Source: Candidatus Anstonellales archaeon
Lineage (GTDB): Archaea > Micrarchaeota > Micrarchaeia > Anstonellales > J096
Length of the DNA: 64,000 nucleotides
Assembly (NCBI GenBank): GCA_038890615.1
Contig: JAWAFI010000001.1
Span: forward strand, 227,836-291,835
Reading direction: 5' to 3'
Shown piece by piece: positions 1 to 64,000 of the stretch. The notes under the pieces are model-generated. The model saw only the letters and a program-made list of their open reading frames with translations. It searched no databases and was not told the DNA's origin. Position numbers and translations under genes: made by a program. Positions within the stretch are counted from its first letter, which is position 1, and the number at the start of each line of letters is the position of its first letter.

Positions 1-658
1 TATGCACCTTTCCTTTATAAGCATATTCAGCACTTCCTTTACTCTGGCAGGTGCAACAGAATGCTTTTGTGAGAATTCCTCAACGCTGAACTCCCCCTCA
101 TTGGCGGTTATCCATTTTATTATTAGGCTTTTCAGCTCATCATCGCCCAATGCCTCAAGCTCTGCTATCCTTGACTTCAGTGCATCGTTCTGCTTCTGGA
201 GCTCTTCAGTAAGGCGCAGGTTCTGCTCGTTGAGCGAAAGAAGCTCCTTATGCTTTTCCTGAAGCTCATCATAAGCTTTGGTTATTTCTACCATCGAGCC
301 CTTGCGCCTTATCTCTGCTGAAAGCACCTGGTTGCCTTCCCTAATAAGCGGAAGTATGGCTCCTGCAACTGAAGCGCCATCAAAATCGTAGAAGCCATCG
401 AGTGCCAGTATTAGCGAAAGTGCTGCCTCTGCTGCCTCCAATCCTCTTTTTGCAGAGCCGTTTGAATAGGTGAACTCAATCCCTTCAGCCCCAAGCTTTG
501 CAGAATACCAAACCGCTTTCTGCCCTTCGCTGTCTCTGCTCTCAACTATCTCAAAGCCAACCCAGCCGTCCTTGATCTCTACTGAGCTGAACCTAAACCC
601 CTTAAGCAAAGGGAGCAGTTCCTTTGCTGGCTTTTTCCTTGATCCTTTAATCATCATC
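1..658 (-). CDS. Partial CDS: coiled-coil protein, N-terminal 219 aa visible, C-terminus beyond the window start. Last visible gene of the VirB4-containing operon
   Basis: My own minus-strand translation from the ATG at 658 (MMIKGSRKKPAKELL...ELQEKHKELLSLNEQNLRLTEELQKQNDALKSRIAELEALGDD...IIKWITANEGEFSVEEF...) is open down to position 1. The start overlaps the ATPase stop. Plus-strand ORFs 2..262 and 470..739 are Ser-rich antisense artefacts. Confidence 0.45.
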
Positions 659-2059
659 AAGAACCACCTCAGCCACCTTGCCTTTTCTTGTGCTCATGAG
701 AGCAAAAGTGTTCATTATCTCCTCTTCCTTTGCCCCTAATGAGCGGAAAAGCATCATTATGCTTACCCTTGAAACCCCGAATGCCTGAAGCCTTTTTGCA
801 AGCTCAACTGAGTCAACGCTGCCTTCGTTGTCCTCAAAAAACTCCTTGATTGCTGTGACCTGCTGCTCCTCAAGCCCTGCCTCTTCCATAAGCCTAATCA
901 CCTTCTCCCTTTCTGCCTTGACATCCATCTTACCACCTATTGAATATACAAGGAACGGCTCTTCGCCTTCAACCCTTTCAAGCATGAACACCTCCTTGCC
1001 TGCCTTCTTCTTTGAAAATGCCATTGAAACCGCGCACTGCCCAACAGGGGCGCTTGCTATAGATTCCTCCACAAAAGAAGAGAACCCTAAGGACTTGCGC
1101 ATGTATTCCCTGCTTTTGCCTGAGATCATCCTGAACATGAAAGCAGTGCCTGAATTGCTCAGCACATCAGGATGTATGTCCTCAGGGCTTTGTGAAGCCA
1201 CTATGACCGAAAAGTTGTACTTGCGGCCTTCCCTGACTATTGCGATTAGGTCGCTCTCGTCGCTCCTTGCCACCTTCCATGCCTCATCAAGGACAACTAT
1301 GAGCTCAACGCCCTTGCTTTCACTTACCCCTTTTTTGCGCATTTTCTCCTTTATCAGCTGGAGCACTGCAAGCCCTGCAAGGCTTTTCATGTCCTCGCTT
1401 GGAAGCTGGCTTAGGTCTATGCAGGTAAGCCTTTTGCTGAGCACAGTGTCTATAGACATGCCTTCTGAAAAAACATCAGATCCCTGAATCATCATGGTCT
1501 TTACAAGGCGCGCTGCCTTGCTCTTGCTTTTTCTCAGCAAGGAATAGAGTGTCACTATGTCTTGCCTTTTCCTTGAGTACATCTTTTGCAATGCGTCCTC
1601 TATGTCCGCCCTTTCTTCTGGGTACTGCTTCAGCCCAAGCAGGATGTCCAATGCGCCCATTACTCCTTTTATCTTTTCCCCTGGGCTTATGCCTTGCAGG
1701 GAAAGAACATTGAATTTATGCTTGCCAAGCCTGTATACAGTGCCTCCTGCCTGCTCAACCCATCTAACGTACTCACCTACCCAATCTATTATTACGGTGT
1801 TTGTTTTCCAAAGTATAGAAGCTCTTGTTATGAATGTTTTTAGCAGGTAGCTCTTGCCGCTTCCGCTCATTCCAACAACAACTATGTGTGGGTTCACGAG
1901 CCGTGAAGGGTTCCACAGCACAGGCACCTTCCTGAAAAGGGTCCTTCCTATATAGACGCCTTCTGAAGCGCTTGAATATAGCGCAGCCCAGCTAGGCTCT
2001 GGAGCAGAAACAAGAGGCACAGCCCATGCTGTCCCGCTTGCAAAAAGCCTCTGCATCAT
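647..2059 (-). CDS. VirB4/TrbE/CedB-family secretion ATPase (HerA/FtsK superfamily P-loop NTPase)
   Basis: Walker A VVVGMSGSGKSYLLK, Walker B VVLDEAWK (DEAW is typical of VirB4/TrbE), VIVASQSPEDI SQ motif. The likely start is the ATG at 2059 (MMQRLF...), which forms an ATGA overlap with the upstream stop. Confidence 0.7.
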   Translation of the reverse strand: MMQRLFASGTAWAVPLVSAPEPSWAALYSSASEGVYIGRTLFRKVPVLWNPSRLVNPHIVVVGMSGSGKSYLLKTFITRASILWKTNTVIIDWVGEYVRWVEQAGGTVYRLGKHKFNVLSLQGISPGEKIKGVMGALDILLGLKQYPEERADIEDALQKMYSRKRQDIVTLYSLLRKSKSKAARLVKTMMIQGSDVFSEGMSIDTVLSKRLTCIDLSQLPSEDMKSLAGLAVLQLIKEKMRKKGVSESKGVELIVVLDEAWKVARSDESDLIAIVREGRKYNFSVIVASQSPEDIHPDVLSNSGTAFMFRMISGKSREYMRKSLGFSSFVEESIASAPVGQCAVSMAFSKKKAGKEVFMLERVEGEEPFLVYSIGGKMDVKAEREKVIRLMEEAGLEEQQVTAIKEFFEDNEGSVDSVELAKRLQAFGVSRVSIMMLFRSLGAKEEEIMNTFALMSTRKGKVAEVVLDDD

Positions 2060-2781
2060 TCTGCCACACCTGCAAGCTCCCAAAGCTCATTGTCCCTTGC
2101 AATTGAAACTTGGGCGTTTAATGCAGAGCCAAGTATGGTGCTAAGCTCCCTTGCATATGCCCTTGCCCTTGCCAGGCTTTCGTCCCTGCTGAAGCCAGAG
2201 GCATGGGTTGATGCGTACATCTGAACATCCACTGTCTTTTCGCCCTTGGCTATCCTTTCCAGCATCCTGTCCCACATTGAGCATTCCCTTTCAAGCCCCC
2301 TCCTCTCAAAATCGTCCCTTGCCTTGGAAAGCTTTGCCTCTGCATAGCTTCTCCTTTCCTTTATCTCATCAACCATTTTTGACATGTCAACAGGCGCAAC
2401 CCTCATTGAAATGCTGAATGGCAGGTTCACTGAAGATACAACCCTGTGGAAGTTCCTTAGCATGCCCAGCCCCTTGTCCTCGCTGTCTATTGCGCTTTCG
2501 TAGAGCCATATCTTAAGGAAGCAGTAAGCTATGTAGCCGTCTTTCGATGAGGTGACAAGCGCATCCCTTTCAGGGACCATCTCATACCTTCCCCTTTTCT
2601 CTGCGATTCCCAAGCTCTTTGTTACTTTTGGGAAGAAAACATTGCCATAGTTATGCACTGCAACTGCAAGAAGGGCAAAGAAGGCGCAGGCTGCTGCAAA
2701 AAGGGCAGAGCCAAGCGCGATTGCAAGCGCAAAAGAAAGCACGCAAAACCCAAACAGCAGGTAAAATGAAACATCTTTCAT
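2056..2781 (-). CDS. Membrane-anchored protein with two N-terminal TM helices and a charged, coiled-coil-like soluble domain. Component of the VirB4 operon
   Basis: Hydrophobic N-terminus FYLLFGFCVLSFALAIALGSALFAAACAFFALLAVAV, then a Glu/Arg-rich domain. The start at 2781 (MKDVSFYLL) makes an ATGA overlap with the upstream gene, and the stop overlaps the ATPase start. Confidence 0.4.
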   Translation of the reverse strand: MKDVSFYLLFGFCVLSFALAIALGSALFAAACAFFALLAVAVHNYGNVFFPKVTKSLGIAEKRGRYEMVPERDALVTSSKDGYIAYCFLKIWLYESAIDSEDKGLGMLRNFHRVVSSVNLPFSISMRVAPVDMSKMVDEIKERRSYAEAKLSKARDDFERRGLERECSMWDRMLERIAKGEKTVDVQMYASTHASGFSRDESLARARAYARELSTILGSALNAQVSIARDNELWELAGVAE

Positions 2782-3677
2782 ATGATACCACCCGGAATGC
2801 TGGGGCCTAAGGTCCATTCTACTACCACTACCAATGATACAATAGCCCCAATCAAAGGCACTATCAGAAAGTATACAAGCTCGGCGCTTATTGCCCTGTT
2901 GACTGCCTGCACTGCGTAAAGTATGTCTTCCACAAATCTCCCTTGGCTAAGCTGGTCAAGCTTTTCTGCAACTGCATAGTTGCTGTTTATCTGGGCAACA
3001 GGAGGGGAGCTGTAAAGCGGGTTTTCAAGCACAGACGATACTGCCTGCTTGGCATCAGAAATCACTTCATCAGGAAACTGGACCATTAGGAAGATTGCTG
3101 GAAAAAGCAGGAAGAAGGAGAAGGAGAATGCAACAAGGAAGTTTCCAGCCCTTCTTGTGATGAAGAAAGCGCGCAGCAAAAGGCCAAGGGGCAGAAGGAA
3201 GGAAAAGGCAGCTGCCTCTATTAGCTCGGAGAAAGAATGCGCCAACCCGATCATTGCTGTGCTTAAGAGAAGGAGGTTAAGCTGTATTGAAATGAGGCCT
3301 GCAAGGTGGGAAAGGTTGGCAAGCGGGGCTATTGTTACCTGCGAAAAGTCAAGCACAAGCGATTGGTAATAGCCAACAAGCATTGAAAGCTGGGAATGGA
3401 GGTCAATGAGCTCAGTTGTTTCTTGCGCAATTCCGGTAAGGTAGCATGGGATAATCCCTATGCCCCCCCTTTCACAGCCCTGGAGGGTTACGATGCTCAA
3501 CGAAAGGGCTTCGATTAGGGCAAATGAGCCAACTATTGCTGCATTGATCACTGCCTGGAAAAGCTCATCTTTACCCATAAGGGAAAGCCTTGTGATGCCA
3601 AATGCAGTGCCTATGCCGAGGAGCATCCCTCCTAAAACTACAGTTATGCCAACAGCAGCTGCTGCAAGCTCAAGCAT
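2778..3677 (-). CDS. Polytopic integral membrane protein (about 6-7 TM), VirB6/CedA-like candidate
   Basis: 299 aa and strongly hydrophobic throughout (LGGMLLGIGTAFGI..., LLLSTAMIGLAHSF..., FSFSFFLLFPAIFLMV..., LIVPLIGAIVSLVVVV). It lies between the 2-TM small protein and the ATPase. Confidence 0.4.
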   Translation of the reverse strand: MLELAAAAVGITVVLGGMLLGIGTAFGITRLSLMGKDELFQAVINAAIVGSFALIEALSLSIVTLQGCERGGIGIIPCYLTGIAQETTELIDLHSQLSMLVGYYQSLVLDFSQVTIAPLANLSHLAGLISIQLNLLLLSTAMIGLAHSFSELIEAAAFSFLLPLGLLLRAFFITRRAGNFLVAFSFSFFLLFPAIFLMVQFPDEVISDAKQAVSSVLENPLYSSPPVAQINSNYAVAEKLDQLSQGRFVEDILYAVQAVNRAISAELVYFLIVPLIGAIVSLVVVVEWTLGPSIPGGII

Positions 3678-3681
3678 AGCC

Positions 3682-3939
3682 CTAAGCCGGCTTAAGCAAC
3701 CCTGATGAGACCTGCACTATTATGTCTGATGCCCCTGCTATTGCGGCTATTATGACTCCGCCTATAAACATGCCTATGGCTGTTGACTGCCATCTGCCCC
3801 TTACTTCTGCAGGCTGTGTGGCGCTTAGGCCATAGATAATCCCTGCAAGGACAATCAGGAGGACTCCGACCATTGGGGCGATCTCTTTGAGGCCGCTGTA
3901 CATGTCCGTAAGGACCTGCTGTAATTGAATCGCAAACAC
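3682..3939 (-). CDS. Small two-TM membrane protein, VirB2/TrbC pilin-like or CedA1-like
   Basis: 85 aa. Two hydrophobic helices (IAPMVGVLLIVLAGIIYGL and TAIGMFIGGVIIAAIAGA) are separated by a short charged loop (AEVRGRWQS). It is the first gene of the operon, and the minus-strand TATA sits about 25 nt upstream of its ATG. Confidence 0.4.
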   Translation of the reverse strand: MFAIQLQQVLTDMYSGLKEIAPMVGVLLIVLAGIIYGLSATQPAEVRGRWQSTAIGMFIGGVIIAAIAGASDIIVQVSSGLLKPA

Positions 3940-3940
3940 G

Positions 3941-3968
3941 ATATTATATGCTTTGACAATTTATAAAA
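3941..3968. promoter_or_regulatory. Divergent promoter region, with a TATA-like TTTATAAAA box at 3960..3968 about 25 nt upstream of the minus-strand ATG at 3939
   Basis: AT-rich box in a 102-nt divergent intergenic spacer. The spacing fits a leaderless archaeal transcript for the minus-strand operon. Confidence 0.3.
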
Positions 3969-4041
3969 CTTATGCTTAGGGAGTTAGGCGCAGCCCTTAC
4001 AATTGGAATAGAGTTTAAATACTCTATGGTGAAAACCCAAT

Positions 4042-5259
4042 ATGGCAGATACAAAATCAGTTTATGTTATTGCAGCAGTGCTGCTGGTGCTGGCAGCAGC
4101 AGTGGCATTCGTGCTTATGCAGAAGCCAGTGATGCAAGTGCCCCTCAACAAGCAGTTTGATTTGCGGGAAGGGGAAACAATGAAAATAGAAGGAGCAATT
4201 GAAGTGAAATTCATAAGGATAGTTTCTGATTCCAGATGCCCGGCAGGGGTTAAGTGCGTATGGGCAGGGGAGGCAGTGGCAGAGATAGAGGCAAAGAACG
4301 GGAGCGAAAGCTATGGGCTTTACAACCTCTCTTCCCTTTACCCAGAGAAGGGCGCTGTAAGCGTAAAGGGGTTCACGATAAGGATGCTCAAGGTTGAGCC
4401 GCAGAAAGAGCAAGGCGAAAAGCCATTGGATTATGTAGTAACATTTGTTGTTACCAAGGAGAATGTCAGCGATTTTGAGAGCTGCGCAGCTGCTGGCTAT
4501 CCCATAATGGAATCCTACCCAAGGCAGTGCAGGGCTTCTGATGGGCGGCTTTTTGTTGAGCAGGTTGCGCCCCTTTGCATGGAAAACTCTGATTGCGCAA
4601 CCGGCTTCTGCAAGGAAGGGGTTTGCTCAACCTTCCAGCCATCCTTTTCGTGCTCTGCTGATTCTGACTGCATCTTAATAAACCAAGAGAACAAGCTCGG
4701 GTGCTGCTGGGCTGGATACTGCGATGCCATAGATTATTCAAAGGAGGAGTGGATAGCAGTGAATAAGCAGTGGTTCAGCTCTGAAAGGGAGCTTTACTGC
4801 CCTCCAGAAGAGGAATGCGGGCCTTCGCCAGAATGCCCAACAGTGGTGGTCAACAGCAGCTATGAAGCAAAATGCATTGAAGGGGTTTGCGAAAAGGCGC
4901 AGGTTTTGCCTTATGATGTGGAGGCAAGTATAGGAAATGAATTTTCGCTCAGGATAGGCGAGGCAGCCCTTATAAAAGGGCATGGGATTTATATAAAGGT
5001 TGGGGATGTTGCTGCTGATTCTAGGTGCCCAGAAGGAGTGCAGTGCGTATGGGCAGGGGAGGCAGTTGTGATAGTTGAGGCCTACAAAGGAAGTGTTTTG
5101 CTAGGGGTGTTCAATCTCTCAACGCTCGACCAAACCAAAAGAGCAGGTGGGTTTGGAAGCTACTCTGTGGAGCTTGTAAAGGTTGAGCCTGCAAAGCAAG
5201 CCGGGAAGAACATAGCAAAGGAAGACTACATAATAAAGCTAAGCGTCTCTAGGGCATAA
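4042..5259 (+). CDS. Secreted or membrane-anchored Cys-rich protein with an internally duplicated domain
   Basis: N-terminal TM/signal (VYVIAAVLLVLAAAVAFVL). Repeats: ...FIRIVSDSRCPAGVKCVWAGEAVAEIEAK...LKVEP and ...YIKVGDVAADSRCPEGVQCVWAGEAVVIVEAY...LVKVEP. The central part is Cys-rich (CMENSDCATGFCKEGVC...). Confidence 0.55.
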   Translation: MADTKSVYVIAAVLLVLAAAVAFVLMQKPVMQVPLNKQFDLREGETMKIEGAIEVKFIRIVSDSRCPAGVKCVWAGEAVAEIEAKNGSESYGLYNLSSLYPEKGAVSVKGFTIRMLKVEPQKEQGEKPLDYVVTFVVTKENVSDFESCAAAGYPIMESYPRQCRASDGRLFVEQVAPLCMENSDCATGFCKEGVCSTFQPSFSCSADSDCILINQENKLGCCWAGYCDAIDYSKEEWIAVNKQWFSSERELYCPPEEECGPSPECPTVVVNSSYEAKCIEGVCEKAQVLPYDVEASIGNEFSLRIGEAALIKGHGIYIKVGDVAADSRCPEGVQCVWAGEAVVIVEAYKGSVLLGVFNLSTLDQTKRAGGFGSYSVELVKVEPAKQAGKNIAKEDYIIKLSVSRA

Positions 5260-5755
5260 GCTTTTTTGACTCTGAAAGGAGGAAATCAAGGCATTCCTCC
5301 TTCTTCCCTTTTTTCCTGTTCCACTTGCGCACTATTGCCTTGTATGCATTTGTTCTCTGCTTGATGAGGTTAGGGCTTATGCCCATCCCTTTGAGCTTGA
5401 AGAGGATGCGCGGAAGCAATGGGCAAAGCGCCCTTGGGTGCATGCTTCCATCTGACCTATAGGGGTAAGCCCTGCACACAAGAGGGGCAAAGCTGTGTAT
5501 CATGCAGGTTGTTCCTTTTAAGAATATGCAGGGGTTTGACTTAAGGGCAAGCACGTGCTCATGCATCTGCCCCTTTTCATAGCACTCAAGCACTGTGTCG
5601 TTGTCAAAGGAAAGGAGGCGAAGTGGGACTATTTCGGCAAATGATTCTGGCCTCTTTTTGGCTTTCTGGGCAATCTCAAGCACATCAAAAGAAGTAACTG
5701 TAATAGTATAGGTTGAGCAGCAGAGGGCCTTGCAAAGGGAACATATGCTTGGCAT
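5249..5755 (-). CDS. YkgJ-family putative zinc/iron-chelating protein (CxxCxxCC)
   Basis: N-terminal CSLCKALCC motif plus additional conserved Cys/His; size about 170 aa. Confidence 0.5.
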   Translation of the reverse strand: MPSICSLCKALCCSTYTITVTSFDVLEIAQKAKKRPESFAEIVPLRLLSFDNDTVLECYEKGQMHEHVLALKSNPCIFLKGTTCMIHSFAPLVCRAYPYRSDGSMHPRALCPLLPRILFKLKGMGISPNLIKQRTNAYKAIVRKWNRKKGKKEECLDFLLSESKKLMP

Positions 5756-5784
5756 TTTACCTATTCACCTAATATGCTTTTTAA

Positions 5785-6741
5785 TTGTTATGCGTATCTC
5801 TATCCATGATCTCGCTCATCCCTTTCCTGCTTTCGCTGGCCCTCTCGCTTCTCATCTACCCTAGCGCAATAAGGGCCTTAGAAGAGAGGAAGTTCGTTGG
5901 CTTGGATGTACACAGCAAGCGCTATATACCGGAGGCAGGAGGGATAGTTGTGGTAGTCTGCTTCCTTATCTTTTCCCTCCTTTCAATGGTTTTCTTTGAA
6001 GTGAATGAAACTGCTTACCTTTCAGCAGTGCTTACCATATTGTTCATGTCATTTATAGGGCTTGTTGACAACCTTATGAGCATAAGGCAGTGGCAGAAGA
6101 TGCTTATACCTCTTATAGCAGCGCTCCCGCTTGTGGTGCTGAAAGAAGGGGTTACAACCATGGCCCTGCCATTCATAGGGGCTGTTGACTTTGGGATTTT
6201 CTACACATTCCTGCTGATACCTGTGGGGGTGTCTGTTGCCTCAAACCTAAGCAATATGCTTGCCGGCTACAATGGCCTTGAGACTGGAGTTGGGCTTGTG
6301 ATACTGCTCGCCCTTATGCTTTTCTGCTACATCAATGGATATACAGAAGGAGTGCTCATAGCAGGGGCCTTGGCAGGAGCCCAGCTCTCGCTTTTCATAT
6401 TCAACATCTACCCTGCAAGAGTATTCCCGGGCGATGTAGGCACGCTTACAGTGGGCGCTGCTGCTGCCTCTCTCTCAATCATAGGCAACTTTGAGGGATT
6501 TGCAGCTATGCTTTTCATACCGCATGCTGTTGACTTCTTCATAAAGGCAGCAAACAAATTTCCTCATAGCATAATGCAGGATGAAGTCAAAGATGGAATA
6601 ATAGTGCCGAAGAAGGTCTATGGTTTCACGCAGCTTGCGCTTAAGCTGAAGCCAATGACAGAAAGGCAGCTTGCCTATGCTTTTATTGCAATGGAAATCA
6701 TTGTAGCTCTGGCAGCTTTCGCAGTGTATTTAAAACCGTAA
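5785..6741 (+). CDS. Glycosyltransferase family 4 (MraY/WecA/AglH-type), UDP-GlcNAc:dolichyl-phosphate GlcNAc-1-phosphate transferase
   Basis: Polytopic membrane protein with NMLAGYNGLETG and IFNIYPARVFPGDVGTLTVGAAAA motifs typical of the polyprenyl-phosphate sugar-1-P transferase family. Confidence 0.75.
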   Translation: MLCVSLSMISLIPFLLSLALSLLIYPSAIRALEERKFVGLDVHSKRYIPEAGGIVVVVCFLIFSLLSMVFFEVNETAYLSAVLTILFMSFIGLVDNLMSIRQWQKMLIPLIAALPLVVLKEGVTTMALPFIGAVDFGIFYTFLLIPVGVSVASNLSNMLAGYNGLETGVGLVILLALMLFCYINGYTEGVLIAGALAGAQLSLFIFNIYPARVFPGDVGTLTVGAAAASLSIIGNFEGFAAMLFIPHAVDFFIKAANKFPHSIMQDEVKDGIIVPKKVYGFTQLALKLKPMTERQLAYAFIAMEIIVALAAFAVYLKP

Positions 6742-6774
6742 CACTTTTTAATAACTTATACAACAAAATTAAAT

Positions 6775-7626
6775 ATGGGAGCATGGGATTTAAAGGATGT
6801 TATTGAAAGGCTTGCTGGGGTTTCTCAGCTATACCCCCCTATAGAGATATTCCAAAATACAGAGGATGATGTACGTGGTGTAATCAAAAGGATGCTGAAA
6901 AAGGGGAAAATGCTTGAGGAGAAAGAAGGGGAATTGGTAAATTGGCTTAAAACTATGATTCCAGAAATAGGAAAAAGGCTTAGCCTAATCTTTTACGGAA
7001 GGGCTGTCTATGGCTGTGGTAAGCAGCCACCTCTTACTGATATTGATGTGCTTGTGGAGATAAAGGATGACAGCGCCTTAAAGGAAATTAAGATAATGGA
7101 GGCAGTGAATTTCCCCCACAAGCCAATCTTCCTCCATGTAAATACAATAGAGAAGATAAAATGTAATCATAAAGCAGAAGAGCTGGCTTTAAGCTGGAGA
7201 AAGCTCTGCTTTGCCAACACGCTTTTGCTAGCCTGCGAAGACCCAGGCCATTGCTTATTAGGATTCATTGAGAAATCCAGAAAGGCGCTCATGGAAAGCC
7301 CATTCTTTAATGGGGGGATTGGTGAATTAATAACATACGCTGCTTACAAAGTAGTATACCTAAAGGAGAAGGAATTTTTCAGCAAGGGATTTGACACTAA
7401 TGAAGTATTCTTTAAGAGCATTAAAACGCCTTATATAGACATTGATATGTGCTATGACCTTTTAATGCACAACAAAGAAGTAAGGGAGGAGCTTGCCAAC
7501 AGGTTTGAAGAAGAGGAAATAAAAGAGATAACTTCTGCTGCACTAAGAAGGATAGGGGTAAAGAAGGAACTTAGAGAAGGGATTAAGAGTAAGTTTGTGG
7601 AAGAGATAAGGAAGCTAAAGAAGTGA
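6775..7626 (+). CDS. Pol-beta superfamily nucleotidyltransferase domain protein with a helical C-terminal domain (MNT/KNTase-like). AT-rich, probably accessory
   Basis: hG[GS]-x-DhD motif LIFYGRAVYGCGKQPPLTDIDVLVEIKD. GC is visibly lower than the neighbours, and the stop sits 1 nt from the tRNA-Val 3' end. Confidence 0.5.
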   Translation: MGAWDLKDVIERLAGVSQLYPPIEIFQNTEDDVRGVIKRMLKKGKMLEEKEGELVNWLKTMIPEIGKRLSLIFYGRAVYGCGKQPPLTDIDVLVEIKDDSALKEIKIMEAVNFPHKPIFLHVNTIEKIKCNHKAEELALSWRKLCFANTLLLACEDPGHCLLGFIEKSRKALMESPFFNGGIGELITYAAYKVVYLKEKEFFSKGFDTNEVFFKSIKTPYIDIDMCYDLLMHNKEVREELANRFEEEEIKEITSAALRRIGVKKELREGIKSKFVEEIRKLKK

Positions 7627-7627
7627 G

Positions 7628-7700
7628 TGGGCCCGCCCGGATTCGAACCGGGAACCTCCACTGTGTGAGAGTGGCGTCATAGCCATTGGACCACGGGCCC
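7628..7700 (-). tRNA. tRNA-Val (anticodon CAC)
   Basis: The reverse complement folds as a cloverleaf: GGGCCCG acceptor, anticodon stem CCACT/AGTGG with loop CTCACAC, T-arm CCCGGTTCGAATCCGGG, discriminator A. ORF 7452..7661 overlapping it is spurious. Confidence 0.9.
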
Positions 7701-7707
7701 TGTACCT

Positions 7708-8256
7708 TTATGGCCTTCCCGGAGGCAGTGACGGCTTTGAGAAAAGGAAATACTTCTCTTGGCCCTTCAACTCATTTATTATCCTGTCTGTAAAGGACTT
7801 TACAGGGTCTATGCCATGCACCCTTGCCCTTATGTCTTCAAAACTTTCGAAAGGCTTTGAATCCCTTTCCTTAAGTATGTGCTCCACATGCTTCTTGCCT
7901 ATTCCTGGGAGCAATTCAAGCTGGTGCACCCTTGCTGTTATTGAGCCAGCGCGGTTGAAGAAGTCAACAAACTCTTTCTCCCTTGACTCTATAACCTTCT
8001 TCACAATGATCTCCATGTTATCTTTTGCAGAAGAGCTTAGCTCGCTGTATTCCATCTTCTTCTTTATCTTTGTAATCTCATCCCTCTTGTCCTTCCCAAC
8101 ATAAACCCTCTTGCCAATAGGCAGGAAAACATCGCTTCTTGAGGTTGCCAGAAGAAGTGTAAAGAACTTCTCCCCAATAAGCTGGACAAGGGCCTCGCTC
8201 TCCTTCTGGTATGCCCTCTGCGGGATAAAGTCAATTACATAAGCATAATCTTCCAT
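7708..8256 (-). CDS. DUF655/COG1491 predicted RNA-binding protein with a helix-hairpin-helix motif
   Basis: Contains LLPGIGKKHVEHIL (HhH). Conserved archaeal position downstream of rpoF and L21e. Confidence 0.55.
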   Translation of the reverse strand: MEDYAYVIDFIPQRAYQKESEALVQLIGEKFFTLLLATSRSDVFLPIGKRVYVGKDKRDEITKIKKKMEYSELSSSAKDNMEIIVKKVIESREKEFVDFFNRAGSITARVHQLELLPGIGKKHVEHILKERDSKPFESFEDIRARVHGIDPVKSFTDRIINELKGQEKYFLFSKPSLPPGRP

Positions 8257-8260
8257 GGTC

Positions 8261-8563
8261 TCACTTCGCTGTTATTGCAAGAATGGCCTTTACCTGCTCA
8301 TCGCTAAGGTCTGTTTTAGTTAAAGTGGCTATTGTCCTCACTATGTCTTGGTTCTTTGGCTTTATGTTTGCAAGTACAACCGCAAGCTCCCTGTTGCCTA
8401 CGATCTTCTCAAGCTGGCCTGCTGCCTTTTCATCAAGCTCAGCAAACTTTTTTGCGTAATCAAGTGTCTTAGCCTGCTCCCCTTCTAGGGTTTCCTCCCT
8501 TTTTTCCAATAGCTTCAGCACTGTATAAAGGGTTACTGCCTCTTTCTCCTTTACCTGCATCAC
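8261..8563 (-). CDS. rpoF: DNA-directed RNA polymerase subunit F (Rpb4 homologue)
   Basis: About 100 aa. Similar to archaeal RpoF (…LDYAKKFAELDEKAAGQLEKIV…). Sits in the conserved L21e-RpoF-DUF655 cluster. Confidence 0.65.
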   Translation of the reverse strand: MMQVKEKEAVTLYTVLKLLEKREETLEGEQAKTLDYAKKFAELDEKAAGQLEKIVGNRELAVVLANIKPKNQDIVRTIATLTKTDLSDEQVKAILAITAK

Positions 8564-8835
8564 TTCACCTTCTTGAGATTCAAAGGCAACACTATGAGCT
8601 TCTTTGGCATTGAGAAGTCCATTACTTCAACTACATAAGCTTCCCCCCTTCTTTCCACTATTCTCCCTGCCTTTCCGTGGTACCTTGGCGCTGGGTTTGA
8701 GGTTGAGCTGGGGTCAAGCATGACCACCACCCTGTCCCCTACCGAGAACTCCTTTATGACCTTGGCAGGGGTAACCTTCTTTTTCCTCCCTAGGCGCCTC
8801 GTCCTTTTGCTCAGTGTTCCCTTCGATCTCTTCAT
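8560..8835 (-). CDS. rpl21e: 50S ribosomal protein L21e
   Basis: Basic 91-aa protein MKRSKGTLSKRTRRLGRKK...GDRVVV...YHGKAGRI, typical of L21e. Confidence 0.85.
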   Translation of the reverse strand: MKRSKGTLSKRTRRLGRKKKVTPAKVIKEFSVGDRVVVMLDPSSTSNPAPRYHGKAGRIVERRGEAYVVEVMDFSMPKKLIVLPLNLKKVK

Positions 8836-8850
8836 GGTTAGGATTTCTGC

Positions 8851-8882
8851 TATACCTTTTTAAATATTAACTCTTTAAAAAG
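8851..8882. promoter_or_regulatory. Bidirectional promoter candidate (TTTTAAATAT box) between L21e and TBP
   Basis: A-T box about 25 nt from both divergent start codons (8835 and 8886). Confidence 0.3.
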
Positions 8883-8885
8883 AGC

Positions 8886-9443
8886 ATGGCCCAAAAGAAA
8901 GAGATCAAATACACAGTAACCAACATGGTTGCCACTGTTTTTTTAGGAATGGACCTTGACCTTTTTTCGATAGCCCAAAAGATAAAGGAGGTTGAGTATG
9001 AGCCAGAGCAGTTCCCAGGGGCTATCCTTAGGTTCAAGGATCCAAAGGCAACCTTCCTGCTTTTCAAGAATGGAAAATCAGTGTGTGTTGGCTGCAAGAA
9101 CAGGACGCTCATAAAAAGGGCTGTTGAGAAAGCCACTTCACTCCTAAGAAAGCATGCAAGAAAGATACACAGGGTAAAGCCAAAGATAGTGATAACCAAC
9201 ATGGTTGCTTCTGCTGACATAAACCTTAAGGTGGACCTTTACAGGATTGCTTATGAGCTCAAGGAGGTTGAGTACGAGCCAGAGCAGTTCCCAGGGGCTA
9301 TAGTTAAATTCAGGGATCCCAAGGCATCCCTTCTGCTTTTCAAGAACGGAAGGGTTATATGCGCAGGAGCCAAGACAAGGAAAGAGATAGAAGAGACTCT
9401 TGTTAAGGCAAGGGGCTTGCTGCAGAAGTATGAATCAAAGTAA
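8886..9443 (+). CDS. tbp: TATA-box-binding protein
   Basis: Two direct repeats (ITNMVATVFLGMDLDLF... / ITNMVASADINLKVDLY...; EYEPEQFPGAIL/EYEPEQFPGAIV) characteristic of TBP. Confidence 0.9.
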   Translation: MAQKKEIKYTVTNMVATVFLGMDLDLFSIAQKIKEVEYEPEQFPGAILRFKDPKATFLLFKNGKSVCVGCKNRTLIKRAVEKATSLLRKHARKIHRVKPKIVITNMVASADINLKVDLYRIAYELKEVEYEPEQFPGAIVKFRDPKASLLLFKNGRVICAGAKTRKEIEETLVKARGLLQKYESK

Positions 9444-9735
9444 AGTTAAGGAAGAGGTGCTTGAAAGGCTTTCAAAGGTAATTGATGCAGAGGTAGGCAT
9501 AAGCATAGTTGATTTAGGCCTAATTTATGGGATTGAATACAGCGAGAAGCAGAACAAGGTGTTTGTCAAGTTTACCCTTACAACCCCTGCCTGCCCCTTG
9601 GCCAATACTATAATAGAGGACATGAAGCGCGCTTTGGAAGACCTGCCTTATGATGTGGAGCTACACTTGGTTTGGGAGCCGATGTGGAACCCTAGCATGA
9701 TAAGCGAGGAGGGGAAGCGCAGGTTAAGGATATAA
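9430..9735 (+). CDS. DUF59/MIP18-family Fe-S cluster assembly protein (SufT-like)
   Basis: GISIVDLGLIYGIEY...VKFTLTTPACPL signature. The ORF-track start at 9400 is probably an upstream extension; the ATG at 9430 is preferred. Confidence 0.7.
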   Translation: MNQSKVKEEVLERLSKVIDAEVGISIVDLGLIYGIEYSEKQNKVFVKFTLTTPACPLANTIIEDMKRALEDLPYDVELHLVWEPMWNPSMISEEGKRRLRI

Positions 9736-9756
9736 AGGGCATTGCTGAATTGGAAG

Positions 9757-9807
9757 CGATGATGAGCTCGGTTTTCTGACCAGTGATGATAACCTGGAGC
9801 GCTGAAC
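9757..9807 (+). ncRNA. C/D-box sRNA (2'-O-methylation guide)
   Basis: C box ATGATGA 9759-9765, D' CTGA 9776-9779, C' GTGATGA 9783-9789, D CTGA 9802-9805. The D-guide spacer is 12 nt. It lies in the 72-nt convergent intergenic gap. Confidence 0.5.
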
Positions 9808-11601
9808 TTAATGCCCTTCAAAGAACTTTCTTATCTCATAATCAGGGGCATCTGAAAGTATGAACCTCTGGTCCTTTGGAAGGAGCTTGAGGTAATTTTT
9901 CCACATAAGGCGCTCTTCCATGAAAACAGCAACAGCCCTGTCGCTCTCCTTCCTTATGGCCCTTCCTGCTGCCTGCAATGACTTTATAACCGCAGGATAG
10001 AGATAGGCGTAGTCCCAGCCCTTCCCAAATTTCTTGTTGTAGTATTCTATCATCAGCTCAACTTCCAGCGACATCTTGCTGAGCGGAAGCCCTACAATCA
10101 CAGCAACCTTTATTTCTCCGTTGCTGAAATCAACCCCTTCGCTCAATGAACCACCTTGCACGCAGCAAAGAACGCTCTTCTCTTCCTTGAAGCGCTTTAT
10201 AAGCTGCTTTACCTCCTCTGCGCCCATTGCCCTTTTCTGGACTATTGCGTTCGGGATTAAAGCATGCTTGAGCACACCTTCCATAACTTCGTATGAAGGG
10301 AAGAAAAGGGCTATGTTGCTCCCTATCGCCCTATGTATCTTCTCTATTAGGGAGGCATATTTTTTGTATTCGCTGTCGTTCCTCCTGCTGTATTTGGTTG
10401 TCACGCCGCGCACAACTACATTCAGACGGTTCTCTGCCTTGAAAGGCGAATTATATGCCCTCAGCATTGCCCTATGCTTTTCAATGCCCAGTACCTCTGC
10501 ATGCATATCCAGAGGCAGGAAGGTGCCGCTCATCAAAACAGCAGCATGCGCCTTGTTCAGTATGGCTGTACTTATGGAAGGGTCAAGAAGCTTCCTGCTC
10601 AAGCTGAATCCCTTCTCTCTCCTTTTGAGAATAGTAGCAAACCTATTGTCCCCTTCGTTGAAATTTTCGAAAAATGCAAACATGCGCAAGGAGGCGCTGT
10701 TGCCCCCACTTTTTTCTACTGACATCTGGCCTATGTGCTCAAGAAGGCCAAGGGCATCCTCATCAATAACAAAAGGGAATTCAGCAACGCTCTCGTTTCC
10801 CTTGCAGGTCTTTTCTGCCCAGCTGTCAAAACCCTCCTGGGAAAGCACAGGGTCAAAGCCGAGCATCTCTGCTTCCTTCTCGTGCCTTGCTATTGTGAAA
10901 GAGGTTATCGTGCGGGATAGCGTGCTCCTTATCCTTTCTGCTAGGTTGTGTGCCTCATCAACTATTATTATTCCTGACTCAATGTCCTTTCCGCTCCTGC
11001 CTAGGAAGGATTCCCTTATGCCTGGAAGGAAAATGTGGAAGTAATCAGCTATTATCACATCAGCATCTCGCGCAGCTGACATGAGCCACTCATAAGAGCA
11101 GGTGCGCTCTTTTTTTGCTTCCTCAAACGCCTCTGGCTGGCTCCACACAACCTTTATATGTCTGGAAAGCAATTCATAAGCAAGCCTCTGTTCCTCGCTG
11201 GTGTAGCCCCTTGCCCTCCTGAAGTAATCGCATGTCTCCTCTTTTACCCTCAGCTTGCATATTGGGTAGAAGTCATCATGCTCAAGCTTAGATATGAATG
11301 GGTCTGTGCAGCAGTGCCTCTTGCCTATTATGTCCACTGCCTTTATCCTCTTTCCGTATTTCTTGTTTATGCCGTCAACAACAGAAAGGGCTATTGCATG
11401 CTGTGATATTTTAGGGGTAAGGAAGAACAGCGTTTTGCCATTTTCGTAAGCGTATTCTATTGCGCCTCCTATTGAGGCATCTGTTTTCCCCATGCCTGTT
11501 GGGGCATGGGCAAGCAGTATTTTGCCATTTACTGCTGCATGTTCAACATCGCGAAGCAGCGAATCCTGGTGCTTCCTTATGTGCTCGTGCCTGAAAAGCA
11601 T
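9808..11601 (-). CDS. xpd: ATP-dependent DNA helicase XPD/Rad3 family (Fe-S helicase)
   Basis: Walker A HAPTGMGKT, DEAH box IIVDEAHNL, and a four-Cys Fe-S domain (CCTDPF...CKL...CDYF) between motifs I and II. Confidence 0.85.
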   Translation of the reverse strand: MLFRHEHIRKHQDSLLRDVEHAAVNGKILLAHAPTGMGKTDASIGGAIEYAYENGKTLFFLTPKISQHAIALSVVDGINKKYGKRIKAVDIIGKRHCCTDPFISKLEHDDFYPICKLRVKEETCDYFRRARGYTSEEQRLAYELLSRHIKVVWSQPEAFEEAKKERTCSYEWLMSAARDADVIIADYFHIFLPGIRESFLGRSGKDIESGIIIVDEAHNLAERIRSTLSRTITSFTIARHEKEAEMLGFDPVLSQEGFDSWAEKTCKGNESVAEFPFVIDEDALGLLEHIGQMSVEKSGGNSASLRMFAFFENFNEGDNRFATILKRREKGFSLSRKLLDPSISTAILNKAHAAVLMSGTFLPLDMHAEVLGIEKHRAMLRAYNSPFKAENRLNVVVRGVTTKYSRRNDSEYKKYASLIEKIHRAIGSNIALFFPSYEVMEGVLKHALIPNAIVQKRAMGAEEVKQLIKRFKEEKSVLCCVQGGSLSEGVDFSNGEIKVAVIVGLPLSKMSLEVELMIEYYNKKFGKGWDYAYLYPAVIKSLQAAGRAIRKESDRAVAVFMEERLMWKNYLKLLPKDQRFILSDAPDYEIRKFFEGH

Positions 11602-11652
11602 TGGATATAAGCGGTGTACCAGCTTTTAAACCGTTGGGGGGCTAAAGCGCCG

Positions 11653-12171
11653 CTACTTGCTCAGCACCTTACCTAAGAGGTGGCCCAACAAGGTGAGAAT
11701 AGGGCCTAGGATTATGCCAACTATTGCAACAAGAAGGGCCATTGCAGTGCCAAACCCTACTCCAATCATAGCCCCAATCCCTCCTACCAGCATGCCTACT
11801 GCCTTGTCATCAGATCCAAGGGTTGTTGATACCCCTCCCAATGCTGCGCCTATTATTGTAAGCAAGAATGTGCCTAAAAAGTGGAGTATTTCATATGGAA
11901 TGCTTACAATAAAGCCTGCAATAAGGCTGTCTGTCCATGCAAAGCCAAGGTTGGTCTTTGCGTTGTAGCCCATCCATATGTATACTGCTATTGTGATGAG
12001 CGCCATGATTCCGAGCCAAAGGAGGCTAAGGATCCCTCCAGCCACATTGATGACAGGTATTGCGCCCACAAAAGCGCCAATGATGCCAAGGACAAAGTTC
12101 ACTATCAGAAGCACTACAAGAATCCCAAAAGGGAGCTTTATTGCATCCCCATATTTTCCAAACATAAGCAC
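11653..12171 (-). CDS. Small polytopic membrane protein (paralogue A)
   Basis: Hydrophobic, with a shared YIWMGYNAKTNLGFAW motif. Confidence 0.4.
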   Translation of the reverse strand: MLMFGKYGDAIKLPFGILVVLLIVNFVLGIIGAFVGAIPVINVAGGILSLLWLGIMALITIAVYIWMGYNAKTNLGFAWTDSLIAGFIVSIPYEILHFLGTFLLTIIGAALGGVSTTLGSDDKAVGMLVGGIGAMIGVGFGTAMALLVAIVGIILGPILTLLGHLLGKVLSK

Positions 12172-12253
12172 ACCGCTTTTTTAAGGAAAGCATTGGCTTT
12201 AAAACATGATGGTTAAGGATAGGAGGGAAGAAGGTTAAGTTAAGAGGTTAAGC

Positions 12254-12703
12254 TCAGAAGAACCTTGCAAGGAAGTGGCCTATTAGGGCTAATATTGCCC
12301 CCATTATTGCGCCAATCACAAGTGCTATGATGCTCGCTACTAGGACCATTGCAATCCCTGCAAGGGCCACTCCTACATTGCCTCCAACAACGCCCTGCAC
12401 GACTAGGGTAATTATTGCAAGCACTAAGCCAACGACCCCAACAAGAACCCCTGTTATGGCGCCTGCAATTCCTGTGTCCATCCAGGCAAAGCCGTGCTCC
12501 TTCTTTGCGTTTCTGCCCATCCAGATGTAGACGACTATGTTGATGATGGAGATAAGAAGACTTACGATTCCTGTTATTGCTGCAATCGCTTCTCCAAGGA
12601 AAATACCTAGAAGGCCCAAAAGAAAGCTGAGAAGGGCCAGCCCCACTAGGTACATAAGAGGGGTCTTCATTACAGGCATGTACTTGTCAAACATATTGAC
12701 CAC
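12254..12703 (-). CDS. Small polytopic membrane protein (paralogue B)
   Basis: Same architecture and shared YIWMGRNAKKEHGFAW motif. Confidence 0.4.
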   Translation of the reverse strand: MVNMFDKYMPVMKTPLMYLVGLALLSFLLGLLGIFLGEAIAAITGIVSLLISIINIVVYIWMGRNAKKEHGFAWMDTGIAGAITGVLVGVVGLVLAIITLVVQGVVGGNVGVALAGIAMVLVASIIALVIGAIMGAILALIGHFLARFF

Positions 12704-12762
12704 ACGTTAAACCATGATGGCAGGGTTTAAAATCCTTGCGGTAATATGCTCAAAAGCAGAGC

Positions 12763-13287
12763 TCATACCTCTTTCTCTTTTACCCCGGCCTTGCTGTTTT
12801 CCTCTATTGCTAAGTAATACAAGTAATCCGAAAGCCTGTTCATGTATTGGAGTACAACAGCTTTCCCAGTAACTTCAAGCTCCTTAAGAGCTGAAACAAT
12901 GCGCCTTTCTGCCCTCCTGCTCACTGCCCTTGCTATGTGGAGAAGAGCCCCCTGCTTTGTGCCCCCTGGCACAATGAAGCTCGTTATCCTGTGCTTTGAG
13001 GAAAGCTCCTTTGCCCTCTGCTCAAGCCACTCTGGGTCTAAGGAGGGCTCCTTAACTGCTTCTGCTGTTGGGACTGTTGCGAGGTAGGTGCCCAGCGAAA
13101 AAAGCTCCTGTTGGACTTTTTCCACTTCATCCTTTTCAGCGCCCTTCATGTATGCTGCTGCAAGCCCTAAGATTGAGTTTAGCTCATCCAGAGCCCCTAT
13201 AGCATCCATAATAGGATCGTCCTTCCAAACCTCCTTGTTGCCTATTACTTGGGTCTTGCCCTTGTCCCCTTTTTTTGTCAAGCCCAT
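12763..13287 (-). CDS. ATP:cob(I)alamin adenosyltransferase, PduO type
   Basis: TKKGDKGKT N-terminal motif, DDPIMDAIGALDELNS, and an overall Cob_adeno_trans pattern. Confidence 0.75.
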   Translation of the reverse strand: MGLTKKGDKGKTQVIGNKEVWKDDPIMDAIGALDELNSILGLAAAYMKGAEKDEVEKVQQELFSLGTYLATVPTAEAVKEPSLDPEWLEQRAKELSSKHRITSFIVPGGTKQGALLHIARAVSRRAERRIVSALKELEVTGKAVVLQYMNRLSDYLYYLAIEENSKAGVKEKEV

Positions 13288-13293
13288 AGCGAT

Positions 13294-13554
13294 CTAGCCA
13301 CTTTGCCACCTTTTCAGTGTCTTGAGCTTCTCTTCAACAACCTCCTTTGCCTCCTTTTTGCCAACCCCCATCTCTTTGACAAGGTGATTGGCAACCTTTT
13401 CCACCATCTCTTCAAACTCAAGCGCCTCTGTGAATTCGCCATCCATGTAGCAGCGCTTGCAGTAGTCAGGGCTGAAAGTGCCGTCTTTTTCAGTGCCATT
13501 GTCCCCTTGCACCATAGGCATCCCGCAGCTCTGGCAAACTCCTCCACCGATCAT
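13294..13554 (-). CDS. Zinc-ribbon domain protein
   Basis: CQSCGMP...CKRC pairs in an 86-aa protein. Confidence 0.4.
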   Translation of the reverse strand: MIGGGVCQSCGMPMVQGDNGTEKDGTFSPDYCKRCYMDGEFTEALEFEEMVEKVANHLVKEMGVGKKEAKEVVEEKLKTLKRWQSG

Positions 13555-13608
13555 CCGCCCACCAAAATTAGAACCAAAAGGCCCTTTTTAAGTGTTTGCC
13601 TTGGCTGC

Positions 13609-15447
13609 TCATTTCCTCAAAGAAGCACCTGCAAGCAGGGTGAAGAAAGCACCATAAGCAGCAAGCGCCAGCAATGGGCTTGGCTGGAAGGAGGCATAAA
13701 GGATGGCTGATTGCATGCTTATCACTGCCTGCGAAAGAGGCATTGCCATCCCTATGAAAGAGATTATAGAAGGCATGAATTCAAAAGGAAAGAGGAGACC
13801 GCTCAGGAATAACAGGGGAAGGCCAACTACCAAAGAGGCAAGGAATGCAGTAGATTCAGAATCAGAATGGATGGCTATGAGCACGCCCAATGCGCAGAAT
13901 GTGAAAACTAGCAGAGCCATTGTCTGGGCCACCATTGACCAAGCTCCAATGTCAAGCAGTGGGAATGCTCCATAGGCAATGGAAGCAACAAGGGAAAGCA
14001 GGAGCGCTTCAGGGATAAGCACAATTGTGTAGCTTAGCGCTTTTGTTGCAGCGAATTCGAAGGGGTTTACCTGCGCTGCATAGATGCGCATAAGTGTCCC
14101 AATTTGCTTCTCGCGCACTAATGCAATTGAGGAAAGGAAGAGCGCAACAAACATCATTATCAGCGGAAGCAAAGATGGAAGCATGAACCCAAAGAACTGG
14201 CGCTCCCCGAAAATGTAGCTAGTGGATATGAGCATTGGGGAAATGACGAATGAAGGCGAGCGGGAGGTTATCTCTGCAATCTGCGCCCTGCTTGAGGTTA
14301 TTATGTTTTCTAGGTAGTAAGTTTTCTCTTCAATCTCATTAAGCGAAGAATTCACTTCAGCGATTGTCTCCAATGCAGAGATGCGGTTCTGCTCAAGCTC
14401 ATCAACAAAGTTGAGCATGCTTGCAACCTTCAGCTCAGCGTCGTATGTGCTGTTGCGTGCAGAGTATATGCGTGCCTTGAACACCTGTATTGTCTCATTT
14501 GCCTCTGCAAGGTTTTGCTTGGCTGCGCGCACTCTCTCCAGCCGAGTTTCAACAGCAAGCTTCGAGTCGTTTACTTTTGATTCAAGAGAAGAGAGAGAAA
14601 GGCAGTAGGCATAGTAGAGCGGGTCGCTGCAGTTTATGCCTGCATGCATAAGGGAGATTGTCAAGCTAGCTCCTGATAAGGTTTCGTTTATCTGGGCAAG
14701 GTCTGCCTCTGTCTGCTCAAGCTCTACAGCATAATCAGCAAAATCAGATTCTATTTCAGTAAGGTTGCCTTCTGCTTCATCAAGGACCTGTTGGGTTTCA
14801 TATATGGAGGAGTTTGCAATGTATATCTCTTCTCTTACCCCGCTTATGTTCAGAGAGCTAAGCGAATTAGCAGTTGCAGCAAGCCTTGCCCTCATGCTGC
14901 GCACCCTTTGCCTTGTTTCATTTATCCCAGAGCTTAGCCCCTCAAGCTTGGCGCTTGCATCATCAAGCTTTGCCCAAACAGAAAGTATGAAGCCTTCGCC
15001 TATGTGCTGGTCTGTCTCCTGCACTGCTGCTTTTATGAAGGCCTCCACAGTAGGGGAAACTTGGAAGCGCGAGTTGTCAACTATAAGGGCTATTTTTTGG
15101 GTTTTCCCTTCCATAATCCCCTGCTCAAAGCCATTGGGTATTACAATGCCTGCAGCAAGCTTTCCATCCTTTATGTCCTTTTCCAGCAGGTAAGCGCATG
15201 AAGAGTTGCCTATGTATTCAACTGCCTCGCTTGAGTCCTTTATGCCGCTTATGAAGAGCTGGGAGGCATTGCTGTTGTCAAGGTCGCATATGCCTATGGC
15301 GCTCCTTCCAACCTGCGCAAGGCTCCCGCTGAAAACTGCCCCAAGGATAAAAAGTATTAAGAGAGGGGCAACTGCCATAAGCATCAGTGTCTTTGCCTCG
15401 CGCATGAACTGCTTTGAGTCCTTTTCTATCTCACTTATTATGTTCAA
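13609..15447 (-). CDS. ABC-2 type transporter permease with a large extracytoplasmic domain (YhgE/Pip-like)
   Basis: N-terminal TM, a long coiled-coil-like central domain, and a C-terminal cluster of about 5 TM. Overlaps the adjacent ABC ATPase gene. Confidence 0.6.
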   Translation of the reverse strand: MNIISEIEKDSKQFMREAKTLMLMAVAPLLILFILGAVFSGSLAQVGRSAIGICDLDNSNASQLFISGIKDSSEAVEYIGNSSCAYLLEKDIKDGKLAAGIVIPNGFEQGIMEGKTQKIALIVDNSRFQVSPTVEAFIKAAVQETDQHIGEGFILSVWAKLDDASAKLEGLSSGINETRQRVRSMRARLAATANSLSSLNISGVREEIYIANSSIYETQQVLDEAEGNLTEIESDFADYAVELEQTEADLAQINETLSGASLTISLMHAGINCSDPLYYAYCLSLSSLESKVNDSKLAVETRLERVRAAKQNLAEANETIQVFKARIYSARNSTYDAELKVASMLNFVDELEQNRISALETIAEVNSSLNEIEEKTYYLENIITSSRAQIAEITSRSPSFVISPMLISTSYIFGERQFFGFMLPSLLPLIMMFVALFLSSIALVREKQIGTLMRIYAAQVNPFEFAATKALSYTIVLIPEALLLSLVASIAYGAFPLLDIGAWSMVAQTMALLVFTFCALGVLIAIHSDSESTAFLASLVVGLPLLFLSGLLFPFEFMPSIISFIGMAMPLSQAVISMQSAILYASFQPSPLLALAAYGAFFTLLAGASLRK

Positions 15448-16387
15448 CTGCGCTCGCCTCCCTTAGCTTTGAGCCAGTTAGCTTTAGGAAAACATCCTCA
15501 AGCGATGGCTTGGATATGGAAAGCTCTACGATCGTTTCCCCATTTTCCTTAAGGGCCTTTGAGATTTCAGCCATATGAAGGCCTATCTCCTTCCCTTCTA
15601 TGACCATGCCGTGCTCGGTTGCAGTTACGCTTTCAACCCCTTTTATGCCTTTTATGAGCTTAATGAGCTCCTTCGGAGATCCAGGCACTGATTTTAGCTT
15701 GGCTATCTCCCTTCCAACCATCTTCTTGAGCTCATCTAATGTCCCCTCAGCTACAAGCTTGCCTGAATTCACAAAAGCAATCCTATTGCAGAGCGCCTCT
15801 GCTTCTTCCATGTAATGGGTTGTAAGTATTAGGGTGGCTTTGGCATCAGCAACCACCTTTTTCATTGTCTCCCACATGCTTATCCTTGTGGCAGGGTCAA
15901 GCCCTGTTGTAGGCTCGTCAAGGATTATTACCTTTGGGCTATGCATCAATGCGCATGCCAAGCTAAGGCGCCTTTTCATTCCTCCGCTAAGGAACTGCGA
16001 AGTGGTGTCTTTCTTTTCGCTCAGCCCAAGGCTTTCAAGGAGGAAAGCAGCGCGCTCCCTTGCCTCCTTGCCCTCTATTCCGTAGAGTGAGCCAAAGTAG
16101 AGGAGGTTCTCCATGCAGGAAAGAAGGGGGTAAATAGCATTCTCCTGAGGAGCAATCCCTATCTGCCTCCTTAACTCAGGGCATGCCTCCCTGCCGAAGA
16201 TTTTTAGAGTTCCTAAGTCCTGCCTTTCCAAGCCAGCCACTATCCTTATGAAGGTGCTCTTGCCTGCCCCGTTTGGCCCAAGGAGGCCGAAAACCTCCCC
16301 TCTTCTCACCTTCAAGGAAAACCTGGAAAGCGCAACCTTGTTCTTGTATGTCCTTGAAAGGCCTTCAGCCTCAATGGCGTATTCCAC
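15431..16387 (-). CDS. ABC transporter ATP-binding protein
   Basis: Walker A GLLGPNGAGKST, signature LSGGMKRRLSLA, Walker B ILDEPTTGLD. Confidence 0.85.
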   Translation of the reverse strand: MEYAIEAEGLSRTYKNKVALSRFSLKVRRGEVFGLLGPNGAGKSTFIRIVAGLERQDLGTLKIFGREACPELRRQIGIAPQENAIYPLLSCMENLLYFGSLYGIEGKEARERAAFLLESLGLSEKKDTTSQFLSGGMKRRLSLACALMHSPKVIILDEPTTGLDPATRISMWETMKKVVADAKATLILTTHYMEEAEALCNRIAFVNSGKLVAEGTLDELKKMVGREIAKLKSVPGSPKELIKLIKGIKGVESVTATEHGMVIEGKEIGLHMAEISKALKENGETIVELSISKPSLEDVFLKLTGSKLREASAVEHNK

Positions 16388-16410
16388 AGGTTAGAAACTC
16401 GCCTGCATTT

Positions 16411-16869
16411 TTAAATCCTTTTGTAAATGGGCCTAACCTTCTCCCATTTTTCAACAGGGCCATTGCGCACAATGAAAATAGGGTGTGGCTCTATTTTATT
16501 TACTCTGCTTAGCTCTGCGAGCTTCCTTTTGTCCCTTCTGGCAAGCTTTGCTTTCAGGTGGGCAAACTCATACTCAATCTGCCCCCTGCTTACTGCTATT
16601 CTTCCTTTGGATTTTCTCCCTATCTTGCGCCCATCGAATGAGTAGCCCCTGCCCATTGCCTCCTTGTGTATGAAGTGCAGGTAAAGGTTGAGCATGCCAA
16701 CAGGGTCTTTTTTTGAGATGAACCTTAAGGGCTGGGGGTGGTTGGCGTAGCCCTTGCTCTTTCCCTCAAGCACTGCCTTTGCCAAAAGTGCCTCTCTCCA
16801 AAGGGCAGTGAGCCCTTTTGCATCAAGGTACTTTGGGTGTATGCTCCAAAGCCGCATAAGATATAGCAA
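16411..16869 (-). CDS. T4 endonuclease V (DenV)-like pyrimidine-dimer DNA glycosylase family protein (tentative)
   Basis: The N-terminus MRLWSIHPKYLDAKGLTALWREALLA aligns with T4 endoV [23 protein letters not shown]. Confidence 0.45.
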   Translation of the reverse strand: MLYLMRLWSIHPKYLDAKGLTALWREALLAKAVLEGKSKGYANHPQPLRFISKKDPVGMLNLYLHFIHKEAMGRGYSFDGRKIGRKSKGRIAVSRGQIEYEFAHLKAKLARRDKRKLAELSRVNKIEPHPIFIVRNGPVEKWEKVRPIYKRI

Positions 16870-16896
16870 CTAATTTTAACCTTACTATTTTTCTAT

Positions 16897-18252
16897 ATGG
16901 CACGAAGAATATACATCCTTGAAGGATTTCCTGAGGAGATAATAGCAGTTGCATTCGCAAAAACGAGCAGGAGCCCTGACCCATTTGACCAGACAGCAAA
17001 GGAGCTTAATGATGACAAGGCGCGGCAGTTCCATGAGAGGTGGGTGGTAGGCTATGGCCACTCGAGCGTTGCAGAGCATGCAGTGCTTCATATAGCAATG
17101 GAAGGGGTAAGCAGGCTTGCAGTGGAAAGGATAGAATCAGCAAGATTGGCTTCCTATACTGAAAAAAGCACACGCTACCAAACCATCACAAAAGACTCCT
17201 TCTTATTCCCTGAGGAGTTTTCAGGGAAGTATGACAAGCAGTATGAGGAGTTCATAGACTTCGTGTATAGGGCTTATTCAGAAAGCCTTGATGCTTTTAT
17301 ACCTTATTTCAAGGAGAGGATGCAAAAGAAGGAAGGGGAGCAGGACAAGGCCTATGAAATAAGGGTAAGGGCCGCATCACTTGACAGGGCAAGATTCCTC
17401 CTGACAAACTCAATGCTTGCAAATGTAGGCATGACAGTTAATGCAAGGGAATTGGAGAGATGCCTTGTGAAGCTGCTTTCTTCCAATGTCAAGGAGGTAA
17501 GGGATATAGCAGAGGAGATTAAAAGGGAAGCGCTAAAGGCAACCCCAACCCTTGTGAAGTATGCAAACCCAAGTGCTTATATTCAGGAATGCGAAGCGCA
17601 CTACTTTGCAATACATAGGGAAGAAAGGAGCGGAAATGCAGAGCCAGTTAGGCTTATGCATTACACAAGGGACGGGGTGATAAGGGTCATTGCTGCAATA
17701 ATGTTCAGGCATTCTGGGCTGGATTATGAGCAGTGCTACAAGAAGGCAATGGCAATGACTGCTGAAGAGAGGAAAAGCTACCTAAGCAAGGCGCTTTCAG
17801 TTGGGAGCTTTGACACCCCTGTAAGGGAGCTTGAGCAATCTTCTTATACCTTTGAGCTTGTGATGGATGAAGGGGCTTTCTGCGAATTCAAGAGACACAG
17901 GATACTGTCTCCTGTATACCAAAAGCCTTCTGCACTGCTTGGCTACTACATGCCAAAGGAGTTTGCGGAGGTTGGAAAAGAAGGGCTTTTCAGGGAAGCA
18001 ATGGAGCGCTCTGAAGGGCTTTACAAAGAAATAGAAAAGGAGATGCCTGAGCAGGCTGAGTATGCCATAACCAATGCCCATAATAGGAGGGTCTTAGTCA
18101 CCATGAACGCAAGGGAGCTCTACCATTATATAAGGCTAAGGGCCTCTCCTGCGGCGCACTTCACAATAAGGGAGATTACGCAGAAGATGCATGAGGAGCT
18201 GAAGAAGATGCACCCGGAGATCTTTGAGCCCCTTAAGCCAAGGGAGAAGTAA
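16897..18252 (+). CDS. thyX: Flavin-dependent thymidylate synthase ThyX, tandem-duplicated ThyX fold
   Basis: First half GHSSVAEHAVLHIAMEGVSR...ASYTEKSTRY (ThyX HxSVxEH and S...RY motifs). Second half FTFELVMDEGAFCEFKRHRILS (RHR motif). At 451 aa it is about twice the usual size. Confidence 0.65.
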   Translation: MARRIYILEGFPEEIIAVAFAKTSRSPDPFDQTAKELNDDKARQFHERWVVGYGHSSVAEHAVLHIAMEGVSRLAVERIESARLASYTEKSTRYQTITKDSFLFPEEFSGKYDKQYEEFIDFVYRAYSESLDAFIPYFKERMQKKEGEQDKAYEIRVRAASLDRARFLLTNSMLANVGMTVNARELERCLVKLLSSNVKEVRDIAEEIKREALKATPTLVKYANPSAYIQECEAHYFAIHREERSGNAEPVRLMHYTRDGVIRVIAAIMFRHSGLDYEQCYKKAMAMTAEERKSYLSKALSVGSFDTPVRELEQSSYTFELVMDEGAFCEFKRHRILSPVYQKPSALLGYYMPKEFAEVGKEGLFREAMERSEGLYKEIEKEMPEQAEYAITNAHNRRVLVTMNARELYHYIRLRASPAAHFTIREITQKMHEELKKMHPEIFEPLKPREK

Positions 18253-18963
18253 TCAGAACAGGCTAATATCTGCATTGCTTCCTTTGGATTGGCTCTTTTC
18301 TGCCTCATCAAGCTGCTTGCTGACCAAAACTGCAGCCCCTCCTTTTATGGCTAAAAACTTTAATTCCTCCTCTATTTTCATTAGCAACTCTATTTTCTTT
18401 TCCCTTGCAATAATGCCCCTTTTTGAGAACTCATCTATAACATCAATGGAGAACCTGATTGTCTTGTCAATCACTTCAGCAATCCTTTCTGGCTCATCCT
18501 CCTCTTTCTTTAGTATTGAGAGAACCCTTATCCTTTTCATTGCGTATTCAATTGCCAACTCAGGGCTTTCAGTATAGAAATGAAGGTGCATGATCCTTTT
18601 GTATATTTTCTGCTCCTTTCCCTTGTCCTCCATCTCAGCGCTTTCCTGCGCAAGTGAATTAAATTTGGAAACAAGGTCTATGAACCATTTCTGCTCCCTT
18701 ATGGCTTTTGCCTCCTTTGAGTATACCTCCATCGAGCCCTTGTCCACGCTGCACCTTTGCTTAAGCTCGCTCAGCTTCATGCAGATCCTTTTGCCCAGCT
18801 CTATGTAGTCTATTGACTTGCCCACAAGCTTGGAAAGATTCTTGAAAAGAAGGAAAACCTCTTCTTCAATCAGGCCAGCCCTGCCTTCTTGGATGCCTTC
18901 ATGGCGCTCATCCCTCTTGGGCTTGCTGCCCTTGAATATCATGCGCCTGAAGTTCATAAGCAT
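18253..18963 (-). CDS. Hypothetical protein
   Basis: 236-aa ORF with good codon periodicity downstream of the polD operon; no recognisable motifs. Confidence 0.3.
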   Translation of the reverse strand: MLMNFRRMIFKGSKPKRDERHEGIQEGRAGLIEEEVFLLFKNLSKLVGKSIDYIELGKRICMKLSELKQRCSVDKGSMEVYSKEAKAIREQKWFIDLVSKFNSLAQESAEMEDKGKEQKIYKRIMHLHFYTESPELAIEYAMKRIRVLSILKKEEDEPERIAEVIDKTIRFSIDVIDEFSKRGIIAREKKIELLMKIEEELKFLAIKGGAAVLVSKQLDEAEKSQSKGSNADISLF

Positions 18964-19001
18964 TATTCTGCAGGACCCTTTTATTAATTTTGCCTTAATA
19001 G

Positions 19002-22000
19002 CTACATAAACTCAGTTATGCCTTTCTGCTTCCTTTTTTCCTGCCCGAATATGCTTTCTGTAGCTGCCTTGAAAAGCTCGAGCCTTTCCTTGAGGTAGGG
19101 TGAAAGGCTATACTTATCAACCATCTCACTGGCTATCTCAAGGAACTTCAGCACCCCGCCTTTGCTCACAGTGAGGGCAATGCTCCCTCCGCACCTAGTG
19201 CACTTCCCTACAAGAGGCACCCTTCTGTAAATGGCATTGCACTTAACGCACCTGAAACCTTGCCTGCTGAACTTCCTGAGGTTTCCATACAAGTCAGGGA
19301 GGAAGTGGCTTGTGATAACCCTTTCGGCTGCATCTTGGAAATCAACAGCCCGCAGCTTGGAGTGTATCCTCATCTCTTCATCTATCTTTTCAGGCACAGA
19401 ATTGAAAAGCTTGTAAGTGCTCCTTACAGGACCTGCGTCTATTGTTGCCGTGTGATGGGTGTAGTCAAGAGGGCCGTACTGCTCCTCCTTCCCTATGATG
19501 TCCTTGACAGTCCTTACCTTGACCTCGCTTGGGCTCTTAAGCTCTGAAGCAGCCCTGTAGAACTCAGCTCCATACTCAGGCACTATTTCCATTGCATAAA
19601 CCTCATCGTCAACCTCTTCAGGGTCTATGATTGTGGTAAGCACTATTGGGGCGTCCATTGTGCCCCCCCTGCTCCTTCCAAGGAAGTGCTTGCTGAAGTT
19701 AAGGAGCGCGTCAAGGAGCAGCATAATGCTGTCCTCATCCCCATCGCAGTTCCTCCTTTTTGCTGTGTGGAAGTAAGGATGGCAGAATTGCACATCTGCC
19801 TTGGTAAAACCTATTACCCTGCCAACAACAGCAGCAGAGGTATGAGGGGAGAGGCCAAGGACAAGGTGCCCTACGAGATCCTCTTTTTTCTTTAGGTTGT
19901 AGAATGGCTTTTCTTTGTAGAGGTAAACTAGCAGCTCATCTATGAACTGGCTTACCCTCACAAAGTATTCCCCTGCCTTTTCAGGTATTATAACATCCTG
20001 CACTTTTAGGGGGAGCATCTGGGTGTCAAAAGAAAGCTCCTCGTTGTATATGTCTTTTGAGTAGCCAAGCTCCTTTAGCTTCTCAACAGGCGTCCCTATC
20101 TCAGCAGGCATAAACTGGGTGAGCGGGGCATTTATCATGTCATACCTTGCAGTACCGTCCTTGTTCACATATATGCCGTACTTCTCCCTGAGGAAACCTT
20201 TCTCAATGCGCTCTGCCTCTTTCTCCTTGCCTATGAGCCCCTGCACTCCAATAAGGGCTTTCGGGGAATAGCCAAGCCGCTTTGAGGCTGCCTCAAAAAG
20301 CTCCTTGAAGCCAACAACCTTCCTTATCCAAGGGGAGCATTCCTTTCCGCAATGGGCAGAAGACCTTACTTTTTTGTTGCAAACCTGGCAGATGTACATT
20401 CGCTCTGCCCTTGAGCCGCATAGACCGCAAAGCTTGTAGGGCTGGGAAGTGTTGCACCTGCTGCAGTAATAGATTGCAATCTCGACAGAGCTCTCGTAGC
20501 CAGATTTGCCTTCATAGACAAGGTTCAGGTTCCTCCTTGTGACGCCTGTGGGGTAAAGGACATGCGGCTTGCCGTTCATCATCCTGGGCTCTGCTTTTTC
20601 AGGCCTGCCCATCCTTGCGCCTATGAAAGTGCCTGCTCGATCCCTTATCTCAACCCCTGAAAGAAATGAGAGCGCTTGGAATATGTCCATTGAGCTTATT
20701 GCTTCCTTTGCCTTTTCTGCCTCTTCCTTTGACTTGCGAAGCATGCCAAGCGTGTAAAGGAGGGCGCACGAGTAATCCTCCTTGATGTAGAGCTGGCCAT
20801 CAACCTTTTTGAATTCGCAGCCAAGCTTAGCAAGCGTGTCTGAAAGGGCGCTGTTGAGTATGAGCACATCGCCTTTCTGGGGGGCGCCTACCAGCGAGTC
20901 AATAAGGGCAATAAGCTCATCCTTAGATACTTGGTTCCAGAACAGCAGGTATTTGGGGTGCAGAGGCACATTGTAGATCTTGGAGAACTCAAATGCATCT
21001 TCACAGCTCCCTATTGACTTTGCGCCTCCTTTTTCCTTGCATTCTGCGCTCCACCACTCCTCGCAGTAGCCTGCTGGCACCAGAGGATGGCCTGACTTCT
21101 GGAAATCTCCGTATGTTATAAGTATGTCCCCTAGGTAATAGACCTTTTCCACCTTGCCCTTTACTTCCATTGCCCTTTCAAGCGAATTCAGACGCTCAAC
21201 GCTTCCATCATTAAGCATTACTAAGGGCCCCTCTATGCTTGTGCATGAGGTAATTGTTGAGCTCTTGCCAGGCCTTTCAACTTTCATCTGCGTGCCATGG
21301 GCTATGAAGTCATCAAGTATGACCATTGTAGCGGGATGTATTGCCTTTGCCATTATGCCTGTTGTGCGCGCCCTTCCATACCTGAGCCTGAAGCCGCCGC
21401 TGGCCATTGGATAGGAGAAGATCGGCCTGCCTGCAACAAGGCCTTCAAGGTACTTAAAGCTCGGCTTTATCTCAGTCTTGCTCTCTTTGCTTGTCACTAC
21501 TTTTATTACCTTCTCCAGCCACTCCCAGTCAAGGTTGAACTTCCTTGCGTATTTCAGCACCTTCATTGCCTTCTGCGCAATGCCTTCGCATGAAACAAGC
21601 GCAACCCCACCCCTGACTTTGTTTGTATTCACCCTTTCCAGGTTCCTGTAGGCGCTTACCTCAAAGTCCTCTGTGGGGTGGCCATTTATGCATATCGGGC
21701 AGTTCCTGAATATGTGCCTTATATCATCATCAGAGGGCTTGTACTGGAGCTTGGCAGCCCTTGCATCGTAGAGGTTAACCTCCTCAACATAGCGCTCAAT
21801 CTCATTTTCCATTGGGGAGTAGCGCCCGATCCCAAGCTTCTGCCTGGCATAGTCAGCAAGCAGCACTGTCATTGCAACAGCAGTGCCCCCTGCCCCCCTT
21901 ATCGGGCCTGCATAATAGATGGAGACATAATTGCTCCCTTTCCATTCTTCAATTTTCACTTCAACGATCCCCTCTGTTGGGGCAACAACAACACCTTCTG

Positions 22001-22316
22001 TAATCACTGCAGTGCCTGTCCTGACTGCCATCTCTACCTTCTGCTGCTGGCTGAAATCCCCAAATTCTCCGCTGCATATCATTTCAGCAAGCTTAAAGGC
22101 AATCTCCTCCCTGCCAAGGCCCTGCGCCTCAAGCTCCCTTATGCGCGCAGCCACCCCTTTTGGGCCAACTATTGCCTCCACCCTTCCTGCCATGTCCTTT
22201 GCAACCTCTATCTCCACCTTGTCCTCAGGGTCATATCCCAGCGACCGTGCCCTTGCTGCTATGGAGAAGCATTCGCTTATGCCTTTCATTATGCTCTCGC
22301 TGTATTCAGCTGTCAA
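19002..22316 (-). CDS. DNA polymerase II (PolD) large subunit DP2
   Basis: 1104 aa. Cys clusters CSRCNTSQPYKLCGLCGS and CVKCN...CTRCGG, and overall DP2 similarity. Overlaps the DP1 gene by 11 nt. Confidence 0.9.
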   Translation of the reverse strand: MTAEYSESIMKGISECFSIAARARSLGYDPEDKVEIEVAKDMAGRVEAIVGPKGVAARIRELEAQGLGREEIAFKLAEMICSGEFGDFSQQQKVEMAVRTGTAVITEGVVVAPTEGIVEVKIEEWKGSNYVSIYYAGPIRGAGGTAVAMTVLLADYARQKLGIGRYSPMENEIERYVEEVNLYDARAAKLQYKPSDDDIRHIFRNCPICINGHPTEDFEVSAYRNLERVNTNKVRGGVALVSCEGIAQKAMKVLKYARKFNLDWEWLEKVIKVVTSKESKTEIKPSFKYLEGLVAGRPIFSYPMASGGFRLRYGRARTTGIMAKAIHPATMVILDDFIAHGTQMKVERPGKSSTITSCTSIEGPLVMLNDGSVERLNSLERAMEVKGKVEKVYYLGDILITYGDFQKSGHPLVPAGYCEEWWSAECKEKGGAKSIGSCEDAFEFSKIYNVPLHPKYLLFWNQVSKDELIALIDSLVGAPQKGDVLILNSALSDTLAKLGCEFKKVDGQLYIKEDYSCALLYTLGMLRKSKEEAEKAKEAISSMDIFQALSFLSGVEIRDRAGTFIGARMGRPEKAEPRMMNGKPHVLYPTGVTRRNLNLVYEGKSGYESSVEIAIYYCSRCNTSQPYKLCGLCGSRAERMYICQVCNKKVRSSAHCGKECSPWIRKVVGFKELFEAASKRLGYSPKALIGVQGLIGKEKEAERIEKGFLREKYGIYVNKDGTARYDMINAPLTQFMPAEIGTPVEKLKELGYSKDIYNEELSFDTQMLPLKVQDVIIPEKAGEYFVRVSQFIDELLVYLYKEKPFYNLKKKEDLVGHLVLGLSPHTSAAVVGRVIGFTKADVQFCHPYFHTAKRRNCDGDEDSIMLLLDALLNFSKHFLGRSRGGTMDAPIVLTTIIDPEEVDDEVYAMEIVPEYGAEFYRAASELKSPSEVKVRTVKDIIGKEEQYGPLDYTHHTATIDAGPVRSTYKLFNSVPEKIDEEMRIHSKLRAVDFQDAAERVITSHFLPDLYGNLRKFSRQGFRCVKCNAIYRRVPLVGKCTRCGGSIALTVSKGGVLKFLEIASEMVDKYSLSPYLKERLELFKAATESIFGQEKRKQKGITEFM

Positions 22317-23724
22317 ACCTAACCACCTTTAGCTCATTGTACTTGAGCTCATTGATGTAAACAATCCCTGGCGTTGGCACGTGGCCCATCTTTATCTGGA
22401 AATCTGTTATTCCTTGGAAGGTGCCTGAGTTGATTACCCTTGTGCCCCTGTACTCAGCGCTTGCGTTCCTGTGCACGTGGCCTGCATGGAATATGTCTGG
22501 CTCATCTTCTATAACCAAGTAATCCACAGGATTTGGGTAGATAGGGTTAGTGCCATAGATGGGGCTGAGGTGCCTGTGCTTAAGCATCTCAACCATAACC
22601 CCTTCTGGATGCATATAAGTCATGTTAGGCATTGCAGCGATAACAGAGTCCATCCCTGTGCCGTGGTAGAGAAGGTGCTTGAACCCATCAATAGATACAA
22701 ACGAGGGGTTGCCCACTGCTACCACCCTGCTGTCAACATAATCCTTTAGCGATTCCTGAGGCTCCGCCCTTCTTCCTGCATCGTGGTTGCCAGGTAGCAC
22801 TATTACTTCTATGTAATCAGGGATTGCCTCAATGAAGCTGTTGAACATCCCATACTGCCCCTCTATTGTCTTGACAGAAAGCTCCTTCTCCTGCTCAGGG
22901 TAGATCCCAACGCCATCAACAACATCACCTGCAACCACAATATACTTCACCTTTTCTGCAAGCTCTTTCTTCTCTCCCTGCAGGTTGAGCCACCTTGTAA
23001 ACCTGTCAAAATAAGAGCTTAGGAACTGGCTGCTCCCAAAATGTATGTCAGATATGTAAGCAACAGCAAGGTCCCTTTCCCCAAGCTTCTTCTCCTTTAT
23101 GCGCAAGTCGGGAAGCCATATGTCCTCTACTATCAGGAACTCCTTTTTCACAGAAACTTCAAGGGCCACTACGTCATCAACAACAATGTTTTGGAGCTTC
23201 TTGGCAACCTCGTCCCTTGATGGGACTATAGCTATGAAAGAGGAGGTTTGATCCTCAACAACAAGCATCGTGTTCCCTTTTTTTGTGGGCCGGATGTCTG
23301 TAATCATCACTATTACAGTGGCATTGCCTGAGCCTGCCTTCTTTGCATCCTCAAGGCTCATCTCCTCGTATTTCTTGGTCTTGCCCCGCAGCAGCCTTGC
23401 CAGCCTTTCGTACCTGTTCCTAAACATACCCACAAAATCCTCAACCTCGCCCCTTCCTGTGTTCTTTCCAGTTACATCAAACTGGTCGTGCCTCTGTATT
23501 TCAGCATCATACTCAGCAGCAATAGGCCTTTTTTCAGAGCGCTCTACCACTTCCACCTTTGGGAGCTTTGAGCCCTCTATGGCGCGCAGCGCGTCTTCCT
23601 TGGAGATGATGTCCTTGTGAAGCTCGAGCAGCCTTTCAATTATGTCTGCTGGGGCTCCGTTTATGAGTTCTTCTGCATCTAGCTCTACGCGTACCCCTTT
23701 TTCAAGAAGGCGGCTTACGTTCAT
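22306..23724 (-). CDS. DNA polymerase II (PolD) small subunit DP1 (calcineurin-like phosphoesterase)
   Basis: DIHFGS, VVAGDVVDGVG and LPGNHDA metallophosphoesterase motifs; located upstream of DP2. Confidence 0.85.
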   Translation of the reverse strand: MNVSRLLEKGVRVELDAEELINGAPADIIERLLELHKDIISKEDALRAIEGSKLPKVEVVERSEKRPIAAEYDAEIQRHDQFDVTGKNTGRGEVEDFVGMFRNRYERLARLLRGKTKKYEEMSLEDAKKAGSGNATVIVMITDIRPTKKGNTMLVVEDQTSSFIAIVPSRDEVAKKLQNIVVDDVVALEVSVKKEFLIVEDIWLPDLRIKEKKLGERDLAVAYISDIHFGSSQFLSSYFDRFTRWLNLQGEKKELAEKVKYIVVAGDVVDGVGIYPEQEKELSVKTIEGQYGMFNSFIEAIPDYIEVIVLPGNHDAGRRAEPQESLKDYVDSRVVAVGNPSFVSIDGFKHLLYHGTGMDSVIAAMPNMTYMHPEGVMVEMLKHRHLSPIYGTNPIYPNPVDYLVIEDEPDIFHAGHVHRNASAEYRGTRVINSGTFQGITDFQIKMGHVPTPGIVYINELKYNELKVVRFDS

Positions 23725-23978
23725 TTAACCGTTTCAAGCATGCTTATTATGTTCCAAATCTGGGTCCTTGTATGCACAGGAATGTTTGGCTCATTGCTAA
23801 GCGGCTCTATTATGTAAAGGGCAGCGCTTGCCCTTACATCATCACTTCCATCGCCTGACTCAAGCTTCTGCCTTGCCTCTGCCATTGCCTTCTTTATGTT
23901 CTTAGGGACAAGCGGGTCATCTTCAACCATCTTTATCATTGCAATTATATTATCAAGCGTCATTAGGTTCACCTCCAA
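23721..23978 (-). CDS. UPF0147 family small archaeal protein
   Basis: 85 aa with LDNIIAMIKMVEDDPLVPKNIKKAMAEA, the typical family pattern. Confidence 0.55.
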   Translation of the reverse strand: MEVNLMTLDNIIAMIKMVEDDPLVPKNIKKAMAEARQKLESGDGSDDVRASAALYIIEPLSNEPNIPVHTRTQIWNIISMLETVK

Positions 23979-24055
23979 GAACCAGCAATTTTATAGAGCA
24001 CGCTTATTTTTAAAGGTTAGCTGGAACAAGGCAAAATACTGAGTCAAAGAATGGC

Positions 24056-26188
24056 CTATAAAAGCTTGAGCTTGCACTCTTCAAGGAAGCCAAAGAATTC
24101 TTCTTGGCTTGCAAATTGTTTAATAGCTTTTTCGCCTGAATCAATTATAGAAACACCAGTGCCGGACAGAACAACCGACACCTTCTTTTTCTCCTCTGGC
24201 AAAATGAAATTGAGTTCAATGGATTTTTCCTTGCAGTTGACCACTGCCTCATCAAGGAAATAAAGCTTTTTGTCAAGGAACCTTATCCGCTTTCCGACAT
24301 TGGAGAAAATGAATTCAACAACCGGATTGATTTCACCAAGCTGAGCTTCCACCTCAAGGCCAATCTCTGCGCTTTCCTTTTTTGTAGAAGCGAGCGAAAA
24401 GCAGCCGTTCCTAAGCAAAAGCTCTGTTGTTTTGGAAGTCTTTTTGGAAGGAGTTTCTACAAACACGCTTATGCTTGAAGCGCTTATTTTTATGGTGCTT
24501 GCCTTCCTGCTTTTCTCGCCTTTCCCTTTCATCTTGAGCAAAATGGGCTTTTCTTCCATAAGCCCAGAAACAATCCTTTGGTCAATGTAGAGCTCAAAGC
24601 CCTTCACGTACATTGGGGCTCCAGCCCTTCTGGCATCAATAACATCTAGGAGGCCGACCTCTTCCTTTGGGCTCTCTGGGATGGCAGTTGCCCACCAATC
24701 CTTGCCTTCCTTGTAAATAGAATAAATGTTCCCATTGCCAACTGCCTTGAAAGCCCTTCTCCTGCTTCCTATCTCAATTTCTCTAACCTGCACCAGCGCA
24801 CTTTCCCCCAAGAATTCAATCCTGCACTTGTTCCCCAAGAATTCTGGGCTTATTGAAAGCTCCTTTTTGGCTTTCTTTTTTTCAGCAAGCTCCTTCTGGG
24901 CTATTGACATGCCTTCCACTTCATAGGAGTTTTGGTCATTGTCTTTTGCTGATGCAGTAAAAACCCATTCCCTTACTCCTCTCCTCTTCAAAGAAAGCAG
25001 AACCTCAAGCTTGCCTTCATTTGTGGAAACATTAAAGGCCAAGCGCGTGCCTTCATCTTCGCTGTAAGTGCCTGAAACCTTCTTCACAACCCCTGAAAAT
25101 TGAATAACATTTTGTGCCATTACCTTCTCTTCTTCCAACATCCTCTTCAAGGCTTCTTCATCAATGGGCCCTTTCTTGGGCTTGGATGAAACCTTTCTGC
25201 AATGAAGCGTGATCTCTGAGTTGACTGGATTCACTATGAAATCAAGAGGCAATGAGAAAGTGCCGGCCCTTTCAGGGGCGCCTTCGCTTATCAGAATTGC
25301 TTCTGGGGTTGCCCTTCCCTCCACGAGGATCTCAAGGCTAGGGGTTGGCTTTTGGGTTGGCAGTTCCTCTATTGGCCCTTGCTTCTTTGGCTCAGGGAGC
25401 ATTGGAATCTCCTTTGCCCTTTCGTATTGCACGAGTGGTAAAAGCTGTGGGAATTTTACAGAGAGAGTTGGCGGCTTTTGCCACACAGCCAAAGAGCAGC
25501 GCTCCAATTGCGAGGGCTGCAAAGGTATTGCAAAGTCAGAAGGAGGCAATATAGTTGGCTTTGGCATTGGCGCCTTCCTTATAACTGCCAGCGAGCATTC
25601 TGCCTTTTGAGAAGGAATTAGGACAACAAACTCATCGCCGTAAAGCGCTTGTGAGGTTATTCCCAAACCTTCCTGCCTGAACTCAATGTTGAATAGGCCT
25701 TTCCTTTCGCTTTGCATTCCCTGCTTAAGCTCGTGCTCTTCTCTTTTTTTCTCATAAATGTTGATCGCAAAGATGCTGAAAGCAGAGCCCATGAATGCAT
25801 ATGCAGCAAGCATCATTGGGGAAAGAAGCGTTAGTGGAGCAGGGGCAAAGAAAATTGCTGCCAATGAGAGGTTCCTTACAATCCTCATCCATTCCTTAAA
25901 GGCCGACTTTAGCGGCTTTTTTGAAAAATACCTTTCTGCCCTTAGCCCTGCGCTTATCAATGCAGAGCCCCCTAATACCTCATTTGCCAATGGGGTAAAA
26001 ACAGGTGCGCCTTTGGCAAGGCCAACTGTTGCATCATAAATCAATGAGCCAGCTATCAAAGGGATGAGCAAATTCTTTGCTGGCCTGTTAACCCTGAGCA
26101 GTCCTTCGCTGTCCCTCTCAAGCAGCTTAAACCTCTTCGGCTTCTTGGCTGAGCCAGCAGGCTTTTGATGCACTGCTTCTTTCTGCAT
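24056..26188 (-). CDS. Large membrane-anchored hypothetical protein (N-terminal TM bundle plus about 550-aa soluble region)
   Basis: 710 aa. Hydrophobic segments lie within the first 140 aa. It contains the short internal repeat AECSLAVIRKAP / ERCSLAVWQKPP and is co-oriented downstream of the pilin genes. Confidence 0.4.
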   Translation of the reverse strand: MQKEAVHQKPAGSAKKPKRFKLLERDSEGLLRVNRPAKNLLIPLIAGSLIYDATVGLAKGAPVFTPLANEVLGGSALISAGLRAERYFSKKPLKSAFKEWMRIVRNLSLAAIFFAPAPLTLLSPMMLAAYAFMGSAFSIFAINIYEKKREEHELKQGMQSERKGLFNIEFRQEGLGITSQALYGDEFVVLIPSQKAECSLAVIRKAPMPKPTILPPSDFAIPLQPSQLERCSLAVWQKPPTLSVKFPQLLPLVQYERAKEIPMLPEPKKQGPIEELPTQKPTPSLEILVEGRATPEAILISEGAPERAGTFSLPLDFIVNPVNSEITLHCRKVSSKPKKGPIDEEALKRMLEEEKVMAQNVIQFSGVVKKVSGTYSEDEGTRLAFNVSTNEGKLEVLLSLKRRGVREWVFTASAKDNDQNSYEVEGMSIAQKELAEKKKAKKELSISPEFLGNKCRIEFLGESALVQVREIEIGSRRRAFKAVGNGNIYSIYKEGKDWWATAIPESPKEEVGLLDVIDARRAGAPMYVKGFELYIDQRIVSGLMEEKPILLKMKGKGEKSRKASTIKISASSISVFVETPSKKTSKTTELLLRNGCFSLASTKKESAEIGLEVEAQLGEINPVVEFIFSNVGKRIRFLDKKLYFLDEAVVNCKEKSIELNFILPEEKKKVSVVLSGTGVSIIDSGEKAIKQFASQEEFFGFLEECKLKLL

Positions 26189-26219
26189 GTGAATTCTCCC
26201 CTTAGTGAATATTTAAACC

Positions 26220-26579
26220 TTACTCAAGGAAAATCATTCCATTCCTGTTGACTGCCCTTGAGGGCCGCTCAATGGATGAGAATGCGCAATTGGAAGAAAT
26301 TTTTTCCTGAGCCCTTCCATACACGAGGTTTCCGTCAACAACCTTTCCTCTTATTGAGAGCGAAACAGAGTTCCCATCGCCAGAGGAGCATACGAAGTTT
26401 ATTGCAGAGGAAATCTCACCTGCTTCCTGCTTGGCAATGCTTATCTCGCTTATCCGGTCCCCTGCATCCTTGAGGTAGCTTAGGGTTTCAATGGAAACTG
26501 CTAGCAAGGAAAGGGCAACAATGCCAACAAGCAGGAATTCGGCTGTAACCTGGGCTAGTCGCACCTGTTTTCTTTGCAT
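26220..26579 (-). CDS. Archaeal type IV pilin-like protein (class III signal peptide)
   Basis: N-terminus MQRKQVRLAQVTAEFLLVGIVALSLLAV matches the [KR]..A/G-Q...E-hydrophobic prepilin pattern. Confidence 0.45.
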   Translation of the reverse strand: MQRKQVRLAQVTAEFLLVGIVALSLLAVSIETLSYLKDAGDRISEISIAKQEAGEISSAINFVCSSGDGNSVSLSIRGKVVDGNLVYGRAQEKISSNCAFSSIERPSRAVNRNGMIFLE

Positions 26580-26848
26580 ATTCCTGATTGGCAGTCAGAA
26601 TTCTCTATGCAGTAGCCGCCTGGGCCAACTGCCAGCGAGCCCTCTGCCTTGTCAATTACCTTTTCAGTCATGTTTGAAACTTTGGCTCCTGTTTCCTTGG
26701 CGCTGCCTATAAGTTGGGTTGCAACTATTGCCACAACTGCCACAACCACCACTAGCACCAGAAGCATCTCAGCCGAAACCTGCCCTTTAGCGTATGTACG
26801 AGGTATCTTCACCACCAACCTGCTTTGTGCTATTAAGCTCTTCCTCAA
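26555..26848 (-). CDS. Archaeal type IV pilin with a Cys-rich C-terminal module
   Basis: Classic class III signal YAKGQVSAEMLLVLVVVVAV (KG|Q cleavage site, Glu at +5). C-terminus GGYCIENSDCQSGICKENRCD. Confidence 0.6.
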   Translation of the reverse strand: MRKSLIAQSRLVVKIPRTYAKGQVSAEMLLVLVVVVAVVAIVATQLIGSAKETGAKVSNMTEKVIDKAEGSLAVGPGGYCIENSDCQSGICKENRCD

Positions 26849-27530
26849 TTCTCTTTATTAGCTTTTCCTTCTCAACCGCCTCCTCCTCAAGTTTCTTGAG
26901 CGAAATGGGCATCCCTGTTGCCTTTATTATTACCTTCAAGACATTGATTGCTGCCTGGTCGTCTATGTAATTCCCATGGGTTTCGCCCATCAAGCATATC
27001 GCCTCAATCCTGCTGAAGCGCGCCAATGAAGGTATAAGCCCTGCAGCCCCAAGTATGGAGCCCTGCGCCTCCCCGAAAAGCACGCCAATCTTCTTGAACC
27101 TCTCAACAACCTTGCTTGAGTTTGCAGAGCCAAAAACCCTCCTTATCTCATGGTACTGGCCTGTGCTGTAGCCCCCTATTGTTATTATTTCCTTTATGCC
27201 AAGCTCTTTTGCAAAGCGGACTACCTTCTCTGCCAGCTTGTACTGGCCTGCATTGCTGATTGCCTGCGAATCTCCTGACATCACAACTACTGTCTTGCCA
27301 TTCCATGAGGCATAATGGAATTCAAGCCTTACAGGCCTCATAAGCCCGTTTGGAAGCATTATTACCTGCTGCGGGAGCGATGAGCTGTAGTAGCGGGCTA
27401 TCAATTTCATTTTCATCTCGCTTATCATGTAGCGTGCGCATACATGCCCCACTAGCCCTATTCCTGGGAGCCCTACTATCATTGTGCCCCCGTTTGCCTT
27501 GAACCCCCTCTTCTTGACTAGCTTTTCCAT
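26787..27530 (-). CDS. PAC2-family proteasome assembly chaperone-like protein
   Basis: N-terminal MIVGLPGIGLVGHVCARYMI, typical of the PAC2/COG1938 family. Confidence 0.55.
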   Translation of the reverse strand: MEKLVKKRGFKANGGTMIVGLPGIGLVGHVCARYMISEMKMKLIARYYSSSLPQQVIMLPNGLMRPVRLEFHYASWNGKTVVVMSGDSQAISNAGQYKLAEKVVRFAKELGIKEIITIGGYSTGQYHEIRRVFGSANSSKVVERFKKIGVLFGEAQGSILGAAGLIPSLARFSRIEAICLMGETHGNYIDDQAAINVLKVIIKATGMPISLKKLEEEAVEKEKLIKRIEEELNSTKQVGGEDTSYIR

Positions 27531-27673
27531 ATTATCCCCCTTGACTTCAGTAGATATGACATCCTTTCAATGTTTTTAAATGGAGCTGGATGGGCAGAAG
27601 ATGTTTTTGATGAGCAGTGGATTTCTTTTAAGGTATATGAATTGCACAAGCGGCATTTCCTTAGCCTCATCAT
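27518..27673 (-). CDS. nop10: H/ACA ribonucleoprotein subunit Nop10 (51 aa; not in the supplied ORF track)
   Basis: My own translation is MMRLRKCRLCNSYTLKEIHCSSKTSSAHPAPFKNIERMSYLLKSRGIIWKS. It matches the archaeal Nop10 pattern (RKCxxC.YTLKE..C....AHPA.F). The start overlaps the aIF2-alpha stop (ATGA). The position downstream of aIF2-alpha is conserved. Confidence 0.7.
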   Translation of the reverse strand: MMRLRKCRLCNSYTLKEIHCSSKTSSAHPAPFKNIERMSYLLKSRGIIWKS

Positions 27674-28398
27674 GATTGTAGCAGCCCGTGCTTTTTCATC
27701 AGTTCGCCTGCTTTCTTCAGCTTGTCTTCTGCATCCTTGTAATTTGCTGATTTGGCTATGAACATATACTTAGGAGCTCCCATATAGTGCACCTGGATTC
27801 CCAATGAGCCCTGAGCCTCTAGCAACGCCTTGACTATCCTCACCATGCCATCGCTTTCCTGGCTAGTGAGCTCAAATACCCTCCTAACCTCCACCTCAGG
27901 CTTCTTGAGCTTCCTTTGCATATAATCGAAAAGAACTGCCTTTGCCTTCTTTGATATCTTGAGCGTATCAAGGAGCTTCTGATTGGAGAGCGCCTTTTCA
28001 AGGAATTCTGCTGGGTTTCCGTGCTTTTGCTCTATCTGCCTGTAGAGCTCCTCTGGGCTTCCTTTTTCATTGGCAGCCTCAAAGGCCGCTTTTATTATCC
28101 CCAAGCACCTCTTCTCCTTCTTCAAGCTCTCCTTCTTTTTCCTCTTTTCATCTTCAGTAACATTCTTCAAGGAAAGGTCTATCTGCTTCTTGTCTGGGTT
28201 TACCCCTATAACCTTCACAACAAGCTGATCCCCTTCAGAGATGAACTCGTGTATGTTCTTAACCCATCCTGAAGAAACCTCAGATATGTGCATGAAGCCC
28301 TCTATATTGCTGTACTCAGGAAGCACGCAGAACGCGCCATAAGGAAGGATCTTCTTTACCTTTGCAATTACAATCTCGTCCTTTTCCGGAAGGCTCAT
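27670..28398 (-). CDS. eif2a: Translation initiation factor 2 alpha subunit
   Basis: S1 domain N-terminus MSLPEKDEIVIAKVKKILPYGAFCVL...GFMHISEVSSGWVKNI. The ORF-track N-terminal extension is rejected. Confidence 0.85.
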   Translation of the reverse strand: MSLPEKDEIVIAKVKKILPYGAFCVLPEYSNIEGFMHISEVSSGWVKNIHEFISEGDQLVVKVIGVNPDKKQIDLSLKNVTEDEKRKKKESLKKEKRCLGIIKAAFEAANEKGSPEELYRQIEQKHGNPAEFLEKALSNQKLLDTLKISKKAKAVLFDYMQRKLKKPEVEVRRVFELTSQESDGMVRIVKALLEAQGSLGIQVHYMGAPKYMFIAKSANYKDAEDKLKKAGELMKKHGLLQS

Positions 28399-28556
28399 CC
28401 AAGCTCCTCTACTATAGTGCCTATTATTGCAGCCCTGCCTCCTGTCGGGGCTGCCAGCGTTGCATTGCACCCTGAGCAGTTTATCTTGGTTGTTGTGTGT
28501 GTGAAAATTATCTGCACATTCCCGCACTTGCACTTGACCTTCACGAATTTGCTCAT
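28395..28556 (-). CDS. rps27e: 30S ribosomal protein S27e
   Basis: MSKFVKVKCKCGNVQIIFTHTTTKINCSGCNATLA, a C4 zinc-finger S27e. Confidence 0.85.
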   Translation of the reverse strand: MSKFVKVKCKCGNVQIIFTHTTTKINCSGCNATLAAPTGGRAAIIGTIVEELG

Positions 28557-28834
28557 TACTTCACCTCTGCTTTTGCCTTTGTCCTGCCCTGAAGCACCTT
28601 TTCGTGCTTCTTGTGGCAATTGTTGCATTCAAGTATTAGCTTCTGCCTCTTGCCCTGCTTCTTAACTGCCTTCTTCCCTGCCCTTTTGCCGCCATGGCCC
28701 TTAAGCTTCCTCTCGTGCTTGACATTGCCCATAGCCAATGACCTTGGCTTCCCTTTTGAGGCTACTTTTACTTTATGGGCTACATGCGCCTTGCAAAATG
28801 GGCAATATGTCCTCATCTCTTTTGGAACCTTCAT
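28556..28834 (-). CDS. rpl44e: 50S ribosomal protein L44e
   Basis: MKVPKEMRTYCPFCKAHVAHKV... with a C-terminal CNNCHKKH zinc ribbon. ATGA overlap with the upstream gene. Confidence 0.85.
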   Translation of the reverse strand: MKVPKEMRTYCPFCKAHVAHKVKVASKGKPRSLAMGNVKHERKLKGHGGKRAGKKAVKKQGKRQKLILECNNCHKKHEKVLQGRTKAKAEVK

Positions 28835-29316
28835 AAATACACCTCCTTGACAAAGCCCTTTGAAAGAAGCCATGTTGCCTCCTCTTGAGGAACGGTTATG
28901 TATTCCCCTTCCTTAAAGGGGCCGTAGACTATTCCTTTCTGGCCCCTATAGGGCTTCACCTCTTTTATTACGAGCAGCCTTTTAATAGTTTTCCTGTCTT
29001 CCATAAGGCCTTCGGAAGCCTTCCTTACCTCCTCAGCGAACTTCTGCTCCTCTGCAGTAAGCCCCTTTGGCACCCCCTTCCTTACGCATTCTATTGCTAT
29101 CTTCTCCATCCTTATGCGCATTATGTCTTTAAGCATCTTCTTCAGGTTCTCAACCTCTCGCATTGCCATAATGTCCCCTGACTGTTTTGCGCTCTCCTCC
29201 TTCTCGCTTATTACCTTCTTCACCTGCTCGTAAAAGTCGGCTGACAGGCTGGTTAGCATGTTGCCCTGCATCTCTGCCCTGTAGTACTCCCTTATAGTTC
29301 CATAGTCAAGAGCCAT
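28831..29316 (-). CDS. GINS subunit (Gins51/Gins15-like)
   Basis: MLTSLSADFYEQVKKVI and REVENLKKMLKDIMRIRMEKIAIE resemble the archaeal Gins51 A-domain; small beta-rich C-terminal B-domain. The ATG sits 2 nt from the tRNA 3' end. The ORF-track start inside the tRNA is rejected. Confidence 0.5.
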   Translation of the reverse strand: MALDYGTIREYYRAEMQGNMLTSLSADFYEQVKKVISEKEESAKQSGDIMAMREVENLKKMLKDIMRIRMEKIAIECVRKGVPKGLTAEEQKFAEEVRKASEGLMEDRKTIKRLLVIKEVKPYRGQKGIVYGPFKEGEYITVPQEEATWLLSKGFVKEVYL

Positions 29317-29318
29317 AA

Positions 29319-29391
29319 TGGGCCCGCCCGGATTCGAACCGGGAATCTTCACCGTGTCAGGGTGACGTCATAGCCATTGGACCACGGGCCC
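29319..29391 (-). tRNA. tRNA-Val (anticodon GAC)
   Basis: Near-identical to the tRNA at 7628..7700 except for the anticodon arm (stem TCACC/GGTGA, loop CTGACAC) and one variable-loop base. Confidence 0.9.
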
Positions 29392-29916
29392 AAAATGATA
29401 AACCCTTACATATATCAAATATTTAAAATCTATGCAGGGGATTGGAATCCAGAAGTAATTTTAAATGACAAATTGATGATTAGACAAACAGGCGATAGAT
29501 TATATGCAACAATTGATAGTTATAAATACTACCATCTTAACAATATTAATCTTAAAGATACAAGTTTAGATATAAAGTATGTATTGGCATTATTGAATTC
29601 TAAAATGATGTCTGCATATTATCTATTAGTTACATTAGAAAAAGAAAGAGTTATGGCACAAACTGATATAGAAACCCTCGAAAAATTACCAATTAAGGAA
29701 ATAGAAAAGGAAAAACAGCAACCCCTCATCAAACTCGTTGACAAAATGCTTTCCCTCAACAAGCGCCTAAATGAAATCGGCGACAAAAAGACAGATGAAA
29801 GAGCAAAAATTGAGGAAGAAATAAAAAAGACTGACGCTGAGATTGATGAGCTCGTTTATAAGATTTATGGCATAACTGAAGAGGAGAAGAAGATCATCGA
29901 AGAAAGTATGAAGTAA
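29392..29916 (+). pseudogene. C-terminal remnant of a restriction-modification-type DNA methyltransferase (TaqI-like target-recognition/C-terminal domain)
   Basis: Very AT-rich. KYVLALLNSKMMSAYYLL and ...TDAEIDELVYKIYGITEEEKKIIEE are hallmark C-terminal MTase motifs. The N-terminal catalytic part is absent, and the ORF start would lie inside the tRNA. Confidence 0.5.
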
Positions 29917-29988
29917 TGATATGAGAGGCGCAAAAGAGCTAGGAATAATAATTTAAAACCCTCTATCGTTAGATAAGCAGGTGATCAG

Positions 29989-30237
29989 ATGGAACCCAAT
30001 GTAGGAAGCCTTGACAGGATGCTCAGGGTATGCATAGCGCTTGTGTTCATTGCTGCAGCTTACTTCTACAATGTGTGGTGGCTCTATGCGCTTGCGCTTG
30101 TGCCGCTCGCAACGGCGCTGTTCTCCTACTGCCCGCTGTACGCGCCCCTGAAGATAAGCACAATTGAGAAAAAAGAAGAAGCAAAGGAAGAGCCAAAGAA
30201 AGAAGAGCCAAAGAAAAGGAAGAAGCAGAGAAAATAA
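29989..30237 (+). CDS. DUF2892 (YgaP-like) small membrane protein
   Basis: VGSLDRMLRVCIALVFIAAAYF...WWLYALALVPLATALFSYCPLY matches the family pattern. Confidence 0.65.
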   Translation: MEPNVGSLDRMLRVCIALVFIAAAYFYNVWWLYALALVPLATALFSYCPLYAPLKISTIEKKEEAKEEPKKEEPKKRKKQRK

Positions 30238-30267
30238 ACTTTTAATGTTATAGCAGCAAATAGATGC

Positions 30268-30822
30268 ATGATAGAGCTAATAGCGCTAGCTGCTGCTGTT
30301 CTGGGCATTGCAGTCGTTGTGTGGGCTGTGCTCACTTATAACCACTTGGTCAAGCTGTCCCAGCAAGTAAAGAACGCGTGGCACCAGATTGATGTCCAGC
30401 TCCAGCGAAGGCATGACCTAATCCCTAACCTTGTTGAGGCAGTGAAGGGCTACATGAAGCACGAGAAGGAAACCTTGGAAGAAATAACTAAGCTAAGGGC
30501 TGCAATTGTTTCAGGCACCCCTGCAGAAAGGGCATCTGCAAACGAGCGCCTTAGCTCTGCTCTGAAAACAATATTCGCTGTTGCTGAGAACTACCCGCAG
30601 CTAAGGGCAAGCGAAAACTTCCTGAAGCTCCAGGAGGAGCTTACAACTACTGAGAACAGGGTTGCCTATGCTAGGCAGGCTTATAACGATTCTGTATATT
30701 TTTACAATACTGCGATAGCAATAATGCCAAACAACCTCCTTGCTATGTTGCTAGGCATGAAGGAGCAAGAGTTCTTCAGCACTGAACAGAGCAGCAGGGA
30801 GGCTCCAAAGGTGAAAATCTGA
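30268..30822 (+). CDS. lemA: LemA family protein
   Basis: N-terminal TM followed by WHQIDVQLQRRHDLIPNLVE...ENYPQLRASENF. Confidence 0.85.
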   Translation: MIELIALAAAVLGIAVVVWAVLTYNHLVKLSQQVKNAWHQIDVQLQRRHDLIPNLVEAVKGYMKHEKETLEEITKLRAAIVSGTPAERASANERLSSALKTIFAVAENYPQLRASENFLKLQEELTTTENRVAYARQAYNDSVYFYNTAIAIMPNNLLAMLLGMKEQEFFSTEQSSREAPKVKI

Positions 30823-30828
30823 GGTGTA

Positions 30829-31719
30829 TTGATGGGTACAAGGCTTTTTGAAGAAGCTGATAAGAATAGGCTCATATCTTCGCTAATGCTTTACACAATG
30901 CTTTTCCTTGTAGCACTTTTCCCAGCCCTTGCATGGATTCTAACTGAGGATTTCTGCATAACAGCAATCCTATTAGCAGTGATGTTCTTTTACGCAGTGC
31001 AGAATTTCTTTTACTCGTTCAGCACAACAATGGGAGTTGTCGGGGCTAGAAAGATTGCGCATGGCTCAGAGCGAAGCCAGAAGGAAAAACAGCTTTTGAA
31101 CATAGTGGAAGAGATGAAGATAGCCTCTGGCTATGGGGGCAACATTGATGTTTACATAATAGAGGACAAAAGCATAAACGCAATGGCAATATCAAGGGGC
31201 AATAAAGCTGCAATAGGCGCAACTAGGGGGGCTTTGGAAAAGCTGACAAGGGAAGAGCTAAGCGGTGTAATAAGCCATGAAATGGCGCATGTAGTAAATG
31301 CTGACAGCGATGTTAAGCTTACCGCATTCATGACCCTTGGGATCCTATATGCTTACCTAAGGATTTTCACAAGGATAAGGCCAACCAGCAACAGCAGGAA
31401 AGGAGGGGCTGCAGTAATGTACCTCCTGCTTGCTGCGCTTTCGATTTTTGCCTATGCAGCTGGGATCCTTATGTTCTTCGCCCTAAGCAGGAAAAGGGAA
31501 ACCCTTGCAGATGTAGAAGGCACTAGGTTCACAAGGAACAAAGAGGCCCTTATAAGCGCCCTTAAGAAAATAGCGACAAATGATGCAATGCAAGTGCCTG
31601 AGACAGCATCTTCCCTTTTCTTCGCAAACCCTCTCAGCCCATTGGAAAGCAAAGTAATGGGGCTATTTGCAACACACCCTCCATTGGAAGAAAGGATAAG
31701 ATACCTGCAAAGCCTCTAG
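30829..31719 (+). CDS. M48-family zinc metallopeptidase (HtpX-like)
   Basis: HEMAH zinc-binding motif (VISHEMAHVVNAD) with flanking TM helices, and it is adjacent to lemA. Confidence 0.7.
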   Translation: MMGTRLFEEADKNRLISSLMLYTMLFLVALFPALAWILTEDFCITAILLAVMFFYAVQNFFYSFSTTMGVVGARKIAHGSERSQKEKQLLNIVEEMKIASGYGGNIDVYIIEDKSINAMAISRGNKAAIGATRGALEKLTREELSGVISHEMAHVVNADSDVKLTAFMTLGILYAYLRIFTRIRPTSNSRKGGAAVMYLLLAALSIFAYAAGILMFFALSRKRETLADVEGTRFTRNKEALISALKKIATNDAMQVPETASSLFFANPLSPLESKVMGLFATHPPLEERIRYLQSL

Positions 31720-31732
31720 CAGAATGGAAAGC

Positions 31733-32956
31733 TTAAACTATATCAACCTTTCCTTCAACTATCATCTTAGTTATAGCCTCTGTATCCTCAACCATGCTTT
31801 CTGCAATGGCCCTTGCTTTCTTTTCAGCGCCCATGTCGCTTAGCTTTATACCTGCAACTAAAGGCTGATTGAGGGGCCTGCCAAGCTGGGAGAGCAGATA
31901 GACCTCTGCTTCGCTCCCTGTCTCTTTTGCTATCCTCTTTGCTATCTCAAAGGCAAGCACAGAATACACTTTCCCAACATGATTCCTTGGGTTCTTTCCT
32001 GCTGTTGCTTCCAGCGTCATGTGCCTGAAAGGAGTTATCAGGCCGTTTGCCCTGTTGCCCCTTCCAACGCTCCCATCATCCCCCATCTCTGCAGAAGTGC
32101 CTGTGATTGTAAGGTAAAGAGAATCAACCTCGCCTTTCCTGTCCCCGCTGTTCAGGGTTATTGAAACAGAATATGGCTTGCGCCTCCTATTCATTACTGC
32201 TGATGTTTTTTTGCTTATCTCTTCAAGCAGCTTCTCCTTCTTTTCAAAATAATCTTCCATGCTTGTTATATGCCTTGCAACAAATGCACAAGCAACTGTT
32301 AGCTTTACATCATTGCCCATCCTGAGGCCCATCACCTTTACATCCTCCCCAGCATAAGGATGCTTTCTCTTCACCTCTGGGCTATTGAGATACTTTTCCA
32401 CTTGGAAAACAAGCTCCTCAAGAGTGCTCATTGGGGCATAGCCAACTCCAAAGCTCGTGTCGTTTGCAGAGGGCTTCTTGCCTGCAGTAATCTGGAGGTC
32501 TGCAGAGCCAGGGGAAATCCTTGGCTCTATGGTATAGTAATCCTCATCAAGGTAGCGCATTGCGCTCCCCAAGTATTCCTTGACTGCCTTTATTGCTATT
32601 GGGTGCACCCCTATGTGCCTTACCCTTCCATTATCCTTTATCTCGTCGCTTGCCCTTCCGCTTAGGTAGATATGGATTGGCTTAAGTAGCCTGTGCGCCT
32701 TGAAGCCATTCCTATCTATAAATACCTTCCCCCCAGTAATCTGCGCCTTATCCACATTATGGTGGGCTATGTAGCCAAGCTCTTCAAGGTAGATTTTGCT
32801 CAGCTCCCTGCTTATTGCCTCAACTATGTTGTCAGTAAGGGTATCTGGATGCCCCCTCCCTTTTCTCTCAACCATTTCCAGATGGAGCGCATCGCCGCCC
32901 TTGTAATCTATCTTCTCCACTTGTATGTTCATGGAAATCCCAACTAATCTTCGCAA
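31733..32956 (-). CDS. S-adenosylmethionine synthetase, archaeal type
   Basis: NIQVEKI...[14 protein letters not shown]...[16 protein letters not shown] matches the archaeal MAT N-terminus. The true start may be the internal ATG at 32932. Confidence 0.85.
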
Positions 32957-33025
32957 AATGCTTTATAATAGTATCCATGAGCCTAAAAGTCTGCAGCAAT
33001 GGTTTAAAAAGAGGCGTAGCAAATA

Positions 33026-34192
33026 ATGGTGATGCTCTCCTTGGTTGAGCCTTTTGTGATTTTCCTTTCGCTTTACATACTAGTAGTGTTTATCATGCTG
33101 CTTTTTGCGTACGAAAATGAGCTTTTCAGGAGCAACAGAAAAACCAAGTGGAGACCACTCGTAAGCGTAGTAATACCAGCGTACAATGAAGAGAATAACA
33201 TAAGGAGGTGCATTGAGTCCCTCCTTAATGCAAATTATCCGCGGAACAAAATAGAGATCATAGTGGTTGACGATGGAAGCAAGGACAGGACTGCTGAGAT
33301 TGCCTCATCCTACAAAGGGGTAATTGTGCTAAAGAAGCCAAACTCTGGGAAGGCAGACAGCTTAAACTACGGGATAAAGCATGCAAAGGGGGAAATAATC
33401 GCAACCCTTGATGCTGATTCCTACATAACAAAAGATGCAATATTGAAAATGCTCCCTCTTTTCTCAAAGGATGCAAAGGCAGTTACTGCTGCTGTGCTTG
33501 TTGACAACCCTAAAAACTTAATTGAGCAGCTTCAAGAGGTTGAGTACGTTTTCACAATCTTTTCAAGGAAGGTCCTGGAAGCCATAGATGCCATCCATGT
33601 AACCCCTGGCCCATTCAGCATGTTTAGGAGGGAGGTGTTTGAGCAGATTGGGGGCTTTGACAGGAACAATATACTGGAGGACCAGGAAATAGCGATGAGG
33701 ATGCAGAAATACAACCTGAAGATAAGGGCTTCTACTGATGCTGTTGTTTATACCAAAGTTCCTGAGAACATGGAGCAGCTCCTGAAGCAGAGGACAAGGT
33801 GGCACCGCGGAGGGCTCAGGAATTCAATAACCTACCTTGAGCTTGTTTCCCCAAAATACGGGGACCTTGGGGTTTTTGTAATGCCCCTGCAATTTGTTTC
33901 AATAGTAACGCTTTTCCTTATATTCGTTTTTGTTTTGCACAAGACTTTTTCTCCTGCCCCGCCCATGACTCTTGAGTTCTTGTTGTTCTACACTTTCTCT
34001 CCACTTATGGTATGCGCTTTAGTGATATTGATGCTTACCTTCCTCTGGGTTTATTACGGCGCCCAAAAGATGGGGGCAAAGCTGAAGCCCCATATGGTAT
34101 TCACATACGTTGTCTCATACGCTTATCTTATCACGCTGTTCTGGGCAAGCGCCTTCCTAAAGGAGATTACTGGCTCAAAGCTGAGCTGGTGA
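33026..34192 (+). CDS. Family 2 glycosyltransferase, processive type (QxxRW motif)
   Basis: VVIPAYNEE...VVDDGSKD, the DAD motif, QRTRWHRG, and multiple C-terminal TM helices. Confidence 0.8.
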   Translation: MVMLSLVEPFVIFLSLYILVVFIMLLFAYENELFRSNRKTKWRPLVSVVIPAYNEENNIRRCIESLLNANYPRNKIEIIVVDDGSKDRTAEIASSYKGVIVLKKPNSGKADSLNYGIKHAKGEIIATLDADSYITKDAILKMLPLFSKDAKAVTAAVLVDNPKNLIEQLQEVEYVFTIFSRKVLEAIDAIHVTPGPFSMFRREVFEQIGGFDRNNILEDQEIAMRMQKYNLKIRASTDAVVYTKVPENMEQLLKQRTRWHRGGLRNSITYLELVSPKYGDLGVFVMPLQFVSIVTLFLIFVFVLHKTFSPAPPMTLEFLLFYTFSPLMVCALVILMLTFLWVYYGAQKMGAKLKPHMVFTYVVSYAYLITLFWASAFLKEITGSKLSW

Positions 34193-35113
34193 TCATATTT
34201 CCTTTGTCCACCACTTATACTTCTGGTGGGAGTAGAATATCTCCATGCATTCGTTGCTGCTTATAGAAGGCCTTTTCTCTTCTTCGTTTATGTGCTTTTC
34301 AAGCGAATCCAACGTAAGCCCCATGGATTCGAGTTTCCCCAATAGCAGTGTAAGCTCCTCAAACTTCTTCTTGAACTGCTCGTAAGGTATGTAGAATTGG
34401 ATTTTTATAGTATGGTCTATTCCTTTGCCTGAAAGGTGGGGGTAGCTCCAGCGAGGGTGCTCCTTTTCCCATTCTGCTATCTCGTTTTCAGCCCTTCTTA
34501 ATTTATCTAAAAGCTTGCACCTCTCCATTTCTGAAAGGAAAAACTTTAAATCAGAGATGTAGCCAGATGTGATGAACAAAACACTTTTAGAAGATGCTAT
34601 GGCAAAGGCAGCTTTCTCTGGAGTTAGGAAAAGCTTTCTCAGCTCTTCCATGCTGCTGCTTCCCCAGTGGCTTTTTATGTGCTTGTAGAACTGGAGGAAT
34701 GTCTTAAGCATGTGGCAAAAGGATGAGCATGCCTGCTCTGCAACATTGTAGGCAACGACATAGTTGTTTGAGTTCAATGCTTCTGGAAGAGCCTTTTTCT
34801 GCTCCTCGCTGAAAGCATAGTGCTTTGTCGGCCTTGCGCTGATGGACATGAACCTAATAACCTCCCACATCCTCTCAAAATCTTCCATAGTGAAGCCTTT
34901 TTTCTTGTGCTTCAAGAATTCCTTCATCTGCTTCAGCTGTTCTGCGCTTTCAGAATCTTTAACTCCATAGTTGGCTATAAGCAGGTCCTTCCTTTTCTTA
35001 CCTTCATCTGATATTTTCATCCTGCCTTCTTCATCTATGTAAGCCAAGCCCTTCTTTACAAGCTCTGGCAGGTGCCTATGCTTTTTAAACGGCTTTTTTG
35101 TTTTTTCGTTCAT
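34193..35113 (-). CDS. Hypothetical protein
   Basis: 306-aa ORF with lower GC and no recognisable motifs. Confidence 0.3.
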   Translation of the reverse strand: MNEKTKKPFKKHRHLPELVKKGLAYIDEEGRMKISDEGKKRKDLLIANYGVKDSESAEQLKQMKEFLKHKKKGFTMEDFERMWEVIRFMSISARPTKHYAFSEEQKKALPEALNSNNYVVAYNVAEQACSSFCHMLKTFLQFYKHIKSHWGSSSMEELRKLFLTPEKAAFAIASSKSVLFITSGYISDLKFFLSEMERCKLLDKLRRAENEIAEWEKEHPRWSYPHLSGKGIDHTIKIQFYIPYEQFKKKFEELTLLLGKLESMGLTLDSLEKHINEEEKRPSISSNECMEIFYSHQKYKWWTKEI

Positions 35114-35152
35114 TACTATCTTTGCTTTTTTGTTGTTTAAATGTTTAACCCT

Positions 35153-36655
35153 TTATATCTCTTGCTTTTCCTTTTTTCCCTTGGCTTTATTCAGCAGCTT
35201 CTTGAACCACCACTTTGGCTCGCTAAGAATATCTTCTTGCTTCTTTCTTTCAAGGGGGCTGATGCAAGGCTGGAGCGCAGTAGCTGCAATATACCCTGCC
35301 TCCCCTTCAAGCCTTCCTTTGCTGAGAAGCCATTCAAGCGTGGCAAAGCTTCTCTCTTCTATTAGCCTCTCTGCAAGCTTCCTCTGGGCTCCAGCAGACA
35401 AGGGATTAAGCCTGCTTTCCTTTATGGCAAACCTCAGGAAAGGGTGGCTCTTCATTTTCTCATCTGGCTCAAGCTCTATCCTTAGCTCAGCTGCCTTCTT
35501 CACTGCCATAGCCCTTACTTCGCCTAAAAATAGGCTGCTCTTTGCTGCCAAGTATATGTTGCTAAACCTATTCCATTCGGCAGAGAGGCTTATGTATGCC
35601 ATGCCTGCCTTCTTCCTTGCGCCATGGGGGAAGCTTTCATTGGTAGCAACTGAGTATAAGTTTGCAAAATCTGCGCTTTTCGCGCATTGCTCTACATAAA
35701 GAGAACCTGCACTCTCCCTAAGTTCTGGCTCAAGACCTTCCAATAACGCTATGCTGAGCAATATTATTTTTTCACTGTTGCCTGCTATTTTTTCAATTGC
35801 AAACTTCTTCAAGCTCGGCGGAATGTCAGTGAGTATGAAGAACGCCTTGAGCTGGCCATAATTATCTTCTGTGATTAGCAGAAGCTTGTTGTGTATAAAA
35901 GAAAGCCCGCATTCTTCAATGCTGCCCTTTGCAAGTTCCCTCAATGCTGGCTTTATAGTACTGTCCATGCTTATGTTTATCAGCATCACAAAATCACCTT
36001 CCTCAACATAGCTCTTTATCCTATTGTAAACTGCCTTGCCTATCTTTTCCCCTGCTATAGACCTTATCCTTTGAGGAAGGAACTCGTCTGATTCAATCTT
36101 CTGTAGCAGTACATAGTTGTTGCTATTTTCTGAAAGCCCTATTAAATTAAGAACGCACTGCTCAGCAGCCTTGGATAATCTCTTTTTAGCATAACGAGGA
36201 ATGCCAGATGTGCCTATTAGATTGTATAATGAATTATAATCGCCTTCTTTGGAGTAAAGCTCAGCAAGCGCATTTGCCGCCTCTAACTTGGCTTGCTTTG
36301 GCAACTTCTTTGTTAAGCACATGTTGGTAAGCAAGCCAGTCTGCTTTTTTCCAATGTACATGTTAACTAATAAAGAGAGAGCTAGCTTTTCAATAGGAGG
36401 GTCAAGCCCCAATTCTACAACAGCAATATGAGGGTAGGTTAGGTTAGCACTCACTATCTTGCTTAAAACAAAAGCAAGCTCCGCCACCTCTTTAGGAAGT
36501 TTTGGGTTTTTTGATGCCTGTCTAAGTTCTTTGTAATCCAAGCGGGAAAGGAGTGCATTGACATACTCAATCCCTGCTGCCACCCTCTCCTCGTTGCTTA
36601 AGCTTTCATCTGATGCTTTATGAAGGAGCAGAGATTCTGGTTGGTGCTCTTGCAT
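35153..36655 (-). CDS. Hypothetical alpha-helical repeat protein
   Basis: 500 aa with repetitive helical segments; lower GC. Confidence 0.3.
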   Translation of the reverse strand: MQEHQPESLLLHKASDESLSNEERVAAGIEYVNALLSRLDYKELRQASKNPKLPKEVAELAFVLSKIVSANLTYPHIAVVELGLDPPIEKLALSLLVNMYIGKKQTGLLTNMCLTKKLPKQAKLEAANALAELYSKEGDYNSLYNLIGTSGIPRYAKKRLSKAAEQCVLNLIGLSENSNNYVLLQKIESDEFLPQRIRSIAGEKIGKAVYNRIKSYVEEGDFVMLINISMDSTIKPALRELAKGSIEECGLSFIHNKLLLITEDNYGQLKAFFILTDIPPSLKKFAIEKIAGNSEKIILLSIALLEGLEPELRESAGSLYVEQCAKSADFANLYSVATNESFPHGARKKAGMAYISLSAEWNRFSNIYLAAKSSLFLGEVRAMAVKKAAELRIELEPDEKMKSHPFLRFAIKESRLNPLSAGAQRKLAERLIEERSFATLEWLLSKGRLEGEAGYIAATALQPCISPLERKKQEDILSEPKWWFKKLLNKAKGKKEKQEI

Positions 36656-36656
36656 T

Positions 36657-36917
36657 TTACCTGAATGAGATTATCTGGTAGCCGTATTTGTCTATGTCCT
36701 CCTGTGCCCAGAACTTCATATCCTTTGTCCTTGCCACATGAGTGACTTTCTTTGCTATACTCCTCCCTGTGTACTTCTTTGACTTGGGATCCCATTCTTT
36801 AAGCACTAGGATATCGCCTGGCTTGCACTCAAAGTCAGCTAGCCTTACTTCACATGTCTTTTCCCCGCTCACAACCTTCTCAAAGAATTGCGGCCATATC
36901 TTCTTTTCGATTTTCAT
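36657..36917 (-). CDS. DUF3850 (ASCH-like) domain protein
   Basis: MKIEKKIWPQFFEKVVSGEKTCEVRLADFECKPGDILVLKEWD matches the DUF3850 pattern. Confidence 0.55.
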   Translation of the reverse strand: MKIEKKIWPQFFEKVVSGEKTCEVRLADFECKPGDILVLKEWDPKSKKYTGRSIAKKVTHVARTKDMKFWAQEDIDKYGYQIISFR

Positions 36918-36965
36918 AAGCGAATAAGCGCATAGGGATTTAAAATGCTTGCAACATAAGGATTA

Positions 36966-37025
36966 GCGCCAATGATGAGATAAACAACTTCTGACATGTG
37001 ATGAAGCTGACAGCGCCTGAGGCAA
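36966..37025 (+). ncRNA. C/D-box sRNA (2'-O-methylation guide)
   Basis: C box ATGATGA 36972-78, 12-nt guide, D' CTGA 36991-94, C' GTGATGA 36998-37004, 12-nt guide, D CTGA 37017-20. Terminal stem GCC/GGC. Confidence 0.6.
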
Positions 37026-37090
37026 GCGTGCTTGAAGGCAAGGAAATTCTTTTAAGCATTACCTGCCTCTCAAATTTAGGGGGTGATAAC

Positions 37091-37492
37091 ATGATTGACC
37101 CATTTGAAGAATTAAAGAGAATGGAAATGGAGATGCAACGGATGCGCAGAAGATTCCGAGGCATAAACTTTGGCATGCACACAAACGCTGACCTCATAGA
37201 CAACAAGGACAGCTATACTGTCGTGTTTGAGCTCCCGGGATTTGAAAAAAGCGAGATAGAAGTTAACGTCAGCGAAGGGTCTATTTCAGTGAAGGCAGAA
37301 AAAAAAGAGCAGAGGGGCGAGCAGAAGAAGAACTATGTGTACAGGGAGCGCTCTGCCTCAAGCATGTTCAGGACTATTGCCTTCCCTGAGCCGGTTGACC
37401 CGAACAGCGCTGTTGCAACCTACAAGAATGGAATACTCAACGTAGATATCAAGAAGGCAATAGCAAAGAAAAGGAAAGTTGAGATTAAATAA
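37091..37492 (+). CDS. Small heat-shock protein Hsp20 (alpha-crystallin domain)
   Basis: DSYTVVFELPGFEKSEIEVNV...GILNVDIKK. The ORF-track start at 36998 would overlap the C/D sRNA, so the ATG at 37091 is preferred. Confidence 0.85.
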   Translation: MIDPFEELKRMEMEMQRMRRRFRGINFGMHTNADLIDNKDSYTVVFELPGFEKSEIEVNVSEGSISVKAEKKEQRGEQKKNYVYRERSASSMFRTIAFPEPVDPNSAVATYKNGILNVDIKKAIAKKRKVEIK

Positions 37493-37523
37493 CCTTTTTA
37501 ACCTGTTCCTTCCTTTTTAGCCC

Positions 37524-38144
37524 ATGGAAAGAAAGCTCCACTGGCAGATTTACATTGCAGCGCTCATTGTTACTATAGCGATATTCGGGTTTGGCACTTA
37601 TGTTGGCTCTTTCATGGCACAGCAGGCGGCAAGTGTGGCAGAAAGGCAGCTGATTGAAGCAAGGCAAGATCTTATGGAAATAGAGCTCATGCTTTTCCTT
37701 GACAGCTCATACGCTTACTGCCCTTACTACATTGAGCAGTTTGAATCAATCGGCTCAAAAAGGGAGATGCTGGGCAACCAGATAGAGAGCTTGGAAAAAA
37801 GGGGGGAAGACCCAGGAAGCCTTAAAGAGGAGTATTTCTTATTTGAGGCGTTCAACTTTGCAATAGGGCAAAGGATTGCGGGCATGTGCCAGCACGAAGT
37901 AAAGCAGGCGCTCTACTTTTACCCAAAAAGCTGCCAGGAATGCAAAAGCATAGCAGAAGCCCTGGGCAGGCTCAGGGAAAGCAAAGGCTACTATGTTTAT
38001 TCCTTTGATGGGGATTCAAAGTTATCGCTTGTAATGTCTATGAAGAAGCAGTATGGGATAGTAAGCCTTCCTGCTGTTGTATGCAATGGAAGGACAATGC
38101 AAGGGGCTGCGCTCAATGCAGAATCTATTGCAGAGGGCTGCTGA
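37524..38144 (+). CDS. Membrane-anchored protein with a CxxC motif (thioredoxin-like?)
   Basis: N-terminal TM and a later CQEC motif. Confidence 0.35.
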   Translation: MERKLHWQIYIAALIVTIAIFGFGTYVGSFMAQQAASVAERQLIEARQDLMEIELMLFLDSSYAYCPYYIEQFESIGSKREMLGNQIESLEKRGEDPGSLKEEYFLFEAFNFAIGQRIAGMCQHEVKQALYFYPKSCQECKSIAEALGRLRESKGYYVYSFDGDSKLSLVMSMKKQYGIVSLPAVVCNGRTMQGAALNAESIAEGC

Positions 38145-38649
38145 GCACAAGCAAGACATAGGGGTAATCGCTGCATCGCTGCTTATAGCATTGGGGGCTT
38201 ATTTTCTCCCTGCATACTTTTCAGAAACTACTTCGCTTGGCGCTCTCTCACTCTTTGTACTTGGATTCTTAAGTACTGCCACCGTTTTTCTCCCTTCAGT
38301 AGCATGGGTCTCATTCTACTTCATAGCATTGCCCTTTCCAATTTGGCAAGCAGCGCTCTTAGGAGGCGCAGGGGCAGCAATAGGGGAGCTAACCTCCTTC
38401 TTTGCTGGATATGGGCTTAGGGGAATGACAAAAGATATGCAGCCACACTATGAGAATGTGAAAAGACATGGATGGATCTTCATACTGCTAGCTTCAATAG
38501 TGCCTAATCCTTTTTTTGATTTTATAGGGCTTGCTGCAGGCTACTTAAGGATGAACCCTTTTGTATTCCTTTTTTCCTGCTTTGCTGGGAAAAGCATAAA
38601 GTTTGCCTTGCTTATGGCAGGAGGGGAGTCTCTTACTCACATGTTCTAG
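38116..38649 (+). CDS. Integral membrane protein, DedA/VTT-like (tentative)
   Basis: Multiple TM helices and a VPNPFFDFIGLAAG segment. Confidence 0.35.
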   Translation: MQNLLQRAAEHKQDIGVIAASLLIALGAYFLPAYFSETTSLGALSLFVLGFLSTATVFLPSVAWVSFYFIALPFPIWQAALLGGAGAAIGELTSFFAGYGLRGMTKDMQPHYENVKRHGWIFILLASIVPNPFFDFIGLAAGYLRMNPFVFLFSCFAGKSIKFALLMAGGESLTHMF

Positions 38650-39096
38650 CCCTGCTTCCTTAAGCACTGTTTTTTCAGCTTTGAGGACTGCCTCCTTGCT
38701 GTACATCTCTGGGTTCTTTAGCACCTCCTCAATGGGCCCTTTTTTCATAAACCCTTCCCCCCTTCCCAAAGAGAATGTCTTCCCCATCCTTGCATACTCA
38801 GCTGCCTCTATGACAGCCTTCCTGAATCCTTCCCCAACAACCTTAGCCTTCCCTTTCTTGAGAAGGTCCTTAACGCTATCTATTTTCCATAAGTAATTCA
38901 TAACCGCCTCAAACTCTTTTTTTGAAAGCTTCCCTTCTATGAAGCTGTTTGAGACCTTTCTCCTTGTTTGGTAAGGGGTCCCTAAATAGGCTTTGGCTAG
39001 TTCTTGGCCGAGGAGCCTTGAAGCCTTTCTAATGGCTTTCCTCTCTATATGGCTTCTAAGCCCCACCCATAGGCTTGCATTGTTGAGCCCTTCCAT
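38545..39096 (-). CDS. Hypothetical protein
   Basis: 183-aa basic protein ORF. Confidence 0.3.
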   Translation of the reverse strand: MEGLNNASLWVGLRSHIERKAIRKASRLLGQELAKAYLGTPYQTRRKVSNSFIEGKLSKKEFEAVMNYLWKIDSVKDLLKKGKAKVVGEGFRKAVIEAAEYARMGKTFSLGRGEGFMKKGPIEEVLKNPEMYSKEAVLKAEKTVLKEAGLEHVSKRLPSCHKQGKLYAFPSKAGKKEYKRVHP

Positions 39097-39174
39097 GCTA
39101 CCCCCATTCTTATTAGGAAGGGCTTGTATTTAAGCCTTTCTTTTTCTACCCTTAAGCAATATGCTTGAAGAGCT

Positions 39175-39663
39175 TTATCTTATGCTGATGTCTTCAAGCA
39201 GGTCCTCAAGGTCCTGCTCGTGCTTCACCTCATCCTCAAGTATTTTCCTAACTAAGTTAAAAGATATGTAATCCTTGGTAGCGCGAAGCTTCTCGAGCAT
39301 TGAGGCATAAACCTCTATTGCGCATTGCTCTCCTTTTATGTTCTGCTGGAGCACTTCCTTAACATGAGGGTTCTTTGGGGCATCATATCCGCAGTTGCTC
39401 ATCTTTGCAAACTCAGTGGGGTTCAGGATAGGATTCCCTCCTAGCTGGATTATGCGCTCAGCAAGCATTTCTGCGTGCTTAAGTTCCTCTGCTGCGTGCT
39501 CCTTTAGCTCTTCTTGGACATTCGGTCTCATGGGACCTTTGACCACCATTGCACCCACCCAGTACTGGTAATATGCTAGCCACTCATCAGCAAGTGCCCT
39601 ATTCAAAAGCTCAGTTATCACTTTTGCCTCTTTCCCAACTATCTGCTTCCCTTTTGTGCCCAT
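39175..39663 (-). CDS. Ferritin-like / Dps-like di-iron protein
   Basis: Four-helix ferritin-like ligand pattern (E...EELKHAEML...E..H). Confidence 0.55.
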   Translation of the reverse strand: MGTKGKQIVGKEAKVITELLNRALADEWLAYYQYWVGAMVVKGPMRPNVQEELKEHAAEELKHAEMLAERIIQLGGNPILNPTEFAKMSNCGYDAPKNPHVKEVLQQNIKGEQCAIEVYASMLEKLRATKDYISFNLVRKILEDEVKHEQDLEDLLEDISIR

Positions 39664-39743
39664 AAAATCACCTTTTCATTGGGTATTTTTGAAGTGTATT
39701 GTTTATAATCCTTTTGTAAGCTGATGTTGCAGCATATTAATAA

Positions 39744-41012
39744 TTATGAAAATACTTTCATAATTATTGCTGCCAAAAGAGCAAATGGTATCACGAATTT
39801 GACAAGGAAGATGTATGGCCTTAGCAACACTGCTGGCATAACCCTTGCTGACTCCCTTTCAAATCCATCCCAACACCATCCAAGCACAAGCACCATTAGC
39901 ACAGCCACGAGCGGATATGCCCAGACAACAAAAACCCCATCCAACAAATCAAGCACAGGCATGCCCATAAAGGAGAGATTGATTGGGGAATAGCTTAGCA
40001 TGGAGGGGATGGAAAGGAGAAAGGTAAGGCTTATAGTTGCAAGCGCTGCCTTATCCCTCCCAATGCTTGGAGAAAGGTCAGCAACAAGAAGCTCTGCCAT
40101 GCTTATTATAGAGGTAAGCGCAACAGAGAACAGAAGGATGAAGAATAAGGGCATCAAGATGTTGCCAAAAGGCATTTGGAGGAATGCAATGGGCAAGGTA
40201 TCAAAGGCAAGCGCAGGCCCGCTTTCAGGGTTTAGCCCATATGTGAAAACTATAGGGAATATTGCAATCCCAGCAATAAGCGCTATTGCAGTGTCTGAAA
40301 ATGATGCTATTGCAGCAGATGAAGCTATCCTCTCCCCTTTCTGCAAGTGAGAGGCATATGTGAGCATTACGCCGGTGCCAACCCCAAGCGAGAAAAGAGC
40401 CTGTGTTATTGCTGCAGCTATTGCCTCAGCCGTTATTCCTTTGAATGTTGTGTAGAACTTAATAGCCTCCCAGAGCCCAGGCAGTGTCAATGAGTGCGAA
40501 AGCATCAGGAAAAGTATTCCAAGGAATATTGGCATGAGAATCTTGTTTGCCTTCTCTATGCCATCTTTGAGAGTGTTCCTCATGATCATAAGGGTTATAA
40601 GCAGAGTTATAGGCGTGAAAACAAGGAATATGGGCTCCTGCAAATGTTCGCCAAGCGGGGCATAAGCACCTATTAGTGATAAATAAACATAGCCAAGCGT
40701 CCATCCGGCCACAACCACATAATATGAAAGGATAATCATATTCAGCGCTATGAAAATTGAGGAAAGCCTGCCGAGCCCTCTTCCAATACTGCTGAATGAT
40801 CCTGTGATGGGTGCTGAAAAATGCCTGCCAGCGATGAACTCAAGGAGCATTATAGGCAGTCCTAAAACTACAATAGAAATTATGTAAACAACTATGAAAG
40901 AGCTCCCATATTGACCTGCCATATAAGGGAAGCGCCATATATTTCCAAGCCCTACTGCAGAGCCTATTACAGCAATTATGAACATTAGGTTTGATGACCA
41001 CTGCTCTTTCAT
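39744..41012 (-). CDS. Sodium-dependent transporter, NSS (SNF) family
   Basis: N-terminus FIIAVIGSAVGLGNIWRFPYMAGQYG is diagnostic. Confidence 0.85.
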   Translation of the reverse strand: MKEQWSSNLMFIIAVIGSAVGLGNIWRFPYMAGQYGSSFIVVYIISIVVLGLPIMLLEFIAGRHFSAPITGSFSSIGRGLGRLSSIFIALNMIILSYYVVVAGWTLGYVYLSLIGAYAPLGEHLQEPIFLVFTPITLLITLMIMRNTLKDGIEKANKILMPIFLGILFLMLSHSLTLPGLWEAIKFYTTFKGITAEAIAAAITQALFSLGVGTGVMLTYASHLQKGERIASSAAIASFSDTAIALIAGIAIFPIVFTYGLNPESGPALAFDTLPIAFLQMPFGNILMPLFFILLFSVALTSIISMAELLVADLSPSIGRDKAALATISLTFLLSIPSMLSYSPINLSFMGMPVLDLLDGVFVVWAYPLVAVLMVLVLGWCWDGFERESARVMPAVLLRPYIFLVKFVIPFALLAAIIMKVFS

Positions 41013-41149
41013 GGTAGGGCTAGCCCATTAAGGAATTTAATAGTTAGCATGAGCCTTTAGATTACTGGGATAAAAACGTGTATATTACAACAAGCGAAAT
41101 GTACTTTTTAGCCAGGTATAGGGCATTAGGCAGATGATTAAGAACCAAA

Positions 41150-41890
41150 TCAAGGCTGCCTTTGGATAGGCTCAGCAGGTGTGGTTTCATCCTGCTGCTT
41201 TGCCTCTTCTTCCTTCTGGATGGATACTGATTTGAAGGAAACGGTTATCTGTGATAGCCTTTTCAGTGGCTTTACTTCTTTTGCCTTCACTGCAATAAGC
41301 CTCTCCAAAAACTCAACGCCAAAAACAGCAGGGAGCCAAGTCATTATTTCCATAACCGTGCGCAAAACCCTGCTTAGGAAGGCAGTGGCCTCTGGAATGA
41401 AGGATGCCACTGCGCTTTCAGCAACAATCATAATGGCGCTGATGCCGAACAAGTATTTGCTTGTGCGCAAGTAAAGCTTTGCTTCCTTTTTTGCATTCTC
41501 CAAAGCATCGCTAAACATTAAAGGAATCCTTTTCTTTAGTATCTTCTCGATTGAGTCAACCCTTTTCTCCTCAGGAAGCCTGAATATCAGATGTATGGGC
41601 ACAGCGATAGGTATGTTAGAAGCTTTGTCCCTTATCTCATGGGCAAGGTCCTTTGATATCATCCTTTCCTCTGGCAGCCCTGCGTCAAAATCTGAAAATA
41701 AGTCGTTGTAGCTGTCAAGGTCGAATATTATGTTCCTTGGCTTCTGCGGCTTCTCCTCTTCCTTGCTGAAAAACTTTTTGAATGCCTGCTTTATGCTTGC
41801 AGGGGTTTTTTTGGTAGGGAGCTGCTCCTTTGCCTCTTTCTTTGCCTCTTTCATAATTATATAAAAATGTGGGGAAAAGGTTAAATCCAT
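41150..41890 (-). CDS. Hypothetical protein with C-terminal TM helices
   Basis: 246-aa ORF. Confidence 0.3.
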   Translation of the reverse strand: MDLTFSPHFYIIMKEAKKEAKEQLPTKKTPASIKQAFKKFFSKEEEKPQKPRNIIFDLDSYNDLFSDFDAGLPEERMISKDLAHEIRDKASNIPIAVPIHLIFRLPEEKRVDSIEKILKKRIPLMFSDALENAKKEAKLYLRTSKYLFGISAIMIVAESAVASFIPEATAFLSRVLRTVMEIMTWLPAVFGVEFLERLIAVKAKEVKPLKRLSQITVSFKSVSIQKEEEAKQQDETTPAEPIQRQP

Positions 41891-41915
41891 TGCGGAAGGT
41901 TAGGGAGGTTAAGTT

Positions 41916-42704
41916 TCAGTGGCCCAATGCCTTAAGGCAGTCAATCTTGTCCTGGCCTGTCAGGTATTCGCAGTAGGCTGCCTGGCTTCCGCTCTGGGCT
42001 GCCTTCATTAGTGCGCTCATGTCGCAGACCTCTCCAGGGGTTGCGAACTTCTCATCTCCAAATGCAGCTTTCTCGCATTTGTATTCAACAGGAGGCATGT
42101 CCATGTCAACTCCCCCTACATCAGATTCATCAGAGCTGGCTTCAGTTTTCATTTCCTCTAGGTTGTAATATAGCCAGTAGCAATTCTTATTTCCGATAGG
42201 CATTGTTTCCCCCATGTGCAGGTATAGGTCTTTCTGGTTGTTCTTGAGCACCTCTGAAAAATCAACCTTTTCGCCCTGCGAAATAGTATAGCCATCCATC
42301 CTTATGTCCTTGCCTTTCATGTACATCTCAACATAAGTTTCCCCTCCTTCAAAGCGGTACCTGACTGTGCACTTTATAGGCGCTCCCATTGCTGCAAACG
42401 CTTCTAGGTCCCAGGTGCTGAATTGGTCCTGCCCTCCTGCTGAGCCTGAGCCGCTTCCTCCTGCCCCAGAGCCGCCTGTGCTCCCTCCTCTTCCTTGGCC
42501 TGTGTTACCTCCGAAAAGCCCTCCTATGTCTTTGTTCTCTGAGCCGCCTGTTTGATTGCCTCCTCCTGGCAAAGTGCAGCCATAGAGCATAAGCATCCCC
42601 ACAAGCAACAATGCTATTGTAGCCCTCATGCCTTCTCTTAGGCAGAATACAATTAAAAACTTAAGGGTTTGAGAAGCGCTTCGCAAGCAAGTAACCAAAA
42701 TCAA
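41916..42704 (-). CDS. Secreted Gly-rich protein, lipoprotein-like
   Basis: Signal/TM then ...LYGCTLPGGGNQTGGS... Gly-rich linker and a Cys-containing globular domain. Confidence 0.35.
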   Translation of the reverse strand: MILVTCLRSASQTLKFLIVFCLREGMRATIALLLVGMLMLYGCTLPGGGNQTGGSENKDIGGLFGGNTGQGRGGSTGGSGAGGSGSGSAGGQDQFSTWDLEAFAAMGAPIKCTVRYRFEGGETYVEMYMKGKDIRMDGYTISQGEKVDFSEVLKNNQKDLYLHMGETMPIGNKNCYWLYYNLEEMKTEASSDESDVGGVDMDMPPVEYKCEKAAFGDEKFATPGEVCDMSALMKAAQSGSQAAYCEYLTGQDKIDCLKALGH

Positions 42705-43125
42705 AGCACGCTATGCCTATAAAATAATGAAGCTCATTGTAAAGAGGGAGCGCAGCAACAATCAGCAGGGGCCTATGCCCAATCTTTGCGTCAATGATCT
42801 CATCAGCCCAAGCAGCTGCAATAAAGTAGGCGACAAGAGGCATATTTAGGTTAGCAATGGCTATTGCAGCTAATGATAGCGCGAACGGAACCATATGCTC
42901 CTTTGCATCTATCTTCCCTGCAAATGCCTGAGCCATAGTTGCCCCTGCCCAAAGGGATGAAACAGGGCTGAAAACTATCATCGCAGCTGAGATTATTCCA
43001 TAAATTAGCCCAGCCAAAACGCTCCTGGTCTCATCAGCAAATTTCACCAAGAAGCCTTGGGCAAGTGCAAGTATGAAGTAGTTAGAAGAAATAAGAGTAG
43101 AGAAGAGGGAAAATAATTGTTGCAT
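42661..43125 (-). CDS. Hypothetical integral membrane protein
   Basis: 154 aa, four hydrophobic segments. Confidence 0.3.
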   Translation of the reverse strand: MQQLFSLFSTLISSNYFILALAQGFLVKFADETRSVLAGLIYGIISAAMIVFSPVSSLWAGATMAQAFAGKIDAKEHMVPFALSLAAIAIANLNMPLVAYFIAAAWADEIIDAKIGHRPLLIVAALPLYNELHYFIGIACFDFGYLLAKRFSNP

Positions 43126-43996
43126 CCCCGTACACCGTTACCTTATCTGCCTTTGCGCCTATCTTGCCCCATGACACTGCCTCCTCTGCCTTTGCGCCGC
43201 TAAGGCTGCCATCCCATTCGCTTGCTGTTGTAACATAAACTGCATAGTCCAATCCCCCTCTTAATATGTTGGAGGCTATTGTATAGTGTTTTGAAATGCC
43301 CCCTCCAAGCACAACCGCCCCTGTCCTTTCAGCATTTAGCACAATGCCAGCAAGCATTTCCATATCCCTCGCCACATCGATGCCAAAAGCCCTGTCGCGT
43401 TGCTTGTTGAAATATACCTGAAGGCCAAGAGCAGAATCAACTATGCCTGGGCTGAAAACAGGTATTTTGTTTTTGTGCGCCCACATCAAGAAGGAATCGC
43501 TGTCTTTTATCATTGAGCCTGCCCCTGCTATAAGCTCTGATGGGGAAACCACTTTCCCCTTGAGCCTGGCAAAAAGCTTCTTTGCGAACTGCTCCAAGTA
43601 TTCATAGCACTCATTGCCTATCTCTATGTTGCCAAGCCTGTTTATCCCTTTCCTGTGAAGCTCTGCATCGCTTCTGCCAGTATAAAGCTTGTATCTTTTT
43701 GATGCCCTTATTATGTCATGGTCTATTGAGCCGCCTGCAGTTATTATTGCATCAACCCTTTTCTCCTTGACTATCTCGGCAATAAGGGGCCTCAGCCCTG
43801 TTGCAACAAGATTTGAGGTGAAGGCAAGGAAAACTGTTGCTTTGCTCTTTTCCATCCTCTCTATTATTTCCATCGCAGCCCTAAGCGAGCTTGACTGGAA
43901 CCCTGCGTTTGGCCACTTCTTCTTTTCCTTAAGCGCATCCTTGTCAAAATCTTCAACATCCATAACTAGGTTTGGCGATAGGTTTAAAAAAGCCAT
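43082..43996 (-). CDS. dys: Deoxyhypusine synthase
   Basis: FLAFTSNLVATGLR, ITAGGSIDHD, and VVLGGGISKHY (GGG..KH motif). Confidence 0.85.
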   Translation of the reverse strand: MAFLNLSPNLVMDVEDFDKDALKEKKKWPNAGFQSSSLRAAMEIIERMEKSKATVFLAFTSNLVATGLRPLIAEIVKEKRVDAIITAGGSIDHDIIRASKRYKLYTGRSDAELHRKGINRLGNIEIGNECYEYLEQFAKKLFARLKGKVVSPSELIAGAGSMIKDSDSFLMWAHKNKIPVFSPGIVDSALGLQVYFNKQRDRAFGIDVARDMEMLAGIVLNAERTGAVVLGGGISKHYTIASNILRGGLDYAVYVTTASEWDGSLSGAKAEEAVSWGKIGAKADKVTVYGDATIIFPLLYSYFF

Positions 43997-44011
43997 TAGC
44001 TTAGCTTTAGC

Positions 44012-44689
44012 ATGAGTTGGGTAGTTATATCCTTAGGAGGCAGCGTGATCAACGCAACAGGAACCCCAAACACCGAGTTTCTCAAGGAATTCGCCAAAAT
44101 GCTCAAGCCTATAAAGCGCAATGTTGCAGTTGTTTGCGGAGGGGGGAAGATAGCAAGGGATTACATAAAGGCAATAATATCACTGGGAAAAAACTACTTT
44201 GCAGCAGACCGCATAGCCATTGAAGAGACAAGGAAGAATGCAATGCTGGTGCAGGAAGCAATAGGGTCAGCGTGCTATCCTAATGTGGTGACAAGCTATG
44301 AAGAGGCGCTCCTTGCATCATCAAAGTATTCCCGCCTTGTAATGGGCGGCATGGTGCCTGGCATAACCACTGATGCCTGCGCAGCAGTGCTTGCAGAGGC
44401 TCTGCACGCAGAGAGGCTTGTGAATGTCAGCAACATAGATGGCGTATATACCTCAGACCCAAAGAAGGACAAGAATGCAAAAAGGATAAAGGAGATGACG
44501 CATGAAAAAATGGTAAAGATGGCCATTGAGCAGGATTTGAGGAGGGCAGGGGAGCATTTTGTGTTTGATTTGCTAGCATGCAAGATAGCTGAAAGGAGCA
44601 ATATAGAGCTTCGCTTTGTAGACAGTAAGATAGGGGCAATAAAGGATGCAATAGAAGGCAAGTCAGCAGGAACGACGGTGAAAGGCTGA
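44012..44689 (+). CDS. pyrH: Uridylate (UMP) kinase, archaeal type
   Basis: VISLGGS...VVCGGGKIARDY...RLVMGGMVPGITTD amino-acid-kinase fold motifs. Confidence 0.8.
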   Translation: MSWVVISLGGSVINATGTPNTEFLKEFAKMLKPIKRNVAVVCGGGKIARDYIKAIISLGKNYFAADRIAIEETRKNAMLVQEAIGSACYPNVVTSYEEALLASSKYSRLVMGGMVPGITTDACAAVLAEALHAERLVNVSNIDGVYTSDPKKDKNAKRIKEMTHEKMVKMAIEQDLRRAGEHFVFDLLACKIAERSNIELRFVDSKIGAIKDAIEGKSAGTTVKG

Positions 44690-45234
44690 TGCTAAAGGAA
44701 AGGAAGAGGCTTCTGGCATATTTGAAGAAAAAGGAGGCAGCAGTTTATAAGGCGGATTTGCTTGGGAGGGAAATAGTGAGGGAATGTGGGTCTGCTATAA
44801 AGGACCTACATGCAGGAAGGGTTGCAGGAGCTGAAAAGAAGAAGGATGGGATTGAAAAGAAGGTAAAGGAGCTGAAAAAGCTTGACCGAAGCGAGTACAA
44901 CATAGCTTTCCAAGAGTACGCAGAGCTTTGCATAATAATAAGCATATACAAGAAAATGAGCATTCCAAGCATCAAAGAAATTGGAGTAAAGGAGGAAAGC
45001 TACATCCTCGGGCTCCTTGATGCAACAGGGGAGATGAAGAGGTACATGTACAACCTTCTTATGAAAGGGGATATTGAAAAGGCAAAGAAGGTTTTTGCTA
45101 TAATGGACGGCCTTTTCAGCGACCTTTCTGAATTTTGCTTCTCTGACCGCATCCTGCCAAACTTCAGGCCAAAGCAGGATGCTTTCAGGATACAGCTGGA
45201 GCAGGCAAGGGCAGAGATGCTAAGGTGGCTCTAA
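44689..45234 (+). CDS. Translin-family protein (tentative)
   Basis: YILGLLDATGEMKRYMYNLLMKGD resembles the translin GVLDLTGELMRLAI...GD segment. Confidence 0.45.
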   Translation: MLKERKRLLAYLKKKEAAVYKADLLGREIVRECGSAIKDLHAGRVAGAEKKKDGIEKKVKELKKLDRSEYNIAFQEYAELCIIISIYKKMSIPSIKEIGVKEESYILGLLDATGEMKRYMYNLLMKGDIEKAKKVFAIMDGLFSDLSEFCFSDRILPNFRPKQDAFRIQLEQARAEMLRWL

Positions 45235-45629
45235 TGGTGCTATGCATAGTAGCTTTTGTAGTTGCAGCTTTCTTATCCCTATTCTCTATGCGTTACAGAG
45301 AGATCGCCAAAGAGGCCCTTGATTGCTCCCTTAGGATGATGACGCTTAGGAAATGCGAAGGTACTGCTGAGAACAAGCTAAGGGCTGCTGTTTTCTCTTC
45401 CATCTCAAAATACAACAAGGGGCTTGCTGCATTTGTCTTTGCAAACTTCCCAGTCCTCTCTTTGCTTTTTACCTTATTGCTAATTGCCTCATCTGCCTAT
45501 GCTCTCTACTCAATAATGAACTTAATAGTATATGGCACCTGCGATCCAAATAGTGGCAGTTGCCTCTTCAATATTATGAAGAATCAAACAGAATGCAACA
45601 ACGCTACACTGCTGATTAGCGGTATGTAA
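45225..45629 (+). CDS. Hypothetical membrane protein
   Basis: Two TM segments, small Cys-containing protein. Confidence 0.3.
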   Translation: MALMVLCIVAFVVAAFLSLFSMRYREIAKEALDCSLRMMTLRKCEGTAENKLRAAVFSSISKYNKGLAAFVFANFPVLSLLFTLLLIASSAYALYSIMNLIVYGTCDPNSGSCLFNIMKNQTECNNATLLISGM

Positions 45630-45630
45630 T

Positions 45631-46320
45631 TTATTGGCCAACAGACTCAAGAAGACTTGGATAGTTGGGAGGCATATTTTTAAGAAATACCACAACCTCT
45701 AAAGAAGGGTTTATGATGTTGTAGCGGGCTGGCAAACGAAGATAGTGAATTTTTATACCTTCCTCAAATTCTTGGCGGACAATCTTGCCACCTAAGAAGA
45801 CTTGGAGGGTCATCTCCATGTCAGGCTTGACTACTATCCCTTCCATATAAGTGCGCTCCTTATTGTTATCGCGAGCATATGCAGACAGACCTATCATTTG
45901 AAACAATTCTTCTGGACGAAACTTTCCTTTTTCTATAGTAGGTATGGGAAAGAATAATATAGGGTCTATGTTTTCCACCATTATCTTGCCCTTTCTTAAA
46001 TCAAATGAAAGCTTAATCTTTTCTTCTGAAGATACAAACACCTCTCTTTTTTTATCATATATATCAAAAACTGCATACCTACCAGGAAGGACATAAAAGA
46101 TGGTGTGCTGTCTTTTCATATCTTCTGCGAATATAACATAATCTTGGGTTTCAAAACGTATATGTTTTCCATCCATTTTCTCTTCAACTACAACACGATC
46201 CTTAAGGAGCATATCCAGCTGTTTTTTATCAAGCGTATTTTTCAAAATGCGTTTTCCAAAGGGAATTCTTCCTAATTTAGGATAAACAATTTCTTTTTCT
46301 TTAGTAATCATATAAAGCAC
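45631..46320 (-). CDS. Minimal covalent nucleotidyltransferase of the ligase/capping-enzyme superfamily (candidate RNA ligase)
   Basis: Motif I VVEEKMDGKHI (KxDG), motif III-like YAVFDIY, motif IV MEGIVVKPD (EGhVhK), motif V-like GGKIVRQE. No OB domain. AT-rich. Confidence 0.45.
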   Translation of the reverse strand: MLYMITKEKEIVYPKLGRIPFGKRILKNTLDKKQLDMLLKDRVVVEEKMDGKHIRFETQDYVIFAEDMKRQHTIFYVLPGRYAVFDIYDKKREVFVSSEEKIKLSFDLRKGKIMVENIDPILFFPIPTIEKGKFRPEELFQMIGLSAYARDNNKERTYMEGIVVKPDMEMTLQVFLGGKIVRQEFEEGIKIHYLRLPARYNIINPSLEVVVFLKNMPPNYPSLLESVGQ

Positions 46321-46375
46321 CTTTATGTTTATGGATGCAAAGCTTTATTAATATATTCAAACACTTAAATATATC

Positions 46376-46918
46376 ATGAGAAACAAAATGGCTTACTCCG
46401 CTATGAAAAGCAACTTTAGCACTGTCAGAGTGCCAAAAATCCCCTCCGAGCCATTAAATGATAGGGCAATGCTGCTTTTCCTAATAGATACTTGTTATCT
46501 TATAGAATTGTCAAAATCAAGCGTTGGTCTTTACAATTCATTGAAAAATCTTTCTAAGAAAGGAGAGGTAATAATAACAGAAGAAGTGGTGATGGAATTC
46601 CAAAGAAATGCTCAAACAAAGAAAGATGTTAGAAAAAACGATGTAGCAGAGTTGTATAGGGCAATAAACGACAGGATTGTCACAAAAGAAAGAATTTGGG
46701 TTTCCCAAGAGGAGCATGCTAACCTTTCAAACAGAATGAAAGAATGCTCTGAAAAACATAATGAGCGCTTAGGTCAAGCTGATGCTTCTATCATCGTTCT
46801 AGCTGATATCATGAAAGAACTTTATAGCAAGGTACTAATATTTAGCAAAGACAAGGACATAGAAACTCTTGCCCCTCCATCAACAGAGGTTGTTTTTTGC
46901 CATCCATCTTTCATATAA
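46376..46918 (+). CDS. PIN-domain nuclease
   Basis: Acidic residues at PIN positions: LFLIDTCYLI (D), VIITEEVV (E), GQADASIIVLA (D), IFSKDKDIE (D). AT-rich. Confidence 0.5.
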   Translation: MRNKMAYSAMKSNFSTVRVPKIPSEPLNDRAMLLFLIDTCYLIELSKSSVGLYNSLKNLSKKGEVIITEEVVMEFQRNAQTKKDVRKNDVAELYRAINDRIVTKERIWVSQEEHANLSNRMKECSEKHNERLGQADASIIVLADIMKELYSKVLIFSKDKDIETLAPPSTEVVFCHPSFI

Positions 46919-47035
46919 GCCATTACTCAGGAGCTAGTGAAACTAGTTAATAAAATAATTTGGTTGAACAATCTGCAATCTTTTTAATCTCTTCTTTATT
47001 AAACTCCTGAGTTAATAAATCCAATAGGTGAGAAA

Positions 47036-47500
47036 ATGGAGGTTATAGATGAGTTCAAGAAATTTGCCATGAGGGGGAATGTGCTTGACATGGCCATAGG
47101 TATTATATTAGGTATTGCCTTTGGCGCCATAATCAACTCGCTTGTGAACGATGTATTGATGCCTCCTCTCGGCCTTGTGCTTGGGAATGTTGATTTCGCA
47201 AACCTTTTCATTGTGCTGAAAGAAGGCACAGCACCAGGGCCTTATGCATCTGTAGCAGCAGCAAAGGAAGCAGGGGCAGTTACAATAAACTATGGGGTTT
47301 TCATAAACACCATAATCAACTTCATCCTTGTTGCATTTGCTATGTTCATGCTAATAAAGGCAGTGAACAGAATGCAGAGAAAGGAAGAGCAGAAGGCTCC
47401 TCCTGCACCAGCCCTTAAGGAGTGCCCGTACTGCATTTCGATGGTCTCGCTTAAGGCAACAAGGTGCCCGCAATGCACTTCTGAGCTTAAGAAGGCCTAA
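47036..47500 (+). CDS. mscL: Large-conductance mechanosensitive channel MscL with a C-terminal zinc ribbon
   Basis: FKKFAMRGNVLDMAIGIILGIAFGAII...GAVTINYGVFINTIINFIL is MscL. The C-terminal 35 aa contains CPYC...CPQC. Confidence 0.8.
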   Translation: MEVIDEFKKFAMRGNVLDMAIGIILGIAFGAIINSLVNDVLMPPLGLVLGNVDFANLFIVLKEGTAPGPYASVAAAKEAGAVTINYGVFINTIINFILVAFAMFMLIKAVNRMQRKEEQKAPPAPALKECPYCISMVSLKATRCPQCTSELKKA

Positions 47501-47513
47501 GCTCTAGCTTTTT

Positions 47514-47975
47514 TCACTTTTTGCTCGCAAGCGCAAAGGCTAATGCGCCCAAAGCAGCTAGCACTATGAGTCCTGATGAGCCAGGGCATATGCTCTCCGC
47601 CTCACCACATTTCATAGCTGCCTGCATAGCGCACCGGTCTGCTATTGAGTAGCACATCCTTGTACCCCCTTCCTGGCAATCGACCCTATCGTTTCCTGTT
47701 GATTCCTTATTTACGCAAGACTGCAGTTCAGAGATGCATAGGTCCAAGGCATGGCATTCGCCAGCTGCATACTTTGCAGCCATTATTGGGTATTTAGTGC
47801 TTACGCATGCAGTCCCTGCAGATCGCTTTGCGTTGTAGCAAGAGGGGTCCATCTTCCCTGATTCGTCAAATGGGCAGGAGCTGCAGGCCTGCACATAGGC
47901 ATCTTCTGCACAATCTGCAAACGCTATCTGGAAAAGAACCAATGTTGCTAAAATTATAAAGAAAGGCCTTGCCAT
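47514..47975 (-). CDS. Secreted Cys-rich protein with a C-terminal TM anchor
   Basis: Signal MARPFFIILATLVLFQIAFA, 16 Cys, and a C-terminal PGSSGLIVLAALGALAFALASKK. Confidence 0.4.
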   Translation of the reverse strand: MARPFFIILATLVLFQIAFADCAEDAYVQACSSCPFDESGKMDPSCYNAKRSAGTACVSTKYPIMAAKYAAGECHALDLCISELQSCVNKESTGNDRVDCQEGGTRMCYSIADRCAMQAAMKCGEAESICPGSSGLIVLAALGALAFALASKK

Positions 47976-48202
47976 GCTTATCTCTTTTTGGGTGGCATTA
48001 AAAAACTTGCTCTGGTTTTGCATAAAGCAGTGCTCTTACAAATAAAGTTTAGTGCAAAGATATAAACGTGGTGGAAACATAAACGACTTCAAAAAACAGA
48101 TGCGCCTGTTGATTTGGATAAGACGAGCGCTTTCAAGCACACGGGTTTGCTGGTAGATGAGAGTCTGGAAAGCGTGGGAAGGGGGTTGCCAATGTTGAGC
48201 TA

Positions 48203-48730
48203 ATGAATAAGGCAATAAAAAACAAGGACCAGAAAGCTTTCAAGGTTATAAATGAGGCCTTCGAAAGATTGATAGAACAAATGAAGGGAGAAAGCAATGG
48301 CATAGATTGGAGCAAAATCAAGGAATTGAGCAATGATGACTGCTACCTAATGTTTGGGTTTGGCCGTTTCTACAGCCTTATAGGCCCAATTGAAAAAGCC
48401 ATAAAATGCTTTCAGATGGGCTTAAGGGCACTGATCTAGAGTAATGGCAAAAAGAAGCCAGGGTATGACCCAAGCAACCTGTATGAAAATGTGGAGTTTG
48501 AAGGCATTAATACAGATGTCTTTAAGAGTGGCCTAAGAACAGATGAGTACAGAAACACTCTCCTAAATGTTTTTGTTGAAGCAGAGGGTTATGTTGGAAC
48601 TCCGGGAAGAAAGAACAGGCGAAGAGACTTTGGATTAGATGAAAGGAAAAAAGAGGTTGCAGTTGAGACAGCCAAGCAAGAATACCTAAGAGGGGATTTT
48701 CTGCTCAGAAAAAGGCTCCAGGACCTTTAG
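48203..48730 (+). pseudogene. TPR-like gene interrupted by an in-frame TAG (48437..48439), with a further frameshifted continuation downstream
   Basis: ORFs 48203..48439 and 48491..48730 are in the same frame, separated only by TAG. Downstream, 48733..48900 carries another start-less ORF in a different frame. AT-rich. Confidence 0.35.
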
Positions 48731-49026
48731 GAATGGGAAAGGGGGCACAATGCAAGTGATGAGCTTGGATTGGATAATCAGGATATTAAGGAAGAAGCAG
48801 AGAACCTTTTCTCTTTGATTAAGCTTGTATATAAGCTTGAGAAGTGGTTTGACGGGTTATATACGGGTTATATTACAGGAAAATGTTGTTGGACCTTATT
48901 ATGACCAACAAGCACCTTAGCAGTTTTATACCTCAAGATGACCTAATGTTTCTCAGAATGGGCACTATCCCAAGGATAAGGTAGGCGCATCGCAAGGCTT
49001 AAAAAGCCCTAGCTGCAATATTGGTA

Positions 49027-49142
<116 letters not shown>

Positions 49143-49147
49143 CTATA

Positions 49148-50203
49148 TTACTTTTTCTCAAAAAGGAGCAAGGTTTCCCTTGCTTTCTTCCTCTCCTTCC
49201 CAATGTGCACAACCCTTTCTGCATAAACTGCTTTCCTAAGCATAAGCCCGATGCTTTCGCTTGCCTCAACAATGCGCTTGTCTACTTCTATTACATTGCC
49301 AGCAATTACTGCGTTGCCCACCACGAGCGCGCATCTGCCCCCTCTTTTCAGAGAGGCCTCTATGCCATGCATCACCTTTTCCATATCACAAAAGTAATCA
49401 GAAACAGCATCAGTTCCTTCTGCCTTTAGGTATGAGCGTATCTTTGTAGAAGGCTCTGCACCAAGAAGGCCTGCCTCCAAGCTGTATACTCTTTGGTAGT
49501 CAATTGCATTTAAGTATGGTGGGGAGGTAAAAACCCAGTCAAACTCCTCTTGGAACCCAAGCATTCTTGCATCGCCCTCAACCACAGATGCCTTGCCTGT
49601 GCTTTTGCTTGCCCTTGCCTCTGCTATGAACCTTTTTGCCTTCCTCCTGAAAACATCCTTTGCAGGAAGGGCGCTCTTCCTTAAATCAGTGCGCAGGACC
49701 CCTCCGTCCTTCACAGCAAGGGAGCACTGCGAAACAGAGCTGAGAAGGGCAAGTAGAAGGATCTCTGCCCCGTCAAACCACTCTTTTGATATTTGCGCCC
49801 TTGCCCTAAGGAAGAAGCCCAAGTTCCTCTTTGGTATTGCTTTTTTTGGCTCCACTATTGCCTCCCATTTCCAGCAGAAGCCCATATCGCAGCAGCCAAC
49901 CCTTGGGATCAGCGCCTCTGCAGCAGAGAGCATATCGTCTGAATAGTTTTTTGTTTTTGCCTGGCCTATGAAAACAGCAAGCGGAAAGGCATCAATACCT
50001 AAAGCGGTTTGGCCATTGAGCTTGGCCCAAAGCGCTGTTGTTCCTGAGCCAGAGAATGGGTCTAATATTGAGCCTCTGGGCTTGAAAAGATCAAGCAGCT
50101 GAGGAGAAAAAGCCTCTTTGTAGTAGAACCAATTGTAGATAGGCAGCTTTTTTGCTCCTTCTGAAGTGAAAAGCTTAGCTATTTCCTTGTTCTTTTCCCA
50201 CAT
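49148..50203 (-). CDS. DNA methyltransferase, probably N4-cytosine/N6-adenine (motif I ... TRD ... motif IV order, alpha-like)
   Basis: DPFSGSGTTAL (FxGxG) then, about 190 aa later, FTSPPY (SPPY). No endonuclease partner is evident. An RNA m2G methyltransferase cannot be excluded. Confidence 0.5.
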   Translation of the reverse strand: MWEKNKEIAKLFTSEGAKKLPIYNWFYYKEAFSPQLLDLFKPRGSILDPFSGSGTTALWAKLNGQTALGIDAFPLAVFIGQAKTKNYSDDMLSAAEALIPRVGCCDMGFCWKWEAIVEPKKAIPKRNLGFFLRARAQISKEWFDGAEILLLALLSSVSQCSLAVKDGGVLRTDLRKSALPAKDVFRRKAKRFIAEARASKSTGKASVVEGDARMLGFQEEFDWVFTSPPYLNAIDYQRVYSLEAGLLGAEPSTKIRSYLKAEGTDAVSDYFCDMEKVMHGIEASLKRGGRCALVVGNAVIAGNVIEVDKRIVEASESIGLMLRKAVYAERVVHIGKERKKARETLLLFEKK

Positions 50204-50576
50204 CCAAGGCCTCCTTTGCAAGCATATCAGCCCTCCTGTTGCGCTCCCTGCTTATCCACTCAAAGCGCACTTCAGCCCCTGCGCAAAGCGAGAGTGCTTC
50301 CAAGTAAAGCTTCTTCAGCCTTGCCTCCTTTACTTTGTACTCCCCTTTGAGCTGTCGCACAACAAGCTGGCTGTCAGCCCTTATTACAACCTCCTTCTCC
50401 TTTAAGGCCCTTGCCCTCTTCAAAGCTTCAATGACAGCCAAATATTCTGCTTCGTTGTTTGTTCGCCTTCCTACATTCTTAGATATCTCTTCTATGATAT
50501 TCCCGCCTTTCCACAAGGCAACCCCTATGCCTGCTTCCCTTCCGTCGCTTGCACCATCAGTGTAAGCATAGAGCAT
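50175..50576 (-). CDS. rnhA: Ribonuclease HI
   Basis: MLYAYTDGAS...NNEAEYLAVIEAL...RADSQLVV...WISRERNRRADMLA carries the RNase H catalytic D/E/D/D pattern. Confidence 0.8.
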   Translation of the reverse strand: MLYAYTDGASDGREAGIGVALWKGGNIIEEISKNVGRRTNNEAEYLAVIEALKRARALKEKEVVIRADSQLVVRQLKGEYKVKEARLKKLYLEALSLCAGAEVRFEWISRERNRRADMLAKEALDVGKEQGNS

Positions 50577-50615
50577 ATAGATATTGTTTAAAAACAAATG
50601 CTATAAACCTATCTT

Positions 50616-51107
50616 ATGGTAGTAGTAAACAAAAGTATCAGGAGGATAAGGATTGAGATATCTATAGTCGCAGTAATAGTTGCCTTCACTATAGTGCTGC
50701 TGAACAATTTTGTCAAATTGCCTTTCCCTATATTTGCTGGCTCATTGGGAGCTGTAGCAGTATTGTGGGTTGCAGGCTGGTTCATCTCTGATTGGTACGC
50801 AAAAACCTTCATATTAGAGCTAAGGGAAGACGATGTAAGGTATACTAAGGGGGTTATTGCAAGGAAGCAGATAACGATACCTCTTGAAAAGATAATAAAC
50901 CTAAGGGTTGATGAAAGGGGGCTGCTTGACAGGATTCTAGGGGAATGCACAATATCCATAGACAGCGCAGGCACAAGCGAAGTAGAGATAGTAATAACAG
51001 AGGTGCTCAGGGAAAAAGCTGAGGAGTTCAACCAAGAGCTAATGCTTAAGATGAAGAACATTGGAAAGGAGATGAAAAAGAAGGGAAAAAAGGTTGATGA
51101 GGCATAG
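50616..51107 (+). CDS. Membrane protein with a bacterial-type PH domain (bPH_2/YdbS-like)
   Basis: Two N-terminal TM helices then DDVRYTKGVIARKQITIPLEKIINLRVDERGLLDRILG. Confidence 0.6.
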   Translation: MVVVNKSIRRIRIEISIVAVIVAFTIVLLNNFVKLPFPIFAGSLGAVAVLWVAGWFISDWYAKTFILELREDDVRYTKGVIARKQITIPLEKIINLRVDERGLLDRILGECTISIDSAGTSEVEIVITEVLREKAEEFNQELMLKMKNIGKEMKKKGKKVDEA

Positions 51108-51537
51108 GATTGAAGGAAATAAGGTAAAAAAGCTTGAGAGGTTAGGGGCAGGCATAAAAGAGGGGGAAGCTATTGTGCTCCATCCTGTTGAGGCATGCTA
51201 CTTTGCAAGAGAAATAGGCATAAGCAAGGAGGAAGCCCTTGAGGAGGTAAAAAGGCTTGGGCTGATTGATGTGCTTAGGGTCTACGAGGACTTAAGGGCA
51301 AAAGGCTATGTGCTCATGTTCCTTGGGGATGACATAAGGGTCCTTAGGAAAGGGTTCAGGAGAGGAGAGGACAGGTCATACGCAATAATCAGGGTTGTGA
51401 AGCCACAAGAAGAGACCTCATGGGAAGAGGTAAGCAAGTTTGTTGCATATGCAGCAGGGCTAAGGAAAAGCGCAGTGCTTGCTATTGTTGGGGATAAGAT
51501 TCATTATATAGGGCTTGGCACAATAAGGTTTGATTAA
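51094..51537 (+). CDS. endA: tRNA-splicing endonuclease (short catalytic subunit)
   Basis: RVYEDLRAKGYVLMFLGDDIRVLRKG...SYAIIRVV matches the EndA catalytic domain. Confidence 0.7.
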   Translation: MMRHRIEGNKVKKLERLGAGIKEGEAIVLHPVEACYFAREIGISKEEALEEVKRLGLIDVLRVYEDLRAKGYVLMFLGDDIRVLRKGFRRGEDRSYAIIRVVKPQEETSWEEVSKFVAYAAGLRKSAVLAIVGDKIHYIGLGTIRFD

Positions 51538-51580
51538 AAATAACCGAAAAGAATTTTAAAGAAAGGGAAGAAATCATTCC

Positions 51581-52483
51581 ATGGCATCTAAAAGATTAGG
51601 CAAAGATGAGCAGAAAGAAAAGCATCTTGATGAAGACGAATTCCCACTTTCTGGCCTGTTGGAAGAAAGCCACTTAAATAAGGAGCAGTTGGCTGAAAAG
51701 ATAATAAGCATGATAAAGAATAAAGAGTTCAAAGAAGTGAAGCTCCTTTCCAGGAAGGTTGCTGAGATCTCACATATAGAAGGCACATCAGCTCAGGCTG
51801 CAAGGGTTTTCAGGGAGCTTCTCAACAACATGAGCAGCACAGAAACAAGGGTTTTTGCAGTGAATGGCCTTACACGGCTCATTGAGCTTGGCTCAAAGGA
51901 TGCGGTTAAGGCAATAGTAGACGCCCTTACTGACCCTATCCAAGGGACAAGGGAGGCAGCAGCGCTTTCTATCTCTAAGACATCTGCCCAGTGGTTCACC
52001 TTGGCTCCTGAATCAATGGTAATTCTTAGGGCTTCACTAAGCGACGAAAGCGTTTATGTAAAAGAGAAGATTGTGCTTGCACTTGCCAACTTAGGAGTAA
52101 ACGGGAACCTTGAAGCAATAGGCATTCTTGCTGAGGGCCTCATCAGCAAGGACGCAGAAGCAAGGATCCTTTCAGCTAGGGCAATGGCTTATATATCTTG
52201 CAATGTGCTTCTGCCCCAAAACGCAATAGAAGCCGTTTCCTCCCTCATAGATGACCCCATCTATGAAATAAGAAAGGAGGCACTAACAGCAATTGGTAAT
52301 GCTGCAGAAAGGGGGGCTGACATAAAAACCATCATTGCAAGCAAAATCAAGGAAATGGCAATTTCAGAAGGCAAAAATGACGAGCTTCAAAAGATTGCCC
52401 AGGAAGCCCACAGGAAAATCTGCGCTTCTCTTGCCAACAAGGATGAAAGGGAGTTGGCCAAATATATTGCAGATACAGATTAG
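51581..52483 (+). CDS. HEAT/PBS-lyase-like repeat protein
   Basis: Repeated ...AV.AL..L.D..VR..A..AL... units. Confidence 0.45.
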   Translation: MASKRLGKDEQKEKHLDEDEFPLSGLLEESHLNKEQLAEKIISMIKNKEFKEVKLLSRKVAEISHIEGTSAQAARVFRELLNNMSSTETRVFAVNGLTRLIELGSKDAVKAIVDALTDPIQGTREAAALSISKTSAQWFTLAPESMVILRASLSDESVYVKEKIVLALANLGVNGNLEAIGILAEGLISKDAEARILSARAMAYISCNVLLPQNAIEAVSSLIDDPIYEIRKEALTAIGNAAERGADIKTIIASKIKEMAISEGKNDELQKIAQEAHRKICASLANKDERELAKYIADTD

Positions 52484-53172
52484 AGCTTGTCAAGCATCTG
52501 CTTTATTTGGGAAAGGTCCTCATTAGTCACAACTATTGGGACATTGTCTTTCTCAGCGAGCTTTATTGCTAGCTTGTCTACCTCTTCTGCTTTAATGCCA
52601 TGGAGCACCACTAATGATGGCTTTGTCATGCTTACGCGAACTACGACCATGGGGCTCCTGCCTGTTGAAACAGAGGTGAATATCAGCGCCCTTTCTGGGA
52701 TGATCCCATAAAGGGATGGGAGCTTGGAAGGAGGTATCTCCATTATTGTGCGTATGCTGTTTATCAAAGTGTAGCCATATATCCTCCTCTGCTCAGCTAT
52801 CTCTTTCCCTGAAACGAAAGAGCCTTTTATCATCTCAACAAAAGAGACCACATCTATGGGCTTTGCAAATTCGTGTGGCTCGAAGTAATCGGTGGGCTCA
52901 TCTGTGTCAAGAAGCTTGTTTAGCGTTTCCCCTCCTTTTATCTTGTCAATTGCGAAAAGGGTCTCAACAAACCTCTTTATCACTTTTGTGCCAGGGCTTT
53001 TCCGCCTTCCGCTCTCGTAGTCGCTTATTGTAGAGACAGAGATCTTGAGCTGCTTTGCAAGGTCCAGCTGGGTTATGTTGAATATCTCCCTCCATTTTTT
53101 CATAGTTGCTCCTGGCTCGTTTGAAAGAGCAATCTCGCCTGCAATGCTAAGCTTAAGCCTCTCAACGCTCAT
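52480..53172 (-). CDS. XRE-type HTH transcriptional regulator with a C-terminal domain
   Basis: MKKWREIFNITQLDLAKQLKISVSTISDYESGRR helix-turn-helix. Confidence 0.55.
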   Translation of the reverse strand: MSVERLKLSIAGEIALSNEPGATMKKWREIFNITQLDLAKQLKISVSTISDYESGRRKSPGTKVIKRFVETLFAIDKIKGGETLNKLLDTDEPTDYFEPHEFAKPIDVVSFVEMIKGSFVSGKEIAEQRRIYGYTLINSIRTIMEIPPSKLPSLYGIIPERALIFTSVSTGRSPMVVVRVSMTKPSLVVLHGIKAEEVDKLAIKLAEKDNVPIVVTNEDLSQIKQMLDKL

Positions 53173-54463
53173 AATCCCTTATCACCGCTGTATTGTTATT
53201 AATCTTTTCTGTGCGGAAGGAGAAAACCTCATTGTCAGCCATTAGTTTTAGGCGGTTGCCATCATAATAAGCAACTATCTTGAAGTCTGCCTTGCTTGCT
53301 TCAGGAACAAGTGCTGCTGTTTTCTCTGATTCAAAGATGAAGCCGCACCCTTCCTCGAGCGATGCAAGACCTGGAAGGAGGGAAATGAACTGGTAGTGGG
53401 GCTTCCTGTCAACCATAAAGAACTGGGGCCTTGACTTGCTAAGGTAGGGTCTTAGGGTGTTTTCAAGCCCCCCTGAAAGGCGGACATAAACAGAGGAAAT
53501 GTCAAGCGCTTTCATCGCCCCGTCCTTTATCTGCTTGACCCCTCCATTAAGGGTTAGGTATGAGCACCACTTCCGCACAAGGCCTGCTGCCTTCCTCAAC
53601 TCAATTGCCTTTTCCCGCCCCTCAAGAACTTTTAGCTTAGTGAGCTGGTAAAGAGGGTTTGTTGAATAGAAGGGGGAAAGGAAGGTCTTTGAGAAATCTG
53701 CCTTGAACATTGTTGCCCTGTTCTTGAACTCTGCTTCTGAGAGTATAAAAGCAAGGAAATCGTTTGCGCTCCACCCTGCCTTTTTGCCATAAGCCTCTGC
53801 AAGCGAGATTACATCAACTGCATAGGATGAGCTTGCTGAAACCTCCTGCTCCCTCTCTTCCATTATCTTGCCTTCCTCCCATGGCTCGTCAAACACTGCA
53901 AGGAAAGAGGTATTTATTATCGTAGGGTAGTAGGGTGTGGAAAAGCCGGCAATGAAATTCTTCGCCTCTGGATATATCAGAGAAAGATAGTTTTCAGGAG
54001 GCAACTCCTCAGAGTAGAGGAACCTCCAGCCCTTTTCCATAATGTACCATTCTACCTTGAATGATCCCTTATCCATGCTTGCAAAAGCAATGCTTGAGGC
54101 AGGTATTTCGCTGAACTGCTCGGCTTCACTTGGGCTTACTGGTTGATTTAGCGGCTTTGAGGCAGTGCCGCCATGCCTATCCACCTTATCTATGCTTACC
54201 TTTTGCTTTGAAGGCAGATAATAGAATGCCTTTCCTGCCTTGTATGTGCCCCTTGTCTTTTCAATGATATCCTCAAGCACCATTCGGGCCAAAAAGAACT
54301 CATCAGTGCCTCCTATTATGCTTTCAAGGCATGACTGCTTTTCAGGGGCCTCTATCGATGCAACCAGCTCTTCTATCTTCAGGCCTCTCTCAAGCGCCTC
54401 TGCCCTTGCGTTAGTGCCAAAGACAGCATTTATCTGCTCTATTGCAGCGCTCGCCCTCATCAT
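53162..54463 (-). CDS. Hypothetical protein (433 aa), operon partner of the HTH regulator
   Basis: Overlaps the upstream and downstream genes by 4 and 11 nt. Confidence 0.3.
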   Translation of the reverse strand: MMRASAAIEQINAVFGTNARAEALERGLKIEELVASIEAPEKQSCLESIIGGTDEFFLARMVLEDIIEKTRGTYKAGKAFYYLPSKQKVSIDKVDRHGGTASKPLNQPVSPSEAEQFSEIPASSIAFASMDKGSFKVEWYIMEKGWRFLYSEELPPENYLSLIYPEAKNFIAGFSTPYYPTIINTSFLAVFDEPWEEGKIMEEREQEVSASSSYAVDVISLAEAYGKKAGWSANDFLAFILSEAEFKNRATMFKADFSKTFLSPFYSTNPLYQLTKLKVLEGREKAIELRKAAGLVRKWCSYLTLNGGVKQIKDGAMKALDISSVYVRLSGGLENTLRPYLSKSRPQFFMVDRKPHYQFISLLPGLASLEEGCGFIFESEKTAALVPEASKADFKIVAYYDGNRLKLMADNEVFSFRTEKINNNTAVIRDYER

Positions 54464-55221
54464 TTCCCACCTATCCTGCTAAGAAGCGCTGCCCCTAGCA
54501 AGAGCGAAGAAAATCCCCGTAGGTCGCTTATGAAAGAGAAGAAAGACGGCGCCTGCCTCTTGAAAATATCCAAAAGGAGGAAAAGAGAGACCTTTTTCTC
54601 CATAAGCTTCTTTAGCACCTTCTCAACCATCTGTGCATTCTTTTTTGTCCACCCTCCATTTCTTATTATTGTTGGAGCAGTAAAGCGAAGGAAAGCAGAG
54701 CGCACTATGTATGGCTGTGCCCTAAGTTCCTTTACTATCCCTTCAAAGCCATCTATTGACTCAAGCGACATGAGCTGCTTGTCTATCTCTGCCTTGTTTA
54801 TTGTTGAAGCCTCCCTTATGAATTGCTCAACTGCTGCTTCCCTCTTGTATCCTGCCTTTGAAAGTATCTCCTGCGCTATTGCTTTGTTCCTTACTATTGT
54901 CTTCACCGGCTCCTTGACCTCTTTCCATTTTATTGAAGTAGGCAGCTCTCCCTCTGCCTCTTTTGGGTCATTCTTGGAAAGCGCTTTCTCTACCCTCTCA
55001 ATGTCCTCCTTCGATTGCTGCCTATCTATGAATGAGAGGAGAGAAACAAGGGAGGAGTTTGTATCGTGGTACTTGCGCAGCTCTTCAAGCCTTTTCTGCA
55101 CCTCCTTGTCCTTCTCTGATTTCTCAAGAAGGATTATCTGTTGCCTAATCTCCTCTGCGTCAAGTATGTTGAAAGCTTGGAAAGCTGCTTCCTTTTTCTT
55201 AACGACGCTTTCTTGAGCCAT
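54460..55221 (-). CDS. Hypothetical coiled-coil protein with a C-terminal TM anchor
   Basis: Charged helical N-terminal two-thirds, then C-terminal LLLGAALLSRIGGK. Confidence 0.3.
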   Translation of the reverse strand: MAQESVVKKKEAAFQAFNILDAEEIRQQIILLEKSEKDKEVQKRLEELRKYHDTNSSLVSLLSFIDRQQSKEDIERVEKALSKNDPKEAEGELPTSIKWKEVKEPVKTIVRNKAIAQEILSKAGYKREAAVEQFIREASTINKAEIDKQLMSLESIDGFEGIVKELRAQPYIVRSAFLRFTAPTIIRNGGWTKKNAQMVEKVLKKLMEKKVSLFLLLDIFKRQAPSFFSFISDLRGFSSLLLGAALLSRIGGK

Positions 55222-55966
55222 CCCTTACTGCCCCCACCATTAGCTTGAGCATCTTCTCTGCATTGCCTTTCTCAAAGGCAGTGCCTACTTGTATTCCGCT
55301 TGCACCTGCGCTTATTATGCCCTTTGCTTGCTCAGGAGACCTTATGCCTCCTGCGACTATGTAGGGAATGTCTATAACTGAAGAAACTGCCTTTACCATT
55401 TCAACAGGCACGGGCTCAGGGGAAGCGCTTCCAGCATCAGTTATGAATATGCCGAAGCCGGAGTATTGCGCAGAAAGCCCATACATGGCAGCTATCTGGG
55501 GCTTGTTCCTTGGTATTGCCTGCGCTTGACCTATGTAGCCCACAGTGCCTCCTGGCTCAACAACCACATAGGCTGTTGGAATAGGCTCTATCCCAAGCTG
55601 CCTCACAACAGGGGCCCCTTGGAGCTGGGCCCTGCTTATCCAATAAGGGTTGATGGAGTTCAGCATTGACATAAAATAGACGGCATCAGCATACTTTGTC
55701 AGAGTGCCTATGTTGCCTGGGAACAATATAACAGGAAGGGAAACACTCTCTTTTACTGCCTTGGTTATTTCATCAAGCATAGTGCCCTGCACTCCAATGC
55801 TTCCGCCTATTAGAAGCGCATCAGCCCCTGCCTTCTCTGCTGTTCTTGCAGTGCTTATGAGGTGGGCTGAGCTTGGGTGGTCAAGAGGGTCAAGCACCAC
55901 AAAAAGCATCCCCTTGCCATTCTCTGCCATTTCCTCTATGTACTTAAGGACTTTGAGCTTCTTCAT
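55199..55966 (-). CDS. Geranylgeranylglyceryl phosphate synthase (PcrB family)
   Basis: LLIGGSIGV, ILFPGN, and GGIRSPEQAKGIISAGASGIQVGTA C-terminal phosphate-binding motifs. Confidence 0.85.
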   Translation of the reverse strand: MKKLKVLKYIEEMAENGKGMLFVVLDPLDHPSSAHLISTARTAEKAGADALLIGGSIGVQGTMLDEITKAVKESVSLPVILFPGNIGTLTKYADAVYFMSMLNSINPYWISRAQLQGAPVVRQLGIEPIPTAYVVVEPGGTVGYIGQAQAIPRNKPQIAAMYGLSAQYSGFGIFITDAGSASPEPVPVEMVKAVSSVIDIPYIVAGGIRSPEQAKGIISAGASGIQVGTAFEKGNAEKMLKLMVGAVRDGSRKRR

Positions 55967-56040
55967 GCCTCTATAATGTTAGGAGCATTTTAAACCCTTT
56001 ACCCCTTGGCTTTTTGCCTAAATTGGCGCCATGGTTTTGA

Positions 56041-58929
56041 TTATTTGGCTGGTTTTTTTGGCTTGTCTTTTTCTTCTGGCTTTTCAGTTTTCTTCTTTTC
56101 CTTTTCAAAGGTATCAGAAGCTTTTTCAGGAGGAACTGCAAATTCTCCTTCTTCTTCATAAGTGCCCTTGGAAAACCTCCCTCCTCCTGTATCCACCTTT
56201 ATCTTTATAATCCCTCTTAATCTTTTTGTCCCTCTGCCCTCTTCTGTAGGCAGTGTCGTTATGGCTTCATCCGCCATTCTTAAAATCCTCTCTGCTTTCT
56301 CAACTGCTTCCTTTATTATTTCAGGCCACTGGCTGCCTTTCTCTGGATTGTCAAGCTCTTTGCGCCAACTACTTATCACTTCCTTTGCCTTGTTGACTTC
56401 TTTTTCACTGAGCTGAGATGCCGTCTCTGCAAGCGTCTCTATTGCAAAAGCCCTAGTCATAGGCACGTATGGGGTATCCTTGTTCATTACCTCCCAGCCT
56501 ATGTCTACGATAGTATTGAAGGTATCTGGCATTGTTGAAGCAACGAACATTGCCATCCTCCTGCAATTAGGAGATGTATTGACTGAAGTAAAAAGGTTGA
56601 AAAGGTCTATTTTGAAAATTTCTAGATCTTCTTTTTCTTGCCCAATGAGGACTTTCTCAAGCCAAGCCATTTTCTTTGTGTTATTGTCAATGCCAAGCGT
56701 TTTGCCCTTAAGGCCGCTTGGAAGCTCAAAATCCATTATCTCTCTCAATTCTTTGATAAGCCTTTCCTTTTCTTCATTGTTCCCTCCTTGTTCTTTTATG
56801 GCTTCCCATCTCTTGTGGATAAGCAAAATCTTCTCTACTGCAATCTCGTTAATAAGTGAAGGGAATGAGCTCATAAAGTCGCTAGCCTTTTCCTTTACTT
56901 TTTCGCTGTAGTGCTTGTATCTTTCCCCGTAAGCATTAGGTAATATTGCATTTTCCAGCTTCAAGTATAGGATAGGCAGGCCTAGCCAATTTCCGTCCTT
57001 CCTAAGCAGCCTTATGTAGTTGTCTATTGCCTTTGAAAGAGAAGCAACGCAATAGTCCTTTATTGCAATAATATCATTTTCGCTAAGCTCTTTGGCAGAT
57101 GATTTTATGTCAGCTTTTAGCTCATCAATAAGCCTAGCATAAAACCCCCCTTTTGCGTAGAGGTCAATTGAAAAGAACTTGGCTTCCTTAAGCAGATCTA
57201 CTTTGCCTTCTGCTGCTTTCAGTATCTTGCTAGCAACAACCATTATCCTTTCTTCTATGCTTTGGCCCTCTGTAGCTGGGAGAATTTCAATTGCCTGAGC
57301 CAAAAAATAAACCCAGTTCTTGAATGTTTCTTTGATTATTCCCTTGCTTTCAGGCGTTATGCCAAGATCAAGCCAAGAGCTTAAATCAACAAGCTTCTCC
57401 TCAATGTTTTTTGAATCATCATCATTGAGCCTTCTTATTGCCACGGTGGTTGCATATGCCCTCATGTCCAACGGCTTGGATGAATCAACAGCATACTTTA
57501 ATGCTTCCTGCAATCCCATATTCATTAACGAAAGCTTTTTTTCTACTTTATTTATCTCATTCCTGCAAACCTCAACAGAATCCATATATTGCTGCGAATA
57601 TCTTGAGGAAGTCTCCAAGTACTTTGTTGCATCAACCGCTTTAGAAAAAAGATCCTGCGCTGTCTTTCCTGAGCTTGAAAACATAGGTATGACCTTCACA
57701 AACTTCTCAAATAAGTCAATAACAATTGATTCCTTGAGCTTTTGGTAAGAATCTCCTGCCTTCACTCCTTTTGACATTATGCTGAACATTTCCCTAAGCG
57801 CCTCTTCTCTCTTCTTTTTGTCTGAGTGGCTTGATGCTGCTTCGTACAGGATTTTGTTTGCCTCCTTGCCAAACTTATCCTTGAGGTTATCTGGAATCTC
57901 TTTTGCTATGGACCACAAGTACAGCGACTTGAAATCCTTTGAGCGGCTCAGCGTTTCAATCAGCTCTTCAATCAAAAGCCTTCTCTTTTCCCTTGCAACA
58001 TCCTTTATCTTTTTGATTGTGTCTACCATCTCTCTATGGACACTAGCATCAAAGTCGTAGGTAGGCTCAGAAAGCATGTCAGTGAGCGCAGCGATGCTCT
58101 GCCTTAGGTAATCGTTGTTGCCTAAGTTCAATGAGCTGAGCCCCATTGAGAAGTATATATCTGCTGCCCTATTTGCTGCCTTCACCCTAGGCTTAAATGG
58201 GAGGTCTTCCCTCCTTGCTATTGCCTCAAGCTCTGAAGCCAGGACGATTACTTCTGGGGAATGTGGGGATACATCAAAAGAAAGGGATGAGTATTCCAAG
58301 GATTTTATCTCTATTGCTGTGTTGACTGCATCTTCCAGCTTGGAATCAGCATAATCGCTTACTTTCCTGAACACCTCTTCGTTGTAATAGGTAGCGAGTT
58401 CTTCTGCAAGCTTCTTAGGGTATCTCTTAACGCTTTCAAAATCCCCCTGCTTCACCATCATGTCAATCCTCTGCATGGACAGCTCTGTTATGAAAGAGAA
58501 TGCCATCTCCTTGAGCTTCTTGTCCTTGCTCTTCTTTGCAAGCTCAAGCAAGGATAGTATTGATGTTATCTCCCCTTTTTCAGCCAGGGTGTTGAAGTAG
58601 TTGGTGTATGTCTCCTTTGTCCTTTCCTTTATTCTGTTCATGTCGTAGCCGCTGCTATTTATTATTTGGTCTTCAAGCAATGCCTTTAGACCTTCTGGAG
58701 AGCCTGCTCTTGCACAAAGGTCTGCTGCTTCATCTATTGCCTTTTCAAAAAGCGCTTCAAGCTCTTTCTCCAGCCCTATTGCATGGGGGCTCTTGAGGAG
58801 TATGTATATCCCAATGTAGTTACCTGATTTTGCCTCTGCCTCAGCTTCCTCAATTATTTTGCTAGTGGCGTCCATAATATTATGGCATTGCTGTTTTTTT
58901 AAAAGCTTTGCGAGCAAGGCAAAAAGCAA
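56041..58929 (-). CDS. Very large (about 945-962 aa) alpha-helical hypothetical protein with a Lys/Glu-rich C-terminal tail
   Basis: Continuous ORF with strong periodicity. The probable start is at 58875 (MDATSKII). The tail is ...KEKKKTEKPEEKDKPKKPAK. Confidence 0.35.
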   Translation of the reverse strand: MLFALLAKLLKKQQCHNIMDATSKIIEEAEAEAKSGNYIGIYILLKSPHAIGLEKELEALFEKAIDEAADLCARAGSPEGLKALLEDQIINSSGYDMNRIKERTKETYTNYFNTLAEKGEITSILSLLELAKKSKDKKLKEMAFSFITELSMQRIDMMVKQGDFESVKRYPKKLAEELATYYNEEVFRKVSDYADSKLEDAVNTAIEIKSLEYSSLSFDVSPHSPEVIVLASELEAIARREDLPFKPRVKAANRAADIYFSMGLSSLNLGNNDYLRQSIAALTDMLSEPTYDFDASVHREMVDTIKKIKDVAREKRRLLIEELIETLSRSKDFKSLYLWSIAKEIPDNLKDKFGKEANKILYEAASSHSDKKKREEALREMFSIMSKGVKAGDSYQKLKESIVIDLFEKFVKVIPMFSSSGKTAQDLFSKAVDATKYLETSSRYSQQYMDSVEVCRNEINKVEKKLSLMNMGLQEALKYAVDSSKPLDMRAYATTVAIRRLNDDDSKNIEEKLVDLSSWLDLGITPESKGIIKETFKNWVYFLAQAIEILPATEGQSIEERIMVVASKILKAAEGKVDLLKEAKFFSIDLYAKGGFYARLIDELKADIKSSAKELSENDIIAIKDYCVASLSKAIDNYIRLLRKDGNWLGLPILYLKLENAILPNAYGERYKHYSEKVKEKASDFMSSFPSLINEIAVEKILLIHKRWEAIKEQGGNNEEKERLIKELREIMDFELPSGLKGKTLGIDNNTKKMAWLEKVLIGQEKEDLEIFKIDLFNLFTSVNTSPNCRRMAMFVASTMPDTFNTIVDIGWEVMNKDTPYVPMTRAFAIETLAETASQLSEKEVNKAKEVISSWRKELDNPEKGSQWPEIIKEAVEKAERILRMADEAITTLPTEEGRGTKRLRGIIKIKVDTGGGRFSKGTYEEEGEFAVPPEKASDTFEKEKKKTEKPEEKDKPKKPAK

Positions 58930-58961
58930 AGTGTTTTAAAAAGGAAAAATGATAATTATGC

Positions 58962-59420
58962 ATGAGAAAGAACAAGACGCCTGATATTTTCATGCCTAAG
59001 AATAAGAAAGTCAAGAATGAGGTGCTTGAAGAAGATATTTATGAATGGAGGCTTAGCGTAAAGGAGCTGTCCGGGCCTCTCAAGAATTTTTTTAGCAAAG
59101 GGAGAATGGACCTAGATCTTCTTGTATCTTGCTTAAAGAATACAGACATGGCAATAAGGGTTGATGCCCTGTGGCTAACTAAGAGGCTTATTGATAAGAA
59201 AAAGATAGAGGACCCTCTTCAATTTGCCAAAATGCTCAGAGACATGGAAGTGCCAAAAAACTGCCTAGAGCCTTTTCAGGCAGCGCTGTACATATACGGG
59301 AAGGTAGGGGGGAAAGAACACCTAAAGATCATAGAAGAGGCCCTTCAACACAAGAATTATTTCATAAGAATGGAAGCAAAGAGGGCCATAAGCATGATGA
59401 AAAGGAGGAAGATCATCTAA
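58962..59420 (+). CDS. Small HEAT-like repeat protein
   Basis: 152 aa, helical repeats. Confidence 0.3.
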   Translation: MRKNKTPDIFMPKNKKVKNEVLEEDIYEWRLSVKELSGPLKNFFSKGRMDLDLLVSCLKNTDMAIRVDALWLTKRLIDKKKIEDPLQFAKMLRDMEVPKNCLEPFQAALYIYGKVGGKEHLKIIEEALQHKNYFIRMEAKRAISMMKRRKII

Positions 59421-60297
59421 GGGCTTTATAAGCAGAAACCATCTCCTCTATCCCTTTTTCTATAGGAGTCTCAGAAAAGCCAAGCTCCTTCTTTGCCTTC
59501 TCGCAGTTGAACAGCCTGTGCTTTGCTAGTATGTTTATGTGCTCAGTGGTTATTGCTGGCTTCTGAAAAAACAGCATCTCCCTTAGCTTTGTGCCAAAAA
59601 ATGCAACAGCATAAGGGACTCGCTTTGTTATTTTTGGCACCCTTAAAAGCTCTGCTGCTGTGTCAATAATTTCCTGCTGGCTTGCACCTCTCCCTGCCAC
59701 AACGAAAAGCCCTTTTTTAATGAGCGCAGCACTGAAAGCTTTAGCAGCATCCTTTACATGTGTGAAAGGTATGTTGTTCTTTCCATCGCCTATTATGGCA
59801 AATTCCCCTTTCTCTATCATCCTGAGCACCCTGAAATAGTCTTGGAACTGCGGGCCATAGAGCGGGCCTATCCTAAGTACTGCATAACTCTTCCTTGCCA
59901 TAATTACTCTCTCTGCCTCTGCCTTTGACTTTGCATAGGGGGTATCAGGCCTTATGGGGGTTAGCTCATCTGCTCCACTGGGCACATCCTTTCCATACAC
60001 TGAGATGGAGCTTGCCAAGACGAAGTGTGCATCTTCTGGAAGCGCTTGGCAAAGGGTTTTTGTGAGCTCGGCGTTGGTTTTCCAAAGCTCAGCTGAATCA
60101 AGGAAATTGGTTGAGCCAGCTATATGCACAAGCGCATCTGCGCCCTCAAGGATTCTTGAAAGCCCTTTAAGGGAGAAATCAGAAACTACCTCATTCTTGA
60201 GCCCTTTTGGGGCTCTCACGAGCGGGATTGCGTTCTTCAGCAATGGAAGGACTGATGAGCCAAGCCTGCCTGAGGCGCCTGTTATAAAAACAGCCAT
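59413..60297 (-). CDS. NAD-dependent epimerase/dehydratase family protein (SDR Rossmann fold)
   Basis: MAVFITGASGRLGSSVL...ASSISVYG. The ORF-track N-terminal extension of 103 aa is rejected; the ATG at 60297 is preferred. Confidence 0.7.
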   Translation of the reverse strand: MAVFITGASGRLGSSVLPLLKNAIPLVRAPKGLKNEVVSDFSLKGLSRILEGADALVHIAGSTNFLDSAELWKTNAELTKTLCQALPEDAHFVLASSISVYGKDVPSGADELTPIRPDTPYAKSKAEAERVIMARKSYAVLRIGPLYGPQFQDYFRVLRMIEKGEFAIIGDGKNNIPFTHVKDAAKAFSAALIKKGLFVVAGRGASQQEIIDTAAELLRVPKITKRVPYAVAFFGTKLREMLFFQKPAITTEHINILAKHRLFNCEKAKKELGFSETPIEKGIEEMVSAYKALR

Positions 60298-60339
60298 AGA
60301 AATAGTTGGGCAGGGGATTAAAAAGCTTGGCTGGGATAA

Positions 60340-60762
60340 GTGCGCATGGCAAAGAAAGAGCAAGAATTCCCAGAGCCAACAGCAGGGGCTCTCATATTCA
60401 ACAAGGATGGCAAGATTTTCCTGATGCGCTCGCACAAGTGGAGGGGCAAATGGGTTATGCCAGGAGGGCATATTGAGCTTGGCGAAACTATTGAGCAAGC
60501 ACTTAGGAGGGAGGTCTTTGAGGAAACAGGCCTTAAGGTTTATGGGATAAGGTTCCTTGGCATACAGGAGTTCATATTTGACAAGGCCTTCTGGAAAAAA
60601 AGGCACTTCATATTCTTTGATTTTGCGTGCAAAACAAGGGGCTCAAAAGTGAAGCTCAATGATGAGGGGAGCGAATACGGCTGGTTCACCCCAAAGGAAG
60701 CCTTTAAGATGGAAACAGAGCCATACACTAAAAGAGCAATAAGGATGTGCCTCAAGAGTTAG
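60340..60762 (+). CDS. Nudix hydrolase
   Basis: Nudix box GGHIELGETIEQALRREVFEETGL. Confidence 0.85.
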   Translation: MRMAKKEQEFPEPTAGALIFNKDGKIFLMRSHKWRGKWVMPGGHIELGETIEQALRREVFEETGLKVYGIRFLGIQEFIFDKAFWKKRHFIFFDFACKTRGSKVKLNDEGSEYGWFTPKEAFKMETEPYTKRAIRMCLKS

Positions 60763-62029
60763 ATTGCTGCTCTTTGCCTTTCGTGCCCTGTTTTTCTGGC
60801 TCTTGCCTTGCCCCTTTTGCAGCAAAAGGCACAAGGAAAGTGGAAGCAACTATGCTCATGACTATTATGTAAAGGGATATTTCAGGGAAAGAAGCCACCT
60901 CAGAAGCTATGCTTGTTAGGTGGTCTGTTCCTCCCTGAGGAATGGCCTGCCCTATCTTCATCATTGGGTAGGTGGCTAAAACAGCTGTTGCAAGCCCCCT
61001 TGGCCCTATTGCTGTTATTATGCTTTTATAATCTGCAAGCTGGGAGCCCATTGTTGAAACAAGCGCTGAGGCATACCTTATGATGAGAAGGAGCGCCACA
61101 AGCCCGATTGAGAGGTAAAACTCGAATGAAAGGCTCACTGAAACTATTGCCCCTAAGAAGACGAAGAAGAAAGTTCTTACAAGGAATGAAACCTCTGACT
61201 GGAACTCTGTAAATGTAAACCTATTGCCGCTGTTTTCTATCCTGAATGCCCTCCTTATCAGCTGCTCATTCCCGAAAACAAGCCCGAAGGCAAGCACAGA
61301 GATTGCGCCACTGCCTGAAAGGAACTCTACAAAAGTATAGAGCAGAAGCACAAGGGCAAATGTTATCATGTAGTTGTAGCCCTTTTCTATGTGGTCAAGC
61401 AAGATAAAAGAGAGGATCCCTATTATAAGCCCAAGGAATATGCCTATTGAGAACTTGCTGGCAACTCCCTGCAATATTGACTGCACATCTATGCTGCCTG
61501 AGATCAGCGCCTGTGTAAGCACTATCACTATGATTATTGAGAAAACATCTGTTATTGAGGACTCAAGCGTAAGGAACTGGGAAACCTCTGAAGGCACTTT
61601 GAGCCCCCTGAGCATTGATATTGTCACTGTAGCCCCTGTGCCCCCTATTATTGCCCCGAGTATGCCTCCTGCTATAAGGCTTATGCCAAGCAAGTAGTTT
61701 AGCAGCACGGCGCAGGAAATGATTGAGAGCGCCATTATTATTGTTGACATAAGCAAGACCCTTCCGCTCTTGAACATTACCAAGTCTAAGTCAAGCGAAA
61801 GCCCGCCGTCAAAAAGCAGTATCACAAGTGCAAGGATTGAAAAAAATTCCTGCATGCCTATAATGGAGGATGGCTCAACATAGCCAGCTGCCTTAAGGCC
61901 ATAGCCCACAAGAAGCAAGAGGAGTATGCTCGGTATGCTGAACCTCTTTGCAATGAGCTCGCCCAAGTAGCCAATGAAAACTATGCCACCAAGCATGAGA
62001 AAAAGCATGTCAACAGAAAGGGCCACCAT
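60752..62029 (-). CDS. Cation:proton antiporter (CPA/NhaP-type)
   Basis: About 12 TM helices and an N-terminal pattern typical of Na+/H+ exchangers. Confidence 0.65.
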   Translation of the reverse strand: MVALSVDMLFLMLGGIVFIGYLGELIAKRFSIPSILLLLLVGYGLKAAGYVEPSSIIGMQEFFSILALVILLFDGGLSLDLDLVMFKSGRVLLMSTIIMALSIISCAVLLNYLLGISLIAGGILGAIIGGTGATVTISMLRGLKVPSEVSQFLTLESSITDVFSIIIVIVLTQALISGSIDVQSILQGVASKFSIGIFLGLIIGILSFILLDHIEKGYNYMITFALVLLLYTFVEFLSGSGAISVLAFGLVFGNEQLIRRAFRIENSGNRFTFTEFQSEVSFLVRTFFFVFLGAIVSVSLSFEFYLSIGLVALLLIIRYASALVSTMGSQLADYKSIITAIGPRGLATAVLATYPMMKIGQAIPQGGTDHLTSIASEVASFPEISLYIIVMSIVASTFLVPFAAKGARQEPEKQGTKGKEQQSNS

Positions 62030-62130
62030 GGCTATGGATGGAAAGGTGGTATATTAAATCTTTTGGCTTGAAACCAAAGAGGCATAACCTTTTAATGAAA
62101 TCAAGCGATATTTAGCATGGGTAGATATGG

Positions 62131-62667
62131 ATGCCTGGCATGACCCCCACAAAAAGATTCCCTTTTGAGGGAATCCATGACAGCATGCTCCATCAGAGGT
62201 GGATAAAGAGGAAGGGTGGCAGGCTCTCAGAAAATCCCAAGAAAGCTTTTAAGGGAATGGGCAAGCAAGAAAGAGTTTCATTGCTTAAGGAGATGTGGCA
62301 GGAGGCAAACATCGCTTTGGGAAAGGAGGAAATGGAGATTGTGTTTGAGGGGCTGATGGACAAAGACCAGGAAGTTAACAAAGCAGCATGGAGAGTGCTG
62401 GAGAGGATGAGGGGGATGTGCCCTGCAAAGGGCGATGAAGCAGTTGCACTCGCAAGGGAATGGGCAAGCAACAAAGAAGCATGGAGAAACGCACTGATTA
62501 GGAAAGGGGTCATGCTCATTTTGGGGGAATGCGGCAAGGAAAAGGACTGCAATATCATATGGGCTGGGCTTAAGGACAGCGACCTTGAGGTCTATAGCGA
62601 AGCGATGGCTGCATTCAACAGGCTTTCAGAAAGGGGTTATGACCTATATAGGTTCAGAATCGCCTAA
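62131..62667 (+). CDS. HEAT-like repeat protein
   Basis: 178 aa, helical repeats. Confidence 0.3.
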   Translation: MPGMTPTKRFPFEGIHDSMLHQRWIKRKGGRLSENPKKAFKGMGKQERVSLLKEMWQEANIALGKEEMEIVFEGLMDKDQEVNKAAWRVLERMRGMCPAKGDEAVALAREWASNKEAWRNALIRKGVMLILGECGKEKDCNIIWAGLKDSDLEVYSEAMAAFNRLSERGYDLYRFRIA

Positions 62668-62734
62668 GCTAAGGGGATAATGAAGCTAGGGAAGTTATCT
62701 AATGGATGCTTTTGGCTTTTTGCTTGAAAAAAGA

Positions 62735-64000
62735 CTATTCTATGCCGATAATTTTTTCCACAAGGGCAGCATAGGCAGGCCTTGAAACAAGGTAGCCCAT
62801 GAGGGAGCCGAGTATCGTTGATATTGCAAACCCTATTACCTCCACCATTCCTGAGAAAAGCAAAGGCACCATAACGAGCACTGCGACAACTGTGTTCATT
62901 GTGATTATCTCAAAAGCCCTAGAAAGCGACTCTTTTGCAGATGAGCCCTTCCTTAGAAGCTCGTCTGTTATTAGTATCTGCGCATCCACCCCTACTCCTA
63001 TTGCAGCAATGATGCCTGCCATTCCTGCCAAGTCAATGGTAAATGAGCCAAGTGTTGCAAGGAGTATGATCAGCTCCGAGATGCTTACGATCACAGCAGG
63101 GAAAATGAGCTTTATCTTCCTGTAGCGCACTGCAATTACCACTGACACGAAAAGGAGCGCCCCAACAATTCCTATCAAGCTTATCTCAAGGAAGGATTGC
63201 CCCAATGAAGGAGGTATTGAAATCAAGCTCCCTACTGAAATCCTGACAGGAAGAGAGCCGCCTTTCAGTATTGATTCTACAAAGCGCGCCTCTGCATCTG
63301 CCTCTACGAAGCTAAGCGCGCCTGCGCTGTCCCTTGCCTGGCCTCCTATCTGGTAGGAATATGAAGGCAGCCCTTCAGTGACCCCAGGAGACAAGACCGG
63401 GGCAGAAAGAAGGCCTGCTGCCTCCCATTTTGACACCCTTATCTCTCCTGTGGTTGGGTTTCTGAAAAGCTCTGGTAGCATGCTTTCTACTCTCTTTACT
63501 TTATACCCCTTTGCCTCAAGCGCTGCAGCAATTGAAGCGTCTGAAGCTACTGCTGTCCTGTTCTGGTATTCTGGCGCTGGCACCTCTGCGCTGCTTGAAA
63601 CATAGAGTATGCCGCTGCTGTCTCCCTCCAGAGCTATTGCCTTCCTGAGTGCTGACATCACCTCTGATTCCTTGAACTCTATTGAAAGGTTTGCCATGTC
63701 CTGCTTGGTGATTATGTAGGTTGCATTTTCCTCCCTGTCTATGAACATGTAAAGCGGATAATCTGCCTTTCCTTTTGCCACCTCTGCGAAATGCTCAGCG
63801 CCTTCTTTTGTCACAGAGAAATATACCGCCCAATTTTGCCCTCCAGGTAGGTTTCCGACATACCTTGAGATTGTGCCTGGCAGTATCTCCCTTCCGCTTA
63901 TTGCCACCCTTCCATCAACAATGCCTGTGAAAACACCCTGTTTTGATATTGAGTTAAGTATAGCAGTAGTCCTCTCATCGTTTGTGCCTGGTATCTCAAC
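62735..64000 (-). CDS. secD: Protein-export membrane protein SecD (partial; N-terminus beyond the window end)
   Basis: C-terminal SecD/F TM domain (…IGVGVDAQILITDELL…). My own translation shows the frame stays open past 63907 to the window end (…NDERTTAILNSISKQGVFTGIVDGRVAISG…). Confidence 0.65.
   Translation of the reverse strand, partial: VEIPGTNDERTTAILNSISKQGVFTGIVDGRVAISGREILPGTISRYVGNLPGGQNWAVYFSVTKEGAEHFAEVAKGKADYPLYMFIDREENATYIITKQDMANLSIEFKESEVMSALRKAIALEGDSSGILYVSSSAEVPAPEYQNRTAVASDASIAAALEAKGYKVKRVESMLPELFRNPTTGEIRVSKWEAAGLLSAPVLSPGVTEGLPSYSYQIGGQARDSAGALSFVEADAEARFVESILKGGSLPVRISVGSLISIPPSLGQSFLEISLIGIVGALLFVSVVIAVRYRKIKLIFPAVIVSISELIILLATLGSFTIDLAGMAGIIAAIGVGVDAQILITDELLRKGSSAKESLSRAFEIITMNTVVAVLVMVPLLFSGMVEVIGFAISTILGSLMGYLVSRPAYAALVEKIIGIE

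Follow-up and report, generated by a model that had tools for sequence, protein, structure and literature searches.

A conserved Micrarchaeota operon with a split VirB4-like motor and its likeness to the Ced and Ted systems of Crenarchaeota

To our knowledge, Ced and Ted, both domesticated T4SS-derived systems, have so far been described only in Crenarchaeota. Ced is found in Sulfolobales and Desulfurococcales and comprises CedA, CedA1, CedA2, CedB, CedD, and CedE, and Ted is found in Thermoproteales and comprises TedA, TedB, and TedC. In this work, we analyzed a 64,000-nt stretch of DNA (the window) from a Candidatus Anstonellales MAG (Micrarchaeota, DPANN), which carries at its left end an operon of five genes (A to E); no earlier description of it was found in the literature that could be searched. 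Like Ced, the locus is chromosomal, relaxase-less, and apparently T4SS-derived, and its products include an ATPase related to VirB4, a polytopic protein that is a candidate counterpart of VirB6, and a candidate pilin of two helices that resembles VirB2 and has no clear signal peptide. As in Ced, the candidate channel protein, here the product of gene B, has an N-terminal hairpin that resembles the pilin (PMC9905601), and the VirB4 N-terminal domain is spread over more than one polypeptide, which in Ced are CedB and CedD (PMC11868833); here it lies on C.

The two systems are, however, not orthologous. D scored 94.7 bits against the CedB equivalog model (NCBIfam NF041017), whose cutoff is 700 bits, and was rejected as a CedB orthologue, while CedA was essentially undetected. 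Ced has two full paralogues, whereas here the N-terminal domain sits on a polypeptide without an ATPase domain, which makes it a true split. The coiled-coil/winged-helix protein E is extra in this locus, CedA2 is missing, no CedD-like second ATPase lies within ~8–10 kb, and only one subclade has the pilin gene next to the other genes. The hosts differ as well, being hyperthermophilic crenarchaea for Ced and a mesophile-to-thermophile DPANN symbiont here. With Ted, the locus shares the three-part set of a VirB4-like, a VirB2-like, and a candidate VirB6-like protein and its chromosomal domestication (PMC9905601), but genes for ParA/VirC1-like proteins, HerA, and Rad50 are common in Ted loci and were absent from 81 loci of the present type; TedC has a cleavable signal peptide that A lacks, and TedB is a full-length VirB4 whereas D lacks the N-terminal domain. 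On these features the locus is not assigned to Ted, a comparison that draws on the described gene content and the N-terminus of A.

Layout and conservation of the operon

The five minus-strand genes claimed in a preliminary description were all confirmed as real (Table 1). Exact ATGA overlaps are present at the B/C and C/D junctions only; D and E overlap by ATGATGATTAA (8 or 11 nt) and A and B are spaced by 4 nt. For gene A, the 85-aa GTG start was preferred over a 73-aa ATG call because the N-termini of the homologues align to the GTG start. The TATA-like box upstream of gene A would be the archaeal promoter from which the operon is transcribed, implying a leaderless or near-leaderless transcript. 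Gene E does run out of the window as described earlier, with its three last codons and stop just outside position 1, but the operon is complete there and does not continue into further components. In the contig flank it is followed by an oppositely oriented Sua5/YrdC gene, and the flank, where mobility genes had been a point to check, contains no integrase, relaxase, or VirD4.

Table 1. Coordinates of the operon features in the window.
Feature	Position	Strand	Remarks
Gene A	3682-3939	-	85 aa, GTG start
Gene B	2778-3677	-	299 aa
Gene C	2056-2781	-	241 aa
Gene D	647-2059	-	470 aa
Gene E	1-657	-	219 aa inside window; 222 aa in full (from contig)
TATA-like box TTTATAAA	3960-3967	-	20 nt upstream of gene A GTG; read from sequence

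The operon is not peculiar to this genome. The D ATPase is encoded in 422 species genomes, and the best 80 of these are all from Micrarchaeota. Genes B-C-D-E occur in the same order and on the same strand in about 60–80 of 81 related Micrarchaeota loci, which excludes a chance pattern of open reading frames. Housekeeping genes flank the operon, and purD, geranylgeranyl reductase, and GGGP synthase lie downstream of it in most loci. No integrase, relaxase, or VirD4 was found within 8–10 kb in the window's contig and the 80 related loci, so that the pairing of VirD4 with a relaxase that marks a conjugative DNA-export system is missing from all 81. With these flanks, this synteny, and this lack of mobility genes, we regard the operon as a resident and vertically inherited part of the chromosome that is conserved across the phylum Micrarchaeota, in agreement with the preliminary view that it may not be a recent integration.

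A VirB4/CedB-type motor encoded by two genes

Gene D encodes a Walker A motif (GSGKS), a Walker B motif (LDEAW), and ASQSP, in which the previously claimed GSGKS, DEAW box, and SQ motif are all recognized. It matched AAA_10 (4e-20) and DUF87 (3e-14) in Pfam, and in NCBIfam the CedB model ranked first (5e-27), followed by CD1110 VirB4 (1e-18) and HerA (1e-12), with the CedB alignment covering positions 250–520 of 590. The same ranking of CedB over monoderm VirB4 over HerA was seen in each of the 26 D-family members tested, upholding the proposed VirB4/CedB signature over that of HerA. The lead of CedB over HerA amounted to ~16 orders of magnitude for the window protein and these members, and the best member reached 7e-33 against CedB. 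The CedB, CD1110, VirB4_plasma, TraC, and VirB4_CagE models matched 24–26 of the 26, all above HerA. When D was compared with four monoderm VirB4 proteins in hhalign, it aligned over 313 columns with their C-terminal domains (probability 99.7%, E 1e-26). D therefore carries the VirB4-family ATPase signature of a T4SS. The protein begins ~30 residues ahead of the P-loop domain without an N-terminal HAS-barrel region, and ends in a conserved helical tail of ~105–125 aa with a faint EF-hand-like match. From its sequence, we assign D as a VirB4/CedB-type P-loop ATPase domain without the N-terminal domain.

Gene C had been described simply as a membrane-anchored protein with a charged domain. It has a VirB3-like TM hairpin at the N-terminus (residues ~3–46) followed by a charged soluble α/β domain, and the best-scoring model for C is the N-terminal part of CedB, the same family whose model scores best for D. 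Its α/β domain matches the VirB4 N-terminal domain and not HerA, which gives C the combination of a VirB4 N-terminal domain and a VirB3-like membrane anchor expected of a T4SS. C is thus the detached N-terminal half of VirB4/CedB, and the motor ATPase is split into two genes, C and D. It should be noted that no operon component passed any curated orthologue or whole-protein cutoff.

Membrane components and the fifth protein

The hydropathy of the gene A product revealed two hydrophobic TM helices around a positively charged QPAEVRGRWQ loop, the VirB2-like architecture attributed to it earlier, and its N-terminus does not resemble a signal peptide, which is also the case for CedA1. The window protein matched Pfam T4SS_pilin (PF18895) at E 0.0016 with 18.9 bits, under the GA of 26.6. 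Among 14 syntenic homologues, however, PF18895 was matched by 12 and TrbC/VirB2 (PF04956) by five, and two of the 14 exceeded the TrbC gathering score of 27.9 bits (28.0 and 29.3), so that the A family qualifies as a VirB2/TrbC-type pilin of T4SS while the window protein itself is sub-threshold. Gene A is accordingly a candidate VirB2/TrbC-like pilin gene. It adjoins B-C-D-E in only 17 of the 81 loci, which form one subclade including this genome, suggesting that a pilus may not be general to the Micrarchaeota system.

The gene B product has ~6 TM helices, in line with the six or seven claimed before, together with two conserved extracellular Cys residues and a conserved cytoplasmic TR(K/R)xGGF motif. 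Its best long structural match is VirB6/TrwI, the weakest of the homology links of the operon. The CedA model (NCBIfam NF041796) matched 2 of 50 B-family members (E 0.048), which does not identify B as a CedA orthologue, and no sequence similarity was detected between B and CD1112 VirB6 of the monoderm modules. B is considered a candidate VirB6/CedA-like channel.

Gene E directly follows D in 80 of the 81 loci and is the conserved fifth component of the operon. An N-terminal domain of ~100 aa with no assigned fold precedes the central coiled coil and the C-terminal winged helix, both of which had been anticipated.

Proposed function and alternative explanations

On balance, the operon probably encodes a resident, vertically inherited, minimal T4SS-derived membrane translocon of the Ced/Ted-like kind, a reading that keeps the core of the preliminary description (a Ced/Ted-like or minimal conjugation-like module). 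The order of pilin, VirB6-like, VirB3-like, and VirB4 genes, which agrees with that of monoderm conjugation modules, also speaks for it. On the other side, no component passes an orthologue cutoff, most loci do not have the pilin gene next to the other genes, and HerA-type defence ATPases lead the solved-structure matches of D. For its assembly, substrate, and direction of transport, we infer the following. C would anchor in the membrane by its VirB3-like hairpin and present the VirB4 N-terminal domain to D, and together the two would make up a full VirB4-like motor on the cytoplasmic side. This motor would dock on the VirB6-like B, which would form the membrane channel, and in the subclade including this genome it may pull the VirB2-like A out of the membrane and assemble it into a short pilus or conduit. 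E could be an adaptor in the cytoplasm, its coiled coil and winged helix contacting either the substrate (DNA) or the motor. In this way, DNA would cross the envelope between the host-dependent nano-archaeon and a second cell, probably in the import direction, like Ced. Because the locus has neither a relaxase nor VirD4, the machine would not be expected to mobilize a plasmid.

An unlikely explanation, but the one that competes best, is that the same T4SS-derived machine serves host interaction instead of DNA import, translocating proteins or taking up other host macromolecules via a conduit resembling a pilus, a role that has been proposed for the relaxase-less chromosomal T4SS of the ultrasmall, epibiotic Patescibacteria. 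These MPF-FATA-derived systems of Patescibacteria/CPR parallel the present one in lifestyle and setting: they are near-universal in an ultrasmall, host-dependent phylum, chromosomal, mostly relaxase-less, and equipped with PF18895/TrbC-type pilins (PMC12102498, PMC12857230). PF18895, the best Pfam family of A, is one of the two pilin profiles in the Patescibacteria survey (PMC12102498), and a recent review states that Patescibacteria need their T4SS to grow as epibionts (PMC12857230). Another DPANN lineage, the Nanohaloarchaeota, has SPEARE-linked VirB4/TraG-like ATPases proposed for host interaction (PMC10266531). The Patescibacteria systems are, however, bacterial, with a full-length VirB4 that forms its own bacterial clade, and they also contain VirB8/PrgL, VirB1, and often a VirD4-like protein, while the SPEARE ATPases are fused to giant surface proteins with Ig-like repeats, with no VirB2- or VirB6-like partners or split VirB4 described. 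Moreover, the nearest characterized relatives by score, CedB and CedD, import DNA (PMC11868833), the winged helix of E would fit DNA binding, and no effector-like genes are conserved in the neighborhood of the 81 loci.

Much less probable is a membrane-anchored DNA pump of the FtsK/HerA superfamily that helps to segregate chromosomes or divide the cell, E being a division-related adaptor. D belongs to the FtsK/HerA/VirB4 superfamily, the core operon is universal and chromosomal, and the winged helix of E is most similar to those of Sulfolobus ESCRT-III/CdvB (2xvc) and ESCRT-II EAP30, the Pfam EAP30 family being matched by 18 of 40 E members in addition to coiled-coil families. The similarity to CdvB is weak, though (E 0.006 with the E profile), and the FtsK match of D in Pfam is limited to the P-loop (E 8.5e-4, residues 56–80), while T4SS ancestry is indicated by the partners that resemble a pilin and VirB6 and by the N-terminal domain of VirB4.

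Another view is that the operon is left over from, or was carried in by, an integrated conjugative plasmid or ICE, which is largely refuted and very improbable. The MPF-FATA modules of monoderm bacteria and archaeal plasmids (CD1112 VirB6, PrgI VirB3, CD1110 VirB4) have the same order of a small membrane protein or pilin, a VirB6-like, a VirB3-like, and a VirB4 gene, with the C-terminal domain of that VirB4 being the one to which D aligns, and the GC content of the operon is slightly elevated (48.6% vs 45.6% in the remaining window). Those modules, however, belong to mobile elements that also encode VirD4, a relaxase, SSB, and cell-wall hydrolases, and their VirB4 is one protein of 800–900 aa. 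Here, besides the missing integrase, relaxase, and VirD4, no att-like repeat or tRNA target was found at the operon borders, no close relatives were found on plasmids or viral contigs, and the same operon lies in a conserved housekeeping neighborhood in ~80 species-level genomes.

Least probable of all is that a HerA-type ATPase module for DNA repair or anti-phage defence lies beside membrane proteins by coincidence. D matches the DUF87/HerA central domain, and its best solved-structure sequence matches by E-value are HerA-type defence ATPases (9e-19, PDB). The HerA models, however, fall far under those of CedB and VirB4 in 26 of 26 members, D has no HAS-barrel region, and the separate N-terminal half, C, matches VirB4 and not HerA. 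None of the contrary signs named in the preliminary description appeared, among them clustering with HerA and NurA, Mre11, or Rad50 neighbors, and the 81 loci contained no Sir2 or other effector either.

The retention of the core operon across the phylum points to a resident channel by which DNA or other large molecules could pass the membrane. If it is Ced/Ted-like, the operon would bring domesticated T4SS-derived systems to the deep-branching archaeal phylum Micrarchaeota. The natural division of VirB4 into a protein with the anchor and N-terminal domain and an ATPase protein offers a ready dissection of the motor and, together with the case of CedB and CedD, is relevant to the function of the VirB4 N-terminal domain. 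Few molecular candidates exist for how DPANN archaea acquire compounds that they are unable to produce and exchange material with their hosts, and to these the operon adds a small conserved gene set. We tentatively raise the possibility, short of an expectation, that Micrarchaeota, and perhaps other DPANN, own a phylum-wide, vertically inherited, minimal T4SS-derived apparatus with a split VirB4 motor as the archaeal counterpart of the Patescibacteria T4SS, which would act as a conduit for host-derived DNA, nucleotides, or macromolecules and be a core determinant of DPANN episymbiosis rather than an aid to DNA repair as in Sulfolobales. The parallel with the essential T4SS of the ultrasmall Patescibacteria suggests a convergent or ancient use of one machine by both nano-sized symbiont radiations.

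Layout and extent of the operon

Five minus-strand genes, A-B-C-D-E, occupy the left end of the window. The five genes and the motifs within D (GSGKS, LDEAW, and ASQSP) stand as in the preliminary description, whereas its count of ATGA overlaps needs correction, as such overlaps occur at two junctions, B/C and C/D. D and E overlap by ATGATGATTAA and a gap of 4 nt separates A from B. The 85-aa form of A is favored because its syntenic homologues open with MAYIETLL..., matching residues upstream of the alternative ATG. The position of a TTTATAAA box ahead of A makes a leaderless operon transcript plausible. The operon had been suspected to continue beyond position 1; on a Logan contig that includes these genes (L001), E ends at 222 aa and is followed by Sua5/YrdC on the opposite strand and then by a Na+/H+ exchanger, a methyltransferase, and peptidase M24. 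The operon is thus complete with five genes. The region upstream of A encodes a divergently transcribed Cys-rich secreted protein, a CxxCxxCC protein, and a glycosyltransferase as well as translation/transcription functions, and none of the operon's neighbors on L001 encodes an integrase, relaxase, VirD4, NurA, Mre11, or Rad50.

The 405-aa Cys-rich protein divergent from A carries a domain of ~110 aa with the motif DSRCPxGVxCVWAGEAV at both ends around a Cys-rich middle, and it is not kept beside the operon in the other Micrarchaeota loci examined.

Coordinates of the operon genes, their profile matches and other features (window positions unless a residue range or another contig or locus, L005-L085, is named)
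Feature	Position	Strand	Description
Gene A	3682-3939	-	85 aa from GTG
Gene B	2778-3677	-	299 aa
Gene C	2056-2781	-	241 aa
Gene D	647-2059	-	470 aa
Gene E	1-657	-	219 aa inside the window
TTTATAAA box	3960-3967	-	20 nt upstream of the GTG of A; read from the sequence
D tail	647-961		conserved, helical, ~105-125 residues
C on CedB	C 16-192		model positions 9-174 of 590
C on CD1110	C 113-172		model positions 223-282 of 752
C on VirB4_plasma	C 76-162		model positions 117-200 of 894
Cys-rich protein	4042-5259	+	405 aa, secreted or anchored, 20 Cys
Repeats in Cys-rich protein	residues 30-139 and 292-404		local score 208
tRNA-Val genes	7627-7700 and 29318-29392	-	anticodons CAC and GAC
5S rRNA gene	49028-49142	+	no further rRNA gene within the 64-kb window
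B-like array	L082 1-10427		1284, 749, 353, 337 aa and a cut 261-aa copy
B-like array	L084/L085 3423-7296		536, 291-323, 431 aa
C-D insertions	L005, L016, L022, L030, L042-L044, L046, L049, L052, L055, L058, L065, L066		0.6-7.6 kb

The ATPase D and its putative other half, C

The window's D is 100% identical to a protein encoded on a 558-kb contig of a Candidatus Anstonellales MAG (Micrarchaeota, DPANN). In Pfam, D matched AAA_10 (4e-20) and DUF87 (3e-14). CedB led the NCBIfam models at 5e-27, with D 31-296 aligned to positions 250-520 of its 590; next came CD1110, a monoderm VirB4 model (1e-18), CedD (1e-16), VirB4_plasma (6e-15), and then HerA models at ~1e-12, with no curated cutoff reached. 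Across 26 D-family members, the best E-values were 7e-33 for CedB, 2.5e-28 for CD1110, 3e-22 for VirB4_plasma, and 1.5e-21 for CedD, with TraC (7e-21), VirB4_CagE (1.6e-19), and HerA (1.5e-16) at lower ranks. Alignment of D with four monoderm plasmid VirB4 proteins in hhalign gave a probability of 99.7% (E 1e-26) and placed D 51-369 onto their C-terminal ATPase domains. Among solved structures, the lowest E-values for D came from HerA-type defence ATPases (9e-19), while the C-terminal domain of Thermoanaerobacter VirB4 (4ag5) matched at 1e-10 over a longer stretch; the HerA-type lead mirrors what has been solved more than the true affinity of D. Because HerA models rank below the CedB/VirB4 models across the 26 family members, the HerA reading of D was rejected, and a role in HerA repair or defence is poorly supported. 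Judged from its sequence, D belongs to the VirB4 clade of ATPases but is orthologous to none of the named families. Only ~30 residues precede its P-loop domain, indicating that D is without the N-terminal domain of VirB4/CedB. In its tail, D bears a faint likeness to calmodulin/EF-hand sequences (E 0.014), the loop being shortened.

C consists of a two-helix membrane hairpin followed by a charged soluble domain. The window's C by itself had no match in Pfam or NCBIfam, and the C profile gave only chance-level matches to PDB sequences. Among the 41 members of the C family, the three most frequent NCBIfam matches were all VirB4-type ATPases, namely VirB4_plasma (13), CedB (10, best E 9.5e-5), and CD1110 (7), and the matches, each of them weak, always fell on the N-terminal parts of these models. 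A comparison of the C family with TrwK, four monoderm VirB4, and PrgI in hhalign gave no match and is uninformative, as the templates held only 1-4 sequences. We regard C as the putative missing half of VirB4. In 14 loci, mostly unrelated genes set C and D apart, indicating that the two are truly separate genes and ruling out a single frameshifted C-D gene. The site between C and D is a hot spot for insertions, which in three loci include genes for proteins of ~1200 aa.

The membrane proteins A and B and the partner E

The window's A matched Pfam T4SS_pilin (PF18895) with an E-value of 0.0016 and 18.9 bits, under the gathering score of 26.6. Its 14 syntenic homologues, 44-59% identical, matched T4SS_pilin in 12 cases and TrbC/VirB2 in five; two of them scored above the gathering threshold for TrbC, with 28.0 and 29.3 versus 27.9 bits, and these above-threshold matches covered the mature-pilin part of the profile. 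The A profile gave only chance-level matches to PDB sequences. A conserved QPxExRG(K/R)W loop lies between the two TM helices of A, and no signal-peptide-like N-terminus is present, a feature shared with unprocessed CedA1 but not with TedC or VirB2 (PMC9905601).

Neither B nor its distant relatives matched a Pfam family, and for B Foldseek found no significant match in the PDB. The hhalign comparison of the B family with TrwI and two CD1112 VirB6 proteins gave no match and, with templates of only 1-4 sequences, is uninformative. A word-index homologue search retrieved three proteins with B alone and three with B and C concatenated, two of which were the same B relatives. In most Micrarchaeota, B exceeds the window's B by 40-80 residues (e.g., L012, L030, L043, L046, and L062), and these long homologues (350-386 aa) carry an N-x-S/T-rich, presumably N-glycosylated insertion in the last extracellular loop. 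The lineages with a longer B have no adjacent pilin gene; fusion of a pilin domain to these long B proteins was rejected, as the extra length is this loop insertion and not an N-terminal addition. Distantly related B proteins cluster in tandem, with 3-5 B-like paralogues per array and very large insertions in their extracellular parts; these arrays recall the multiplied VirB6 paralogues of Rickettsiales. No homologues of C, D, or E were found on the short contigs carrying the two tabulated arrays, and a Cys-rich secreted protein follows the array on L082.

Proteins of the E family start with ~100 residues of low conservation, continue with a coiled coil in the middle, and end in a winged helix. 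In the PDB, its profile matched the winged-helix domain of Sulfolobus ESCRT-III/CdvB (2xvc) with an E-value of 0.006; 18 of 40 E members matched EAP30/Vps36, and many coiled-coil families were matched as well. E comes directly after D in all but one of the 81 loci, which makes it part of the core, and we infer that it serves as a cytoplasmic adaptor binding DNA or the motor.

Conservation and proposed function

In a conservation scan with one genome per species, relatives of D were encoded in 422 species genomes, and the best 80 loci were labeled Micrarchaeota, Micrarchaeia, Anstonellales, Bilamarchaeaceae, 'ainarchaeum', or unclassified archaeon. Jackhmmer was run on the ORFs within ~17 kb around each homologue, and the window's own contig counts among the 81 loci. 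All 81 contained D, 80 contained E, 72 contained C, and 61 contained B, and the order B-C-D-E on a single strand was kept in nearly all. Only 17 loci contained A, and in these B is short and the overlaps are tight, as in the window. In most loci, purD, a transglutaminase-like secreted protein, geranylgeranyl reductase, and a GGGP synthase-like gene lie 3' of E, so that B-C-D-E and the downstream genes form a conserved chromosomal synteny. The transglutaminase-like protein (~410 aa, anchored by a TM segment at its C-terminus; labeled from one representative sequence) is encoded ~2.4-7 kb downstream of D in L002-L081, between purD and geranylgeranyl reductase in 50 loci, and is not at the corresponding position in the window's genome.

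Viral contigs yielded five remote, partial matches to D, at most 38% identical over short or partial stretches, and the plasmid relatives of D are remote (<30% identity). This lack of close plasmid or viral relatives, together with the synteny, led us to reject a mobile element; an integrated element is poorly supported, and the system appears to be resident and vertically inherited.

The monoderm conjugation modules that we fetched (Maff2 or pilin, CD1112 VirB6, PrgI, and CD1110 VirB4) agree in order with the operon's pilin, VirB6-like, VirB3-like/NTD, and VirB4 ATPase genes. From gene content and profile matches, we conclude that the operon probably encodes a minimal T4SS-derived translocon, in which C and D would join at the membrane as a VirB4 motor, B would form the channel, A, where present, would make a pilus or conduit, and E would act as an adaptor. 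The DNA-importing Ced and Ted are the closest characterized analogues, and the putative substrate and direction of transport would be DNA and import, as in Ced. A Patescibacteria-like host-interaction role (PMC12102498, PMC12857230) is a serious rival. Plasmid conjugation is unlikely, because the locus has no relaxase or coupling protein and is inherited chromosomally across the phylum, and an FtsK-like segregation pump is poorly supported.

In the literature covered, with most subscription journals outside its scope, no link was found between Micrarchaeota or DPANN and Ced, CedB, or a VirB2/VirB6/VirB4 operon. The Ced/Ted paper leaves DPANN unmentioned, the survey in the CedD/CedE paper is confined to Crenarchaeota, a 2025 T4SS review treats archaeal systems solely as plasmid conjugation, and the words secretion, pili, conjugation, HerA, and VirB are absent from a study of 2025 that compared 163 Micrarchaeota genomes. 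VirB4-like ATPases have already been noted in nanohaloarchaeal SPEARE loci (PMC10266531), and one D-family database entry carries the automatic name 'DNA import protein CedB'. We class the operon as a Ced/Ted-like domesticated T4SS in DPANN. Three features set it apart: VirB4 is split, a winged-helix/coiled-coil protein serves as a dedicated partner, and the pilin gene lies next to the other genes in one subclade only.

Follow-up and report, generated by a model that had tools for sequence, protein, structure and literature searches.

Conserved pairing of a VapC-like PIN nuclease with a minimal RNA-ligase-family protein in Micrarchaeota

PIN-type nucleases linked to RNA ligases have been reported on two earlier occasions. 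In the HARP-Rnl3 pair, a small PIN-like metallonuclease lies beside an ATP-dependent RNA ligase of the covalent nucleotidyltransferase superfamily; the co-occurrence and co-localisation of the two genes have been described recently (Seshadri & Gopalan, 2025; PMC12153264) and were first noted by Matelska et al. (2017; PMC5499597). The roles discussed for this pair are processing and circularisation, repair and a toxin-antitoxin function, the last of which was judged unlikely because Thermococcus grows normally without the ligase (PMC12153264). The other linkage is bacterial and joins a PIN_3 (COG1569) protein to an ATP-grasp RNA ligase, an ATPase and an HNH protein; according to the account of it in PMC5499597, Burroughs & Aravind proposed it as a conflict system, in which the ligase would neutralise nuclease damage. 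Here we describe a pair of this general kind in a Candidatus Anstonellales genome (Micrarchaeota, DPANN), the genome of a tiny symbiotic archaeon. The window, meaning the whole stretch of DNA that was analysed, is 64,000 nucleotides long. The ligase-like gene on the minus strand and the PIN gene on the plus strand are divergent, and the features of the locus are as follows.

45631..46311, minus strand: minimal ATP-dependent RNA-ligase-family protein, 226 aa, nucleotidyltransferase domain only (PF09414, AF2, Foldseek)
46168..46185, minus strand: ligase motif I, EEKMDG (E43, E44, K45, D47 and G48 invariant in 30 homologues)
45826..45843, minus strand: ligase motif IV, EGIVVK, E157-K162 (E157, G158, V160 and K162 invariant in 30 homologues)
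45775..45789, minus strand: ligase motif V region, GKIVR, G175-R179 (K176 invariant; G175 and R179 at least 90% conserved)
46312..46375, no strand: divergent intergenic region, 64 bp, A/T-rich (read from sequence)
46376..46918, plus strand: VapC-like PIN nuclease, 180 aa (PF01850, AF2, Foldseek)
46487..46489, plus strand: PIN catalytic Asp D38, DTCYL motif (invariant in 14 and in 33 family members)
46595..46597, plus strand: PIN catalytic Glu E74 (invariant in family alignments)
46781..46783, plus strand: PIN third acidic residue D136, G-x-[GA]-[DE]-A-S-I motif (column always D or E)
46850..46858, plus strand: PIN fourth acidic cluster D159-K-D161, S-x-D-x-D motif (D159 and D161 invariant)

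The longest ligase ORF (45631-46320, minus strand; 229 aa) opens with a GTG at 46320, but the ATG at 46311 is the likelier start because a GGTG lies 7 nt upstream of it and the resulting 226-aa protein is 100% identical to the database model P0001, an 'RNA ligase family protein' of Candidatus Anstonellales. The database model of the PIN protein has 176 aa and uses an alternative start at 46388. The two genes are thus separated by 55 bp from ORF to ORF, as an earlier note on this DNA had reported, by 64 bp with the ligase ATG and by 76 bp with both database starts. The immediate flanks are also as that note described them (a translin-like protein, a small membrane protein and MscL), and core genes surround the pair within 5 kb: deoxyhypusine-synthase-like, UMP-kinase-like and translin-like genes, 5S rRNA and a tRNA-intron endonuclease.

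The ligase-like protein is a nucleotidyltransferase domain standing alone, as had been suggested from its sequence. Pfam detects PF09414 (RNA_ligase; 37.4 bits, cut-off 27) and no second domain, and the same profile is matched by 30 of 30 homologues, none of which carries an accessory domain. The ligase/capping-enzyme motifs claimed earlier (EEKMDG, EGIVVK and GK at 175-176) are all present and, at the residues listed above, invariant or nearly so across these homologues, as are the motif III/IIIa positions E63/D64 and F82/D83; the homologues further share an N-terminal Y-P-K-P-x-R-F-P and a C-terminal N-x-I-D-P motif. The AlphaFold (AF2) model (pLDDT 90, pTM 0.87) shows about 28 extended residues before the core and ends about 25 residues past motif V in a low-confidence tail. 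K45, which sits at a strand-loop-strand turn in this model, is predicted to be the AMP-accepting lysine. The best fold matches in both the PDB and the viral library are RNA ligases, not DNA ligases or capping enzymes: Foldseek places NgrRnl, T4 Rnl2, Pab1020 and REL1 on top with a probability of 1.0 and TM scores of only 0.4-0.5, and the best viral-library match reaches a TM score of 0.62.

How this protein relates to the known ligase families is best judged by its domain content. With the Rnl2/Rnl5 enzymes (T4 Rnl2, NgrRnl, DraRnl, REL1), which provide its best nucleotidyltransferase fold matches, it has PF09414 and the motif set in common, but the fold similarity stays at the modest TM scores given above, and no solved ligase in the PDB was matched by sequence, whether the single sequence or the family profile was used. 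Moreover, it lacks both the C-terminal helical domain of Rnl2 and the N-terminal OB-like domain of Rnl5 (NgrRnl/DraRnl), which define those families (PMC11040149). Rnl3 enzymes of the Pab1020/MthRnl type, whose domain layout is likewise described there, comprise N-terminal, dimerisation and C-terminal domains (~380 aa), in contrast to the 226 aa here. A truncated Rnl3 was considered but is not supported, since PF18330 is found in no member of the family and the sole signal is a weak alignment of TIGR01209 over the motif I stretch (12.5 bits, cut-off 136.9). The earlier description of the protein as unusually small holds in so far as it is a domain-only protein of 226 aa, but stand-alone PF09414 proteins of ~205-265 aa are widespread in bacteria and also occur in phages. 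These are likewise domain-only and carry the motifs, but their identity to the ligase here is 20-30%, the bacterial ones have a ~43-aa insertion after motif I, and the PIN family described below was beside none of them in 57 bacterial loci examined. A viral origin was also rejected: the family was not found in viral contigs, where only distant ligases of 24-28% identity turned up.

The PIN protein matches PF01850 (28.9 bits, cut-off 23.6), and its AF2 model has a pLDDT of 88 with a low-confidence tail at residues 1-30. The top Foldseek matches are the VapC-type PINs PcrIIC1, VapC20, VapC2, PAE0151 and PAE2754, and the best 25 fold matches are all PIN domains, nearly all of them VapC-type. The acidic positions recognised in the earlier note are borne out by alignment, with D38, E74, D159 and D161 invariant and D136 replaced only by E; N129, R131 and G133, which precede D136, are conserved, the first two invariantly so in alignment A4. 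Across the family the Pfam matches are weak and fall on PIN, PIN_4 and PIN_12. The family is very small (65 of 1.84 billion representatives), and its members were found by locus-based HMMs together with a full representative search, a word-index protein search having given almost nothing. A search against PADLOC-DB 2.0 yielded a weak partial match of the PIN to the candidate PDC-M07B (E 6e-6, residues 79-167) and no match for the ligase. The likeness to VapBC extends to the PIN fold, the acidic tetrad and the two-gene format. However, VapBC is an antitoxin-toxin operon with a DNA-binding VapB, whereas the pair here is often divergent or convergent and the partner is an enzyme whose active site appears intact from its motifs. 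A classical VapBC was accordingly rejected, as there is no VapB-type antitoxin ORF and the neighbour of the PIN is the ligase.

The pair resembles HARP-Rnl3 in its logic, in its often bidirectional arrangement and in being patchy among archaea. HARP itself, however, is a PIN_5 protein (PF08745) known as a protein-only RNase P, and an identity of the PIN with HARP was rejected because the PIN_5 profile matches 0 of 33 family members at E <= 0.1 and no HARP structure occurs among the best 50 PDB fold matches. Further, the HARP hosts listed in PMC12153264 exclude the Micrarchaeota, to which the pair belongs, and, unlike HARP, the PIN here is often fused to giant proteins. The PIN_3 system likewise links a PIN to an RNA ligase, but there the ligase is of the ATP-grasp type and extra genes are present, in contrast to the lysyl-AMP nucleotidyltransferase and the strict two-gene core of the present pair. 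Overall, neither the PIN nor the ligase belongs to the families of these two precedents.

Linkage of the two genes is tight, reciprocal and independent of orientation. The co-occurrence check called for by the earlier note found the pair adjacent in the majority of related genomes and metagenome contigs, whether the look-up began at the ligase or at the PIN. Among species genomes, 15 of 20 assessable loci have the PIN directly next to the ligase homologue (L001-5, L009-11, L013-17, L023 and L033). On metagenome contigs it is adjacent in 28 of 34 loci, or 28 of the 30 that are assessable, and is absent from only 2 fully flanked loci; look-ups started from PIN proteins found an abutting ligase in all 8 informative cases. 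The linkage persists at ligase identities down to ~33%, while the flanking genes are unrelated between clades and the two genes may be divergent, tandem or convergent, with gaps of -11 to ~160 bp. Divergent and convergent arrangements mean that co-transcription is not obligatory. Nor is the adjacency a coincidence, given that so small a PIN family stands beside one rare ligase family. The ligase can exist alone, since six homologues with complete flanks (L008, L019, L020, L022, L106 and L130) have no PIN. The two families also share an evolutionary history: their divergences correlate across 20 pairs (Mantel r = 0.68, p <= 2e-4), a correlation that plain vertical co-inheritance would also give. 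The PIN is the faster-evolving partner, with a mean pairwise identity of 0.25 versus 0.40 for the ligase. No PIN-ligase fusion protein was found. A conserved third gene was sought and rejected, as a HIT hydrolase abutting the PIN and an RtcA 2-3 kb away are each confined to a single, different sub-clade. At one locus (L090) a HicAB pair lies next door.

With the genes co-occurring widely, the ligase fold predicted and the PIN acidic residues conserved, a conserved two-gene system is supported. The earlier suggestion that this system could be undescribed stands for the Micrarchaeota pair, of which no published description was found in the literature searched, but not for PIN-RNA-ligase linkage as a kind, for which the two precedents exist (PMC12153264; PMC5499597).

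In many relatives, the PIN is the C-terminal domain of a larger protein, the longest having 3,693 aa, and these giant fusions always adjoin the ligase. Their N-terminal regions are highly variable and mostly unrelated, carry no signal peptide or transmembrane segment, and gave no match in PADLOC-DB 2.0. Secreted polymorphic toxins were considered as an explanation and rejected, given the lack of such segments and the fact that variation lies in the N-termini and not at the toxin end.

The low GC content that gave the impression of an AT-rich islet is real, yet it is a property of the source genome and not of the module, which in other genomes is without low GC. Measured against the 66 window ORFs of at least 100 aa, the two genes have a GC of 0.36 (mean 0.458, sd 0.033) and a GC3 of 0.33-0.34 (mean 0.505, sd 0.052; ~3 sd below the mean), ranking second and third lowest. 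The 9-bp inverted repeat pointed out earlier is present (46925-46933 / 47004-47012), but it is weak, with two copies arising in 7 of 100 shuffles and a fold z-score of -1.27, and it is specific to the window. A mobile element or bounded island was therefore rejected, direct and inverted repeats around the pair being at chance level and the low GC not recurring elsewhere. No hallmarks of mobile elements or defence islands were seen near the pair, whose neighbours are housekeeping genes; no conserved non-coding RNA candidate was found beside it, and a search for an empty site via the translin-like flank returned no relatives among metagenome contigs.

We favour, with a probability of roughly 0.6, the reading that the pair is a functionally coupled RNA 'cut-and-reseal' module specific to Micrarchaeota. 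Since the genes stay adjacent across dozens of related genomes, it is most likely that the two proteins work together to cut and rejoin RNA. The PIN would act as a metal-dependent endoribonuclease whose cuts leave a 3'-OH and a 5'-phosphate; in two-metal PIN catalysis the leaving group is the 3'-O (PMC5499597). Its 226-aa partner would be an active ATP-dependent RNA ligase pared down to the bare nucleotidyltransferase domain, in which K45 would be adenylylated, pass AMP to the 5'-phosphate end of the RNA and allow this end to be joined to the 3'-OH. As PIN-type ends would be the very ends joined by the ligase, no end-healing enzyme should be needed. The ends are probably presented by the structure of the RNA itself or by the PIN protein, because the ligase has no accessory domain for substrate binding. 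The isolated nucleotidyltransferase domain of T4 Rnl2 cannot adenylylate an RNA 5' end by itself and needs the C-terminal domain (see also PMC11040149), so the domain-only enzyme may be a poor ligase; it may also have another activity. As to purpose, two possibilities seem about equally likely. A specific RNA could be matured, excised or circularised in the way suggested for HARP-Rnl3, or the PIN could be a nuclease effector and the ligase the enzyme that undoes its damage, as an antidote or in a step of recovery.

Each of these purposes can be developed into a fuller, rival explanation, and both rivals are put forward only tentatively. In one, the PIN would serve as a toxin or an effector of defence, which many relatives carry joined to long, variable regions for sensing or regulation, and the ligase would be a dedicated enzymatic antidote that reseals cleaved host RNA, allowing reversible growth arrest or recovery after attack. 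The nearness of the PIN fold to VapC toxins, its faster evolution (identity 0.25 against 0.40), the mostly unrelated N-terminal fusions of up to 3,693 aa and an orientation-independent module that moves between unrelated neighbourhoods are all in line with this, as are GC and GC3 values ~3 sd below the window mean, which suggest lateral acquisition, the weak PDC-M07B match and the HicAB pair beside L090. The neutralisation of PIN_3 and HNH nucleases by an RNA ligase, as relayed in PMC5499597, offers a precedent proposal. Against it, however, the pair sits among housekeeping neighbours and lacks a VapB-type antitoxin as well as mobile-element and defence-island hallmarks, the ligase has no PADLOC match, the family was not found in viral contigs, and signal peptides and transmembrane segments are missing from the giant fusions; the toxin-antitoxin role was, moreover, judged unlikely for HARP-Rnl3 on the strength of the Thermococcus knockout (PMC12153264). 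The other, no less tentative, is housekeeping RNA maturation, in which the PIN would trim a stable-RNA precursor (e.g. a C/D-box sRNA, tRNA or rRNA fragment) and the ligase would circularise or join the product, making the pair the Micrarchaeota counterpart of the pathway proposed for HARP-Rnl3. That linkage follows the same logic and is typically bidirectional too (PMC12153264), the RNA ends would be chemically compatible (PMC5499597), and the core-gene setting of the pair here fits as well. The HIT and RtcA neighbours also point this way, but only in single sub-clades; the PIN is not a HARP (no PIN_5 match, none in the best 50 folds), none of the Rnl3-specific domains is present in the ligase, the pair seems patchily distributed and, here, of foreign composition, and no candidate for a conserved non-coding RNA was found next to it.

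It appears quite improbable that the ligase-like protein is an adenylyltransferase for some other target, capping RNA 5' ends by adenylylation or AMPylating and neutralising the PIN; MNT antitoxins AMPylate and neutralise HEPN toxins. Such a role would suit a bare nucleotidyltransferase domain, the textbook defect of isolated Rnl2 nucleotidyltransferase domains in RNA 5'-adenylylation and the conserved Y-P-K-P-x-R-F-P and N-x-I-D-P motifs, to which no role is assigned. However, we know of no protein AMPylation by an enzyme of the ligase superfamily, and invariance extends to motifs IV and V, whose roles lie in the later steps of ligation. One Rnl3 enzyme, as cited in PMC12153264, does adenylylate strongly and ligate weakly, in favour of such a role. 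That the two genes are unrelated and became neighbours by chance in one lineage is very improbable and strongly disfavoured: some ligase homologues lack a PIN and no operon is obligatory, but the linkage has outlasted three orientations and complete turnover of the flanks, was seen in all 8 look-ups made from PIN proteins and extends down to ~33% ligase identity.

The cut-and-reseal reading admits a bolder version, which we regard as unlikely at present. The pair could be a reversible switch that works by RNA breakage and is complete in itself, or a pathway of RNA excision and circularisation made of proteins only, where the PIN, either by itself or as the cutting end of giant cytoplasmic proteins, cleaves at specific sites and recruits the minimal ligase to rejoin the ends. 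If true, the DPANN Micrarchaeota alone would have this 'cut-and-paste' system of two proteins for RNA editing or dormancy, and the HARP-Rnl3 partnership would have been re-invented in them independently, by convergence. To our knowledge, an experimental explanation of PIN-RNA-ligase linkages has never been given. The Micrarchaeota pair constitutes a third, independent pairing, with another PIN clade, another, domain-minimal ligase and genome-reduced DPANN hosts, which speaks for 'metal-dependent cut plus ATP-dependent reseal' as a functional unit that recurs, rather than the quirk of one lineage. It is also the simplest version, with ~180 aa and ~226 aa and no accessory domains, and therefore an attractive system for working out the role of such pairs, to which the giant PIN fusions add a further layer. 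Moreover, the 226-aa protein is a candidate very small RNA ligase for biotechnology.

Finally, the PIN gene is bounded by intergenic regions of 64 bp and 117 bp. A sigma-70 scan of the 64-bp divergent region (46312..46375) stayed at chance level, the sigma-70 model not being applicable to archaea, and the region contains a TATA-like TTTATTAATATATT element at ~46344-46357 that is a candidate promoter element.

Where the earlier note had proposed an AT-rich pair of a KxDG nucleotidyltransferase and a PIN nuclease as a possible new two-gene system, two divergent open reading frames are indeed present:

45631-46320, minus strand: ORF of the minimal RNA-ligase-family protein (the ligase), divergent from the PIN ORF
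46376-46918, plus strand: ORF of the VapC-like PIN nuclease (the PIN), divergent from the ligase ORF

For the ligase, the ATG at 46311, 7 nt 3' of a GGTG, is the likelier start judging from the sequence, and gives a 226-aa protein 100% identical to P0001, a publicly annotated 'RNA ligase family protein' of Candidatus Anstonellales archaeon (Micrarchaeota, DPANN) encoded on a 558-kb contig. The 64-bp A/T-rich spacer between this ATG and the PIN gene contains a TATA-like TTTATTAATATATT element, which could be a putative promoter for both genes.

Central to the proposal of a two-gene system is the pairing itself, the decisive test, and its outcome was positive from both the ligase and the PIN side. 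Among Micrarchaeota-type loci found via the ligase in species-representative genomes, the PIN is directly adjacent at 15 of 24; the other nine comprise four with complete flanks and no PIN, four that end at a contig edge just upstream and one (L021) with only a weak PIN_12-like neighbour. The same adjacency holds at 28 of 34 ligase loci on metagenome contigs, a few of which duplicate loci of the other sets; two others (L106 and L130) have complete flanks without a PIN, and four were incompletely assessable. Of nine look-ups started from PIN representatives, very divergent and giant ones included, the ligase abuts the PIN in all eight with sequence beyond the gene, the ninth contig being too short to inform. 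Reciprocal adjacency in species genomes, metagenome contigs and PIN-side look-ups thus supports a conserved two-gene system. The arrangement depends on the clade, being divergent in the window and its closest relatives, tandem (PIN then ligase) in a second clade, and convergent where the PIN is part of a large fusion. Gaps range from overlaps to ~160 bp, and the flanking genes are unrelated from clade to clade. Moreover, over 20 loci, pairwise identity between the ligases is correlated with that between the PINs (Mantel r 0.68, p <= 2e-4), with the PIN diverging faster than the ligase (mean identity 0.25 vs 0.40). No PIN of this family was found at bacterial PF09414 loci, and the ligase family was absent from viral contigs.

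Several loci deserve separate mention. L019, on a contig binned as Elusimicrobia, carries a Micrarchaeota-type ligase without a PIN, which could reflect mis-binning or transfer, and the Micrarchaeota genome MAG258 holds two ligase copies, one without a PIN and the other cut by a contig end (L008 and L018). A HIT-family hydrolase gene directly adjoins the pair in one sub-clade, and in two related contigs only, an RNA 3'-phosphate cyclase gene (RtcA, PF01137) lies 2-3 kb away:

L004:4792-5265, HIT-family hydrolase
L005:4922-5350, HIT-family hydrolase
L011:523-927, HIT-family hydrolase
L016:4332-4724, HIT-family hydrolase
L033:4341-4871, HIT-family hydrolase
L086:14242-15210, RtcA
L087:10161-11123 (the same as L107), RtcA

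Since HIT enzymes include 5'-adenylate-removing enzymes, this neighbour may be relevant, or may be plain sub-clade synteny.

The ligase belongs to the nucleotidyltransferase superfamily and to Pfam PF09414 (RNA_ligase), which matches it above cut-off (37.4 bits) and is matched by 30/30 aligned homologues; accessory-domain families had no match in these 30. Invariant or nearly so in the homologue alignment are motif I (E43, E44, K45, D47, G48), E63, D64, F82 and D83, motif IV (E157, G158, V160, K162), K176 of motif V, and the N-terminal Y-P-K-P-x-R-F-P and C-terminal N-x-I-D-P motifs. For the AlphaFold2 model built from this alignment (pLDDT 90, pTM 0.87), the top Foldseek matches in the PDB are all RNA ligases (NgrRnl, T4 Rnl2, Pab1020, PpaRnl, MthRnl and REL1), with probability 1.0 but TM-scores of just 0.38-0.49, and DNA ligases and capping enzymes rank far below. 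RNA ligases are likewise the best matches in a viral structure library (TM up to 0.62), one being a 204-aa phage protein, while sequence searches with the protein or the family profile found no solved ligase. A further domain joined to the nucleotidyltransferase core is what defines the RNA-ligase families Rnl1-6 (PMC11040149); given that such a domain is absent here, the protein stands within the superfamily and PF09414 but outside Rnl2, Rnl3 and Rnl5. Its earlier description as an unusually small stand-alone domain is right about the domain, but the small size alone is unremarkable, as PF09414 proteins made of this domain alone are no rarity: a ~261-aa family occurs widely among bacteria, Chloroflexota, Bacteroidota and Myxococcota included. 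Two homologues of 312-320 aa (P0030 and P0032) carry a ~95-aa insertion with several Cys/His directly after the N-terminal Y-x-K-P-x-R-F-P, and some gammaproteobacterial genomes have two different stand-alone PF09414 paralogues (~216 and ~260 aa) 1.3-2 kb apart:

L024:3660-4325 and 5671-6468, paralogue pair
L037:4067-4717 and 5791-6759, paralogue pair
L047:3796-4449 and 5629-6441, paralogue pair

The PIN is matched by PF01850 above cut-off, and its AlphaFold2 model (pLDDT 88, residues 1-30 disordered) has VapC-type PIN domains as best PDB fold matches (PcrIIC1, VapC20, VapC2, PAE0151 and PAE2754). All family members keep D38, E74, D159 and D161, and each has D or E at position 136, within a G-x-[GA]-[DE]-A-S-I motif; N129 and R131 are likewise conserved. 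The family is very small: when 1.84 billion representative proteins were searched with its profile, only 65 members were found at E <= 1e-3. These members weakly match Pfam PIN_12, PIN_4 and PIN, and never PIN_5. Many have the PIN as the C-terminal domain of a larger protein, 300-3,693 aa long; the regions N-terminal to it are mostly unrelated among themselves and yielded neither Pfam domains nor signal peptides nor transmembrane segments. The giants (1,100-3,693 aa), predicted to be cytoplasmic, have the PIN at the extreme C-terminus and a convergent minimal ligase next to each:

L086:452-11533, giant PIN protein
L087:4001-9109, giant PIN protein
L010:3087-7583, giant PIN protein
L003:6643-9960, giant PIN protein
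L127:1002-4466, giant PIN protein

The active sites of both proteins are under purifying selection, and both enzymes are therefore presumably active, as predicted from these conserved sites. In two-metal PIN catalysis the leaving group is the 3'-O (PMC5499597). From this chemistry, a PIN cut would leave 3'-OH and 5'-phosphate ends. ATP-dependent ligases join just such ends, so that the ligase could rejoin what the PIN had cut, and a kinase or phosphoesterase step would be superfluous. Given this compatibility and the presumed activity, we read the pair as a cut-and-reseal module in which the two proteins would cooperate on an RNA substrate, with a probability of roughly 0.6. The ligase has no substrate-binding domain, and the ends might plausibly be presented to it by the PIN or by the RNA's own structure.

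As for the purpose such cutting and resealing would serve, two roles appear about equally likely. The pair may mature, excise or circularise one particular RNA, as suggested by its housekeeping neighbours, the absence of an antitoxin and of a defence-island context, and the precedent of HARP (a PIN_5 protein-only RNase P) with the ligase Rnl3. Equally, the PIN may be a nuclease effector and the ligase its enzymatic antidote; the VapC toxins as best fold matches, the fast evolution of the PIN and its variable N-terminal fusions, the movement of the module between gene neighbourhoods, its foreign-looking composition in this genome and its weak similarity to a candidate system in PADLOC all point in this direction.

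Linkage of PIN domains to RNA ligases is of a kind already known but unexplained. Matelska et al. described the co-occurrence of PIN_5 with the TIGR01209 ligase, and PIN_3 genes of which some accompany an RNA ligase of the ATP-grasp type in what is proposed to be a conflict system (PMC5499597). Seshadri and Gopalan found HARP and Rnl3 together in ~89% of HARP-positive genomes, the genes often adjacent and bidirectional, and suggested as possible functions processing with circularisation, repair, or a toxin-antitoxin role (PMC12153264). The present pair would work similarly to both, yet its PIN is neither PIN_5 nor PIN_3, its ligase neither Rnl3 nor ATP-grasp, and its Micrarchaeota hosts set it further apart. 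No report of a PIN with a minimal ligase in DPANN was found in the literature searched; the pair offers an independent, minimal and directly testable instance of PIN-ligase coupling.

In the window, the pair lies among ordinary genes, and the translin-like protein, small membrane protein and MscL named earlier as its flanks are all there:

44689-45234, plus strand: translin-family protein (PF01997, E 2e-8), immediately after a UMP-kinase-like gene
46925-46933 and 47004-47012: 9-bp inverted repeat ACTCAGGAG/CTCCTGAGT in the 117-bp PIN-mscL spacer
49028-49142, plus strand: 5S rRNA gene, right of the pair
49148-50221, minus strand: apparently solitary N6/N4 DNA methylase
50175-50597, minus strand: RNase H
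51094-51537, plus strand: tRNA-intron-endonuclease-like gene

It is uncommon for archaea to encode translin-like proteins, and a translin-family gene beside the pair is not conserved at related loci. Nor is the inverted repeat, which has no other copies in the window, reaches two copies in 7/100 shuffles and has a fold z-score of -1.27.

The AT-richness remarked on earlier is borne out, the two genes being compositionally odd for this genome: their GC is 0.36 against 0.458 ± 0.033 (mean ± sd) for the 66 ORFs in the window that encode 100 aa or more, and their GC3 0.33-0.34 against 0.505 ± 0.052. Low GC is not a trait of the module at related loci elsewhere; the islet here is more likely a mark of lateral acquisition. 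The window ORF with the lowest GC (0.32) is a different one, at 29377-29916 on the plus strand; it abuts a tRNA-Val gene (29318-29392, minus strand) and may, as a further case, have been acquired laterally at a tRNA site.
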